64,000 nucleotides of DNA from Mobula hypostoma (taxonomy: Eukaryota), in contig NC_086097.1 of assembly GCF_963921235.1 (NCBI RefSeq), positions 37,326,001 to 37,390,000 of the forward strand, written 5' to 3'. The position numbers and the translations under genes are program-made. This document shows, in pieces, positions 1 through 64,000 of the stretch. The first letter of the stretch is position 1; each line of letters opens with the position of its first letter. A model generated the notes under the pieces. The model saw only the letters and a program-made list of their open reading frames with translations, made no database searches and was not told the origin of the DNA.

Positions 1-475
1 CAGCTCAATGCATAAAAGCATGCAGATATGGTCAAGAGGTTTTTTTTTGTTGTTCAGACAAACATCAGAATGGAGAAGAAATGTGATCTAAGTGACTTTG
101 ACCATAGAATGAATGTTGGTACCAGACAGGGTGGTTTGAGTATCTCAGAAACTGCTGATCTCCTGGGGTTTTCATTCATAACAATCTCTAGAGTTTACAA
201 AGAATGGTGCAAAACACACAAAAAAAATCCTGTGAGCGACAGTTCTGTGGGCAAAAGTTCATGAGAGAAGTCAGAAGGGAATGGAAAAATCTAGTTCAAG
301 GTGACAGTAACTCAAATAACCAGGTGTTAGAATAGTGGTGTGCAGAAGAGTGTCTCTGAAGGCACAACACGTTGAAGCTTGAAATGGTTGGGCTACAGTA
401 GCAGAAGATCACAAATATACAGTAGACTTAGTGGCCATGATATTAGGACAGGAGGTGTTCCAACTGATTCGACCA
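1..475 (+). mobile_element. Tc1-family DNA transposon remnant (internally deleted)
   Basis: MEKKCDLSDFD..VGTRQGGLSISETADLLGFS..ISRVYKEW, then in another frame VTVTQIT...SEGTTR*SLKWLGYSSRR: the paired-like N-terminal DNA-binding region of Tc1 transposases. Stops and frameshifts; no DDE domain. Confidence 0.75.
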
Positions 476-518
476 CCCTGTTGTACTGGGCTCCACATTC
501 TCACCACTGTCTAGGAAA

Positions 519-2318
519 AGACCATAAGACATAGGAGCAGAATTAGGCCATTTGGCCCATTGAGTCTGATCCACCATTCAATCATGGCTGATCCTTTTCC
601 CCCTCCTGAGCCCCATTCCCCAGCCTTCTCCGCTTAACCTTTGATGCCATGTCCAATCAAGAACATATCAAGCTCTGCCTTATATGTACCTGAAGACCTG
701 GCCTCCACAGTCGCCTGTAGTAACAGATTCCACAAATTCGCCACCCTCTGGCTAAAGAAATTTTCCCGCATCTCTGTTTTAAATGGGCACCTCTCTATCC
801 TGAGGCTGTGCCCTCTTGTCTTAGCCTCCCCTACCATGGGAAACATCCTTTCCACATCTACTTTGTCTAGGCCTTTCAACATTTGAAAGATTTCAATGAG
901 ATCTCCCCTCATCTTTCTAAATTTCAGTGAGGACAGACCTAGAGCTATCAAACATTCCTTGTATGATAACCCTTTCATTCCTGGAACCATCCATGTGAAC
1001 CTCCTCTGAACTCTCTCCAATGCCAATACATCTTTTGAATTGAATTAAATTAACTTTATTACTTACATCCTTCATATACATGAGTACAAATCTTTACGTT
1101 ATGTCTCTGTTCAAGAGTGCAATGATAGTAATTTATAATAAATATGTACAATAGGATAGTCATAACATAGAATTACAGTTGTGTCAACATGAATTAAGAA
1201 GTTTGATGGCCTAGTGGAAGAAGTTGTCCCGGAGCCTGTTGGTCCTGGCTTTTATGCTGCAGTACCGTTTCCCGGATGGTAGCAGCTGGAACAGTTTATG
1301 GTTGGGGTGACTCAGTCTCCAATGATCCTTTGGGTCCTTTTTACACACCTGTCTTTGTAAATATCCTGAATAGTGGGAAGATCACATCTACAGATGCACT
1401 GGGCTGTCCTCTCCACTCTCTGCAGAGTCCTGTGATTGTGGGAAGTACAGTTCCCATACCAGGCAGTGATGCAGCCAGTCAGGATGCTCTCAATTGTGCC
1501 CCTATAGAAAGTTCTTAGAATGTGGGGGGCCATACCAAACAACTTAAACCATCAGAGGTAAAAGAGGCGCTCTTGTGCCTTTTTCACCACAAGCCAGTAT
1601 GTACAGACCACGTGAGATCCTCGGTGATGTTTATGCCAAGGAATTTAAAGTTGTTCACCCTCTCAACCCCAGATCCATTGATGTCTATAGTCTATTCCTC
1701 CCGTAATCCACAACCAGCTCCGTTGTTTTTGCGACATTGAGGGAGAGGTTATTTTCTTGACACTACTGTGTCAGGGTGATAACTTCTCTGTAGGCTGCCT
1801 CATTATTATTTGAGATTGGGCCAATCAGTGTGGTGTCGTCAGAAAATTTAATTAGCTGATTGGAGCTGTGGGTGGTGACACAGTCATGGGTCTACCGAGA
1901 GTAAAGGAGGGGGCTAAGTACACAGCCCTCAGTGTCACCTGTGTTGAAGGTCAGTGAGCAGAGGTGAAGGGAGCCCACTCTTACCACCTGCTGGCGATCT
2001 GACAGGAAGTCCAGGATCCAGCTACACACGGCAGGGTGAAGGCCAAGATCTCTCAGCTTCTTGTTGAGCCTGGAGGGAATTGTGGCGTTGAATGCTGAAC
2101 TGTATCCTGGAGGGAATTATGGTGTTGAATGCTGAACAGCATTCTCACATCAGCATCCCTCTTCTCCAAGTGTGTAAGGACGGTGTGTAGAGGATGGTTC
2201 TCGGATGAGGAGCCCCAAACTGTTCCCAATACTCAAGGTGAGGCCCCAGCAGTGCCTTATAAAGCCTCAGCATCACATTGCTGCTCTTGTGTTCTACACC
2301 TCTTGGGAAAAAGTTTCC
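519..2318 (-). mobile_element. CR1 LINE 3' fragment, interrupted at ~1037-2195 by a Rex1/Babar copy
   Basis: Minus ORF LERVQRRFT...RGDLIE...RGHSLRI...FFSQRVANLWN plus the CR1 3' UTR/tail. CR1 sequence resumes at ~2198 (ctcggatgaggagccccaaactg). Confidence 0.85.
1037..2195 (-). mobile_element. Rex1/Babar LINE, 5'-truncated
   Basis: FYRGTIESILTGCITAWYGNC...LQRVERTAQ RT C-terminus; AATAAA plus (TTCAA)n-like tail on the minus strand; internal ~37-bp tandem duplication at ~2069-2138. Confidence 0.8.
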
Positions 2319-2969
2319 TTTCCCAATTTTGTCTTCAATTTCTTGGTGATTATGTTTAGCATCTTGATTTATTCAACCTAAAAGTGAAAACAGTGACATG
2401 GAAATTCTAACATTTGAAGGGGTACTTTCATGCAGTACACATTGCAATTTTATCAGAATTCATGAACTTCCAGGTTTTTGTGTGTCTGTGCCATGGGCTG
2501 ATGAAAAGCCATGCATGGTGTAGGTAAACACCATGTAGCACACATCTGGCCCCAAGTGTCTGCGTGGAAAAGGCCTCAGACTTTAATGCATGCCTTTAAC
2601 AGGGGGTTGGGACTTTCCTCTGCATTAGGCTGAGGTTGCAGGACAAGTTGAAGAATAGTTTAACAAAGAAAAAGAGCTCCAGCAAAGAATAATATAACCA
2701 GGAAGCCTGTTGCACAGATTGCATCCCAGCTCTCAATCCTTTGCCTTGTTGGTCACAGTAAAGCTGCATTAAAGCTTGACGTGTTTTAGTTATCAAGCTA
2801 TAAGAATATAAGAGTGGGTGTGGAGGAGGTTTCCAAGAAAACTCATGACAGAAGTGCTTATGAGGAAAGAGCAGCAAGGTTGAGATTGTTAAGATCAGAG
2901 GAGGCAAAGAGGAGATTTAATGCAAGCAGCCTGCCCTGGTCCAACCAAGTAGATGCCACAGCCAAGATA

Positions 2970-5900
2970 GCTCTCGAGGTGAAGGAGCCATTAGGAGGTG
3001 GTGACCATAATATGATAAGTTTTATTCTACAATTTGAGAGGGAGAAGGGAAGATCGGAAGTATCAGTATTACAGTTGAACAAAGGGGACTATGGACCCAT
3101 GAGGGAGGAGCTGGCCAAAGTTGACTGGAAAGATACCCTAGCAGGGATGACAGTGGAACAACAATGGCAGGTATTTCTGGGAATAATACAGAAGGTGCAG
3201 GATCAGTTCGTTCCAAAGAGGAAGAAAGACTCTAAGAGGAGTAAGGGGTGACCGTGGATGACAAGGGAAGTCAAGGACAGTATAAAAATAAAAGAGAGGA
3301 AGTATAAAATAGCAAGGATGAGTGGAAAGCCAGAGGATTGGGAGACTTTTAAGGAGCAACAGAATATAACTAAAAAGGCAATATGGGGGTGAAAGATGAG
3401 GTACAAAGGTAAGCTAGCCAAGAATATAAAGGAGGATAGTAAAAGCTTCTTTAGGTATGTGAAGAAGAAAAAATTAGTTAAGACCAAAGTTGGGCCCTTG
3501 AAGACAGAAACGGGTGAAATTATTATGAGGAACAAGGAAATGGCAGACGAGCTGAACAGGTACTTTGGATCTGTCTTCACTGGGGAAGACACAAACAATC
3601 TCCCAGATGTAATGGTAGCCAGAGGACCTAGGGTAACAGAGGAACTGAGGGAAATTCGCATCAGGCAGAAAATGGTGTTGGGTAAACTGATGGGACTGAA
3701 GGCTGATAAATCCCCAGGGCCTGATGGTCTGCATCCCAGGGTACTTAAGGAGGTGGCTCTAGAAATCGTGGACGCATTGGTAATCAGTTTACTTTACTTT
3801 TACTTTTACTTTTACTTTTAGTTTATACATTATTGCCGCCAAAGAATTGATACTAGAATGTACAATCATCATAGCGATATTTGATTCTGCGCTTCTCGCT
3901 CCCTGGGTTACAAATTGATAGTAAATATTAAAAGTTTAAATTATAAATCATAAATAGAAAATAGAAAAATGGAAAGTAAGGTAGTGCAAAAAAAAAACCG
4001 AGAGGCAGGTCCGGATATTTGGAGGGTATGGCCCAGATCCGGGTCAGGATCCGTTCAGCAGTCTTATCACAGTTGGAAAGAAGCGGTTCCCAAATCTGGC
4101 CATACAAGAGTTCAAGCTCCTGAGCCTTCTCCCAGAGGGAAGAGGGACAAAAGTGTGTTGGCTGGGTGGGTCGTGTCCTTGATTATCCTGGCAGCACTGC
4201 TCCGACAGCGTGCGGTGTAAAGTGAGTCCATGGACGGAAGATTGGTTTGTGTGATGTGCTGCGCCGTGTTCACAATCTTCTGCAGCTTCTTCCGGTCTCA
4301 GACAGGACAACTTCCATACCAGGTTGTGATGCACCCTAGAAGAATGCTTTCTACGGTGCTTCTATAAAAATTAGTGAGGGTTTTAGGGGACAGGCCAAAT
4401 TTCCTTAGCTTTCTCAGAAAGTGAAGGTGCTGGTGGGCTTTCTTGGCAGTGGACTGTACTTGGTTGGACCAAGTCAGGTCATTTGTGATATTGACCCCAA
4501 GGAACTTAAAGCTTTTGACCTGTTCCACTTGCGCACCACCGATGTAAATTGAGTCGTGCGGTCTGCTACTCCTTCTGAAGTCAACAACCAATTCCTTTGT
4601 CTTGCTGACGTTGAGGGATAGGTTATTGTCTTCGCACCATGCCACCAGGTTCTTAATTTCCTCCCTGTACTCAAATTCATCATTACCCGAGATACAGCCT
4701 ACAATTGTTGTGTCGTCAACAAACTTATATATTGAGTTCGATGGAAACTTGGCTACACAGTCTTGGGTGTACAGTGAGCACAGCAGGGGGCTGAGTACAC
4801 AGCCTTGTGGGGCACCGGTGCTCAGAGTGATTGTAGAGGAGAGCTTGTCCCCTATTTTTACAGCCTGGGTCCTGTCTGTGAGGAAGTTGAAGATCCAGCT
4901 GCAGATCTGAGTGCTAAGGCCCAGGTTCCGGAGCTTAGGAATCAGTTTATTTGGAATGATGGTATTAAAGGCAGAGCTGTAGTCAATGAAAAGGAGCCTT
5001 ACGTATGCGTCTTTATTCTCCAGGTGTTCTAAGGAGGAATGTAGGGCCAGAGAGATGGCACCTGCCATTGACCTGTTGCTCTGGTAGGTGAATTGCAAAG
5101 TGTCGAGGTTAGAGTCCCCGGCTATAACAATTTTCCAATCTTCTATAGATTCAGGATCAGTTCCTGCGGATTGGAGGGTAGCTAATGTTATCCCACTTTT
5201 TAAGAAAGGAGGGAGAGAGAAAACAGGCAATTATAGACCAGTTAGTCTGACATCAGTGGTGGGGAAGATGCTGGAATCAATTATAAAAGATGAAATAGCG
5301 GCATATTTGGATAGCAGTGGCAGGATAGGTCCGAGTCAACATGGATTTACGAAGGGGATATCATGCTTGACTAATCTGGAATTTTTTGAGGATGTAACTA
5401 TGAAAAATGGACATGGGAAAGCCAGTGGATGTAGTGTACCTGGACTTTCAGAAAGCCTTTGATAAGGTCCCACATAGGAGGTTAGTGTGCAAAATTAGAG
5501 CAAATGGTATTGGGGGTAGGGTACTGACATGGATAGAAAATTGGTTGGCAGACAGGAAACAAAGAGTAGGGATTAATGGGTCCTTTTCAGAATTGCAGGC
5601 AGTGACTAGTGGGGTACTGCAAGGCTCGGTGCTGGGACTGCAGCTATTTACAATATACATTAATGATTTAGATAAAGGGATTAAAAGTAACATTAGCAAA
5701 TTTGCAGATGACACAAAGCTGGGGGGTAGTGTGAAATGTGAGGAGGATGTTATGAGAATGCAGGGTGACTTGGACAGGTTCGGTGAGTGGGCAGATGCAT
5801 GGCAGATGCAATTTAATGTGGATAAATGTGAGTTTATCCACTTTGGTGGCAAGAACAGGAAGGCAGATTAGTATCTGAATGGTGTCAAGTTAGGAAAAGG

Positions 5901-6622
5901 GGAAGTTGCAATGAGGTTTTGGTGTCCTTGTTCATCAGTCACTGAAAGTAAGCATGCAGGTACAGCAGGCAGTGAAGAAAGCTAATGGCATGTTGGCCTT
6001 CATAACAAGGGGAGTTGAGTATAGGAGCAAAGAGGTCCTTCTGCAGTTGTACAGGGCCCTGGTGAGTATTGTGTACAGTTTTGGTCTCCAAATTTGAGGA
6101 AGGACCTTCTAGCTATTGGGGGAGTGCAGTGTAGGTTCACGAGGTTAATTCCCAGGATGGCGGGACTGTCATATGTTGAAAGATTGGAGCGACTGGGGTT
6201 GTATACACTGGAATTTAGAAGGATGAGAGGGGATCTGATTGAAACATATAAGATTATTAAGGGATTGGACAGGCTAGAGGCAGGAAGCATGTTCCTGATG
6301 TTGGGGGAGTCCAGAACCAGAGGCCACAGTTTAAGAATAAGGGGTAGACCATTTAGAACGGAGTTGAGGAAAAACTTTTTCACACAGAGGGTTGTGGTTC
6401 TGTGGAATGCTCTGCCTCAGAAGGCAGTAGAGGCCAATTCTCTGGATTATTTCAAGAAAGAGTTAGATAGAGCTCTTAAAGATAGCGGAGTGAAGGGATA
6501 TGGGGAGAAGGCAGGAAAAGGGTACTGATTGTGGATGATCAGCCATGATCACAGTGAATGGTGGTGCTGGCTCGAAGGGCTGAATAGCCTACTCCTGCAC
6601 CTATAGTCTATTGTCTATTGTC
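2970..6622 (+). mobile_element. CR1 LINE ORF2 (end of endonuclease through RT and 3' UTR), split by a Rex1/Babar insertion
   Basis: [66 protein letters not shown]; tail (CTATTGT)n ending ~6622; several frameshifts and stops. Confidence 0.92.
3787..5129 (-). mobile_element. Rex1/Babar LINE inserted in CR1
   Basis: [63 protein letters not shown]; (GTAAAA)n tail at 3788-3820. The CR1 flanks rejoin as ...ggtaatca|ttttcc.... Confidence 0.9.
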
Positions 6623-6733
6623 TCCAATCAATCCCTGCACTTTTTTTAGGAGGCTAAAGAAATTCGGCATGGCCCCATTGACTCTTACCACTTTTTACTG
6701 ATGCACCATAGAAGGCATCTTATCTGGATGTAT

Positions 6734-6931
6734 TAGCACAAAGACAAGAAAATCTGCAGATGCTGGAAATCCAAGCGACACATACAAAATACTGGAAGAA
6801 CTCAGCAGGCCAGGCAGCATCTATGGAAAAGAGTAAACGATTGACGTTTTGGGCCAAAACATTAACTATTCATTCTCTTCCATAGCTGCTGCCTGGCCTG
6901 CTGAGCTCCTCCAGCATTTTGTGTGTGTTGC
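6734..6931. mobile_element. Penelope-like element pLTR-derived fold-back insertion
   Basis: Inverted arms (ctggaagaactcagcaggccaggcagcatctatgg / ccatagctgctgcctggcctgctgagctcctccag); 13-bp TSD TATCTGGATGTAT at 6721-6733 and 6932-6944. Confidence 0.8.
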
Positions 6932-7216
6932 TATCTGGATGTATAGTCAATTGCTCTGTATGTCACTACAAAAAACTGCAGAGATTTTGTGGACACAGCT
7001 CAAAATATAATGGAAACTACCCTCCCCTCCATGGACTCTATCTATACTTTGTGTTGCCTCAGTAAAACAGCCAGCATAATCCACCCATCCCAGACATTCT
7101 CTCTCCTCTTCTATAGGGCAGAAGATACAAAAGCCTAAAAGCATGTACCACCACACTTAAGCACAGCTTTGATCCTAATGATATAAACCATTGAATGGTT
7201 CCCCAGTATGATAAGA

Positions 7217-8608
7217 AGGAAATAAGCCAGAGCGAAGGAAATTATAGCCCAGCTAGCCTGACTATAGTGGTTGGAAAGATGTTGGAGTCTATTATTGAGG
7301 ATGAGGTTTTGGGGCACTTAGGTACAAAGTCAGCATGGTTTTCTAAAGGGGAAATCATGTCTGACAAATCTGATGGAATTCTTTGAGGAAGTAACAGACA
7401 GGCTAGATGAAGGAGAGTCAGTGGATGTTGTTTATTTGGATGTTCAGGAGACCTTTGACAGGGTGCTGCACACGAAGCTGCTTAAGAAGGTAGGAGCCCA
7501 TGGTATCACAGGAAAGATACTAGCATGGACAGAAGATTGGCTGACTGACTGAAGGCTAAGAGTGGGATTGAAGGGGGCCTTTTCTGGTTGGCTGCCAGTG
7601 GCTAGTGCTGTTCCAACAGAGTTTTGGGACCTCCTCTTTTCACTTTATATGTCAATGATTTAGATGATGGAATTAATGGCTTTGTGGCCAAATTTGCAGA
7701 CGATATGAAGATGGGTGGAGGGCCAGGAAGTGTTGAGGAAACAGGGAGTCATCAGAAGGATTTGGACAGATTGGGAGAATGGGTGAAGAAGTGCAGATGG
7801 AATGTAGTGTAGGGAAGTGTATGGTTATATACTTCGGTAGAAGGAAAAAAGACAAACTATTTTCTAAATGAGGAGAAAATTCAAAAATCAGAGGTGCAGA
7901 GGGACTTGGGAGTCCTCGTGAAGGATTCCTTAAGGGTTAACTTGCAGATTGAGTTGGTGGAAAGAAAGGCAAAGGGAATGTTAGAATCCATTTCAAGAGG
8001 ACTAGAATATAAAATCAAAGATGTCATGCTGAGGCTTTATAAGGTATTTGTCAGACCATATTTGGAGTATTCTGAGTAGTTCAGGGCCACTTATCTAAGA
8101 AAAGATGTGCCGACATTGGAGAGGGTCCAAAGGAGGTATATGAGAATTTTCCCAGGAATGAAAAGGTTAACAAATGAGGAGCATTTCATGGATTTGGGCA
8201 AATAAAAGGCATTTCACTGAAGAATGAGGGGGGATCTCATTGAATGCTATCAAATATTGAAAGACCTAGACAGAGTGAATGTGGAGAGCAAGTTTCCTAT
8301 AGTGGGGGAGTCTAGTAGCAGAGGTACATCCTCAAAATTGAGGGACGTCCATTTAGAACAAAGATGGGGAAGTATTTCTTAAGTCAGAGGGTGGTGGATC
8401 TGTGCAATTTATTGCCACTGACAGCTGTGTAGGCCAAGTTACTGGGTATACTTAAGGCAGAGGTTGATAGGTTCTTGATTAATCAGGGCATCAAAGGTTA
8501 CGAGGAAAGGCAGGAGAATGGGGTTGAGAGTATAATAAATCAGCCATGATGGAATGGTGGAGCAGACTCGATGGGCTGAAGAGCCTAATTCTGTACCTAT
8601 GTCTTATG
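7217..8608 (+). mobile_element. Older CR1 LINE, 5'-truncated
   Basis: Degenerate GNYSPASLT, VAKFADDMK, QRDLGVLV, RPYLEY motifs and CR1 3' UTR; candidate TSD GATAAGA (7210-7216 / 8609-8615). Confidence 0.85.
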
Positions 8609-11199
8609 GATAAGATAGATCCTTGACTTCACAATCTATCTTGTTGTGTTTATTGCATTTTCTCTGTAACTGCAACATTTTATTCTGCTTTGTTACTGTT
8701 TTGCCTTGTTCTGCCTCAATACACTGTGTAATCACATGACCTGTATACACAGTGTGTAAGATAAGCTTTTCACTGTATCATGTGTCAATGATAAACCAAT
8801 TCCAATTCCAATCCAACGTAAGATCACAAGGAAGTTTAAAGGGGTAAATAGCAGAGAGGAAGAAAAGTAACAATACATAGATTTCTGGTGAAGGGTGAAT
8901 GGATAAAAGAAGAGGAAAAGAGTTTCACCAGAGTGTGCTTTCGTGCCCTGCAAGGTTTAAACCGGATCTGGAAACCCATTTGATGTACAGCACCAGAGGC
9001 ATTGGAAGTGGGATTAGTCTAGATTGCTCTCTTTCTGTTAACATGGATGTATTGAGTCAAATGGCTTCATTTCAAAGTTCAAAGTAACATTTATTATCAA
9101 AGTATGTATAAATTATACAACCTTGCGATTTGTCTTCTTACAGGCAGCCACAAAGGAAGAAGCCCAAAAGAAGCCAATGTGAAAAAGACCAACACCCAAT
9201 GCACAGAGAGAGAGAGAGAACACAAATCACATAAACGATAAAAGCAAGCAACAGCATTCAGAATGAAATTGAGTCCATGGACGCAAAGCCCAGAGTAGGC
9301 CCATAGCCTCAGTGTCAGATCATCACACAACGGGACAAATCGTCACAAAGCTCGTGGATACAGAGCCTGGAGCGGCAATTTGCCACGCTGTGTGGTGCCT
9401 TTAATTTGGTTCCTGACAAACAATGCCTATTAAATATTTGTATTACTCTCCTTATGGAAAACAGTCGTTTAGCAGCAAGAAGTGGAACTCTCTGGAGCAA
9501 GCTCCCACATAGGCACCATTACTGACATTTACTCATGTAATACATCTTTCACATATAGACCAAAGTGGATGAGCCTAGGTTTGTTTTCTTTTCCTGTCAT
9601 AAAGTTTCTTGTTTCCACGCATCCATAGTAAAACTGCATTCTGCCTTTGCAGTAAAGCATATAAGAAGTTCCTTATCACATAATCAGTAATGCAGTGTGA
9701 TTGATCTGTTTTGAAAAGGTCAAAGTGAGTTCCACAATGAGCCTCCCTTTAAAAATCAGCTACATAGAACTATCATTGATGCCAATATTTATGTAGTGAG
9801 CTTGTTAAGCACCATCAGTCCAAACCATAGACTAGAAAGGACTTGGGCTTGGAACCCACATGTGCCAAAGTGACCAGCAATGAACTGAAATGCTGGTGGC
9901 GGCTGAGCCAACTTTCTGTGCAACTGAGCAGTGATGCTTTTTCTGACAATATGCTGGTCCTGCTTGAGTATATGATGCCTTCAAAAATGAAGGTGATCAC
10001 AAAAGTACAAAATCAATATATTGCAGGTGCTGAAAATCTGGTGAAAATGGAAAATGCTGGAGATATTTGATAGGTCTGTATCAGGAGAAAAAGAATTGAC
10101 AATCTGGGTAGCAATCTGATGAAAAATCATCAATTTGACATACTGGACCATTTATCACTGTAGAAGGTCAGTGGTCTCAGACAGAACCACTGATGTTTAA
10201 ATCTTAAAACTGTCCCAAGATCCTGTGCAAGCACAGTCAAATATAGTAGTTGTGGGCTTGCTGATACATTCTGAACTCGAAATCTATTCATTCATCCTTC
10301 ACCTTAACTCCATGTAGAATTCAGAGCACAGACAATCTTACAGGTAATGGGGTGCTGTCTGTTGTAAATTGCACCTAGTCAGATCAGCTGTATGATTGAA
10401 GTCCCCATTGCTGTCAATACAAATTGTAAAGGTTTTATTTAGGAAACAAGCTACATTTTTACAATGGCTTTAATTATTTTTCAATGTCATTAATTTTCTT
10501 ATTTATTATTTTTTAAATTACATACTACTAGTTACATATTATATATTAATTACTAATTACATATTACTAGTTTTTAAATGTCTCTGCCAAAAGTTCCTAT
10601 AGAAGTTTGTTGGGCAGGACTTTCTCTCCGAGCCACTGACATCTTGAAATCTACATCTTGCAAATTCGGCCTTTTACAATCATGAGTAATCAAGAACGCT
10701 GGCAAAGATTCCAGCAAACATTATGGGCTTTGAAAAAGCCACTGAGATCTGAAAAATATCCAGGAGAGTGGAGAATAAAACAAAGAAAATTTTAATGTTT
10801 CCATTAGTAAACATAATTTTGAGCTTCTTGTGTTGTAATAGTGTTCTCCTGTTGTTTCATTCTGACATTAATGTGAGTGTGTTGTAATAGCTACCTCCAG
10901 TTATTTAAAGTTCGGAGCTTCATACAGGATTTTGGTGCTGGCACCAACACTGAGACCTAGTTGGAATCAATGATGTCAGTAACTGGATGCATCCATCATT
11001 GATCTAAAGAAGTGGGAACTGCAAGAGATTTATCAGTGCTTGCTGACAAAGGCTAGATATACAGTCAAGAGAAAAGAGTCCTCCTTCCTAGCCTCCTCTA
11101 TTGTACTCACAAAAAAGGGAAAGACAAACAAATGAAACTAGAGAAAATAAAATGGACTGAAACCAAAAGAAACAAAGAGGCAGATGGCAAAGGGTGAAG

Positions 11200-12016
11200 G
11201 GTGGCACAGTAGAAAAACTGTCACTACAGTGCTTCACATCATCGGCTGTAAGATACAAGGGGTGATTGATAAGTTCGTGGCCTAAGGTAGACGGAGTCAA
11301 TTTTAGAAAATCTAGCACATTTATTTTTCAACATAGTCCCCTCCTACATTTACACACTTAGTCCAGCGGTCGTGAAGGATACGGATCCCTTCTTTGTAGA
11401 AGTCGGCATCTTGGATCTCCAGAAGTGGTCCACAGCAGGGGTGATTGATAAGTTCATGGCCTAAGGTAGAAAGAGATGAGTTATACAGCTCTCATTACAT
11501 GCACATGCAGTTCAACTCTTTGAGTGATTATGCAGAAAGTTTGAAGTTAATAACTCACCTCCTTCTCCCTTAGGCCACGAACTTATCAATCACCCCTGCT
11601 GTGGACCACTTTTGGAGGTCCAAGACGCCGACTTCTACAAAGAAGGGACCCGTATGCTCCATGACTGCTGGACTAAGTATGTAAATGTAGGAGGGGACTA
11701 TGTTGAAAAATAAATGTGCTAGGTTTTCTAAAATTGACTCCTTCTACCTTAGGCCACGAACACATCAATCACCCCTCATAGGTTTCAATTCCTGCCATTG
11801 TCCGTAGATTCTCCCTAAGACTCTGCATGGGTTTTCTCTGGGTGCTCTGGTTTCTTCTCTCATTCCAAAGGCATTCAGTTAGGGTTTGTAAGTTGTGGGC
11901 ATGTTATGCTGGCACTAGAAACATGACAGCACTTGCACAAACCTCGCTGATTTGATTTGACACAAACAACATATTTCACAGTATGTTTTGATGTATATAT
12001 GACAAATAAAGCTAAA
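11200..12016 (+). mobile_element. tRNA-derived V-SINE-like element interrupted by a mariner MITE
   Basis: tRNA-like head (ggtggcacagt...ggtttcaattcc), V-domain-like core gcatgggttttctctgggtgctctggtttcttctc, 3' end gacaaataaagctaa. Confidence 0.6.
11256..11778. mobile_element. Mariner-derived palindromic MITE
   Basis: TA at both ends (11254-55, 11779-80); ~230-bp inverted arms starting caaggggtgattgataagttcgtggcctaagg. The right arm encodes the mariner transposase C-terminus DFYKEGTRMLHDCWTKYVNVGGDYVEK*, and the left arm carries its inverted counterpart. Confidence 0.88.
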
Positions 12017-12212
12017 ACTAGAGTTAAATCTGTGAAAGGGTGTAAGAAACTCAAGCAGTCTTGAGATTTTGTAATACATGGGCAGATCATGACATTCTGA
12101 AAGCTTTACCACTCATTTAAATCTCTTAAATTTTCTTGCTGCCCTCAAGTGGGAGGACTTACCTTTTCTAATTCATTCAAAAAATATTCCTGAGTGAGAA
12201 CTGGTGACATTG

Positions 12213-12364
12213 AAAACGCAGATACTGGAATCTGCAGTAATAAACAATCTGCTGGAAGAACTCATGGTCCTCGTGCAGCTTTTGACCTAAAATGTCAACA
12301 GTTCCTTTCCTTCCACAGATACGTCTTGACCTGCGGAGATCTTCCAGCAGATTGTTTGTTGCTC
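12213..12364. mobile_element. Degenerate PLE pLTR-derived fold-back element
   Basis: gcagatactggaatctg...aaacaatctgctggaagaactc with inverted end cttccagcagattgtttgtt; similar to the 6734 and 16793 elements. Confidence 0.55.
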
Positions 12365-12538
12365 CTGAATGAATAAACCTGAAAGTTCCGGATCAGAGCA
12401 GTTTCTATCTTAACAAAGATGCAATTGATTTAAGAATGCACATACTCAGATGTTAACATGATCTCATCGGAACATGGCAAAAACCATGCCACGCTATCCA
12501 GGAGTCAATAATTACACATCAAAGTTGGTAAGCCCACA

Positions 12539-12752
12539 TAACATAGAACATTACAGCTCAGTACAGGCCCTGTGGCCCACGATGTTGTGCAAACTTATTA
12601 ACGAAATCTAAGATCAATCTAATGATTCCTTCCTGCATAGCCCTCCATTTTCCTATCATCCATGTGCCAAACTAAGAGTTTCTTAAATACCTCGAACATA
12701 TCTGCCTCCTTCATCACCCTTAGTTATGCACTCATAACTCTGTGTGTAAAAA
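12539..12752 (-). mobile_element. CR1 3' end fragment (different subfamily)
   Basis: acatagaacattacagc..caggccc..gcccac tail signature followed by CR1 3' UTR and ORF2-end-like sequence. Confidence 0.55.
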
Positions 12753-12915
12753 ATCCCAGTGGAAAAATACTATAACTAAGTAAAATGATGAATCTACATT
12801 TGGGAATAAAATTAAATATTAAAATACATTGTTCAAATTTAGAGCCAGAAACTAAACTGATGGAGGAATTCAGTAGGTCAGGCAGCATCTATGGACACTG
12901 AGCATGATTCATGAT

Positions 12916-14699
12916 GGTGAATTGATTATGGGGAGCAAGGACATGGCAGACCAATTGAATAGTTACTTTGATTCTGTCTTCACTAAGCAGGACATAAATA
13001 ATCTTCCAGAAATAGTAGGGGACAGAGGGTCCAGTGAGATGGAGGAACTGAGCGAAATACATGTTAGTAGGGAAGTGGTGTTAGGTAAATTGAAGGGATT
13101 GAAGGCAGATAAATCCCCAGGGCCAGATGGTCTGCATCCTAGAGTGCTTAAAGAAGGAGCCCAAGAAATAGTGGATGCATTAGTGATAATTTTTCAAAAC
13201 CTGTTAGATTCTGGACTAGTTCCTGAGGATTGGAGGGTGGCTAATGTAACCCCACTTTTTAAAAAAGGAGGGAGAGAGAAACTGGGGAATTATAGACCGG
13301 TTAGCCTAACGTCGGTGGTGGGGAAACTGCTGGAGTCAGTTATCAAGAATGTGATAACAGCACATTTGGAGAGCGGTGAAATGATCGGACAAAGTCAGCA
13401 TGGATTTGTGAAAGGAAAATCATGTCTGACGAATCTCATAGAATTTTTTGAGGATGTAACTAGTAGAGTGGATGGGGAGAACCAGTGGATGTGGTATATT
13501 TGGATTTTCAAAAGGCTTTTGACAAGGTCCCACACAGGAGATTAGTGTGCAAACTTAAAGCACACGGTATTGGGGGTAAGGTATTGGTGTGGGTGGAGAA
13601 TTGGTTAGCAGACAGGAAGCAAAGAGTGGGAATAAACGGGACCTTTTCAGAATGGCAGGCGGTGACTAGTGGGGCACCGCAAGACTCAGTGCTGGGACCC
13701 CAGTTATTTACAATATATATTAATGACTTGGATGAGGGAATTAAATGCAGCATCTCCAAGTTTGCGGATGACACGAAGCTGGGCGGCAGTGTTAGCTGTG
13801 AGGAGGATGCTAAGAGGATGCAGGGTGACTTGGATAGGTTGGGTGAGTGGGCAAATTCATGGCAGATGCAATTTAATGTGGATAAATGTGAAGTTATCCA
13901 CTTTGGTGGCAAAAATAGGAAAACAGATTATTATCTGAATGGTGGCCGATTAGGAAAAGGGGAGGCGCAACAAGACCTGGGTGTCATTATACACCAGTCA
14001 TTGAAAGTGGGCATGCAGGTACAGCAGGCGGTGAAAAAGGCGAATGGTATGCTGGCATTTATAGCGAGAGGATTCGAGTACAGGAGCAGGGAGGTACTAC
14101 TGCAGTTGTACAATGCCTTGGTGAGACCACACCTGGAGCATTGTGTGCAGTTTTGGTCCCCTAATCTAAGGAAAGACATCTTTGCCATAGAGGGAGTACA
14201 AAGAAGGTTCACCAGATTGATTCCTGGGATGGCGGGACTTTCATATGAAGAAAGACTGGATGAATTGGGCTTGTACTCGTTGGAATTTAGAAGATTGAGG
14301 GGGGATCTGATTGAAACGTATAAGATCCTAAAGGGATTGGACAGGCTAGATGCAGGAAGATTGTTCCCGATGTTGGGGAAGTCCAGAACGAGGGGTCACA
14401 GTTTGAGGATAGAGGGGAAGCCTTTTAGGACCGAGATTAGGAAAAACTTCTTCACACAGAGAGTGGTGAATCTGTGGAATTCTCTGCCACAGGAAACTGT
14501 TGAGGCCAGTTCATTGGCTATATTTAAGAGGGAGTTAGATATGGCCCTTGTGGCTACGGGGGTCAGGGGGTATGGAGGGAAGGCTGGGGCGGGGTTCTGA
14601 ATTGGATGATCAGCCATGATCATAATAAATGGCGGTGCAGGCTCGAAGGGCCGAATGGCCTACTCCTGCACCTATTTTCTATGTTTCTATGTTTCTATG
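12916..14699 (+). mobile_element. Young CR1 LINE, 5'-truncated (RT region and 3' UTR)
   Basis: Two long ORFs (213 and 371 aa) separated by one frameshift near 13473; complete RT motifs including FADD; hairpin gggccgaatggcc and (TTCTATGT)n tail; sits inside a PLE remnant (~12850-12915 / 14700-14720). Confidence 0.95.
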
Positions 14700-15271
14700 A
14701 TAGAAGTTTTGGGTCGAACCGAATATCAGGATAAATTTAGCTAAGGGGTAGCACCTAACTTTGCATTGTAGGTAGATTTAAGTCACCACCATCAGTTTTT
14801 GGATAAATTTTATGAATACAAATCTTACAACTTTTGAAAGTTCTGTGTTTTCAAGACTGCTTGAGCTTCTTAAAACACCGTGGGTTTTGGACAATGACCA
14901 AAAGTGGCCCAATGAAATCAATCTTGTGAATACAGTTGAGTAACGTGAACACTTTCAGGGAAGTATTCCAGGCTGTTAGCAAAGAACGCCGAAAAGCCAT
15001 GGTGGGACAGAGGGATATCACAAGGCCAGACCCAAAAGAATGAGAAATGATGCAGAATCCTAGAAATAAAGAAAAGCGCAGAGATGATAAAGAACAAAGC
15101 AATGGAACAACTGTGGATAAGAAAAAAGGTTTCTTGGAACTGAAGCCTTAAGGTCATCAATGAAATGTCCAGATTCACCGAGTAAGTTAAATTGGAAGGA
15201 TAGGATATGGGCAACAGAATTTTAGACCCAATGCAATTCGTGAGAGCAGAAGTTAAGAGACCATTAAACAA

Positions 15272-15690
15272 TCACACATAATGCTGTCAGAGCTCAGCAG
15301 GTCAGGCAGCATCTACGGAAGTGAATAAACGGTTGATGTTTCGGGCCGAGACCCTTCTTCAGGACTGGAAAGGAAAGGCAGAATAAAAAGCTGGGGGGAG
15401 GACAAGAAGGACAAGCTAGAATGTGATAGGTGAAGTCAAGTGTGTGGAGGAGGGGTGATAAAGCAGGAAGCTGGAAGGTGATGTGGAAAAGGCAAAGGGC
15501 AGGAGAAGAAGGAATCTGATGGGAGAGGAGAAAGGGAAGGACGAGGGGCACCAGGGGTACATGATAGGCAACTGGGGAGAAGAGATAAGAGAGCAGAATG
15601 GGAGAAGTGAAGAAGAGGGAAAGGGAGGGGGGAAATTACAAAATTGATGTTCATACCATCAGGTTGGAGGCTGCCCAGAAGGAATACGAC
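15272..15690 (-). mobile_element. Penelope-like element 3' end (GIY-YIG C-terminus, pyrimidine-rich UTR, pLTR with degenerate hammerhead)
   Basis: Minus strand ~15690-15640 translates VFLLGSLQPDGMNINF, resembling the PLE endonuclease C-terminal L.TL.P.GMN motif; followed by cagtcCTGAAGAagggtctcggcccGAAAcatc at 15367-15330. Confidence 0.8.
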
Positions 15691-16569
15691 TGTTAAGCAT
15701 TAAGCAGACTGTTGGAAAAGTGAGAGCCTCAAAGTGTCAAAGACACAGATAGGTCTGTTGGGATAGTGGTGGCAGGTGAGACTGGAATTAGGAATGCATT
15801 TTAATGATGGCTTGTATGTAAAACAGAGAGTTCAGCTGATGGTCAAATACCAAAATTGTGCACCGTCAGCATGAGCAAGCTGTTGTAAAGATGATGAAGT
15901 CAAAGTCTACGTTTTTGGTGGAGACAAACCAAAGGCTTTGGTTTTGCTGATGTAATTTGAAAGAGGTTATTGTTCGTCCAGAACTGGGGAGACTCAGATC
16001 GCTGTACAGTCATTCAGTATAGATCCTCTAAGCATAGGAAGGAACAGGTTCAACAGAAACATTCCCAGGGGCACGGGAAAACACCAGATTAAAAAAACTA
16101 TGGGTGAGAGAGGGGAGAGGAGTTCTGGAAAGAATGTTCAAAAGGATACAAATGTCAAAGGTAAAAGGGGATAGGTTAAAATAAAGTTTATTTTATTATG
16201 AACCATGTCACACCCATAGCTCATTAGATAAAATCTATAGATGTATAAAAAGGAGGAGCTGAGAAATCACTGAGAGAAATGGACTCACCAGCTACTAGCC
16301 AAGTGCAATATTATTAAGTTATCCAGGCTGTGTCAGTGAATGACTAGTGGAGTAGATGAATAGTCTGAGATTTATGTCAATGGCTTAATGGAGAGGCATA
16401 GAGTCACAGAGTAATACAGCATAAAAACAGGCCCTTTGCCCCAACTTGTACTTGCTTGACCAAGACGCCAACCTAAGCTAGTCCCATTTCACCTGTATTG
16501 CCAGAGGAGAGTGACGGAGGAAAACTGGGGAATACAAACACAAGAGATTCTGTAGAAGCTGAACACCCA

Positions 16570-16625
16570 GCAGGGGTTGCCAACCCTTTTTATGCCATGG
16601 ACCCCTGCCATTAACCAAGGGGTTA
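16570..16625 (+). mobile_element. hAT/Charlie-type MITE end fragment
   Basis: cagggggttgccaaccctttttatgccatggacccc resembles hAT-Charlie termini. Confidence 0.4.
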
Positions 16626-16792
16626 ACTAGTTAAGCAACCTCATTTGTGGCACCTTGCCAGAGGTCTTCTGAAAATCCAAGTACACAACATCAACCAACT
16701 CTCCTTTGTCTATCCTTCAAAGAATTCCTATAGGTTAGTCAGGCAAGATTTTCCCTTAAGGAAACCACGCTGACTATGGCCTTATTTTATTA

Positions 16793-16980
16793 AAGTTGCT
16801 GGTGAATGCAGCAGGCCAGGCAGCATCTGTAGGAAGAAGTGCAGTCGACGTTTCAGGCCGAGACCCTTCGTCAGGACTGTTAGCACCTCTTCCTACAGAT
16901 GCTGCCTGGCCTGCTGCATTCACCAGCAACTTTGATGTGTGTTGCTTGAATTTCCAGCATCTGCAGAATTCCTGTTGTTT
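16793..16980. mobile_element. 188-bp PLE-derived fold-back retroelement
   Basis: 51-bp inverted arms with one mismatch (16792-16842 / 16883-16933); 14-bp TSD GCCTTATTTTATTA at 16779-16792 and 16981-16994. Confidence 0.9.
16842..16879 (-). ncRNA. Minimal type I hammerhead ribozyme motif
   Basis: Minus strand CAGUC-CUGACGA-AGGGUCUCGGCCU-GAAA-CG-UC-GACUG: perfect 5-bp stem I, CUGANGA and GAAA boxes, short stem II, palindromic ACGU in place of stem III, GUC cleavage triplet. Confidence 0.8.
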
Positions 16981-17089
16981 GCCTTATTTTATTATGCACT
17001 TCCAAGTACCCCAAAACCACTTTCTTAACAATCGACTCCAACATCTTTCCAACCACTGAAGTCAGACTAACTGGCCTATCATTTCCTTT

Positions 17090-17425
17090 TGTAACTCTTG
17101 CTCCGGCTAGTGGCTTAATATAGGGGATGATAGCCCCCCCGGCCCAGCCAAACTTAAGAAATCTCACTTGGGTGGATGCTGCATGATGCGTCCTATTACA
17201 AAGCAGTACCACAAAATAACAAACAGTACACAGTATGCGATTAAACGATTGAGCTTTATAATTCTTAATTTGACTGTATGGTTAGTAAAGAAACCAAAAA
17301 AAGAAAAGGGGTCCATTCTCATGAAACAGTCTAATGCACAATGTTGGAGCTCACTGATAAGGCCGTTCGCCCACCATCAACCTCCTCCCATCGTCGCTGA
17401 CCTTCTGACCTTCGGACCCAGCAGG
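17090..17425. mobile_element. Possible partial LTR inserted in CR1
   Basis: Abrupt non-CR1 sequence starting TGTAAC; the other end appears lost in a deletion; no coding evidence. Confidence 0.3.
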
Positions 17426-17954
17426 CTATCTCCCATGGTAATTTGTAGACCACATCCTTACTATGGTTTGGGGGTCTGTATACAATTCCCAAGAGGGTCT
17501 TTTACTCTTGCAGTTCTTTAGTTTTACTCACAGTGATTCAACATCTTCTAATCCTATTGTCACCTCTTTCTAAGGATTGAAGTCATTTTTTACCAACAGA
17601 GCCATCCCACCCCCTTTCCCTATCTGCCTGTCCTTTAATTACAACTTTAAGCTCCCAACTATAATCTTTCAGCCACGATTCAGTGATGCCCACAACATCA
17701 TACATGCCAATCTCTAACTGTGCTACAAGTTCATCTACCTTATTCCGTATACTCCACGCAATCAAATATAACATCTTCAGTCCTGTATTCTTCCTTTTCC
17801 ATTTCATCCACTTTTACACTGCAACTTGTCCTGTTGACTGTAACTTTGCCCTATCATCAGCACCTCCTTGCTAGCAATCTCATAATACACTGCCTCTGTA
17901 AACCAACAGCCTCATCCTCACAGCATTCAAGCCCTGCCCACAACTGTCAAGCAT

Positions 17955-18340
17955 CCTTCAATGATTCAAGTCTAGTCTGGAATTGCCACTTCACCCACGA
18001 GGTGGCTTTCCGGAGATCATACCTGGACCTCTTGTAACTTTCTTGGTTGCCAGGTTTGAATGCCTCTCATCTTTCTGTCAGCAGATTGCAGGTCTCATGG
18101 TTCATTCAGGGCTTCTGGTTGGGGAAGACTCTGAATGACTTTGTGGGACATCCTCACCTACAACTGTTCTAGTATATTCCGTGACAACCACGGTGTATTC
18201 ATTCAGATGCACAGCTGAATCCTTGACCACAGCCCAGTCCACTGACTCAAAGCAATCCTGTGGCTGCCCTTCTGGCTCCTGTGACCACTTCCTTGTTGTT
18301 ATATCTCTGGATCTTTGCTCCTTAGTCTGTGCCTGTATTT
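17955..18340 (-). mobile_element. Rex1/Babar internal fragment (EN-RT linker)
   Basis: Minus strand RYDLRKATSWVKWQFQTRLES-like linker, comparable to the copy at ~38.7-39.2 kb. Confidence 0.55.
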
Positions 18341-18819
18341 AATTGCATCCTAATGGGCAGGCGTCTCAGAGAACTGGCTGACATTTAACACAAGTATATT
18401 TAAATGCTTCCTAATGCACGCGGATTAAGATAATTCAGAGACACATGGCAATCTAATTATAACTAATTTGTTGGTAATAAAAGGGAATTTTTTCTGCATA
18501 AAATGCGTAGTGAGATGGGCAAAATCAAAACAGATTTATAATCCAAACCACAACTAACAAACGTGTTTGTAGAAAACAGGAACAGGACCTTCAGCTTGTC
18601 ATCTCCCTGGCAATGCACCCCTGGCACCTCCCACACTGTGTGTTAAAATAAAACATGTCCCACAAATCTCTTTTAAACTTTTCCCTTTCACCTCAGATGT
18701 TTGTAAGAGACTCAGACTCTCTAATCTAGGCCTCTCATAACTTTATGTTCTTCTGTCAGGTCGCCCTGCGGCCTTTTATATTCCAGCAAGAATAAATGCG
18801 GCAAACCCAATCTGCAAAG

Positions 18820-19624
18820 ACGGGTGGTGGAACGGCTGGCCCTCTGGTGTGGTCAGAACAATTTGGAGCAAAATACGCTCAAGACTGTGGAGATGACAAT
18901 GGACTTCAGGAAGAGCCCCCCAGTACTCCCCCCACTCACTATACTCCACAGTATTGTGTCTGCTGTGGAGACCTTCAGGTTTCTGGGTGTCACAATCTCC
19001 CAGGACCTGAAGTGGACACCCAACGCAGACACTGTTATCAAAAAGGCTCAGCAGAGGTTGTATTTCCTACGTCAACTCAGGAAGTACAACCTGCCTCAGG
19101 AGCTGCTGATTCAATTCTATTCAGGAATAATCCAGTCTGTTCTCTGTTCAGAACTGTCCATCACTGTCTGGTTTGGATCAGCTACCAAACAAGACAAGAA
19201 TAGACTCCAAAGAACCGTCAGGGCTGCGGAAAGGATTATTGGTGTGAAGCTGTCTTCGATCCAGGACTTACATGCATCTAGAGTCAGGAAGCGAGGAAGC
19301 AGCATCATTGTAGACACATCACCTGTTCCAACTCCTTCCTTCTGGTAGGCACTTTAGATCACTGTATGCCAGGACAAATAGGTACAAGAACAGTTTTTTC
19401 CGTATGCCATCAGTCTTATGAACACTTGAATTTTAGTCTATTATAAACCAAGTCCACCTGTACATACACAGGTATACCTCATTGTATATAGTTCACGATT
19501 ATTTGCACTATTGTTTTGTTTGCTTTTTGATTCTGTACAGCTAGAGCTCAGGGAAACCGGCATCAAATTCCCTGTATGTGTCTACATACTTGGCGATAAT
19601 AAAGGATTCTGGTTCTGATTCTGA
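18820..19624 (+). mobile_element. Rex1/Babar LINE 3' part
   Basis: WCGQNNL..NTLKTVEMTMDFRK, FRFLG, KKAQQRLYFLRQLRK, LQRTVRAAERIIG; AATAAA plus (ATTCTG)n tail. Confidence 0.88.
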
Positions 19625-20264
19625 CCTTTCTAAGTTCAGGTCTTCTGCAGGTTTGAACCCCAAACTTATGAACAGCCTCTACATACAATCGAGTATCTGG
19701 GAGAATGGAGGTGGGGACGGTGAGGTATGGTGATGAACGGATAGTGATGTGTTTTTCTGCTGCAAGGCTGCAGACATCATCGGCGGAGTACTCCAGGTGT
19801 GGCCGTGCAGAGTTTTGTTCAACTGCAACACTCAAAGCACCAAATGATGAAGCCAAGCAAGCCATATACCTTCTTTACCACCCCATCTACTTGTGTAGAC
19901 ACTTTCAAAGAGCTATGCAGTTGCACCACGAGATCCCACTGTATATCAACACTTAGAATATTCCTGCCATATACTCCATACGTTCTACCAAAGCATGTTC
20001 AAACTTGATATAAAATTACTTGCATCCAAAGTTTTCCTACAATCCATTTCTCAACTTAGATACTGGGGAATTCAGCTGTGCGGTTCCAGTTGCAAGTTTC
20101 CTGTTCTTTAAACCTGGTTGTGTAGAGCTCCCAAATGTAGGATGAATGAAAGAAATTTCATGATATTCTACAATTCATTTATTTTAGATTCCACAGTTAG
20201 TGTATTAGAATATACAAGAGCATCAGCAGAAAGCAAGGGTTCAAACAATGTCATCAATCCTTAG

Positions 20265-20830
20265 GATCATAAGACTTTGAAACAGAATTATGCCATTCGA
20301 CCCATCGAGTCGACTCTGCCATTTGATCAAGACTAATTTATTATCCCAGTTTTCCTGTCCTCTCCCCATAACCTTTGACAGTCTTACTAATCAAGGACAT
20401 ATCAATCTCTGCTTTAAGTATGCCCAATGGCTTGGCCTCCACAGCCACCTGTGGCAATGAATTCCACAGATTCACTACCCTCTGGCTAAGGACATTCCTT
20501 CTCTTCTCTGTTCCAAAGGGACATCCTTATATTCTGAGGCTGTGCCCACTGGTCCTAGACTCCACCACTATATTCAATAAGTTTCAAAAGATCCAACCCC
20601 CTCCCCACCCTTCTACACTCCAGCAGGTATATCCCCAGAACCATCAAATGTTCCTCATTGTACATTAACCCTTTCATTCCTGGGATCATTCTCATGCGCT
20701 TCCTCTGGACCCTCTCCAATTTTTTTTAGCTAGGGGACCCAAAATTTCTCACAGTACAACAAGTGCAATCTGTGCAATGCCTTCTAAAGTCTCAGCATTA
20801 TATCCTTGCTTTTATATTCTAGTCCTCTCG
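20265..20830 (-). mobile_element. CR1 3' fragment
   Basis: Same 3' UTR and ORF2-end sequence as the 519-1036 copy. Confidence 0.75.
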
Positions 20831-21719
20831 AAATAATCCTTTGGAATGAAATTCTATATTTGTGGAATACAACAGTTGAATAAATAGACACAACTTAGCT
20901 TTGAATAAGGAACTGACAAATTAGTGAAAACAATTGTTAAATATACACATCTGAAAATTATTAACATTTTAAATAACGTAGGTAGGAATTCAATGTTGGG
21001 CATTCAGAATATCATAACATTTCAATGCTAAATTCTGCCCACATAGTACTCCTAATATGAGTCACTGCAACTTAATTTATTATGAAAGGACATCGTTCAG
21101 TTGTGGCTGTGGTGACTAATATTTTGCTTAAATGGAAACACACTCTAAAGGTAGGTAGTGTGGAAAACTGAAGGCCATACTACTATTTAAAAAAATAATA
21201 ATTAAAAATAATAAGATTCAACATTGCTTGGTTCTACAGGGGCTCACAAGTTTGCAGCTGAGCCAAAATAAACAGCTGCGGCTGTGTGTTACTACTTCCC
21301 TGTCACCTGGCCCTGGTTTCCATAGTAGCATGGCAGCAAGGACAGGTGCAATGGAGTCAGTGGTGCACAGCATGCAGTTTGTGCTCAGACAGCCAATCAA
21401 CTTCCCTCTGCTGGCCCACAATGGAGCTCAGAAATTCGGGCAACACTGGCCTAACCGGTTCCTTTGTAAACTCCATTGGCCTGGTTTGACTGCTTTCCCC
21501 GTGGTCTTGTCTTTATTCTTTCTCAAGTCAATCACTCCTGTACTTGTTCAGTACACATCAAAAATACCTACCTGAAGCTTATGTATGCTATTGAAATTAA
21601 AAAGACAGAAGAGTTTCTTAAGATAGTCAGTGTGAGTGAGGAACTTTTCTGACAACTATCCAAGAGCTGATTGTAAATACTGTATTAATGAAAAAAATCA
21701 AGAACAGTAATTTTGTCTT

Positions 21720-22700
21720 TCTTCTTTGGTGGCCCTTGGAGTCAAGGGTGACTTGTTTCAATTGCTGACGTGACTCAAGAGCCAAATATGGGTCGTCATG
21801 CTTTCCCACAGGTGGGCAGGAAGGACTTAAAGGGGCAGATTGATAGGTAATTTCTGTGTGATCTGCTCTTCCTGCTGGCTATTCACGACTGAATTTTCTC
21901 AGTGCCATCCAGAAAGTTCCATCTCCATTTTGAATGATTTTGGGCAGGAGTCAATAGGGGTATTGCACTCATTGAAGAAGACTTTAAGAGCATCCTTGAA
22001 TTGTCCCCCATGTTCATTGGGTAATCTCTTGCTTTGATTGAACTCAGAGTATAGAGTCTGTATTGTCACCTGTCCATTGGGCTGACAGAGTGCAATCGGA
22101 CTACTGATGCTTGGGGTCATTGGCCTGCAACAAAGCACAGATGTGAATTTTGACTTTGACCATCTACATCTCTGTTATGAGCCTGCTAAACGATGCTATG
22201 CACAGCATGATCTCAACCCATTGGGACGACAAACCCTGTCTCAGCGCAGTCAGGTGTTAAACAAGGCTGCGTGATGTCCAAAATACATTGTGTAACCTTT
22301 TATTGAGAGGGTGCCGAATCTCATCCCCAATAAGTTTTTTGTCTAGATGAAGCTGAATGGGAAACTATTCAATTGGCATTGCCCCCACTGTTAGATCTGA
22401 CCTCAGTAATACAACAGTGTCCCTCACATGATGCCTCCATATGTACCTGTTTGAAGGCTGAGATCCAAGCCAACATCAAGTTAATCATGGAAGCAAATAA
22501 GAGCACAAATCTCTCACATAACATTCACAAGACTAAGGTTTAATGCCAACCTGCCTTCTCTGTAAACAACACCAATCAACAATAAATGCCCACAAAGATC
22601 CAAGAAAACATGAAAAATCTTTTATACAGTATCTCAGGAGACAACTGCTAAGGATGGCAGATATTAATGATTAAACTCATCATTGCTTTCACTGCAACCG
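21720..22700. mobile_element. Degenerate RTE-clade LINE remnants
   Basis: Minus strand LYSE...GGQFKDALK...CNTPIDS resembles the RTE C-terminus (GGQ.KRFKD.LK..LK.CNI..DSWE); + strand ~22450-22700 resembles post-YADD RTE RT (N.IHKTK, YL....ADI.D). Confidence 0.5.
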
Positions 22701-23204
22701 TGACAACTGTTGGTAGAATTTGAAGCTCAAATTGAAGTTAGTGCATGGAGGAATGTGTGGTGTGTAATATCTTTAGACATTGGTTTAACATTAAAAAAAA
22801 ATCATATGTGCTAGCCAAGTTTGCGAAGCTACAATCATCAATTCACCTAGAAATGATCATTAACGTAACGTGCTGCAAATTTAACATGATCTTTGGTTGT
22901 GAAAGTTTGAGAACCAGAAATAACAAATTTCTGATCAAGGACAGACAGGTTTTCTTCATCGAGCTTCAGATTTATTTATCACATGCACATTGAAACATGC
23001 CTGCAGTGTTCAACAGAATACAAGCAGCAATAAACACAGCAAAACTAAACAACAGTAGCAAAACAAGCCCCTTTCTCACTCACACACGGGCAGGCCTTCA
23101 TCCCCAGGACACGCCACCTCTGGGTCTCTGGTCCTTTGCCCCAATACTCAGCCTCACAGGCATCAGGCCTCCAAACTCCAATCCCTGGCCCGGACCTACA
23201 GACT

Positions 23205-26052
23205 TAGACCATAAGACAAAGGAGCAGAAGTCGGCCATTCGGCCCATCGAGTCTGCTCCACCATTTTATCATGAGCTGATCCATTCTCCCATTTAGTCCC
23301 ACTCCCCTGCCTTCTCACCATAACCTTTGATGCCCTGGCTACTCAGATACCTATCAATCTCTGCCTTAAATATATCCAATGACTTGAGCTCCACTGCCAC
23401 CCGCGGCAACAAATTCCACAGATTCACCACCCTCTGGCTAAAAAACATTTCTTTGCATCTCTGTTCTGAATGGGCGCCCTTCAATCATTAAGTCATGCCC
23501 TCTCGTACTAGACTCCCCCACCATGGGAAACAACTTTGCCACATCCGCTCTGTCCATGCCTTTCAACATTCGAAATGTTTCTATGAGGTCTCCCCTCATT
23601 CTTCTAAACTCCAAGGAGTACAGTCCAAGAGCGGTCAAATGTTCTTCATAGGAACGCTCTGATTCCCAGAATCATTCTAGTGAATCTTCTCTGTACCCTC
23701 TCCAATGTCAGCACACCCTTTCTTAAATGAGCCCAAAACTGCACACAGTACACCAGGTGAGGTCTTACCAGTGCCTTATAGAGCCTCAATATCACATCCC
23801 TGCTCCTATACTCTATTCCTCTAGAAATGAATGCCAACATTGCATTCGCCTTCTTCACCACCGACTCAACCTGGAGGTTAGCCTTAAGGGTATCATGCAC
23901 AAGGACTCCCAAATCACGTTGCATCTCAGAACTTTGAATTCTCTCCCCAGTTAAATAATAGTCTGCCCATTTATTTATTCTACCAAAGTGCACAACCATA
24001 CACTTTCCAACATTGTATTTCATTTGCCAGTTCTCTGCCCATTCTCCCAATCTATCCAAGTCTCTCTGCAGACTCTCTGTCTCCTCAGCACTAATGGCCC
24101 TTCCACCTATCTTTGTATCATCAGCAAACTTAGCCACAATGCCATCTATTCCATAATCCAAATTGTTGATGTACAACGTAAAAAGAAGCGGCCCCAACAC
24201 AGACACCTGTGGAACACCACTGGTAACCGGCAGCCAACCAGAATAGGATCCCTTTATTCCCACTTTCTGTTTCCTGCTTCCTGTTTTTGCTTCCTTGCCC
24301 CCTTCTTAAATAGTGGAGTGATATTTGCAATCTTCCAGTCCTCCGGAACCATGCCAGAATCTATCGACTTTTGAAAGATCATTGCTAATGCCCCCGCAAT
24401 CTCCACAGCTACTTCCTTCAGAACACAAGGGTGCATTCCATCCGGTCTGGGAGATTTATCTACTCTTAGACTATTCAGCTTCCTGAGTACTTTCTCTGTC
24501 GTAATTGTGACTGCGCACACTTCTCTTCCCTACCACCCTTGAGTGTCCGGTATACTGCTGATGTCTTCCTCAGTGAAGACTGATGCAAAATACTCACTCA
24601 GTTCCTTCGCCATCTCCTTATCCCCCATTACAGTATCTCCAGCATCATTTTCTATCAGTCCTATATCTACTCTCACCTATCTTTCACTCTTTATATACTT
24701 GAAAAAGCTTTTAGTATCCTCTTTGATATTATTTGCTAGCTTCCTTTCATAGTTCACCTTTTCCCTCTTAATGACCTTCTTAGTTTGCTTTTGTAAGCTT
24801 TTAAAAACTTCCCAATCCTCTGTCTTCCCACTAATTTTTGCTTCCTTGTATGCCCTCTCCTTTGCTTTAACTTTGGCTTTGACTTCTCTTGTCAGCCACG
24901 GTTGCATCCTTTTTCCATTCAAAAATTTCTTCTTTTTTGAAATATATCTGTCTTGCACCTTCCTCAGTTCTCGCATAAACTCCAGCCACTGTTGCTCTGT
25001 CGTCCTTCCTGCCAGTGTCCCTTTCAAGTCAACTTTGGCCAGTTCCATTCTCATGCCACTGTAATTTCCTTTACTCCGCTGAAATACCGACACATCGGAT
25101 TTCGGCTTCTCCTTCTCAGATTTCACAGTGAACTCAGTCATGTTATGATCACTGCGTCCTAAGGGTTCCTTCACCTCAATCTCTCTAATCACCTCTGGTT
25201 CATTACACAATACCAAATCCAGTACAGCCGATCCCCTAGTGGGCTCAACAACAAGCTGTTTTAAAAAGCCATCTTGTAGACATTCTACAAATTCTCTCTC
25301 TTGAGATCCTGTGCTGACCTGATTTTCCCAATCACTCGCATGTTAAAGTCCCCCACAATTATCATAATACTGCCCTTCTGACAAGCCTTTTCTTTTTCCT
25401 GTTGTAATTTGTAGTCCACATCACTGCAGCTGTTTGGAGGCCTATAAATAACTGCCATCAGGGTCTTTTTACCCCTGCGATTTCTTAGCTCAACCCATAA
25501 AGATTCTGCACCTTCCAATCCTATATCACCTCTTTCTAATGATTCAATATCATTTCTTACCAATACAGCCACGCCATCGCTTCTGCCTACCTGCCTATCC
25601 TTCCGATACACCGTATATCCTTGGATGTTCAGCTCCCAGAGACATGCATCCTTTAGCCACGTCTCAGTGACGGCCTCAATATCATACCTGCCAACCTGTA
25701 GCTGTATGAAAAGATCATCCACCTTATTCCTTATGCTGCGTGCATTTAAGTATAACACCTTACGTCCCATATTTGGTACTTTTTGCTTTGATTGCACTGC
25801 AAATTTATTGCATTGCAACTCATCCCAGTGGCTGCAAATTTGCCCCATCACCTGCTTGTCCTTCCTGACATCTTTACTGCTCACTAGCTTAGATTTATTT
25901 CTGTTTTCCCCTCCCTCTGCTCTATCATTCCGGTTCCCATCCCCCTGCCAAATTAGTTTAAACCCTCCCTAACAGCTCTATTAAACCTTCCCGCCAGGAT
26001 ATTGGTCCCCTTTGGGTTCAGGTGTAACCTGTCCATTCTGAACAGGTCATAC
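23205..26052 (-). mobile_element. Long CR1 LINE (end of ORF1, ORF2 with internal deletion, 3' UTR)
   Basis: ORF1 end YDLFRMDRLHLNPKGTNILAGRFNRAVREGLN* (SGNH esterase DxxH region); APE motifs YLNARSIRNK, VTETWL, YRPPNS, VGDFN, SDHN; RT FADD; tail ttagaccataagac. Confidence 0.93.
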
Positions 26053-26599
26053 ATGCAGACATTGGGCCTCTAATCTCCGGACAAGCTGACCTTTGACCTT
26101 TGGCTTAGTACCTCCGGACTCCTTTGGCCTTCTGCTCCTTGCCAATGATGTCCTCTGATGAAGACAAAATTGAACAAGCACTCAAACAACATTATCTGCA
26201 TCATGAAGTCAACTAAACTAAAGGAAATGTGATGATACTACCTCTCTCTGTGCTGAAACTAAATTCACTTTTAAGATAAGGTGTTGATAGTCCAGTTATT
26301 TTGTTCTTAAATCCCATTAAATCTATATGTAATGTTTAAAGGTTGGGCAACAGATCGGTTATAATCTGCTAAAATTGCCAGCACTTTTCAAAAAAAATAA
26401 ACTGCTTGTGTTCCTCTAGCCTTTGTATCATCTTGTACTTGTGTAAACCATTTTACAGTAAAAAGAACACAGAAGTATTATTAATATAAAAACAAAGTAC
26501 AGTTTGAATAGAATAGTTATTTTTTCATCAAAGCATTTGACAACGCAAGTGGTTCATCAGAGCAATTCAAAACTTTTCAAGGTGATGGGATAGCTCAAT

Positions 26600-26982
26600 T
26601 CCCTGGAGCGTAGGGAAATGAGGGGAGATTTGATAGAGGTATGCAAAATTCTGAGGGGTATAGATAGGTTCAAAACGTTTTTTTCCACTGAGGCTGGGTG
26701 AGACTAGAATTAGAAGTCATGGGTTAAGAGTGAAAGGTGAGATGTCTAAGGGGAACATGGAGAGGAACTTCTTCACTCAGAGGGAGGTAAGAGTGTGGAA
26801 CAAGCTGCCAGCGGAAGTGGTGGATTTAGGTTTGATTTCAACATTTAGTACATGGATGGGAGAGGTATGGAGGGCTGTGGTCCAGGTGCAGCTCCATGGG
26901 ATTAAGCAGATTAATAGTTTGACATGGACTAGATGGGCCAAAGGCCTGTTTCTGTGCTGTAGTGTTCTATGACCCTATGACT
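26600..26982 (+). mobile_element. CR1 3' fragment
   Basis: MRGDLIEVCKIL...NFFTQREVRVWNKLP; tail tgttctatgaccctatgac. Confidence 0.8.
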
Positions 26983-29698
26983 TCTGGGCCTTGGGTGTGA
27001 ATTTGGTACTAGCTGCTGCAATGTTAATTCTCCTAGCCACTAGTTATTTAAAATAACTTGAAAAATCCCAATCCAGTTCTCTGCATGCAAAGACAATTAA
27101 AAGTGCATTGATAGGATTTCAATAAAATACCATAAGAGCAATAAATAATTTGGAAAAGTTCATGCAAATGAAAGAAACACATCGAGGTTTTTTTTAAAAA
27201 ATGAAAAATACAAAGCAAAGAGATCCATAGACAAATTGGGGCTAAGTTAGTAATCACAATTTCTTCGATATTGACAGAGGAACTCCTGAGACAAATGATC
27301 ATAGACAAAAAATCATAAAAAGAAACACCAAATTAATAAAATGTTTATTGGTTTTGAAACTTGTAGAGTCATGCAGACTTTTTTTTTTGTAAGAGCAAAG
27401 AGCAGAACAAACTGACTGAGCTTGAATGGCCACATGCCCATCTTGGCATCTGTGGGATCTAAAGTTCTGATGATAGAAAGAATGTAACTGGAGATGTGAA
27501 GACAGGAAGAAGAGATATAGCCAAATAAATTGGAAAAGGAATGTGAGAAAAAGGAACTGAAGGCTAGAAATTAAGATAGAGGTGAAATGGAATGAAGCAA
27601 TGTAAATAACTGAAGCAGTACATAAAAAAGAAAATTTTCCTTCTTAACCAGATACTTAATTTTTGAAAAGAAAAGAATGGTTTATATTCATTAATTTTAT
27701 TTCTCATACTTCTAACAGATCATTCATCCACAACCATCAATGGTTTTGCTTTCCTATTGATAATTGTTATAACTTTTAGCAAAAAGTATTAATGTGCTTA
27801 CTGCATTAATATTTTATATACTTGGGAGAAATGTTTGTTTCTAAACAATGGCAAGGGAGCTTATGTAAAGCCCTTTTTGATGTTTGCAGCATCTGCATAA
27901 ATTTAGTTAGTAAGTAGACTATGAGAAAGTAAGAATTAAGTTGTGCTTAAAGAGACATGCCAGTAAAACCGCTACTGGTTCCATTTTAGTAACGACCTCT
28001 TTCTTCATAGTACAATCCTGTCTCATTTTAAATCACCATCAGCCATTAAGCTCTTGCTGCATATTATGGGGCAAATGAAATGAAAGAACAAAGCATTCCA
28101 CTCTGCCTAACACAGGTCATCTGCCTGTCTAGTCACTAATTATTTTTGGCTTCTTACATTATTTGTTTTTACTTGGTTCTTAGATAAACCTGTTGGAAAA
28201 ATTAAGTTGCCAGATCTCACAAGTCTCAAGTGGCATATGCTTTAAGTTGAACAGTAAAACGAACCAAACAACAGAGTAGTTTGCTTTACTTTTGTTTATT
28301 TCTTGTACCGCATTACATGTGAGCTTGGAAAGCTGCAAAATAAATAAAAGAAGGAACTTATGACTTACTTTACATGCGCCATGTTTCCACTACTAATCTC
28401 TCATTCAGAAATTAAGGGTCTGGCATTTATTAGCTTTAATCAACAACCCTTCATCCTACTGTGGAGGATATTGTAGCTCAGCCCAGCCCAAATCCAGATC
28501 TGTCCACACTTTTGTGCACTATCCTGGAAAAACATCAGAAGCAGGAAACCTCTGGTTTTTTTTACAGCCGTGAAACACTGTCCTAATACAGCCCTAGATG
28601 ATATCAGCAAATACAGTACAGAATGAGAGGCAAATTCGGAACCAGTTGCACTATATAACCTAGTTTACCAAAAGTTAAAGAGTTTTTTTATTATTATATA
28701 GAGTAGTATGGTCTATTTATTGTTAAATATTGTTAATGTTATTTTATTGAAAGCAGTTACTTAATGAGCAAATGTAATAACAAGTGTTCCCTGTACAGTT
28801 TCGATAATGAACAAGGGGGTCATTCAGCTGATTGTATTAGTCCTACCTCTCTACCAGAGCAACTCATTCATTCCAATCTATTTGTCCTTTCTCCATAAAT
28901 TTGCAAATATTTCTTCACCATATATTTATCCACTTCCCCCTTAAAGGCCTTAATAAAGTAATTCTCCATCGTGTCAATAGGCAACACATCCTACTTATCA
29001 GACACCTGTTGTGTAAAAGAAGTTGTTCCTAATTAACACTTTATTTTCTTCCTTTTTATTTTTCTTTTCGTTTTTAATAAGATCAGACAATTTATCATCC
29101 TTTTTCTAATATCTCAGAGAAGCTCATATGAAGACAAATAAAAATATTCAGCCAAGTTAAAAATAAAATACTAAGAAATTCCTTAACTCTCAAAGACAAT
29201 CAAGCAGGTTCTGATCAGTGCTTGCAAATTTTCTCACTGGTCAGTTAACCCACCAACCTTGAAAATTTGCAAACACATCCTGGTTCATTCCGATGGCCTG
29301 CATCGACAAAATATTTATTTTGCTTTCTTTTTGCACCATTTTTATGCCACTGTTAAGCCAAAGAACTACACTGTTTACCAGCAGAGGGACATGTGTTTCC
29401 TGGTGATTAAGATAAATAATTTCTGGTATAATCACATCCAACAGGCATTGCTGACAGCTTAAGCCTGAGTTAACTGAGGTACAGAACTCAAGAGTGCAGC
29501 CAGCACTGGGGTATTTGGGGTTACCAATGGGAGGATGTTTCCTTTACATCTTAGCCATTCAAAGATAAAACTAGACGTTAAAAAAGGGATCTGCAAAGCC
29601 AAATATCAACAGTTGATTAATCAGCAACAGAGCATGAAGACAAGAAGTTTCCCAGTGACTCATAATGTTATGATTCACTACCCTCCAAGCTTGGGTAG

Positions 29699-29875
29699 AA
29701 ACCATAAGACATAGGAGCAGAATTAGGCCATTCAGCCCATCGAGTCTGTTCCACCATTTCATCAAGGCTGATCCCAGATCCCAAACCCCATATACCTGTC
29801 TTCTGGCCGTATCCTTTGATGCCCTAACTGATCAGGAAACTATCAACTTCCACCTTAAATATACCCAAGACATAA
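29699..29875 (-). mobile_element. CR1 3' tail fragment
   Basis: accataagacataggagcagaattaggccattc, the same tail signature as the 519 copy. Confidence 0.75.
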
Positions 29876-30781
29876 ACTTCCAATGTATTTCTCTTGTATA
29901 AGAGTTGTAACACACTAAATGCATATGTGCCAAAAAACTGTGCAAAGTAATTCTGATGGTGAATGTTGTGGAGACTGCAAGGTAATTATTAATGGTTAAC
30001 AGTATTTTTAGTCAGCCCTTAATTTAGTAAATTTGTTGTCAGTAATTTTGACACTGTGAGGACGGTCAAATAGTCAACTATATCACTGATGATCCTCCCA
30101 TGTCCTTCTGCACTCAGTTTTATTTTACATTAAACTAAGACATTGTTTTGCCTTGATTAAACAGTATTTAGCCAAGTTGATTTTTCTTTTCTAGACAACA
30201 CATACATGAGCAACTTTCTGTGTTATCATCTGGATGACAATGTTATAACAGTACCTGAACAGATCGGCCAAAGTCATGGCTGGGTTCGGAGCAGAGGTCT
30301 TCAGTAATACATATCTGCTGTTGGTTCAGTCTGGTAGTTATGTCCTTCAGGTCTTGGTCAACTTGATCAGTGATGGCGCTACTAAGCCATTCCAGGTGGT
30401 GTACATCGAAATCCCCACTCAGAGTACATTCTACATAAAGTCTGCTGTCAATGTTGAAGACTCCCAGGGTTATTCCGCCTTGCCTACAAACCATTGCAAC
30501 TCCATCGCTGGTGGTCTGGCTGATGGTGGGACAAGAAGCAGCCAGGAAGTGTGATGGAGGAGGAGGAGTCTGTCACGTGAATGTATCATGTACCCTCAGA
30601 AGGTATAATTCAGTGAACCTGACTATGTCAGGCTGTTACTCTGTGGGACAGCATTACATAATGAGTCAGCAGTTCCTAAAGGATCACAGTGAGGACTTTG
30701 GAAGAACATCTGGACTGGGAATAACTTTGCCAAGAGCAATGATGGTTGGTCGGTGTAGTTCTACCTTATTTTTGCTTAATA

Positions 30782-30967
30782 CAGTGGTCCCCAACCAACC
30801 AGGCCGCGAGGAAACAATATGATTTGGCGATATGAAGCTGCACCTTTCCTCATTCCCTGTCACGCCCTCTGTTGACTAACACCACCCCCCCACCCCCATC
30901 GGCTGGTCTGCAAGAATATTGTCAATATTAAACCAGTCTGCAGTGCAAAAAAGGTTGTGGACCCCTG
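30782..30967. mobile_element. hAT-Charlie (MER1-like) MITE
   Basis: Imperfect TIRs cagtggtccccaacc ... ggttgtggacccctg with aaaaaggtt subterminal motif; no clean 8-bp TSD left. Confidence 0.65.
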
Positions 30968-31167
30968 CACTAGAAGGCTAATTGGGTCATTTCAGAGGGC
31001 ATTTAAGAAAGAGCTACATTGCTTTGGATCGAAAGTCATAATCAGGTTGGTCTCAGTAAGGATACTGAGATGTCCACAAAATCATCCAGATTCCTCAAAG
31101 GAAACTGAATGACAGGCAGCATGAAGATTTTGTGGTCATCTTTACAAAGATTAGTTGTTTTTAACAG

Positions 31168-31388
31168 ACAATAGAAAATAGGTGCAGGAGTAGGCCATTC
31201 GGCCCTTCGAGCCAGAACCGCTGTGATCATGGCTGATTATCCACAATCAGTACCCTTTTCCTGACTTCTCCCCATATCCCTTGACTCCGCTATCATTAAC
31301 AGCTCTATCTAACTCTTTCTTGAAAGCATCCAGAGAATTGGCCTCCACTGGCTTCTGAGGAAGAGCATTCCACAGATCCACAACTATG
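31168..31388 (-). mobile_element. CR1 3' end fragment, same family as the 2970-6622 copy
   Basis: Reverse complement closely matches ~6400-6620. Confidence 0.8.
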
Positions 31389-33099
31389 TCAATTTTCATA
31401 GCTGACAAAATGGGATTTTACTTTGTAATTGTGGATTTATTAGTCCACATCTTCACTTACAAGTCCTGTAACTTTACTGCACTGTCAATGGTCATGTAAC
31501 CAGGCTGAGCAATTTAGAAGTGCAAAACTGAATCATTAAACATCACACTATCTGTGATAATGTTTGATGCAGTAAGACAAGTTGGCAATAACTATCATGA
31601 ATTATAGACTTGGACATACCTGAAGGCATCTATTCTACAAATGTCATGAAATGTTATCACATCCAGCAGAAGCAAAATCACTGTATGTGAGCAAAATTGC
31701 TTTATAGCAGAGGGAATGCTCCTTTACAGTGGTGGATGAGGGGCTGATCAAATGGACTGCTTTGAATTGATTGGTGCCACGTTTCTTGAGTGCTGTCGAA
31801 ACTGAAGATAGATTGAAGTGGAAGTTTTTCCATGCTGACTAGTCACAAGGTGAGTCACCTCAACAACAGACTCTTTGTTAAGGTGTTTACAAAGTTGATC
31901 TTTTTCAGTTAGTAGTAAGTGGTGACTCCCAGGATGGTGGAGATAATCTGCCCCCATTAGCAAAGGAATTGCAGATAGAATTGATATCCAAGCAATCCAT
32001 AGGAGTCTCCCTACCCCTGACCTTATGATGGTAGGAGCTCATTGTAGAAACAACTAAGGATAGTTGGGGTTACTGCAGCAATGTCTTGGTCCTTCAGCAA
32101 GCATGATCATCTTCCTTTGTGCAGGACATGACACCAGCCAGTTGAGAAGCTTCCCTCAGGTCCTCATTAACTCCAATTTTACCAGAGCTGTCCAGGGCCA
32201 CACTTTGCAAAACACTGCCCAGATTTCAAGGAAGTCATTCTCATATCAATGCAAATATTTGTCTCTTTTATCCTTGTTTGGACCATGGTTAATATGGTAA
32301 CCAGAACATTAAAATCTCACACATTGTAGAGCTATTATATTAAATGCAGCATTTCTATAGCATCATCCTGATTTGTTTATATAATTTGTGTTGGTATTCT
32401 TTCCGTTAATCACTTAAGTTTCAGTTTGGATCTCTCTGCCACTGTAAGGGCAGGCTTTCAATTTCAATTAATGAAAAGGTATCCTTAACTTTAAATTCCT
32501 GGACATTATCATCTCAGTGGAGCTGTCCCGTGACCAGCACGTATGAGTTATTTCAGGGAAGGCACAGCAGCTCCTCTGCTTTCATAAAAGTTTGCACAGA
32601 TTCAGCATGTCATCTAAAACTTTGAAAATCTTCTATAGATGCAGGGTGGAGAGTATCTTGATTCATTGCATCATGACTTGGTATGGAAACACCAGTGCCC
32701 AAGGATGGGAAAGCCTGCAAAAGGTGGTGGATACAGCCCAGTCCATCCTGGGAAAATCCCTCCCCACCATTCAGCACATCTAATCATAGTCACAGTCATA
32801 GTCATACTTTATTGATCCCGGGGGAAATTGGTTTTGCACTACCACAAGAGAGCAGCGTCCATCATCAAGTACCCCCAACTATTCAGGCCATGATCTCACT
32901 GGCGCAATCAAGAAGGAGTACAGATGGCTTAAGTCCAACAGTACCAGGTTCAGGAACAGTTATTACCCTTCAACCATCAGGCTCCTGAACCAGTGTGAAT
33001 AATTTCACTCAGCTCTACTGAGTTGTTCCATAACCCATTGAGTCACTTTCAAGGACTCTGCAATTCATGTTTTCAGTATTATTATTTTATTATTATTGT

Positions 33100-36000
33100 T
33101 GTATTTTTATATTTTCTCAGCTCAAGCTGGTAAAACCTGAGGTACGGGCATAGACAAGCACACTCATTTCTCAATTGATAGGAACTTTCAGACTATTCTA
33201 GTGGTGTTTAGTATTGTGGCTTTCTGGAGATTTCCATAAGTAGGCCTAATTGTTTAATCCTATGGTGTAGTGACCAGGATGATACTGGTTGGTAGATATT
33301 ACTACTAGGATAATGTATACCTTGTTCATGTACCATAGCCTTTCAATTTCCTCTTTTAATTCAGCATATTTCTGGTGTTTTTCACTTGTTGATTTCTATA
33401 TGTTATGTGTGTTTGGAATGGCACTATCAATTAAGTAAGTCGTTCTTGCTTGTTGGTCCTGTAATATTAAATCCAGACGGTTTTTATGGATTGTCCTATC
33501 TATAATATTGGACCAGTCGTAATATAATTTGTAGGACTCTGACTCTAAAACAGGATCAGGCTTGTATTTATAGTGAGGTACAGTGTCTTCTATGAATTTG
33601 TATTGTAAATTAAGATTTTGGTGAATGATGTTTGTCATTTGATTGTACCCGTGTAAGTAATCAGATTGAGTTAAACTGCTGCAGGATCCTGTAATGTGTT
33701 GGATTGTTTCTGGTTTCTCTTGGATTTTCTACATTTAGCAGTTTGAATTTGTTGGTCTTTTATTATGTACTTTTGATCATTTTTGTGTTAACCACCTGGC
33801 CCTGTATTGCCACAAGGAACTCCTCCTCTGTTTCTGGGAAGAGTTCTCCAACTCTGAGCCAGGTGTTCAATGCTTCTTTGTTGGCATCTAATCTGCTCAG
33901 ATTGTGGGGATGCCTTGAAGTAAATTCTGTTGAAAGTTTTCCCTTTACATCACACTATGATCTATTTTTGTTGCATGTTGATATCCCAGATACTTATATC
34001 TTTCATATTCATCCATCAGTTGTATAGTATCCTGTTGCTCTGTTTTATATTCTACTGGCTCTATTGCACCTTTCTTTATGTTTAATGTTCTGCACTTATC
34101 TAGTCCAAAGTTCATGTTTATATCTTTAGAAAATACTATTTGAATTAATTGCTTTAGCTTTCCTGACAAAGGAGTGTATAATTTCCAATTGTCGATGTGC
34201 CAAGGTATAATTCATTTGGCTTTCTCTAAATTGATACCCTGTTTTACTCTGATTCAGTAAATTAGAGAGTGGATTTAAAGCTAGACAAATTCTTAGTGGG
34301 TTTAGAGAGACACTCTGTGAAAAGCCTCTATTTTGATAACGTTCGTTGTTCTTGTTTGGTCGTTAATAGATAGGGTGATTATAGAACGCTAATGCATCAT
34401 TAGATGTAGGAATTTCACAAGTATTAGATGTAGTTTATATATATTAAGAACTTCTTTTAACCATGGGTGTGGTACAGAATCAAATACTTTTTGGTAGTCA
34501 ATACAATGATGTGAAAGATTTCTGCTTTTCTGCCAGGTTTGATTTGGAGTTACAGAATCTATTATCATTTGTTCTTTTCATCCTTTCATACCCATACGGC
34601 ATCTTTTCTGCTTGTCTGTAAGTATATTGTGGTTATCTAAGTGAGTGGTGATTAATTGTGAGATGCATGATGTTAAAATTTTATGTATAGTTTGTAAACA
34701 AGTAAAAAGATGATGTTTTGATGGGTAATTTGTTATTTCTCCTTTTCGTAAAAGATATGTTTTACCATCCATTCAGCCACTTTTTCAGGATTTTTAAGAA
34801 AATTATTGATATAGAAACATAGAAACATAGAAAATAGGTGCAGGAGTAGGCCATTCGGCCCTTCGAGCCTGCACCGCCATTTATTATGATCATGGCTGAT
34901 CCTCCAACTCAGAACCCAGCCTTCCCTCCATACCCCCTGACCCCCGTAGCCACAAGGGCCATATCTAACTCCCTCTTAAATATAGCCAATGAACTGGCCT
35001 CAACTGTTTCCTGTGGCAGAGAATTCCACAGATTCACCACTCTCTGTGTGAAGAAGTTTTTCCTAATCTCGGTCCTAAAAGGTTTCCCCTTTATCCTCGA
35101 GCTGTGACCCCTCGTTCTGGACTTCCCCAACATCGGGAACAATCTTCCTGCATCTAGCCTGTCCAATCCCTTTAGGATTTTATACGTTTCAATATCCCCC
35201 CTCAATCTTCTAAATTCCAACAAATATAAGCCTAGTCAATCCAGTCTTTCTTCATATGAAAGTCCTGCCATCCCAGGAATCAATCTGGTGAACCTTCTTT
35301 GTACTCCCTCTATGGCAAGGATGTCTTTCCTCAGATTAGGGGACCAAAACTGCACACAATACTCCAGGTGTGGTCTCACCAAGGCCTTGTACAACTGCAG
35401 TAGTACCTCCCTGCTCCTGTACTCGAATCCTCTCGCTATAAATGCCAGCATACCGTTCGCCTTTTTCACCGCCTGCTGTACCTGCATGCCCACTTTCAAT
35501 GACTGGTGTATAATGACACCCAGGTCTCGTTGCACCTCCCCTTTTCCTAATCGGCCACCATTCAGATAATAATCTGTTTTCCTATTTTTGCCACCAAAGT
35601 GGATAACTTCACATTTATCCACATTAAATTGCATCTGCCATGAATTTGCCCACTCACCCAACCTATCCAAGTCACCCTGCATCCTCTTAGCATCCTCCTC
35701 ACAGCTAATACTGCCACCCAGCTTCGTGTCATCCGCAAACTTGGAGATGCTGCATTTAATTCCCTCATCCAAGTCATTAATATATATTGTAAACAACTGG
35801 GGTCCCAGCACTGAGCCTTGCGGTACCCCACTAGTCACCGCCTGCCATTCTGAAAAGGTCCCGTTTATTCCCACTCTTTGCTTCCTGTCTGTTAACCAAT
35901 TCTCCACCCACACCAATACCTTACCCCCAATACCGTGTGCTTTAAGTTTGCACACTAATCTCCTGTGTGGGACCTTGTCAAAAGCCTTTTGAAAATCCAA

Positions 36001-37168
36001 ATATACCACATCCACTGGTTCTCCCCTATCCACTCTACTAGTTACATCCTCAAAAAATTCTATGAGATTCGTCAGACATGATTTTCCTTTCACAAATCCA
36101 TGCTGACTTTGTCCGATCATTTCACCGCTTTCCAAATTTGCTGTTATCACATCCTTGATAACTGACTCCAGCAGTTTCCCCACCACCGACGTTAGGCTAA
36201 CCGGTCTATAATTCCCCGGTTTCTCTCTCCCTCCTTTTTTAAAAAGTGGAGTTACATTAGCCACCCTCCAATCCTCAGGAACTAGTCCAGAATCTAATGA
36301 GTTTTGAAAAATTATCACTAATGCATCCACTATTGCTTGGGCTACTTCCTTAAGCACTCTAGGATGCAGACCATCTGGCCCTGGGGATTTATCTGCCTTC
36401 AATCCCTTCAATTTACCTAACACCACTTCCCTACTAACATGTATTTCGCTCAGTTCCTCCATCCCACTGGACCCTCTGTCCCCTACTATTTCTGGAAGAT
36501 TATTTATGTCCTCCTTAGTGAAGACAGAACCAAAGTAATTATTCAATTGGTCTGCCATGTCCTTGCTCCCCATAATCAATTCACCTGTTTCTGTCTGCAG
36601 GGGACCTACATTTGTCTTTACCAGTCTTTTCCTTTTTACATATCTATAAAAGCTTTTACAGTCCGTTTTTATGTTCCCTGCCAGTTTTCTCTCATAATCT
36701 TTTTTCCCCTTCCTAATTAAGCCCTTTGTCCTCCTCTGCTGAACTCTGAATTTCTCCCAGTCCTCAGGTGAGCCAGTTTCTCTGGCTAATTTGTATGCTT
36801 CTTCTTTGGAATTGATACTATCCCTAATTTCTCTTGTCAGCCACAGGTGCACTACCTTCCTTGATTTATTCTTTTGCCAAACTGGGATGAACAATTGTTG
36901 TAGTTCATCCATGCAACCTTTAAATGCTTGCCATTGCATATCCACTGTCAATCCTTTAAGTGTCATTTGCCAGTCTATCTTAGCTAATTCACGTCTCATA
37001 CCTTCAAAGTTACCCCTCTTTAAGTTCAGAACCTTTGTTTCTGAATTAACTATGTCACTCTCCATCTTAATGTATTAATAGGTATGGTTGAAGGCAGTAA
37101 GTTTTTGTATCGATTATGAAGAATATTATCACTGCTGGTACTTTTCCTTACTTTTATTATTAGATAAA
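33100..37168 (-). mobile_element. R4/Dong(Rex6)-clade non-LTR retrotransposon with restriction-like endonuclease (RLE), degenerate, split by a CR1
   Basis: RT motifs TCLQTIHKILT, DINMNFGLDKC, YKYLG; linker AIQGQVVNTK; ETIQHITGSC zinc-knuckle end; RLE NRLDL...LIDSAIP...KYAELKEEI; (TAA)n on both flanks. Confidence 0.82.
34811..37072 (-). mobile_element. Young CR1 LINE, 5'-truncated
   Basis: 609-aa uninterrupted ORF2 segment with all RT motifs; (TTCTATGT)n tail; near-identical to the 12916 copy; candidate TSD TATTGATA/TATTAATA (34804-11 / 37073-80). Confidence 0.95.
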
Positions 37169-38684
37169 TTATTATTATTATTTGTATTTGCACATTTTGT
37201 TGTCTTTTTCACATTGATTGTTTGTCAGTCTTTGTTTCTATTGTGTTTCTTTGTTTTACTATGAATGCCTGCAAAAAAATTAGCCTTGGGGTAGCAAATG
37301 GTGACATTTTCATACACTGATAATAAATTTGCTTTGAACTTTGAACGGATATATCAGTGCTTCTCAATCAAAGTAAAATGATTATAGCTAAATGTCGCAT
37401 GCAAAGTTATTGAATATTCTGTATTATTGAAATTTGGAGTGCAATTACATTGCTTTCCAAACATGCAATACAGAATATGCAATAGATTTATTGGTGCAGA
37501 AAGTCTAGGTTGAATAAATAAGGCAAACTCAGAAGGCTCAATCCAGAAAAAGAAAAGCGAAGTGACAGAAAGAAAACCATTATTGACTTGGCTGACTTGC
37601 AGCAGAAGTAAGACCGTTTTTTTTTGTTATTTATACCTTTGCCTATAAGTTGAGGATAAGAAACTGCAACATGAAGCTCAGGTGGGTAATCAGATTCTAG
37701 TTCCAAAGCCTATGCTGGCAGGTGAAGTGAAATGTGTAAACTGTTGCTTTTTTGTTAACAGAAAGCATTTGATGGTAGTGCAGCCAAATGGTTCCTGAAT
37801 TTTCATAAAATTCGCCTTAACTTTCACATTTACATGATACAGCAGTGTTTTTGAATGCCTACAAATCAAAAGGAGATCACATTCTGGCACATCCTCTCCA
37901 TGAAACTAAAACAACCATATCCCTGACCAACACGCTGCAGCCTGGTGATGACAGAGTTGTTTATTTTCAAGTTGAAATCAAAGTAACTGAGATTTTCAAA
38001 GATCTTCTGCTTCACTTATCATCAGAATTTGACACATTCCTTCAAGTAAACGTAGACATTTTTTCCCTTTATATTAGATAAATTCAGCATATTTAAGATT
38101 TAAATCTAGGTTGAATCTGTAGCAAAGCCATGCACTGAACAATTCAGGCATTGGGTTCATGGTAAGCACATACACAAAATCCACCTTGAACGTGGATGTG
38201 TATCCCTGCAGGAATTGATAGTCAGGGTAGGGGGTAAAGTTTGTACTTTCCATGCATGAAGTCCATACACACCTCTGCCCTAAACCTTGTCTGTTCTGAC
38301 GCTAGATCATGCAAGATCACCCCATGTTACAGCAGTTGAAACTGAGAGGCTACTGAGTGATAACTTCCATTTGCCTGATGTGTACGCACTTCAGGTTTCA
38401 GCTGTACCAGCACCATATTTATAAAATCCTCCAAAAAATCCTCCGAGTTCACGGGACACATAAAGGAGCCCGTGGCGACATCCATGGTACTGAGAACCGA
38501 ACAGAATCCAATCAGATCTGTTAGGCATTCATGGCTGACACCAAATTTCTGGAAAAACTTTGAGCTGTTTCATAGGAAAGTATTAAGAGGCAGACAAAGG
38601 AAAAGATTCAAATATGTGCTCTAAAGCCAGTCTGAAAGTGAAATATAGACTCCCTGCTGAACCTCTGGGAACCCTTGGCTGACT

Positions 38685-41600
38685 CAAGGAACACTGACTG
38701 TGCCATCCCATACCCACACTTTGGAAAGTCCGATCACCTGGCTATGCTTCTACTCGCAGTGTATAGGCAGAGACCAAAGACAGTAGCACAGTGTGGAGGA
38801 CTAAGTAGGTATGGTCAATGGAGACAGTGGAGTGCTTACAGGGCTGCTTTAAGTCAGTGCAATGGACAATATTCAGGGACTCTGAATGAATACACCACAA
38901 TTGTCACTGACTTCATCAAGACCTGTGTGGACGAATGTGTGCCTTCGAGATAATACCGGACGTACCCAAACCAAAACCTGTGGATGAACCTGGAAATTTG
39001 TAGTCTGCTGAAGGCTAGACATGTGGTATTCAAGACCAGTGATTCAGAACTGTATGTCCAGGTACAACCTAGAGAAGACTGGTTCAAGAGTGAAAAAAAC
39101 AATTCTAAGTTGAGTCAGAGAAGGAAACAGGTGCAGGTCAGATCTGGTAGTGTTTGCAGGTCTTCACTTCGTACAAAGCGAAACCTAACATCATGAATGG
39201 CTGTGTTGCTTCACTCCTAAATGAGCTAAACAACTTCTATACACAGTTTGAAAGGGAGAATAAAATTACACTCGCTTTTGGAATGGTTCCAAAAGAGAAC
39301 TGGAAAATTGCAAATTTCACTCTATTCTTTAAGAAGGGAGGGAGGCAGAAGAAAGGAAATTATACTTTAACTTGATTTCAGTGGTTGGGAAGATGTTGGG
39401 GTCCATTACTAAGGATGAGGTTTTTGGGTACTTGGAGGCATGTGGTAAAATAGGCCAAAGTCAGAATGGTTTCCTCAAGGGGAAATCTTGCCTGACAAAT
39501 CCTTTGGAATTCTTTGAGGAAATAACAAACAGGAGAGACAAAGAAGAGTCAGTGGATGTTGTATACTTGAATTTTCAGAAGGCCTTTGACAAGACGCCAC
39601 ACAGGAGGCTGCGTATCAAGATAAGAGCCCATGGTATTACAGGGAAGATACTAGCAGGGATAGAGGATTTGGAATAAAGGAGGCCCATTCTGATTGGCTG
39701 CCAGTGACAAATGGTGTTCTGCAGAGGTCGGTATTGATGTTGACGATTTAGATGACAGAATTGATGGCAGATGATATTAAGGTAGGTTGAGGGGCAGGTA
39801 GTGTTGAGGAAACGGAGCCTGCAAAAGGATTTGGACAAATTGGGAGAAGGGGTAAAGACTGGCAGATGGAATATAGCATAGGGAAGTGTATGGTCATGCA
39901 CTTTGTTAGAAGGAGTAAAGACATAAACTATTTTCTAAACGGGGAGAAAATTTTAAAAATCTGAGGTGTAAGGGGACTTGTACAGGATCCCCTAAAGGTT
40001 AACTTGCAGTTTGAGTTGGCAGTAAGGAAGGTAAATGCAATGTTAGCTTTCATTTCTAGAGAACTAGGATATAAGAGCAAGGATGTAATGGTGAGGCTTT
40101 ATAAGGCATCGAAGGAGACTTTATAAAGCTTTATCAGACAGCACCTGAAGTATTGTGAGTAGTTTTGGGCCCCTTATTAAAGAAAGGATGTTTTGGCATT
40201 GGAGAGGGTCCAGAGGAGGTTTATGAGAATGATTCCGGGAATGAAAGGTAGCGTTTGATGGCAATGAGGAGCATTTGATGACTCTGAGCCGTTCCTCACT
40301 GGAGTTTAGAAGAATAAGGTGGGATTTCACTGAAAACCTATTGAATATAGAAAGCCTTACATAGAGTGGATATTTCCCGCGGTTGATGATGAGCCAAACA
40401 GCCTAATTGTGCTCCTATATCATATGCTCTCATAGTTCTGCAAATCCCTGCAGCATCTGTTGACTCTGTGATCGGTGGCTCGGAGGCCGATGTCAGAACA
40501 TCTTTCAAGAGGGTCAACCCTCTCAAGGTGTCAGGGCCTTGTCGGGGACTGAAAACCTGTGCCAACCTTCTTGTGGGAGTGTTCAAGGACATTCTCAATC
40601 TCTCACTACTGCAGTCTGAGGTTCCCACCTGCTTCAAAAGGGCAACAATCATACCAGTGCCCAGGAAGAGCAGGGTGAGCAGCCCCTCAACATCTAACAC
40701 CCAGTTGTACTCACATCTATCGTGATGAAGTGCTTTGAGAGGTTGGTCACGGCTAGAATCAACTCCTGCTGAAGTAGGGAACTGGATCTGTAATTTTCCT
40801 GTCATCACAATAGGTCTACAGCTGATGCAGTCTCACTGGCTCTCCAATTGGCCTCGGATCACCTGGACAATGGTAATACCCATGTCAGGCTGCTGTTTAT
40901 TGATTACAGCTCAGCTTTCAACACTATCATAACCTCAGTTCTAATCAACAAGCTCCAAAACTAGGGCCTCCGTACCTCCCTCTGAAACAAGATCCTTGGC
41001 TTCCTCATTAGGAGAACTGAGTCAGTGCAGCTCAGAAATAACATCTCCTCGCTGAGAATCAACACTGGTCCATCTCAAGAAGGCGTACTTAGTGGACTGC
41101 TCTATTCTCTCTACATCCATGACTGTGTGACTAGGCGCGGCTCAAATGTCATCTATAAATTTGCCAATGACACAATTATTGCTGGCAGACTTTCAGATGG
41201 TGACAAGGAGGCGTACAGGAGTGAGGTCGATCAGCTGGTTGAGTGGTGTGCAACAACAACCTTGAAATCACTGCACGGGATAGGAAAAAGCTGCAGAGAG
41301 TTGTCAACTCAGCCAGCTCCAGCGTGAGAATTGAGGACACCCCCCCCCCCCAGCATTGAGGGCACCTTCAGAAGACAATGCCTCAAAAAGGCAGCATCCA
41401 TCGTTAAGGACCCCCATCATCCGGGCCGTAACCTCATTGCTATCTTCAAGAAAGAGGTAGAGGAGCCTAAAGACAGACACTCAGCATTTCGGGAACAGCT
41501 TCTCCATGTCCATCATCAGATTTCTGAATGGACAACGGACCCAGTGTCACTGCCTCATTTTCCTTGCTCTTTTTTTCCCGCTACTTATTTAATTTAATGT

Positions 41601-41715
41601 TTTATATTTACTTCTTACTGTAAGTATAGTGTTTTTTAGTATTATGTATTGCAACGTGCTGCTACCACAAAACAACAAATTTCACAACATGACATATGCC
41701 GATGGTATTAAACCT
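38685..41715 (+). mobile_element. Degenerate Rex1/Babar LINE interrupted by a CR1 at ~39278-40375
   Basis: PHFGKSDHL (APE end), PNQNLWMN, LNELNNFY, DVRTSFKRVNP, PTCFKRATIIPVP, YKFANDT; 3' UTR to ~41715. Confidence 0.8.
39278..40375 (+). mobile_element. Degenerate CR1 RT fragment
   Basis: NWKIANFTLFFKKG, GKSCLTN, YLNFQKAFDK, LERVQRR. Confidence 0.85.
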
Positions 41716-41779
41716 GTGGAGAAGGTTCTTTCGGGATGGTATTGAGAACCTCAAGTCCCTGCACCAGGATGCTGTTTCT

Positions 41780-42955
41780 TTTACTTCAGCTCAGCATTTA
41801 GTATGATCATCCCTCAGAAGCTAGTGGGTAAACTGTCCTCATTGAGTCTCAACAACTCTCTCTGTAGCTGGATCTTAGACTTCCTGACAGAAAGGCCACA
41901 GTCGGTCGGTGTTGGGAGACACACCGCTAGCTCCATCACACTGAGCACTGAACCTCCCCAGGGCTGCCTGCTCAGTCCACAGCTGTTCACTTTGCTGACG
42001 CATGTCTGTGCTGTTAGATCCAGCTCAAACTGAATCATCAGGTTCATTGATGACACAGCGGTGGTTGGCCTCATCAGCAACGACAATGAGACAAGGTACA
42101 GAGAGGTTGCAGAGCAGATTATAGATTGATGCAAGCGCAGCAACTTGCATCTGAACATGGACAATACTAAAGAGGCGATTGTGGATTTCAGGCCACTCCT
42201 CTCTGCACATAAATGGCTTCTCCATGGAGAGAGTTAGGGGCACCAAGTTTCTGGGAGTGCACATAATGGACAATCTCACCTGTTCCCTCAACACCACCCC
42301 TTTAGTCCAGAAAACACAGCAACATCTCCACATCCTGAGGAGATTGAGGGACTGAGGCTCCTCCACCCCTCCTCCACCTGCATTCTAGCTAATTTTTACA
42401 GGGGCACGATTGAGAGTGCCCTGATTAGCTGCACCCCCATCTAGTACAGGAATTGCAAGGGATCTGACTGCAAGACCCTACAAATTAATGCAAGGACAGC
42501 TGAGGGGATCACTGGGGTCTCTCTTCCATCCATCTGTGACATTTATCAGGAGCACTGTGTACATAGGGTCCTCAGCAATGACAAGGATCCCTCCCATCCA
42601 CCCTACAATCTATTTGATCCCCTACCATCAAGCAGCAGATACCGTAACATTAGGTCAAGGGCCGTTAGGATGGGAAAAGGCTTCTTCCGCCAGGCCATGA
42701 GACCACTGATCTCCCTGCCACCACCCAGGTCTTATCATATATGAAGCACCAGTGGTGTTATACTGCTTACTTCTTATCTTGTAAATGCATCTTGTGTTGC
42801 ATGTTATTCTTCTGGAATATATTTTGTTATTTGCTAATTTGTTTGTGGTAATATTACTTTATGTGTTTTGTGTGAGTTATATGTACTGTGTTGTGCCCTT
42901 GGTCTGGATGAACATTGTTTCATTTGGCAGTATACATGTTTGAAGTTGAAGTTCA
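41780..42955 (+). mobile_element. Rex1/Babar LINE 3' half
   Basis: [45 protein letters not shown] motifs. Confidence 0.8.
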
Positions 42956-43489
42956 ACTCGAGGAAAACGCAGATGTTCCACATAAACAGCAGAAGGAGTG
43001 CACCACTTTCTAAACTATGCACCCAACCTCCCCATCACGCGCCATTGCCCCTTCACCCACCCTCCGCATCACGTGCCATTGCCCCTCCTAGTAGCAGAGT
43101 CAGCAGATACAGAACTCAGAGCCCACAGAACTGAAGCGGAAGCAAGTCATCCTCAGTCCTGCAAGAGGGCTGAGGGAGAAGAAGTTGACAACTCACTGTA
43201 GTCTTCTTCTGAATAAGAACTAAAAATTTTGCAGTCTCCTGTGATCAAACAATATACATCCAGCAAGGGCGATCCCAAAATAGGTCAGCACAGTTTACAT
43301 TATGATATTTTCTTTTCTGTTCATAACCATTTAGCATTGAATTTATTTCGATACCAATAAATATCCATGGTTTGGACTCTTCCAAGGTTTTGCTCATAAA
43401 CAGCCAACTTCATCCAGGAAAACAGCTGTATATCCTAGACTCTTCACATATTGCAGATAATTGGTAGTCTTCTGGAATCTAATAGGATA

Positions 43490-43810
43490 AGAGTTAAATT
43501 ACTAGCTATTGACCTGGAAACAAATATTTAAATTCTTCCACAGCAGCTAAATTATTTAAATTCAAGTAATTAAAAAGTATGAACTAAAAAGCCATTATCA
43601 TTGATAGTCACCTTAAAGCCTTACAGATTGCTGTAAAAATTCATCCTGTTTATTAATATCCTTCAGGAAAGGACATGTGTCATATTGCCTGTACTATGTA
43701 ACTTCAGACTGAGCAATGTGGTTGATACTAGGCTAATATTCAGGGGATATCTTGGGGTGGACAATAAAGTCTGACTTTGCCAAAGATGTCCACATTCTGT
43801 AAAGGAATAT
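43490..43810 (+). mobile_element. Old SINE/LINE 3' remnant
   Basis: caatgtggttga...ggacaataaagtctgactttgccaaagatgtccacatt resembles a common elasmobranch repeat tail (recognised from memory). Confidence 0.4.
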
Positions 43811-44349
43811 GAAGCAAATACACCTGATAGCTAGCCCTGCACTTGAACATTTAAAATATTGTGGCACTTGACATGACAGGAACTCTCCTGTGTAATTGAT
43901 GCCACCTTGCTGAAGATGGATGCCCATTGTATAACTAATGAAGAGACTTAGTTACTCAGATGACATTCACTGGAAAGCATTACCTTTGCTTGCTGGATTT
44001 ATGTCTAGCATGACTAGTTGCAGAAAGCCAAGCAGCTGCTGTTGACATTCTGCACCTCAAACATGTGGAAACACTTGCGTATATACTTCTATAAAGTCAT
44101 CTGCTTTTCCTTGCAAAACCTATGTTTTAATAGCCTTGCTCCATAATTCAATCTTCTGACACTGGGAATCAGCTTCAGAGCTCTTCTCTGTATAACCTCT
44201 AGGACCTGAATGCCTTGCATTTCTGTGACGACAGCATGCTGAAGTATTCCAGGTACCACCTAAGCAGAGCGCTATAAAACTGAATATAATTTGCTCTGAT
44301 TTTAGTTCGGTTGTTTGGGTTAAACTGTCCAGCATTTTGATTATTCATT

Positions 44350-44750
44350 GTGTCATTCTGCAGTAGTCAAATCTGTTGATTGTTAATGAAGGCAGAGAAA
44401 TTCTTTCATGACTTCAGTAAGTCATAAGGTGCCTTACTGATAAAGATGTATTTTTGCAACTGAAATAGAGTAAGGTCCAATAAGGAGCAACAAGATAATA
44501 ATCAGTCTGCTTCAGCATTGTTAGTTGAGGAATAGATAGTGAATAAATATTAACAAATCATGATCTTGCCTGTTCTTCACACAATTGGATTTTTAATATC
44601 TTAGTTCAATGTCTCCAGCAAAGAAAAACATAGCTTCCTTTGTTCTGTAGTGAAGTTTCAGCCTCATTTCTATGTCCAGCATTCTAGAAGGACACCTGCA
44701 CCCAAAACCCTCTGTCTAAGAGGAGAGTGTTGCCACTAAGACAAGGCTAA
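44350..44750 (-). mobile_element. Ancient tRNA-derived Deu-domain SINE-like remnant
   Basis: gttcaatgtctcc...cagcct...acctgcacccaaaaccctctgtctaagaggagagtgttgccactaagac resembles the reverse complement of a tRNA head plus Deu core; heavily decayed. Confidence 0.4.
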
Positions 44751-45467
44751 CCATATGCTACAGGAAGATTGACAGCTTACTACAAGAATGATACATCTTC
44801 TGAAATCAATCGATTTCTGCCAACTTTATCCTTTTCGACTTTGACAAGAAAATAGACCGCTGCTTCTGCTATCCAATTTGTCTTCTGCATTCCATACTAC
44901 ATCTGTCTACAATATAATTCACCTTCCTTAGTTTCACTTACTTTTCTATGTTTCATTCTGTAACTCCTTAACTGAATCCTTAAAGTGAATGAATTACAAG
45001 TACTGCCATCACATTAATCTTACATTGAGATCTATTGTTCAGAACCATTTCCTGAACCTTCAGCAGTTAAAGTACAGCATATCATATGACGTTCAGTAGT
45101 CCACATATGATGTCACTTCCTACTCTAGAAAATGTATTTCTTAATCATCTTAATTTTAATCTGGTCTGGACCTAAATACATACCGTATTCGCAGCTGGTC
45201 TGTAGAAGTTAGAAGAGAATTAGTATGCATGTGTGGAGGAACTCAGGTTAAAACGTCATCAGGGAAGAATCAAATTGCTGAGTATCTTTTTTTTGTTATT
45301 ATCAATGGATACTTGAGGGAGATTGAATAATGCTCAACATAGCCCTTGAGTGACCACAATAGAAATAATCCCGGTAGGAAACGCTCCTATTAAACCCAGC
45401 AAATTGGTGCATGTGTTTGATGTAAGGAAATGTTACTCTGCCTCCATAGAAATATCTCTGATTCAGA

Positions 45468-45835
45468 AGCAGAGTCAGAACCAGAATCAGGTTTACTATC
45501 ACTGACATATGCGATGATGTGTTGTTTATGACAGCAGTACAGTGCAGTACATAAAAATACTATAAATTACAATAAGATATATATGTGGAAAAAAATAACC
45601 AAAATAGGTTGTGCAGAAAGACAGCAAGATAGTGAGGTAGTGTTCATGAATTGGTTCATCTTCTGTTCAGAAATCTGATGGAAGAGAGGAAGAAGTTGTT
45701 CCTATAACACTGAGTGTGTGTCTTCAGGCTCCTATATGGTAGAAATAAGAACAGAGCAAGTCCTGAGTGATGAGGGTCCTTAATGATGAGGCATTGCCTT
45801 TTGAAGATGTCTTCAATGCTGGGGAGGTCAGTGCT
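45468..45835 (-). mobile_element. Rex1/Babar 3' end
   Basis: (ATTCTG)n-like tail; RT C-terminal PSIEDIFKRQCL...KDPHH-like segment. Confidence 0.6.
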
Positions 45836-46629
45836 CCTGAGTTTGTTAGCAAGTCAGTCAGGACAAGGGCAGTTAATGACATGCATTGAGGTTGATTTTA
45901 CCAGGATGCCCACATTCAGTGAATGAATATGTTTTAAAAAGTTGACTTGCTAGATGTCAACTTTGAGAGCAAATCTTACAAGTGTGAGACCAAGAAAGTG
46001 GCAAGCTTGACTAATCTGTGGTCTCCTAAAGTCAATCAATGTTGTTATTTATTCCTAATGCATTTCCCAAAGGTAGGTATTTGAGGTGACCATTTGTGGT
46101 TTCTATTTTTCTTGGTTGCTCGTTAACCTCTCAAAAAAGAACATTTTTGAGAGGTATAGGCAGCTCATTTAAATGCCAACTATGATTCAGAAGGAGTTTA
46201 GCTCCAAGGATTTTGTTTTCTTCATTTTGAACTAATTTAGAAGTAATCCGTTTGACTCCTGGAATCAATGAACATTTCATTTGTAGCTAAAATTGATTCC
46301 ATGGCTCTTGTTTGCCCACCTGAGATAACATCCTGTTTAGTGGTTATAAAGTGACTGCCAGATTTGCATGAAAAGCAACATGTGTTAGAAGTTGTTCTTA
46401 GACTTCTGCTATCCAGAACCTGCTAATGATCATTTATCATTTACATGCTCAAACTTATTGATGATAGTTACTAATTTCAGCCATTAATGAACAATGTTTT
46501 AAAGTTCAATTTGTCAAAATAATCCCTTTAAGGACCACATATTTTTTCTTTTGCTTGGAATGAGTAAATTAAAAGATCAACTCAAACACTGGACAAAGTG
46601 CAAAGCAGGCAATTGGTTTTAATGACACA

Positions 46630-47140
46630 TAGGACGTTGAGTAGAGAAGGTTGGAATATTGTTCAGAGTTCTGGTTTTCATGGTGAATTGGAAGCACACT
46701 GGAGAACAGAGTGCAGAAAAAGAGTTATGAGGATGATGGCAGAACTAAAAGGTTGCATTTTTCAAAGAAAGATTCAGCAGACTAGAATTGTTTTCTCCAC
46801 TGAAGCAAAGGATGGAAAGTAACTCAATAAAGTCCTATAGATATCTGACCAGTGGAAGAGAGAAAAAAACAGGAATGATAAATGTAAGATCAAGATCAGT
46901 AAAATCTGAGAAGCAATTTGAGAAATTTATTCCCACCAAGACTGGTAAAAGTTTGAAACTTGCTTCTATTAGCAACAGTTGAATTGAACAGCATAAAAAC
47001 ACCAAAAAAAAACTTTATCAGCACGTGAAAAAGGGAATAGTAGGATGTACTGAATGAATTAAATAAAGTCAGAAGAAGGAGGCTTATGTGGTGCTTAAAA
47101 GTTGGTACAGAGCATTTAGGAGCATTTAGGATTCTATGTA
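46630..47140 (+). mobile_element. Ancient CR1 3' remnant
   Basis: LEYC..FW and EQSAEK..MRMM remnants of the LEYCVQFW / LERVQRR motifs. Confidence 0.45.
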
Positions 47141-50100
47141 ACTTGATATATCTGCACTAAGAAATGGATCATAATTGTGCAACTGAAACAATCTGATCAT
47201 AAGGTAACTGTCTCTCTGACAAACATGGCCTTCAGTGAGCTAGCCCACACTCCTGTTATTTTCACCATTCCCATTAGACATAATTGCATTGGCAAAAGGG
47301 GATATATTTACTTTTCAAGAATAGAACAAAATATTCAAAAGAAGTTAATTTCATAATTTTTAAACACATTTGTTTTATTTAAAGACATGGCTGCAATAGT
47401 TATTTAAAATACAAACCTGCATGTAACAGATAGATAGATAATTTAGCAGTATCTCTGAAATTACTCTCCAAGCTTACTGGAATGTCCTTAAGGAGATCAA
47501 ATTATAGCTCTATAATTAACTCCCAACTCTTAAACCATCTAACTCTGGCGTAATGATAACAGCGCTTCTCAATTGTAATGCATTCGATTGTACTCTGAAT
47601 AAGCCATTTATTCCTGAACACGTAATTGAAACATTGAATTACACATACAGGGGCAGAGTGCTTCCAATAATACGTACAGATTTTGCATCAAAATTATGTT
47701 AATATACATTAATGATAAACAGCCCGTTTTCTAAAACATAGGCATTCGGAGATGTATTAGATTAGCAAAGCAAGGTATCAATCAAATTAAAAAATGATGG
47801 TGACTTGAGGCGAGGACGGTGATTTACAGCGTCTCAAATTGCACACAAACGCCCTGACGAAGGGTTGTTCTCTCAGACGAGGGACGAAATGCCGGTAGGG
47901 CAAATGCTTCAAGAGAAATAAGAATTCCGTCCAGAAATTCTTATTTAATAGAGAAAAATGATGTCAGTGAGAGATATGTGGGTTGATGATGGAGGGTTTT
48001 ACTAGTTTTTTTGCCAGCTGATCGTTCCATTTAGCAGCAGTAGCAAATGCACGGCAGAATTAGCCCACAGGCTTTTCCCAACATCTTGAAACAAGCAGCA
48101 GCTTTAAATGAGGTCGTCCCTCCAGCTTCTCGGGTTAAAAAAGGCGGGCCTGTAAAATGTGGTAGAGCCATTACAAGAAACCTGAGATCCATTCATCATG
48201 CACTCAAATCGCCCCATTGCATTTGGATTGATTAGAGACAAACGATACCGTACAGTCCAGAGCACTGGGACCGTACCTACTGATTCCAAAACCTTTAACT
48301 TGCTTTTAGGGCTTCTCATTTATGCCTTTTACAATTGAGGACTGAAGTACTAATTTTGGTGCAATTATTTCCTAACTGTGACTGGAAATTAAAATATATT
48401 ATTGATATGATCCTTTGAATTAATAACCTTGCTTTAAAGATTCTCGTGATGCTTCGCTACCGGAGAATTGCCATACAAAAAAATCGCCGTGTGTCGAAGG
48501 CGAAATTTTAAAGACAATTTCAACAATAAAATGTTTTACATCTTTTTTTAATTTTAGGGGCGATCCTCGAAGATGAACTCACAACATAAATAAGGCAAAT
48601 AAATCGCCATTAGCAAACAGTAGTATTCTCCTTTACACACGTGCACTGAAAAATGACCATAAACAATCCTGAATAATCTCGGTTTATGTATATATGCTAT
48701 CAGAATTACATTGCTAATTTTCGCTGACGAAGTTCTCATCCCCATAGTCCACTACTTCGTAGGCCATACGCTATTCTTATCTTTAGTTCCACAGAGGACG
48801 GGAGAAAAAAATGAATTGTTATTGCGCACAATTTTAATTGCCGCAAAGGCTGCCTAGTTCTTAACAACCCATCTAATTCGCACCCCCCCCCCGTATTCCC
48901 ATCAGTGACAAATAAAAGGAATGTGTGATTTTGCGCTCACATTGCTAAAAGGAAACCAATGGGGTGTGTCCAGTGAGACCTCCCTCTCCATCCCATTAGA
49001 CTGCGCCGCAACAAATCAACCTTCCTGAGCCCTCATTTAAACAGAGAACACCAGCTAATTAACTCCATCTTTCCAGACAAGCTCTATTGTTTATTTAATG
49101 TCACACAACATTAGTATCATTCACACTTTCCTCTTACTAAACAGCATTCTCCCGTCATTACAAATAATTTTATATGGAACTTGCTATTATCATCGGGGAT
49201 CAAACCTGTGACCAAAGCGTTCACTTTGTAACATGCTAACTAATATGTTTATTTAGTTTCATTGGGAAATTATTTTGTTATGAGGAACGCGGTTGAAATT
49301 AGCGAACGCCCGTCTCATTGTTCGAAATACTTCCGAAATTGCCCAGCAGAAAATGCTACTAAAGTCAAAAACCCTTGACTTAATATGTTTACATTAATTG
49401 AATTTTCTATTATATCATTGACCATGGAGTTAAAAAAAAGGTGACATTTCTATTTCAGACTGCATTAAGGCCAAACTTATGGAGATAGATATATTTTAAA
49501 TTCCCATAAAATTATCTCTAATATCTTAATAGACGCGCTTTCTTACTGGGATAGTGGTTTAATACTATCCAAAACATAAAATTTACTTGCTTTTAAATAT
49601 CCGACAGTCTACTGGATATGATAGATTTCTTTTGTATGGCCATTTGCACTGAACATGCGGACTTGAACAGAAATTATCAGAAATTAAGCGTTTTACTTTT
49701 AAAACTTCGTTTTAGTTTTTCCTGGAATTTGTTGATATAAATACAGCGAGAATATGTTTAACTATCACTGCTGACTGTTTGTCCACTGCAGACAAAAATT
49801 GTGGGGCGCTGCTAAGTAGTTCGCGCCCAGTAACAACCTGCCATTGTTTTTGTTGTTGAAGGCACTATAAGTAAGCTTAATACTAAAAGTAGGTTATATT
49901 TTCCTTCAAGACGGACGAACTGCTATTGGCGTAGAGAAGGATCGTCCCAGCCCCAGATCTCCCAGGGCGCTCGCAAACATTGTTTTTACAGGTGTTCAGA
50001 GGAATCACTAAAAGTGATTAAAAGTTTATTCTAAACCAAGCTAATGGACTTGGGGAGGATTTAGATAACTTCAACAAAATGAATGGCAGAATTTGTTAAA

Positions 50101-50899
50101 TGTTTAGGGATATATCCGTACATTTACAGAAATGGGTTAACAAAATCTGCGGACCTCCGCCTGGTCATAGAAACCTGAGAATCCGGAGAGAAGGGGTATA
50201 ACATTTCAATTCACAGTTAACTAACGTTAAGGAAACGTGACATAGTCGTTAAAACTGCAGAGGGACCTAAGCGTTTGAAAAGTTTTATCAACAATTTTCA
50301 TACGTAATTCTACAGAGGTAGGACCTCCAGACAAAGAGGAATGAATGGAGGACAAACCCAACGTTCATGTGATAAGTTTAACTACTTCTTATAGAACTAG
50401 TCTTTTTTCTTGTGACACAAGATTAATGTATAACATGATACCCTGCTCAACCAGCGAATAACATTTTTACTTTGATATATTCATCGGAGCAAAAGAAAGA
50501 TTCTTATTTCACCCCGGGACGTTTGCTCATGGTGCAGGAAAGGCCATAGATAAAGAATGTGTTCACTAAATAAAGGGGATTATGCGGAACCCAATAAATT
50601 ATTCTGAAGGCACCGCTCTAGTCAGGTACGTGTTTTATCAACTGCATACTTGGGCTCGTTTTTAAAGTTGTAATCGCCATCAACCACAATAGACTAATGG
50701 CTAGTTTGAGCTGAAAATGCATTCATTATTTAGAATTCTTAATACGTCAATAGCAAGTTATATTTATCCAAATGCCAGCCTATTTACAATAGCAACCCTA
50801 TTGAAAACCTTTAAGGCATATTCAAGACGTTTTCAATTGGGGAAAAATATCAAAGGGAAAATTAAAACAAGAGATTTGCTGCCAACGTGAAAAGGCAAG

Positions 50900-51512
50900 A
50901 AGTGGAATGATGTACAGTAGTGCAAGAAGTGTTACTGAGGATTTATAAGACATTGGCCAGACCCCGCTTAGAGTATTTTCGGCCCATTATCTAAGAAAGG
51001 ATGTGCTCGCATGTGAGAGGGGTCGGGGGAGGTTCACGAGAACGATCCCGGGAATGAAAGAGTTAATGTATGAGCGGCCTTTGAAAGCTCTGGGCCTGTA
51101 CTCGCTAGAGTGTAGAATGATGAGAGGGAATCTCATTGAAAGTGACCGAATATTGTAAGGCCTGGATAGAGTGGACGTGAAGAAGAGGTGTCCTATAGTA
51201 GACGAGTCTAGGACCAGAGGGCACAGCCTCAGAATAGAAGGACGAACTTTTAGAACAGAGATGAGGAGGAATTTCTTTAGCCAGAGGGTGGCGAATCTAT
51301 GGAATACATTCCCATAGGCGGTTGTGGAGACCAAGCCATTAGGTCCATTTAAAGCGGAGGTTGATAGGTTCTTGATTAGTAAGGGCGTCAAGAGTTACGG
51401 GGAGAAAGCAGAAGAATGGGGTTGAGAGGGATAACAAATCAGCCACGATGGAATAGCGGTACAGACTTGACGGGCCGAATGGCCCGATTCTGCTCCCATG
51501 TCTTATGGTCTT
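50900..51512 (+). mobile_element. CR1 3' fragment with retained CpGs
   Basis: Homologous to 8030-8608 and to the reverse complement of 519-1036 (RGNLIE, RTRGHSLRIEG, FFSQRVANLWN; tail atgtcttatggtc). Confidence 0.9.
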
Positions 51513-53899
51513 CCGTGATTACCGTCTTCCTGAATTTCTAGTGCATAAACAGTGGAAGTAAAATTGGAGTGGATCCTTAAGATGGCCGAGTGGATAGAAT
51601 TGGACCGGTTGAGGACAATTACCTTGAATTATGCTAATTATTTGCTCTATTGATTCAATAAAAATGGTATTAGTACAGGAGCTTCACTCTCTGCTCGTTT
51701 CCTATACCTCTGGCTAGCTGCAAATGATATTACAAGCGCTGGATTTTGAAATGTGCTGATTATTTTTCTGGATATCTGTCTGCGCCACGGCCGACTCTCT
51801 GGGAACAGAGAGAAATAAGACCGTGCATTTACATAGCGCCTCTTGCTACCTCGGGTTCTCTCGCACTAAAACGTTCGATACGTAGTCGTTGTTGTGATGA
51901 AGACGAGGAGACACGTACAAGTCTCGGCCGGTAGTAGACTGCTTTGGGAGTGGGCGCACCACGGATTTGGAAGATTTACGGTAAGCACTGACTTAGACAG
52001 AGGGTTAAGGATCTGTTCCGGTCCCCAAACAGCTGCCTTGTCAATAAGGATCTGCCACAAGTGGAGACATCCCTGCTGTCAGGACCCAGCCCTACTCCCT
52101 AACTCCATCTCCCACCCTCAGACACTAAAATAAGGAAAGAAAAGCAGTCACCAAGCCACATAGCAGGGCAATGCCTTTTCCCTTCTAATTTTGTATTCTG
52201 ATGAAATCAACAATTCTAAATAAAGACAGCTATCTGACGGATCACTGCCTAATCCCTTTATCAGTCAAACGCGACTTCTTCATTCGAGGCTACCGAGGCG
52301 TCCTGATTATCATTGTAGATAAAGAAGTGTAATTGCATCAGAATTCTTTCAATTAACTTAGAAAGACTAGAGCAGAGAAAAGCCTTTAGGTAATTAAATA
52401 CTACCAATTGTTTTGACTGTTACCCTACCAAAACTGAACTGCTAATCGGAAAAGAAATGTACTGTGTAAATTCTAGCTAAACATTTTGATCTCTGAGATT
52501 AAGAAACTGTTTCTGCGAGTTAGGACTGAAATTACCTTTAATTATGTCTACATTTATTAGCTTTATTTCCTCCGTATATGACCCAAATACTGTAAATGTC
52601 AGAGTTACATTAAATCATAGGGAATAATGGAACGTTGAACTTTAATTTCTGGCACACAGGAAATAGAAATGGTATGTCAATTGATAATGCGTTCACGTTC
52701 ATTACCGTGGCAATGATCAGACCAAGTCAATTAACTTTAGTTCATTTGAAGCATGAATTGTCCGTTCTAATCTGCCGAGTTTGCAGCAAAATGCTTACCT
52801 GTAGTGTGTATCAGGCACGTCGTCGAATATTGCAGAAAAGTCCCAGCACAGAGAAGCAACAGGTCGGAACTCTGCAGAACCAATACAACACCTGAGAATT
52901 CGGAAGACTTCATTCAATCCACTTAACCACCATTCAGTAGAGATATTTCATATGTAGGGCCTATTAATCAGCCGCACAATCTAAGAACTAGGAGAACATT
53001 TTTTACAGAAGAACTTTTCCGCTGAAAACTGTCTAACCAGTCAAATGGTTTGATGTGTGTCTTCCTTTGTTTTTGCTGCGCAGAAGCCGGATTTGATGCA
53101 GTTTACGATACTTAATCGATAGACCTTTATGAGAGGCATATTGAATAAGAGGTAAAGTATTCGGAAATATATTGTCTATTTCCCTTTCCCAAATGACTTG
53201 AATGAAGCTGATCAATTTTAGATGGTTCCAAAAAAACTCACCCGTGATTACATCACTTGAATTACATTGTTACTCACAAAAAAACTCGTTTCCAATTGCT
53301 TCAAAAGAAAAGCAGTTCCGCTGTAAGAGTAAATGGGAAGATGTAAAATGTGATTGCCGTTGTACCTTTGCCCCGCACAACCGCTCCATTGGGAAAGCGA
53401 GCAGGCAGCACGAAGGTCTCAATGAATTCATGTTGGAAGATTGTATTCCTTATGTCGCTGCAGCAAGAAATGTGCGTGTACAATACTCGGAGTCGACTTA
53501 CCACCACCAACCCACACCTAGAGCAAAGCAGTCAGACAAAGATGTGCGCCATTGACCAGCTGGCGTCTTATACCTTTGTCTTGAGGTTTCAATTTATTTT
53601 CTAGTGGGAAATGCTAAGATTTGATGACAATGGTCAAACAAATTTAAGGATTTTGTCCTAGATTATTTGCTACACGTTCCGCAGGGTTCCTCGGTTCTAA
53701 ATCGCTGTCTTTAAAAAAAAAGTAAGATCATCGTCCTTTTTTTTAAAAAAACTTAACAGTTGATGATTTAAAAATGTGGGATGAGTGAATCACGAATTAA
53801 TTATGCATTTGCGACTACATTAAGAAAAAATTATAGGCGGAAGTTTGAGTCTTGGGGAGAATACATGAACTTGTTCAAAAAGGCGAAATTTAATTGATT

Positions 53900-54090
53900 T
53901 GTGTATAAAGCCGGCCAATCCCGCAGGTGACATTTGAGAGGCTCTCGTATTTCAGACCCTGACGTGTTCTCCAGAGTCCTTCATTTAGGAAAACTTTGCT
54001 CTTGTCTCTTGCAAATGGTAGGAGGGATGTGCAGCCAATCAGCGGCGATTCATCGCTATTAATGCGCACTTACAAGGATGGGAACACACT
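53900..54090 (+). promoter_or_regulatory. Putative SIX1 core promoter
   Basis: CCAAT boxes at 53915 (GGCCAATC) and 54035 (AGCCAATCAG), TATA-like TATTAA at 54057, then ~160 nt of ATG-free CpG-rich leader before the start codon. Confidence 0.55.
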
Positions 54091-54242
54091 GCTGCCGCCA
54101 GCACCGATCACCAGCGCGTGAGAGATCAGCCGCTGGATATCGGCGACTGACTTGGATCTGTTAACCCTTGCTGGCCACTGCGACTGTTTTTTTTCTGCGT
54201 GTGGCGATCTGATTGCGGATACTACGCCCTGATTCTAAGTGA

Positions 54243-55910
<1,668 letters not shown>

Positions 55911-56214
55911 GGAGAACAACGAAAACACGAATTCTTCTGGCAATAAGCAGAACCAGTTGTCCCCTATCAATCGTAGTAAGAACCTGATGTCTAGTTCGGA
56001 CGAGGAGTTATCACCGCCGCAAAGTCCTGACCATTGCACGGGCAGCCCCGTGTTACTGCTGCCCGGGACTCTGAACCAATCTGTGGATTCCAGCTTCTCT
56101 CTTCACGGCCTCAGCTCTTCGCCAGGAGGCCACGCCGGCTCAATCCATCCGCATGGACTGCAGGACACTCTTCTGGGCACTCTCACATCTAGTCTGGTCG
56201 ACCTGGGATCGTAA
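55911..56214 (+). CDS. SIX1: SIX homeobox 1, coding exon 2 (C-terminal region)
   Basis: Acceptor tttcctgttccaatag|G at 55910/55911 completes the AG+G Arg codon in phase. Continues [18 protein letters not shown]...[15 protein letters not shown]...[21 protein letters not shown], matching the SIX1 C-terminus ([10 protein letters not shown]) rather than SIX2. Spliced product is 287 aa. Confidence 0.95.
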
Positions 56215-56629
56215 AAAGAACCCGCCGCTGGATAGTCCAAGTATGAACTGAACAGACACTCCTGTACTGTGCTGTGTAAATAATTTAACAGCCTTGTCGA
56301 AGTTATGGATTTTCAACTGATGGTCCTTAATCTGTGAAACAAACGAGATTCTCGCCTTTACCAAAACAAAATCTTCGTAAACTGCTGAGAGGCTTAACAT
56401 TTCACTCAATGCTTTTCAAATCCCGATGCTCTTCCACTGCACAAAGGGCCTTGCAAATGAAGTTAACACGCGGGTCCACCAATTCTCTTGCTGGCAGGTT
56501 CGAACATCTGTCAGAGTCCAACCTGGATTACATCCCGTTTTCGATCTCTACGTTCCTTGAGATTCTTGACCGATCGCGAATCTGAAATGAAACGTCGAAT
56601 AGGGGAAACAGTCTGTAATTGAGGTAACC

Positions 56630-56631
<2 letters not shown>

Positions 56632-56664
<33 letters not shown>
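56632..56664. repeat. (AG)n microsatellite in putative SIX1 3' UTR
   Basis: Uninterrupted AG dinucleotide run. Confidence 0.95.
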
Positions 56665-56667
<3 letters not shown>

Positions 56668-56763
56668 CACCCCATTTAACCCATGCAAAGTCCTGGCACA
56701 GAGGCGATTCGAAGTTTACATTTTCACCAGTGGTGTATGGAGAGTTACGTGGAAATAGTTTAT

Positions 56764-56769
56764 AATAAA
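56764..56769 (+). terminator. Candidate polyadenylation signal of SIX1
   Basis: First AATAAA noticed after the stop codon, with U/GU-rich sequence downstream (tatgttgtctccttatttt). Alternative signals at 57571 (ATTAAA) and 58344 (AATAAA). Confidence 0.35.
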
Positions 56770-59700
56770 ATCAAAAGATGTGAAAAGCGCGTGCTTATGT
56801 TGTCTCCTTATTTTAATTCTTTTTTTAAGAAATTTCAGCTTTTCTTTCTAGAAAATAATGCTTGAAACAGTTACTGGATCTACAATGCTGTCGGTCGCAC
56901 TCAGAGGAATGAAGCCTTCGGTTAAAAAAAAGTGGCCAAGGCGACTCGGCGATTTGTACCCGGCGTTTGCGTTGTCCCATTTCACGCTACAAGTTTCCCT
57001 CATACAATATCACAGTGAGTAACCGCTGTATTATTCTTAGAATTTAGCAACTAAACGATTACATGAGTTTCTCACCAGTCAAATTAGCGGCTCGCCTCCA
57101 AAGAGCAAGTTTTTGCCCTACAGCTAAAGCAGGGGACCGATTTAGCTGGGCCACAATTATTCGGCATTTTCCGAGTGCACTTTCTGTGAGTACTTATTTA
57201 TTTTGGTTTTGGACTTGCTCTGTAGAATGCTAAGGGTATGGCCCAGAAAATAATGTTTAATGAAGCGAATGATTTCGTTTCTACGGTTTGGTTTGTAACA
57301 AATCCGCCGCAAAAAAAAAGAAAGATTACCTAAACTGCTAAAATCGTGTCATCTTGTTTTATTGCCTCCTTTCCCCACCCTCGAGTCCTTCTCCCTAAAG
57401 ATGAAATTCGATCCCCATCCTATCAGCTTTGTTCTACTTATTTTACATAGCGCAGCAGAAATTACAATACTATCGCTTTATCGATCATTACAATATTATC
57501 GGTTTTTTTCGGATACTAACGATGTTCTTTAATATTAATAATCCATACCACTGTTTGTGAAGACTCTCAAATTAAACCTTTACCCAATTCGACATTCTAC
57601 ACTATATATCACTGTCAGGTTGCTGGAGATAATACATTTTTACTATTACGTGTCCTCGAGGCCTTTAAATATTGTGCAGGGGAATGGCACAGACTAAAAC
57701 GGTACACGCCCCAACTTCCGGTAAAATCAATAATCCAGATTTGTATCAAATTCATATCTGCAGGTTCTCTAGTACTTTGTTCGTATGTCGTGTTCCTAAT
57801 GCACTTTGATAGTATGTAGTTATGGTTTACTGAACATTGTAGAATGTTTATTCTGTGAGTTTCGGGCCATGGAGATCTCGCCCCCTCTGGAGGCCAGACG
57901 TACACTCGGGATTGACGTATTTCAGCCTGAACTCTCGTTTAAAACAAATAATCGCCTTGGAAGAGGATTTAATTGAAACATGAGTCCTTCCAGGTTTTAC
58001 CTGAGATCGAAAGGGAGTTTCAGCTTTTATTGCACTGCGTTCAGATGAAAACGCGCAGCTGACTGGGCATGCGCACCCTCTTCTCCTTTTCTGATGCTCA
58101 GTACAGTATAAGGAGAAAGAGAATAGCCGAGCGGCTGTGATCGACTGCATCATTTCATGAGAGACCGGGACAGAATGGTTGTGATGACATTTTATGGTAA
58201 CTTTAGTAAGTGGTTTAGGAGGACCAAACTTTTATTTTCTAAAGACAAAGCCCTTTAACATTTAGAGGTCATAATAATTAAGACATTTTACGGAAATATA
58301 TATATATATATGTTTTTTAAAAAAGCTATAGCTATTAAAACAGAATAAAAATTCTCCATAGCTGAATTTTCTGTTTATTCCGTTTCGTAGAATGTAGGTT
58401 AAGGAAATTATGTGTATTGTTTTACGTTTTGTAAGTTTATGAAGGAAGGCTTATTGGAGACTTGTTTACATTATATTTTCACCAAGCTAATTAACACAGA
58501 TACCCTACTTTGGTCTAGTTAGATAAAGCAACCCGGTGGGCCGGATTTCATCAAAATACAAGTTAGCAATTCGAGACAGAATATTTTCGACAAATGGCGA
58601 CTGCCGTTACTAAACACGTTGAAGATCTTCAAATCTACTCCTCATACATCTTGTACCTTAGCATGGTATTTGTGAAGAGAATGCAGCATCATCACGGTCT
58701 GCCCATTGATGACTTTGATCTTGCTGCACTTCGGACGTTTTATTTTCAGTAATTTTAAAATAGCAGCTCAATCGACAAGCGCCCCATACCCCAATGGTTA
58801 CGAAAGACGTTCGGTTTTGGTCGGGGTTTCTTCTAAATGTAAAATAAACACACGACTGGCCTCCAGACACTTTTAGCTGGAAACTAAAAAGGCCTTCTAT
58901 GAGATGAGGGTAATTGTTTTGAACAGCTCCAGTTTGGAGAGAACTGAGGATTTCCTGGAGTTAATGTGAACCAGCCGCTGGCTGGACTGGCGCTTGCTGA
59001 ATGTGGAGCAGATTTTGGCAAATATTACAGAGATTCAATTCAGTCTTTTGTGTTTTTAGAAGCACCTCGGCACTGATTTCAAATTTGTTTTCTTTACATT
59101 TTAAGCGTGCTCACAAAACTAGGTTCTTTATTTAAATCCGCAACAGAGGTTATGTTTTTACTATAACCCGAAGTCCTGTCCTTTATCAGAACTAACAAGA
59201 ATCCTGCAGCTAAACGAATTAAAATGAAATATTTTCCACTCTACAGTCCATTCCTTAACTTTAACAGAAGAGAGTTGATTCCTTGGTTGGAATCAATCAG
59301 ATTGACAGACTTCGCATATTTTCCCGCAGATTGGCTTGGATCATACCTAGCCATGGTTTGAATTATCAGAAAAGTATAAAAGGCTGTTTGAAATGGGAAA
59401 CGGTGCCAACGTAGAATGTCGAAGTACTCCTTAGCAAAAAAAACGCTTAAAGAAAATGTGTTTGATTAATGTAAATCAGTCTTGACGTAGCCTATATGTC
59501 TCGTCAAATTATAATTTTTTTTAAAAATTGGGAGGAAGTCCTTCGAAATTAGGAGCAAGCGATCGATACAATTCAAACTAATTTTCAGCCGGACCTCCAA
59601 TGCAGCATTCGAATTGCAATTGCACAAAATAGTTCCCAAATTATATTGTTTTCTGTGAACAGAATACAGCAAGGTTCAAATGACATCACAGAGAAGCTGG

Positions 59701-61821
59701 CCAGGTCAAAGAAACATTGTGCTCAGTGAGGACACTGGTCTAATTAAACGCTTGGCGTGTTTTTTTTAACGCGATAGCTTTTAATATATTTATATTTAAT
59801 AATATAAGTTCACAAATCTCCCGTGCCCGATGTATTAAATTAAATTCATATTTTTCAGATGTCAGCAAATATTTATGTACTTGAACATCCCGACTATTGA
59901 ATTGGGTAACAGATTTTCATAACTCTAGGCAACATACGTCGTCAACCAGCTCACAAAATGAATTTACAAAAGGACAATAATTAACTATCATTTTGTTTCT
60001 GAGTTACATTAATGGATCTCCCGTGGAGGCGCTCATTGGCATTTGGGGGTCATGTACTCTACCTAGGTGACATTCACTACGTTGGTTTGTAGAAAGACGT
60101 TAATTATCTCGGAAGGGCTGCATTTGTCCGATAGGATGGGCAGGACAACAAGCGCCGCCGGGGCAGGATTTGAGTCTAAAAATTAATGTGTCAAATTGGT
60201 TAAGTTGGTGCATCCTATCAGATGTCTTGCGCAATACGATTGTGGGGGATTCATTACCACGGAAGCAATAGTCAAGGTGTATGTTATTGCTATTTTTTTC
60301 ACTGACCACTTCTTCCAACTGCCTTAGTTCGGTTACTGCATGTCTGTATTAGTGAATAGTCATGCAAAATTTAACCTATTAGGAAAATTAAACGTCTAAC
60401 TTTTTGAGGATTAAATGTGATAAACGTTCAGAGTAAATTTGCGAAATGACTTGCATGGCAGACATTAATTTAAGTAAAAACATTGACATAGTTTTTGTAA
60501 AAAAACTAATGCATAGTTATGTATATCATAACTCGATACTTTGGAGCGTTTAACGAGTATGAACACGTCACAGGCAAGCAAATTAAGCGAGCGCGTTATG
60601 CACGATTAGGTAGGAGGGTAACGGCTTCGTATTAACCATTGAGATAGGACTCTTCGGGGAAAAAGATAACATTCTTTGCTTGTTTTATTAGATCAGTTAC
60701 TACTGTGTATTTCTTCAATAATACTTGTCCAATAAATGATGACACACTCCATTTCTAAATATTAATCGACAACGTTGGTTCAGTTTGTGTGAGATAGAAG
60801 CCAGACGGGAGGCCGCTCGACCCTTTGTGCGGTCGGTTTGTCAGGAACAAGCTGTTAGCGTTAGGGCCATCTTTATTCATTAGCCTGAAAAATATATATA
60901 AAAAACATTCCTTTCAAAAAATCTGCAAACACTGAATGCATTGAACGAAATATGTTCTTTATATGGGTAGAATGCTCCCGTTTATGAAGAAAATTGTCCA
61001 TATGAAGGCGTTGAACGGGTGATTTATGATATATGTTGAAAAATTAGGTGAGCAGTGTTTTAAAGGGCAGCCGCAATGCAGCCTGTGACAACCAGATTAT
61101 TATGATACCGGCATTGCCACTTAACCGCCTCGTTATAAAACGAACGGCTTAGTTGACTTTAGTACATTTTTTTGTTGTTTTAAAGGGAGGGCAAGGGGAA
61201 TTAATTTAGTTAGATTCCATTGCTGCAGCTTCAAACCCGTAATAAAACAACCGAGGCACTGCAGCTCTAAAATTAGTGATGTTCCTTCCTGTATCAGTAA
61301 CGGATGAGTGCCTTGTCCAGAGCAGGTTATTTCTATCTATCCTTGGCTGCAGCCATTTAAAGATTCTCCACCGCCACATACTTGCCAATACAATTCACTG
61401 ACGAGTGCCTACAGATCTCTGGCAACCCTAACTATACCGCCCGAAGGTTAAGGAGAACAACACAGTCCTTCCGACCACCGTCACCCCGTCCTCCACCAGC
61501 ACTCTCGCCCCTAGAATCAGGCTGTCTTACAGGGTATTAACTGGGACATTGTCCCATTGCTGCAAATGCATCACTGAAAACGTATTCGCGTCACCATTGT
61601 ACACCCCATGGTTTAGTAGGGAGGTGAATTGGTCGTGTGATTTCTTCCTGCAATATCTTCTCAAAGCCGCGTTGTTTCCAAAATATCAGGTGGTCGCGGA
61701 AGCGTTTTATAGGTATGTTTTTGTTGCTCGTGATAAAATCAGAATAGAAGTGACGTATTTTTAAATAACAGACAAAAATGAAACTGGTTCTCATTTCTTA
61801 TCAGCAACCTCGGCTTGAGTA

Positions 61822-62065
61822 ATTAGAAGAGCAGCACGGAACAGAAAAAGGCCATTCAGTCCATCTAGTCCGTGCCCTGTCCCGTCGGTCCATATGAGCA
61901 CCCCTTCCCATTCATGTACCTATCCAAGTTTCTCCTAAATGTTGAAAATGAATTCGCATCCTTCATTTCTGCTCGCAGCTCGTTCCACACTCTCACTATC
62001 CTCTGATTGAAGAAGTTTCCCATCATGTTCCCCTTAAACATTTAACATTTCACCCTTAACCCATT
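61822..62065 (-). mobile_element. CR1 3' end fragment
   Basis: cagcacggaacag..aggccattcagtccatctagtccgtgcc tail and gcagctcgttccacactctcac...gaagaagtt (reverse of NFF.QR.V.VWNEL). Confidence 0.7.
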
Positions 62066-64000
62066 CGAAAATGTATATATCCGGCCCTTTTCAATACCTT
62101 CCAAATTAACGACTACCTGCATTCCCCTGTAGTGATGTGGATGCTATGTGCACTTCAAGATGTTCCGTCTCCCTGAAGGTGCCAGTGAAGTACGAAGAAC
62201 TCGAAATGACCAGATCAGCACCACACATCAGAGTCCCGGCTAGACATGTCTTTATTGATAAAACCCAGTTTAGCCCTTTTTTTTTGTTGCAAAATTGCTT
62301 CCTATTCGGGTTGTGAAGAGACAGGCCATGCACATACCAATAGGGAAGAAATGTATTTGCTTTTTAAAATCCGCATTAAATGAAAATGCGCGGTTAGGAA
62401 GGACGAGGATGGTGGCTGGGTGCTGTTGGAGAAACTTCCCGTTTCACCACGTTTTCACCACGGGGTATCAACATGGGCGCAGTTTCCCGTTCTTTTACTT
62501 TATGTAATTGAAATATCGATTTTTTTTAATGCAAGAGCCGTGAGAAAGCTGAAATTCGAGGCGAGATGGTACCGCAGAGAGGCACAAGAGTGCAGAACAG
62601 CTTCGAATGTCAAGTAGCTACAAAAGCAATTCTCTCAGGAGCAAAGTAACCGGAATGCGCGAAAAACTAAATTTCTCCTAATCCCCATTTGTACTTGCAG
62701 CTCCCGAGAATGGGATGAAAGGGGAATTGGCTCAGATATGGCCACTTCAAATTCAAGCATCGAGCTGAAATGTCCATTCGGGAGGAGAACTTAATGAACC
62801 AAGACAACCAAGAAACAAATAGCACCAGACCTTGGGTTAGTGGGCCTGCCTTCCCGAAAGCCCATGTACTAAGCATATGGTGAACTGCTCAGCGGAATTT
62901 GACAGAAACATAGCCGGATTATATACCCTGACGGAGTACTCGCCCTCAACCTCCAAAAGAAACACGGACGCACTCAGTAGGGAGGAGGCTGGTATTACTT
63001 AAGACGTATTTTTAAATTTAGCAGTGAGTCGTAACGAGCACAATATTTACCGGCGACGGCAAGCTCTTCAAAAATGCATTCATTAACGGCCGGCTACGGC
63101 AGTATATTTTATCTAAACATTTTAAGGGAAAGTAGGTGGTGTTATTCAATGTTATTAGTTGTTATGCAACTTCATTTTATTTCAATGGTAATTTGCCGAG
63201 GTTCCGACATCAGACGGGGGAAAATATCCTTACACCTAGATGCTGCAATATATATTGCAGTTCCTATTAGACTTTTCTAAATTAGTTTCAGATACCCTGT
63301 CTGAGATCTCTATATATGTATGTTCTCTTGCTTCAATATTTTAAAATACTGCAGTTCTTATGATTAAATATCGCCTCCCCTCCCCCCTCCAATTTACTTG
63401 AAACCAGCGTTGCTTGTGAGACCCACAGTCGCCCGGGAGATCTTAATTCCAAAATCGCAAAACCTCACATGGAACGTATATCTACTTTAATATTGGTTCG
63501 GGAATAAAGGGTAATGCTGATGATAAATGTAATTTTATACACATTTAATTTGCCATCATTTAATTATAAATTTTTCGTAATAACTGCCAAATAATTTCCA
63601 AATCCCCGGGTCGAACAGATCTGAACGCTACTGGGAAGGAAAGTTTGAAAGTCGATGTAACTGTCTTGCTGACAATTTCTTTTACCGGTTTCCAACTGGA
63701 TTAAACCAATAAATTTAATACTTAATTTCGATTTGGCAGGAATTAAACAAGCAGTAGCTGTTTAAAACAAGATTTCGTACGTTAGAAATACAAAGAATCC
63801 ATCTTATTCCGGGCGCGGGGGTGTGGTGTGTGCGTGGAAATGCCTTCTTATGTATAATATCACATTTAAAGGACAGATGAAATTAAAAATGAAGGAAGTT
63901 ACTGATTGTATACGAAGCTTTTGTCGGAGACTCCAGTATTTTTGTTTGATCACAGTTCGGATCAGCGAACGGGACGTTGAAATTACAGGTTTAAGGCCAG

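Follow-up and report, generated by a model that had tools for sequence, protein, structure and literature searches.

Penelope-like element (PLE) insertions have a layout that recurs in the available parts of three papers: an inverted 5′-truncated copy, a one-sided tail of 30-40 bp and a target-site duplication (TSD) (PMC3846280, PMC8557442, PMC8969392). The minimal hammerheads (min-HHR) of metazoan PLEs were found mostly as single motifs, from truncated PLEs, and also as opposite-strand pairs 100-700 bp apart. The G10.1-C11.1 pair is highly conserved in them and, in the experiments covered by the accessible text, single min-HHRs failed to cleave and dimers were weak (Cervera and De la Pena 2014, PMC4209133). 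The Anolis Poseidon protein PAc nicks and extends both strands and prefers AT-rich DNA with ATT. Its cDNA starts at two internal sites, which define the tail. The Anolis hammerhead required the element's own protein, and insertion in vitro did not depend on the hammerhead (Frangieh et al. 2024, PMC11167929, available text). Animal non-LTR retrozymes, as characterised in the accessible part of a preprint, consist of direct repeats in tandem that carry two or more ribozymes, and one of the nine dimers tested there cleaved (Li, Clavereau and Pollet, bioRxiv 10.64898/2026.07.22.740005).

The insert described here is 188 bp long and lies in a 64-kb stretch of Mobula hypostoma DNA, which was analysed as a whole (the window). 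It is real but ordinary: a truncated copy of a very abundant repeat, whose layout and type of ribozyme have both been published already. A literature search, with most subscription papers outside its coverage, found no work dedicated to short PLE fold-backs of sharks or rays.

As far as the available text of the two papers describes them, the complex EN+ PLE insertions of Arkhipova et al. (2013, PMC3846280) and Craig et al. (2021, PMC8557442) share with this insert the head-to-head copies, the tail at one end, the short TSD and the strong 5′ truncation. The insert differs from them in that its copies are shorter than 100 nt and have no ORF, in its 48-nt tail (compared to 30-40) and in its TSD (14 bp, compared to 8-10 bp in the rotifer PLE examples). 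With PAc, as presented in the available part of PMC11167929, it shares an AT-rich target and a pair of adjacent internal start sites that lie downstream of the hammerhead and flank the tail; its short end likewise lies within a predicted stem-loop. By contrast, the loop is GU-rich in the insert and AC-rich in PAc, and the searches tied no ORF to the pLTR of the insert. Like the non-LTR retrozymes of the accessible preprint text (bioRxiv 10.64898/2026.07.22.740005), the insert is non-coding, hammerhead-bearing and, very probably, derived from a PLE pLTR; unlike them, it consists of one inverted unit with one motif in place of tandem direct units.

Structure of the insert and its target site

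A preliminary description of this locus had reported a perfect 14-bp TSD around 188 bp, and this was borne out. The word GCCTTATTTTATTA occupies 16779-16792 and 16981-16994 (plus strand); the two copies are identical at 14/14 positions, spaced by 202, and enclose 188 bp. The target is AT-rich (11/14 A/T in the TSD). Short target-template matches were found at both ends: the last four bases of the left TSD copy match the template continuation at 3/4 positions, and the first two bases of the right copy (GC) also fit the family continuation. Exact 14-mer pairs spaced by 150-300 bp occur four times in the 64-kb window, and three of the four lie in another repeat at 11.2-11.8 kb. An unrelated inverted-repeat element of 519 bp (11258-11776) contains further, internal copies of its terminal motif, has TA close to each end and resembles a non-autonomous element of the Tc1/mariner type.

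The insert splits a decayed LINE reverse-transcriptase (RT) fragment (16623..17104, minus strand), presumably CR1-like, which has five paralogs in the window; RVT_1 was detected in ORFs overlapping the paralogs. Removal of the insert together with one TSD copy restored the fragment, and the empty junction is spanned by five in-window LINE paralogs. The best of them (39373-39624, 76%) has a single similar copy of the duplicated word. The restoration of the LINE on excision and the single word copy in the paralog indicate that the duplication is host sequence copied at insertion. Elsewhere in the window, two LINE RT copies (12916-14698 and 34811-36585) lie 20 kb apart in opposite orientation and share 97% identity across 1.78 kb; the second is within a 612-codon open frame with RVT_1. 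The insert is located approximately 37 kb upstream of the first coding exon of SIX1 (54243-54806, plus strand), which matches the SIX1 portion of PDB chain 4egc_A almost perfectly.

Within the insert, 16793-16842 pairs with 16883-16932. The arms are 50 bp long and have one mismatch (16838/16887); the single mismatch had been described correctly, but the reported arm length of 51 bp counts the last TSD base. The minus-strand fold of the insert has a predicted energy of -121.4 kcal/mol (z = -15), equalled by none of 200 shuffles. An unpaired tail of 48 nt (16933-16980, plus strand) extends a single arm. This tail, the most diagnostic part of the 188-bp insert, had been missed in the preliminary description.

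Family positions were counted from the predicted cut, which lies between 16847 and 16846 on the minus strand. The first 5′-truncated pLTR copy (16793..16878, minus strand) spans -32 to +54, and the second (16883..16980, plus strand) spans +5 to +102. The first copy contains the hammerhead and stops at the 'short' end, without the tail, whose contiguity with it is taken from Mobula isoforms (see below); the second contains the tail and no hammerhead. The two are bridged by four nucleotides, GTTA (16879..16882, plus strand); judging from the loose ends of read contigs, this filler would be the reverse complement of 16878 and the next three family bases. The insert is non-coding and asymmetric, being made of two head-to-head 5′-truncated copies of one repeat end and not of a symmetrical hairpin. 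The 3′ end of each TSD copy adjoins the antisense (cDNA) strand of the repeat, at two family positions 48 nt apart, which is the arrangement expected of target-primed cDNA.

With a hammerhead in a pLTR, a head-to-head inverted 5′-truncated copy, a one-sided tail and a short TSD at an AT-rich target, the insert behaves as a PLE insertion on all the structural features tested. It is very probably a truncated PLE product, whatever the route by which it arose. Fold-backs are a known long-read artefact, and the searches for a link to a PLE ORF were negative (see below), which would suit a chimeric fold-back created by the reads or the assembly, or a repeat unrelated to PLEs. Either is scarcely credible here: the TSD is exact and corresponds to a one-copy paralogous empty site, the arms are unequal and end at family-defined sites, and an X1 contig from the read data matches 16959-17033 with 0 differences, although only 22 of these letters lie within the insert.

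The hammerhead motif

The hammerhead string quoted in the preliminary description, on the minus strand of the loop, was found as quoted at 16879-16842. The motif itself (16843..16878, minus strand) is a minimal type I hammerhead in which the core elements CUGANGA (here CUGACGA), GAAA and the NUH cut site are all present, together with the extra nucleotide between 9 and 10.1 (an unpaired A) and the palindromic 15.2-16.2 (ACGU). A core pattern derived, post hoc, from the hammerhead sequence had one match in the window and none in 100 shuffles. A looser pattern had two sites in the window, the present motif and 15362-15338, and Rfam at the gathering score gave no hits in the whole 64-kb window. 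A hammerhead on the plus strand was rejected, as no core exists there. Compared to the min-HHR in the available text of PMC4209133, the motif has the same core, extra A before stem II and loop-less ACGU; it differs in the G-U that replaces G10.1-C11.1, in forming the loop of a 50-bp hairpin and in having no tandem partner.

The register of stem II with an unpaired A has pair probabilities of 0.87-0.97, compared to 0.02 for the other register; the latter, with A-U as its first pair, was rejected (p ~0.02). Stem II opens with G-U, the conserved G10.1-C11.1 pair being absent, and the position is G-C in both of the other in-window copies that cover it. The family-derived stem I has 4 bp, and a fifth pair forms with p = 0.21. 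Family contigs continue as AACTGAAGG after 16878, indicating that the C of 'CAGUC' (16879) is junction filler. The preliminary description had a perfect stem I beside the core nucleotides and the ACGU; the fifth pair of that stem uses filler. The ribozyme had been called intact; its core is complete, but its intactness is doubtful in view of the filler-based fifth pair, the G-U opening of stem II and the sequestered core.

In the predicted fold, GACG of the core pairs with CGUC, burying the palindrome and the cut site. The predicted open-core fraction is about 0.001 (4.1 kcal/mol) and an arm alone gives a similar value (4.4); as the arm alone behaves like the whole insert, core sequestration would be a property of the motif and not of the fold-back. 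In nearest-neighbour energies only, which contain no tertiary or protein terms, the active extended dimer has -222.9 kcal/mol compared to -242.8 kcal/mol for two monomers. The potential self-cleavage of the transcripts that had been suggested is doubtful, because the motif is single, G-U replaces G10.1-C11.1, the predicted rod would be inhibitory and the published monomers of this class, in the accessible literature, were inactive. On these folding predictions, and by analogy with the published monomers, the ribozyme of this lone copy is most likely a passenger that would not cleave here.

At 16897-16901 (plus strand), shortly after the hammerhead in the sense pLTR, an ATG is directly preceded by a pyrimidine tract and AG. 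This site resembles a splice acceptor, and the frame closes after 16 codons.

Related copies, read contigs and protein matches

A second fold-back in the window, of 198 bp (6734-6931; 6721..6944 with its TSD, plus strand), belongs to a sister subfamily. It has a 13-bp TSD, TATCTGGATGTAT, and a one-arm tail, and is independent and older. Its outer layout is that of the 188-bp insert, but its turn is different: it lies at a GGCC palindrome within stem II, so that no complete hammerhead is left. A longer 5′-truncated relative (15273..15690, minus strand; left limit firm, right limit approximate) contains a decayed hammerhead (15338-15362), a pyrimidine-rich upstream region and a short peptide; no convincing TSD was found at 15273-15690. 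A short diverged fragment of the same pLTR core is located at 12866-12890. No second copy with the inner junction of the 188-bp insert was found in the 64-kb window.

From the read data, 84,453 X1 contigs were placed, with 557 joints, 15 of them listed. Of the 15 listed joints (of 557), 13 connect the two arms, every one at its own pair of positions (depth 6-190), and the remaining two are host-LINE paralogs. The letters in between are marked as not known in 11 of the 13 arm-linking joints; this and the palindromic reference make the joint positions approximate. Three short-filler joints (16878-16842, 16877-16841 and 16878-16844) had been considered as a hot spot at stem I, which was rejected as the kind of joint is not displayed and the reference arm ends there. 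Past 16878, 167 X1 loose ends run on as AACTGAAGG into upstream family sequence. Past 16982, beyond the tail, the family contigs diverge, and 170 X1 loose ends become mutually unlike (agreement 0.40-0.41). None of the 32 pieces listed spans the junction, and a clean empty-allele joint for the insert locus does not occur among the 15 joints listed of 557.

These contigs bear on the discrete, non-autonomous, ribozyme-bearing mini-element family (retrozyme-like, transposing as a unit) that the preliminary description had considered. A clean TSD, PLE start sites at both ends and a complete hammerhead core would suit such a family, and PLE-derived non-autonomous retrozymes exist according to the available text of bioRxiv 10.64898/2026.07.22.740005. 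We nevertheless consider it very unlikely. The inner junction has no second copy in the window, the contigs run upstream at 16878 instead of crossing it, the joints are many and, among those listed, shallow, and animal retrozymes are tandem direct repeats, unlike the insert. Neither the second in-window fold-back nor the 15 listed joints (of 557) revealed a set of copies with identical ends and an identical inner junction. The inner breakpoints are heterogeneous, both in the window and among these joints, which argues against a discrete mini-element and leaves the proposed family unsupported.

The arms agree at five of the six family-variable sites examined, two of which carry minority letters (shares 0.35 and 0.24), indicating that both arms come from one source haplotype. 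The sole difference between the arms is a letter carried by 6% of the family depth. The depth of the subfamily-specific bin 16916-16936 relative to the host-LINE bin was 11.1 in X1, 9.9 in X5, 0.12 in X9 and 0.15 in X10; depth is not copy number, and these ratios give no more than a hint of a lineage-restricted burst.

At the protein level, the short peptide at approximately 15.6 kb (within 15273-15690) resembles, we presume, the C-terminus of a Penelope-like endonuclease. With 32-41 aa it is a weak query: it gave no match at E <= 10 among 18 candidate proteins, no hits among 1.84 billion representatives, no usable atlas match and no Pfam family. Pfam on 26 of the 66 listed frames revealed RVT_1, APE-type endonuclease and SIX domains and no GIY-YIG. 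The insert translation matched 12 of 60 candidate proteins, all of them host-gene isoforms of Mobula birostris or M. hypostoma without RT or GIY-YIG domains. In nine of the 12 (P0001-P0002 and P0004-P0010), the peptide runs unbroken from the tail via the hammerhead into 'LTEG', demonstrating that the two insert copies are parts of one continuous family unit. The earlier proposal of an insertion by PLE machinery, as a truncated inverted pLTR, is well supported by its architecture, while the searches for a link to an RT/GIY-YIG ORF were negative.

The 12 proteins P0001-P0012 are predicted isoforms of Mobula genes that are unrelated to one another and go by 11 gene names. In them the pLTR is present as an in-frame block of about 30-50 codons, antisense in 11 and sense in one, and its boundaries are often similar. 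This suggests that the antisense pLTR contains a cryptic cassette exon, or else that the block is a recurring annotation artefact. The pLTR patterns had no loci in viral contigs and none in metagenome contigs; the sole match of the core pattern, in viral locus L001, was rejected as chance, since it comprises 22 nt only and has no wider similarity.

Proposed origin and its significance

The insert is probably a one-off, dead-on-arrival insertion by an endonuclease-bearing PLE of a high-copy ray family, produced by a two-ended-priming route. The element protein would nick both strands of the AT-rich site, 14 nt apart, and each 3′-OH would prime cDNA at one of the two internal start sites of the pLTR RNA (+54 and +102). 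Synthesis of both cDNAs would stop at the hammerhead hairpin, some 90-100 nt on, and the two would then be linked head to head by 4 nt of filler. This route is supported by the antisense strands abutting the TSD ends, the target-template matches, the outer layout shared with 6734-6931, the varied joints and the single haplotype, as well as by the two-strand nicking and paired start sites of PAc and by the published PLE layout. Counting against it are the negative RT/GIY-YIG searches and the 48-nt tail, compared to the 30-40 of the available published examples.

The inner junction may have been set by the ribozyme's own fold: one cDNA would end exactly at -32, the 5′ edge of stem I, and the other exactly at +5, the 3′ edge of that stem, with the GTTA filler looking like a hop across the hairpin base. 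We put this forward tentatively and regard it as doubtful, as it is one case, read post hoc, and the turn of the second fold-back in the window lies at another place. The position of both inner ends at the stem I boundaries would also fit self-priming (snap-back) on an antisense template or cDNA, with hammerhead stem I as the hairpin; the PLE origin would be unchanged. Palindrome self-priming at inverted junctions is proposed in the available text of PMC3846280, the arms share a haplotype and the 6.7-kb copy turns at its GGCC palindrome. However, as far as can be judged from the sequence, snap-back of a tail-primed cDNA would give a loop orientation opposite to that observed, snap-back of a short-primed cDNA would need a second priming event for the 48-nt tail, and the 4-nt filler would be left unexplained. 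Self-priming is, in our view, unlikely.

The filler also bears on a later loss of the centre from a longer or more symmetrical inverted PLE insertion, for instance of an arm 2 hammerhead hairpin, by palindrome-driven deletion. The filler is family sequence just upstream of stem I, and on this reading arm 2 runs from -35 to -32 and then jumps to +5. This match of 4 nt is, however, weak and post hoc; the 1/50 arm mismatches and the 14/14 TSD suggest that there would have been little time for secondary change; and the same jump may have occurred during reverse transcription. We consider such a deletion quite unlikely. A single locus does not separate two-ended priming from self-priming or later deletion.

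The insert is a clean minimal example: 216 bp take in the two target ends, the two start sites and the inner join. Because all of these lie so close together, two-ended priming and self-priming could be tested against each other on a genome-wide set of such copies, which could also show whether the hammerhead shapes the stops of reverse transcription. If, among the many young fold-backs of the family, such junctions cluster at the cut site or at stem I, the ray genome would hold a large fossil record of double-ended priming. The same record would cover hammerhead folding or cleavage in vivo, and would bear on the origin of PLE inversions and on the role of the ribozyme.
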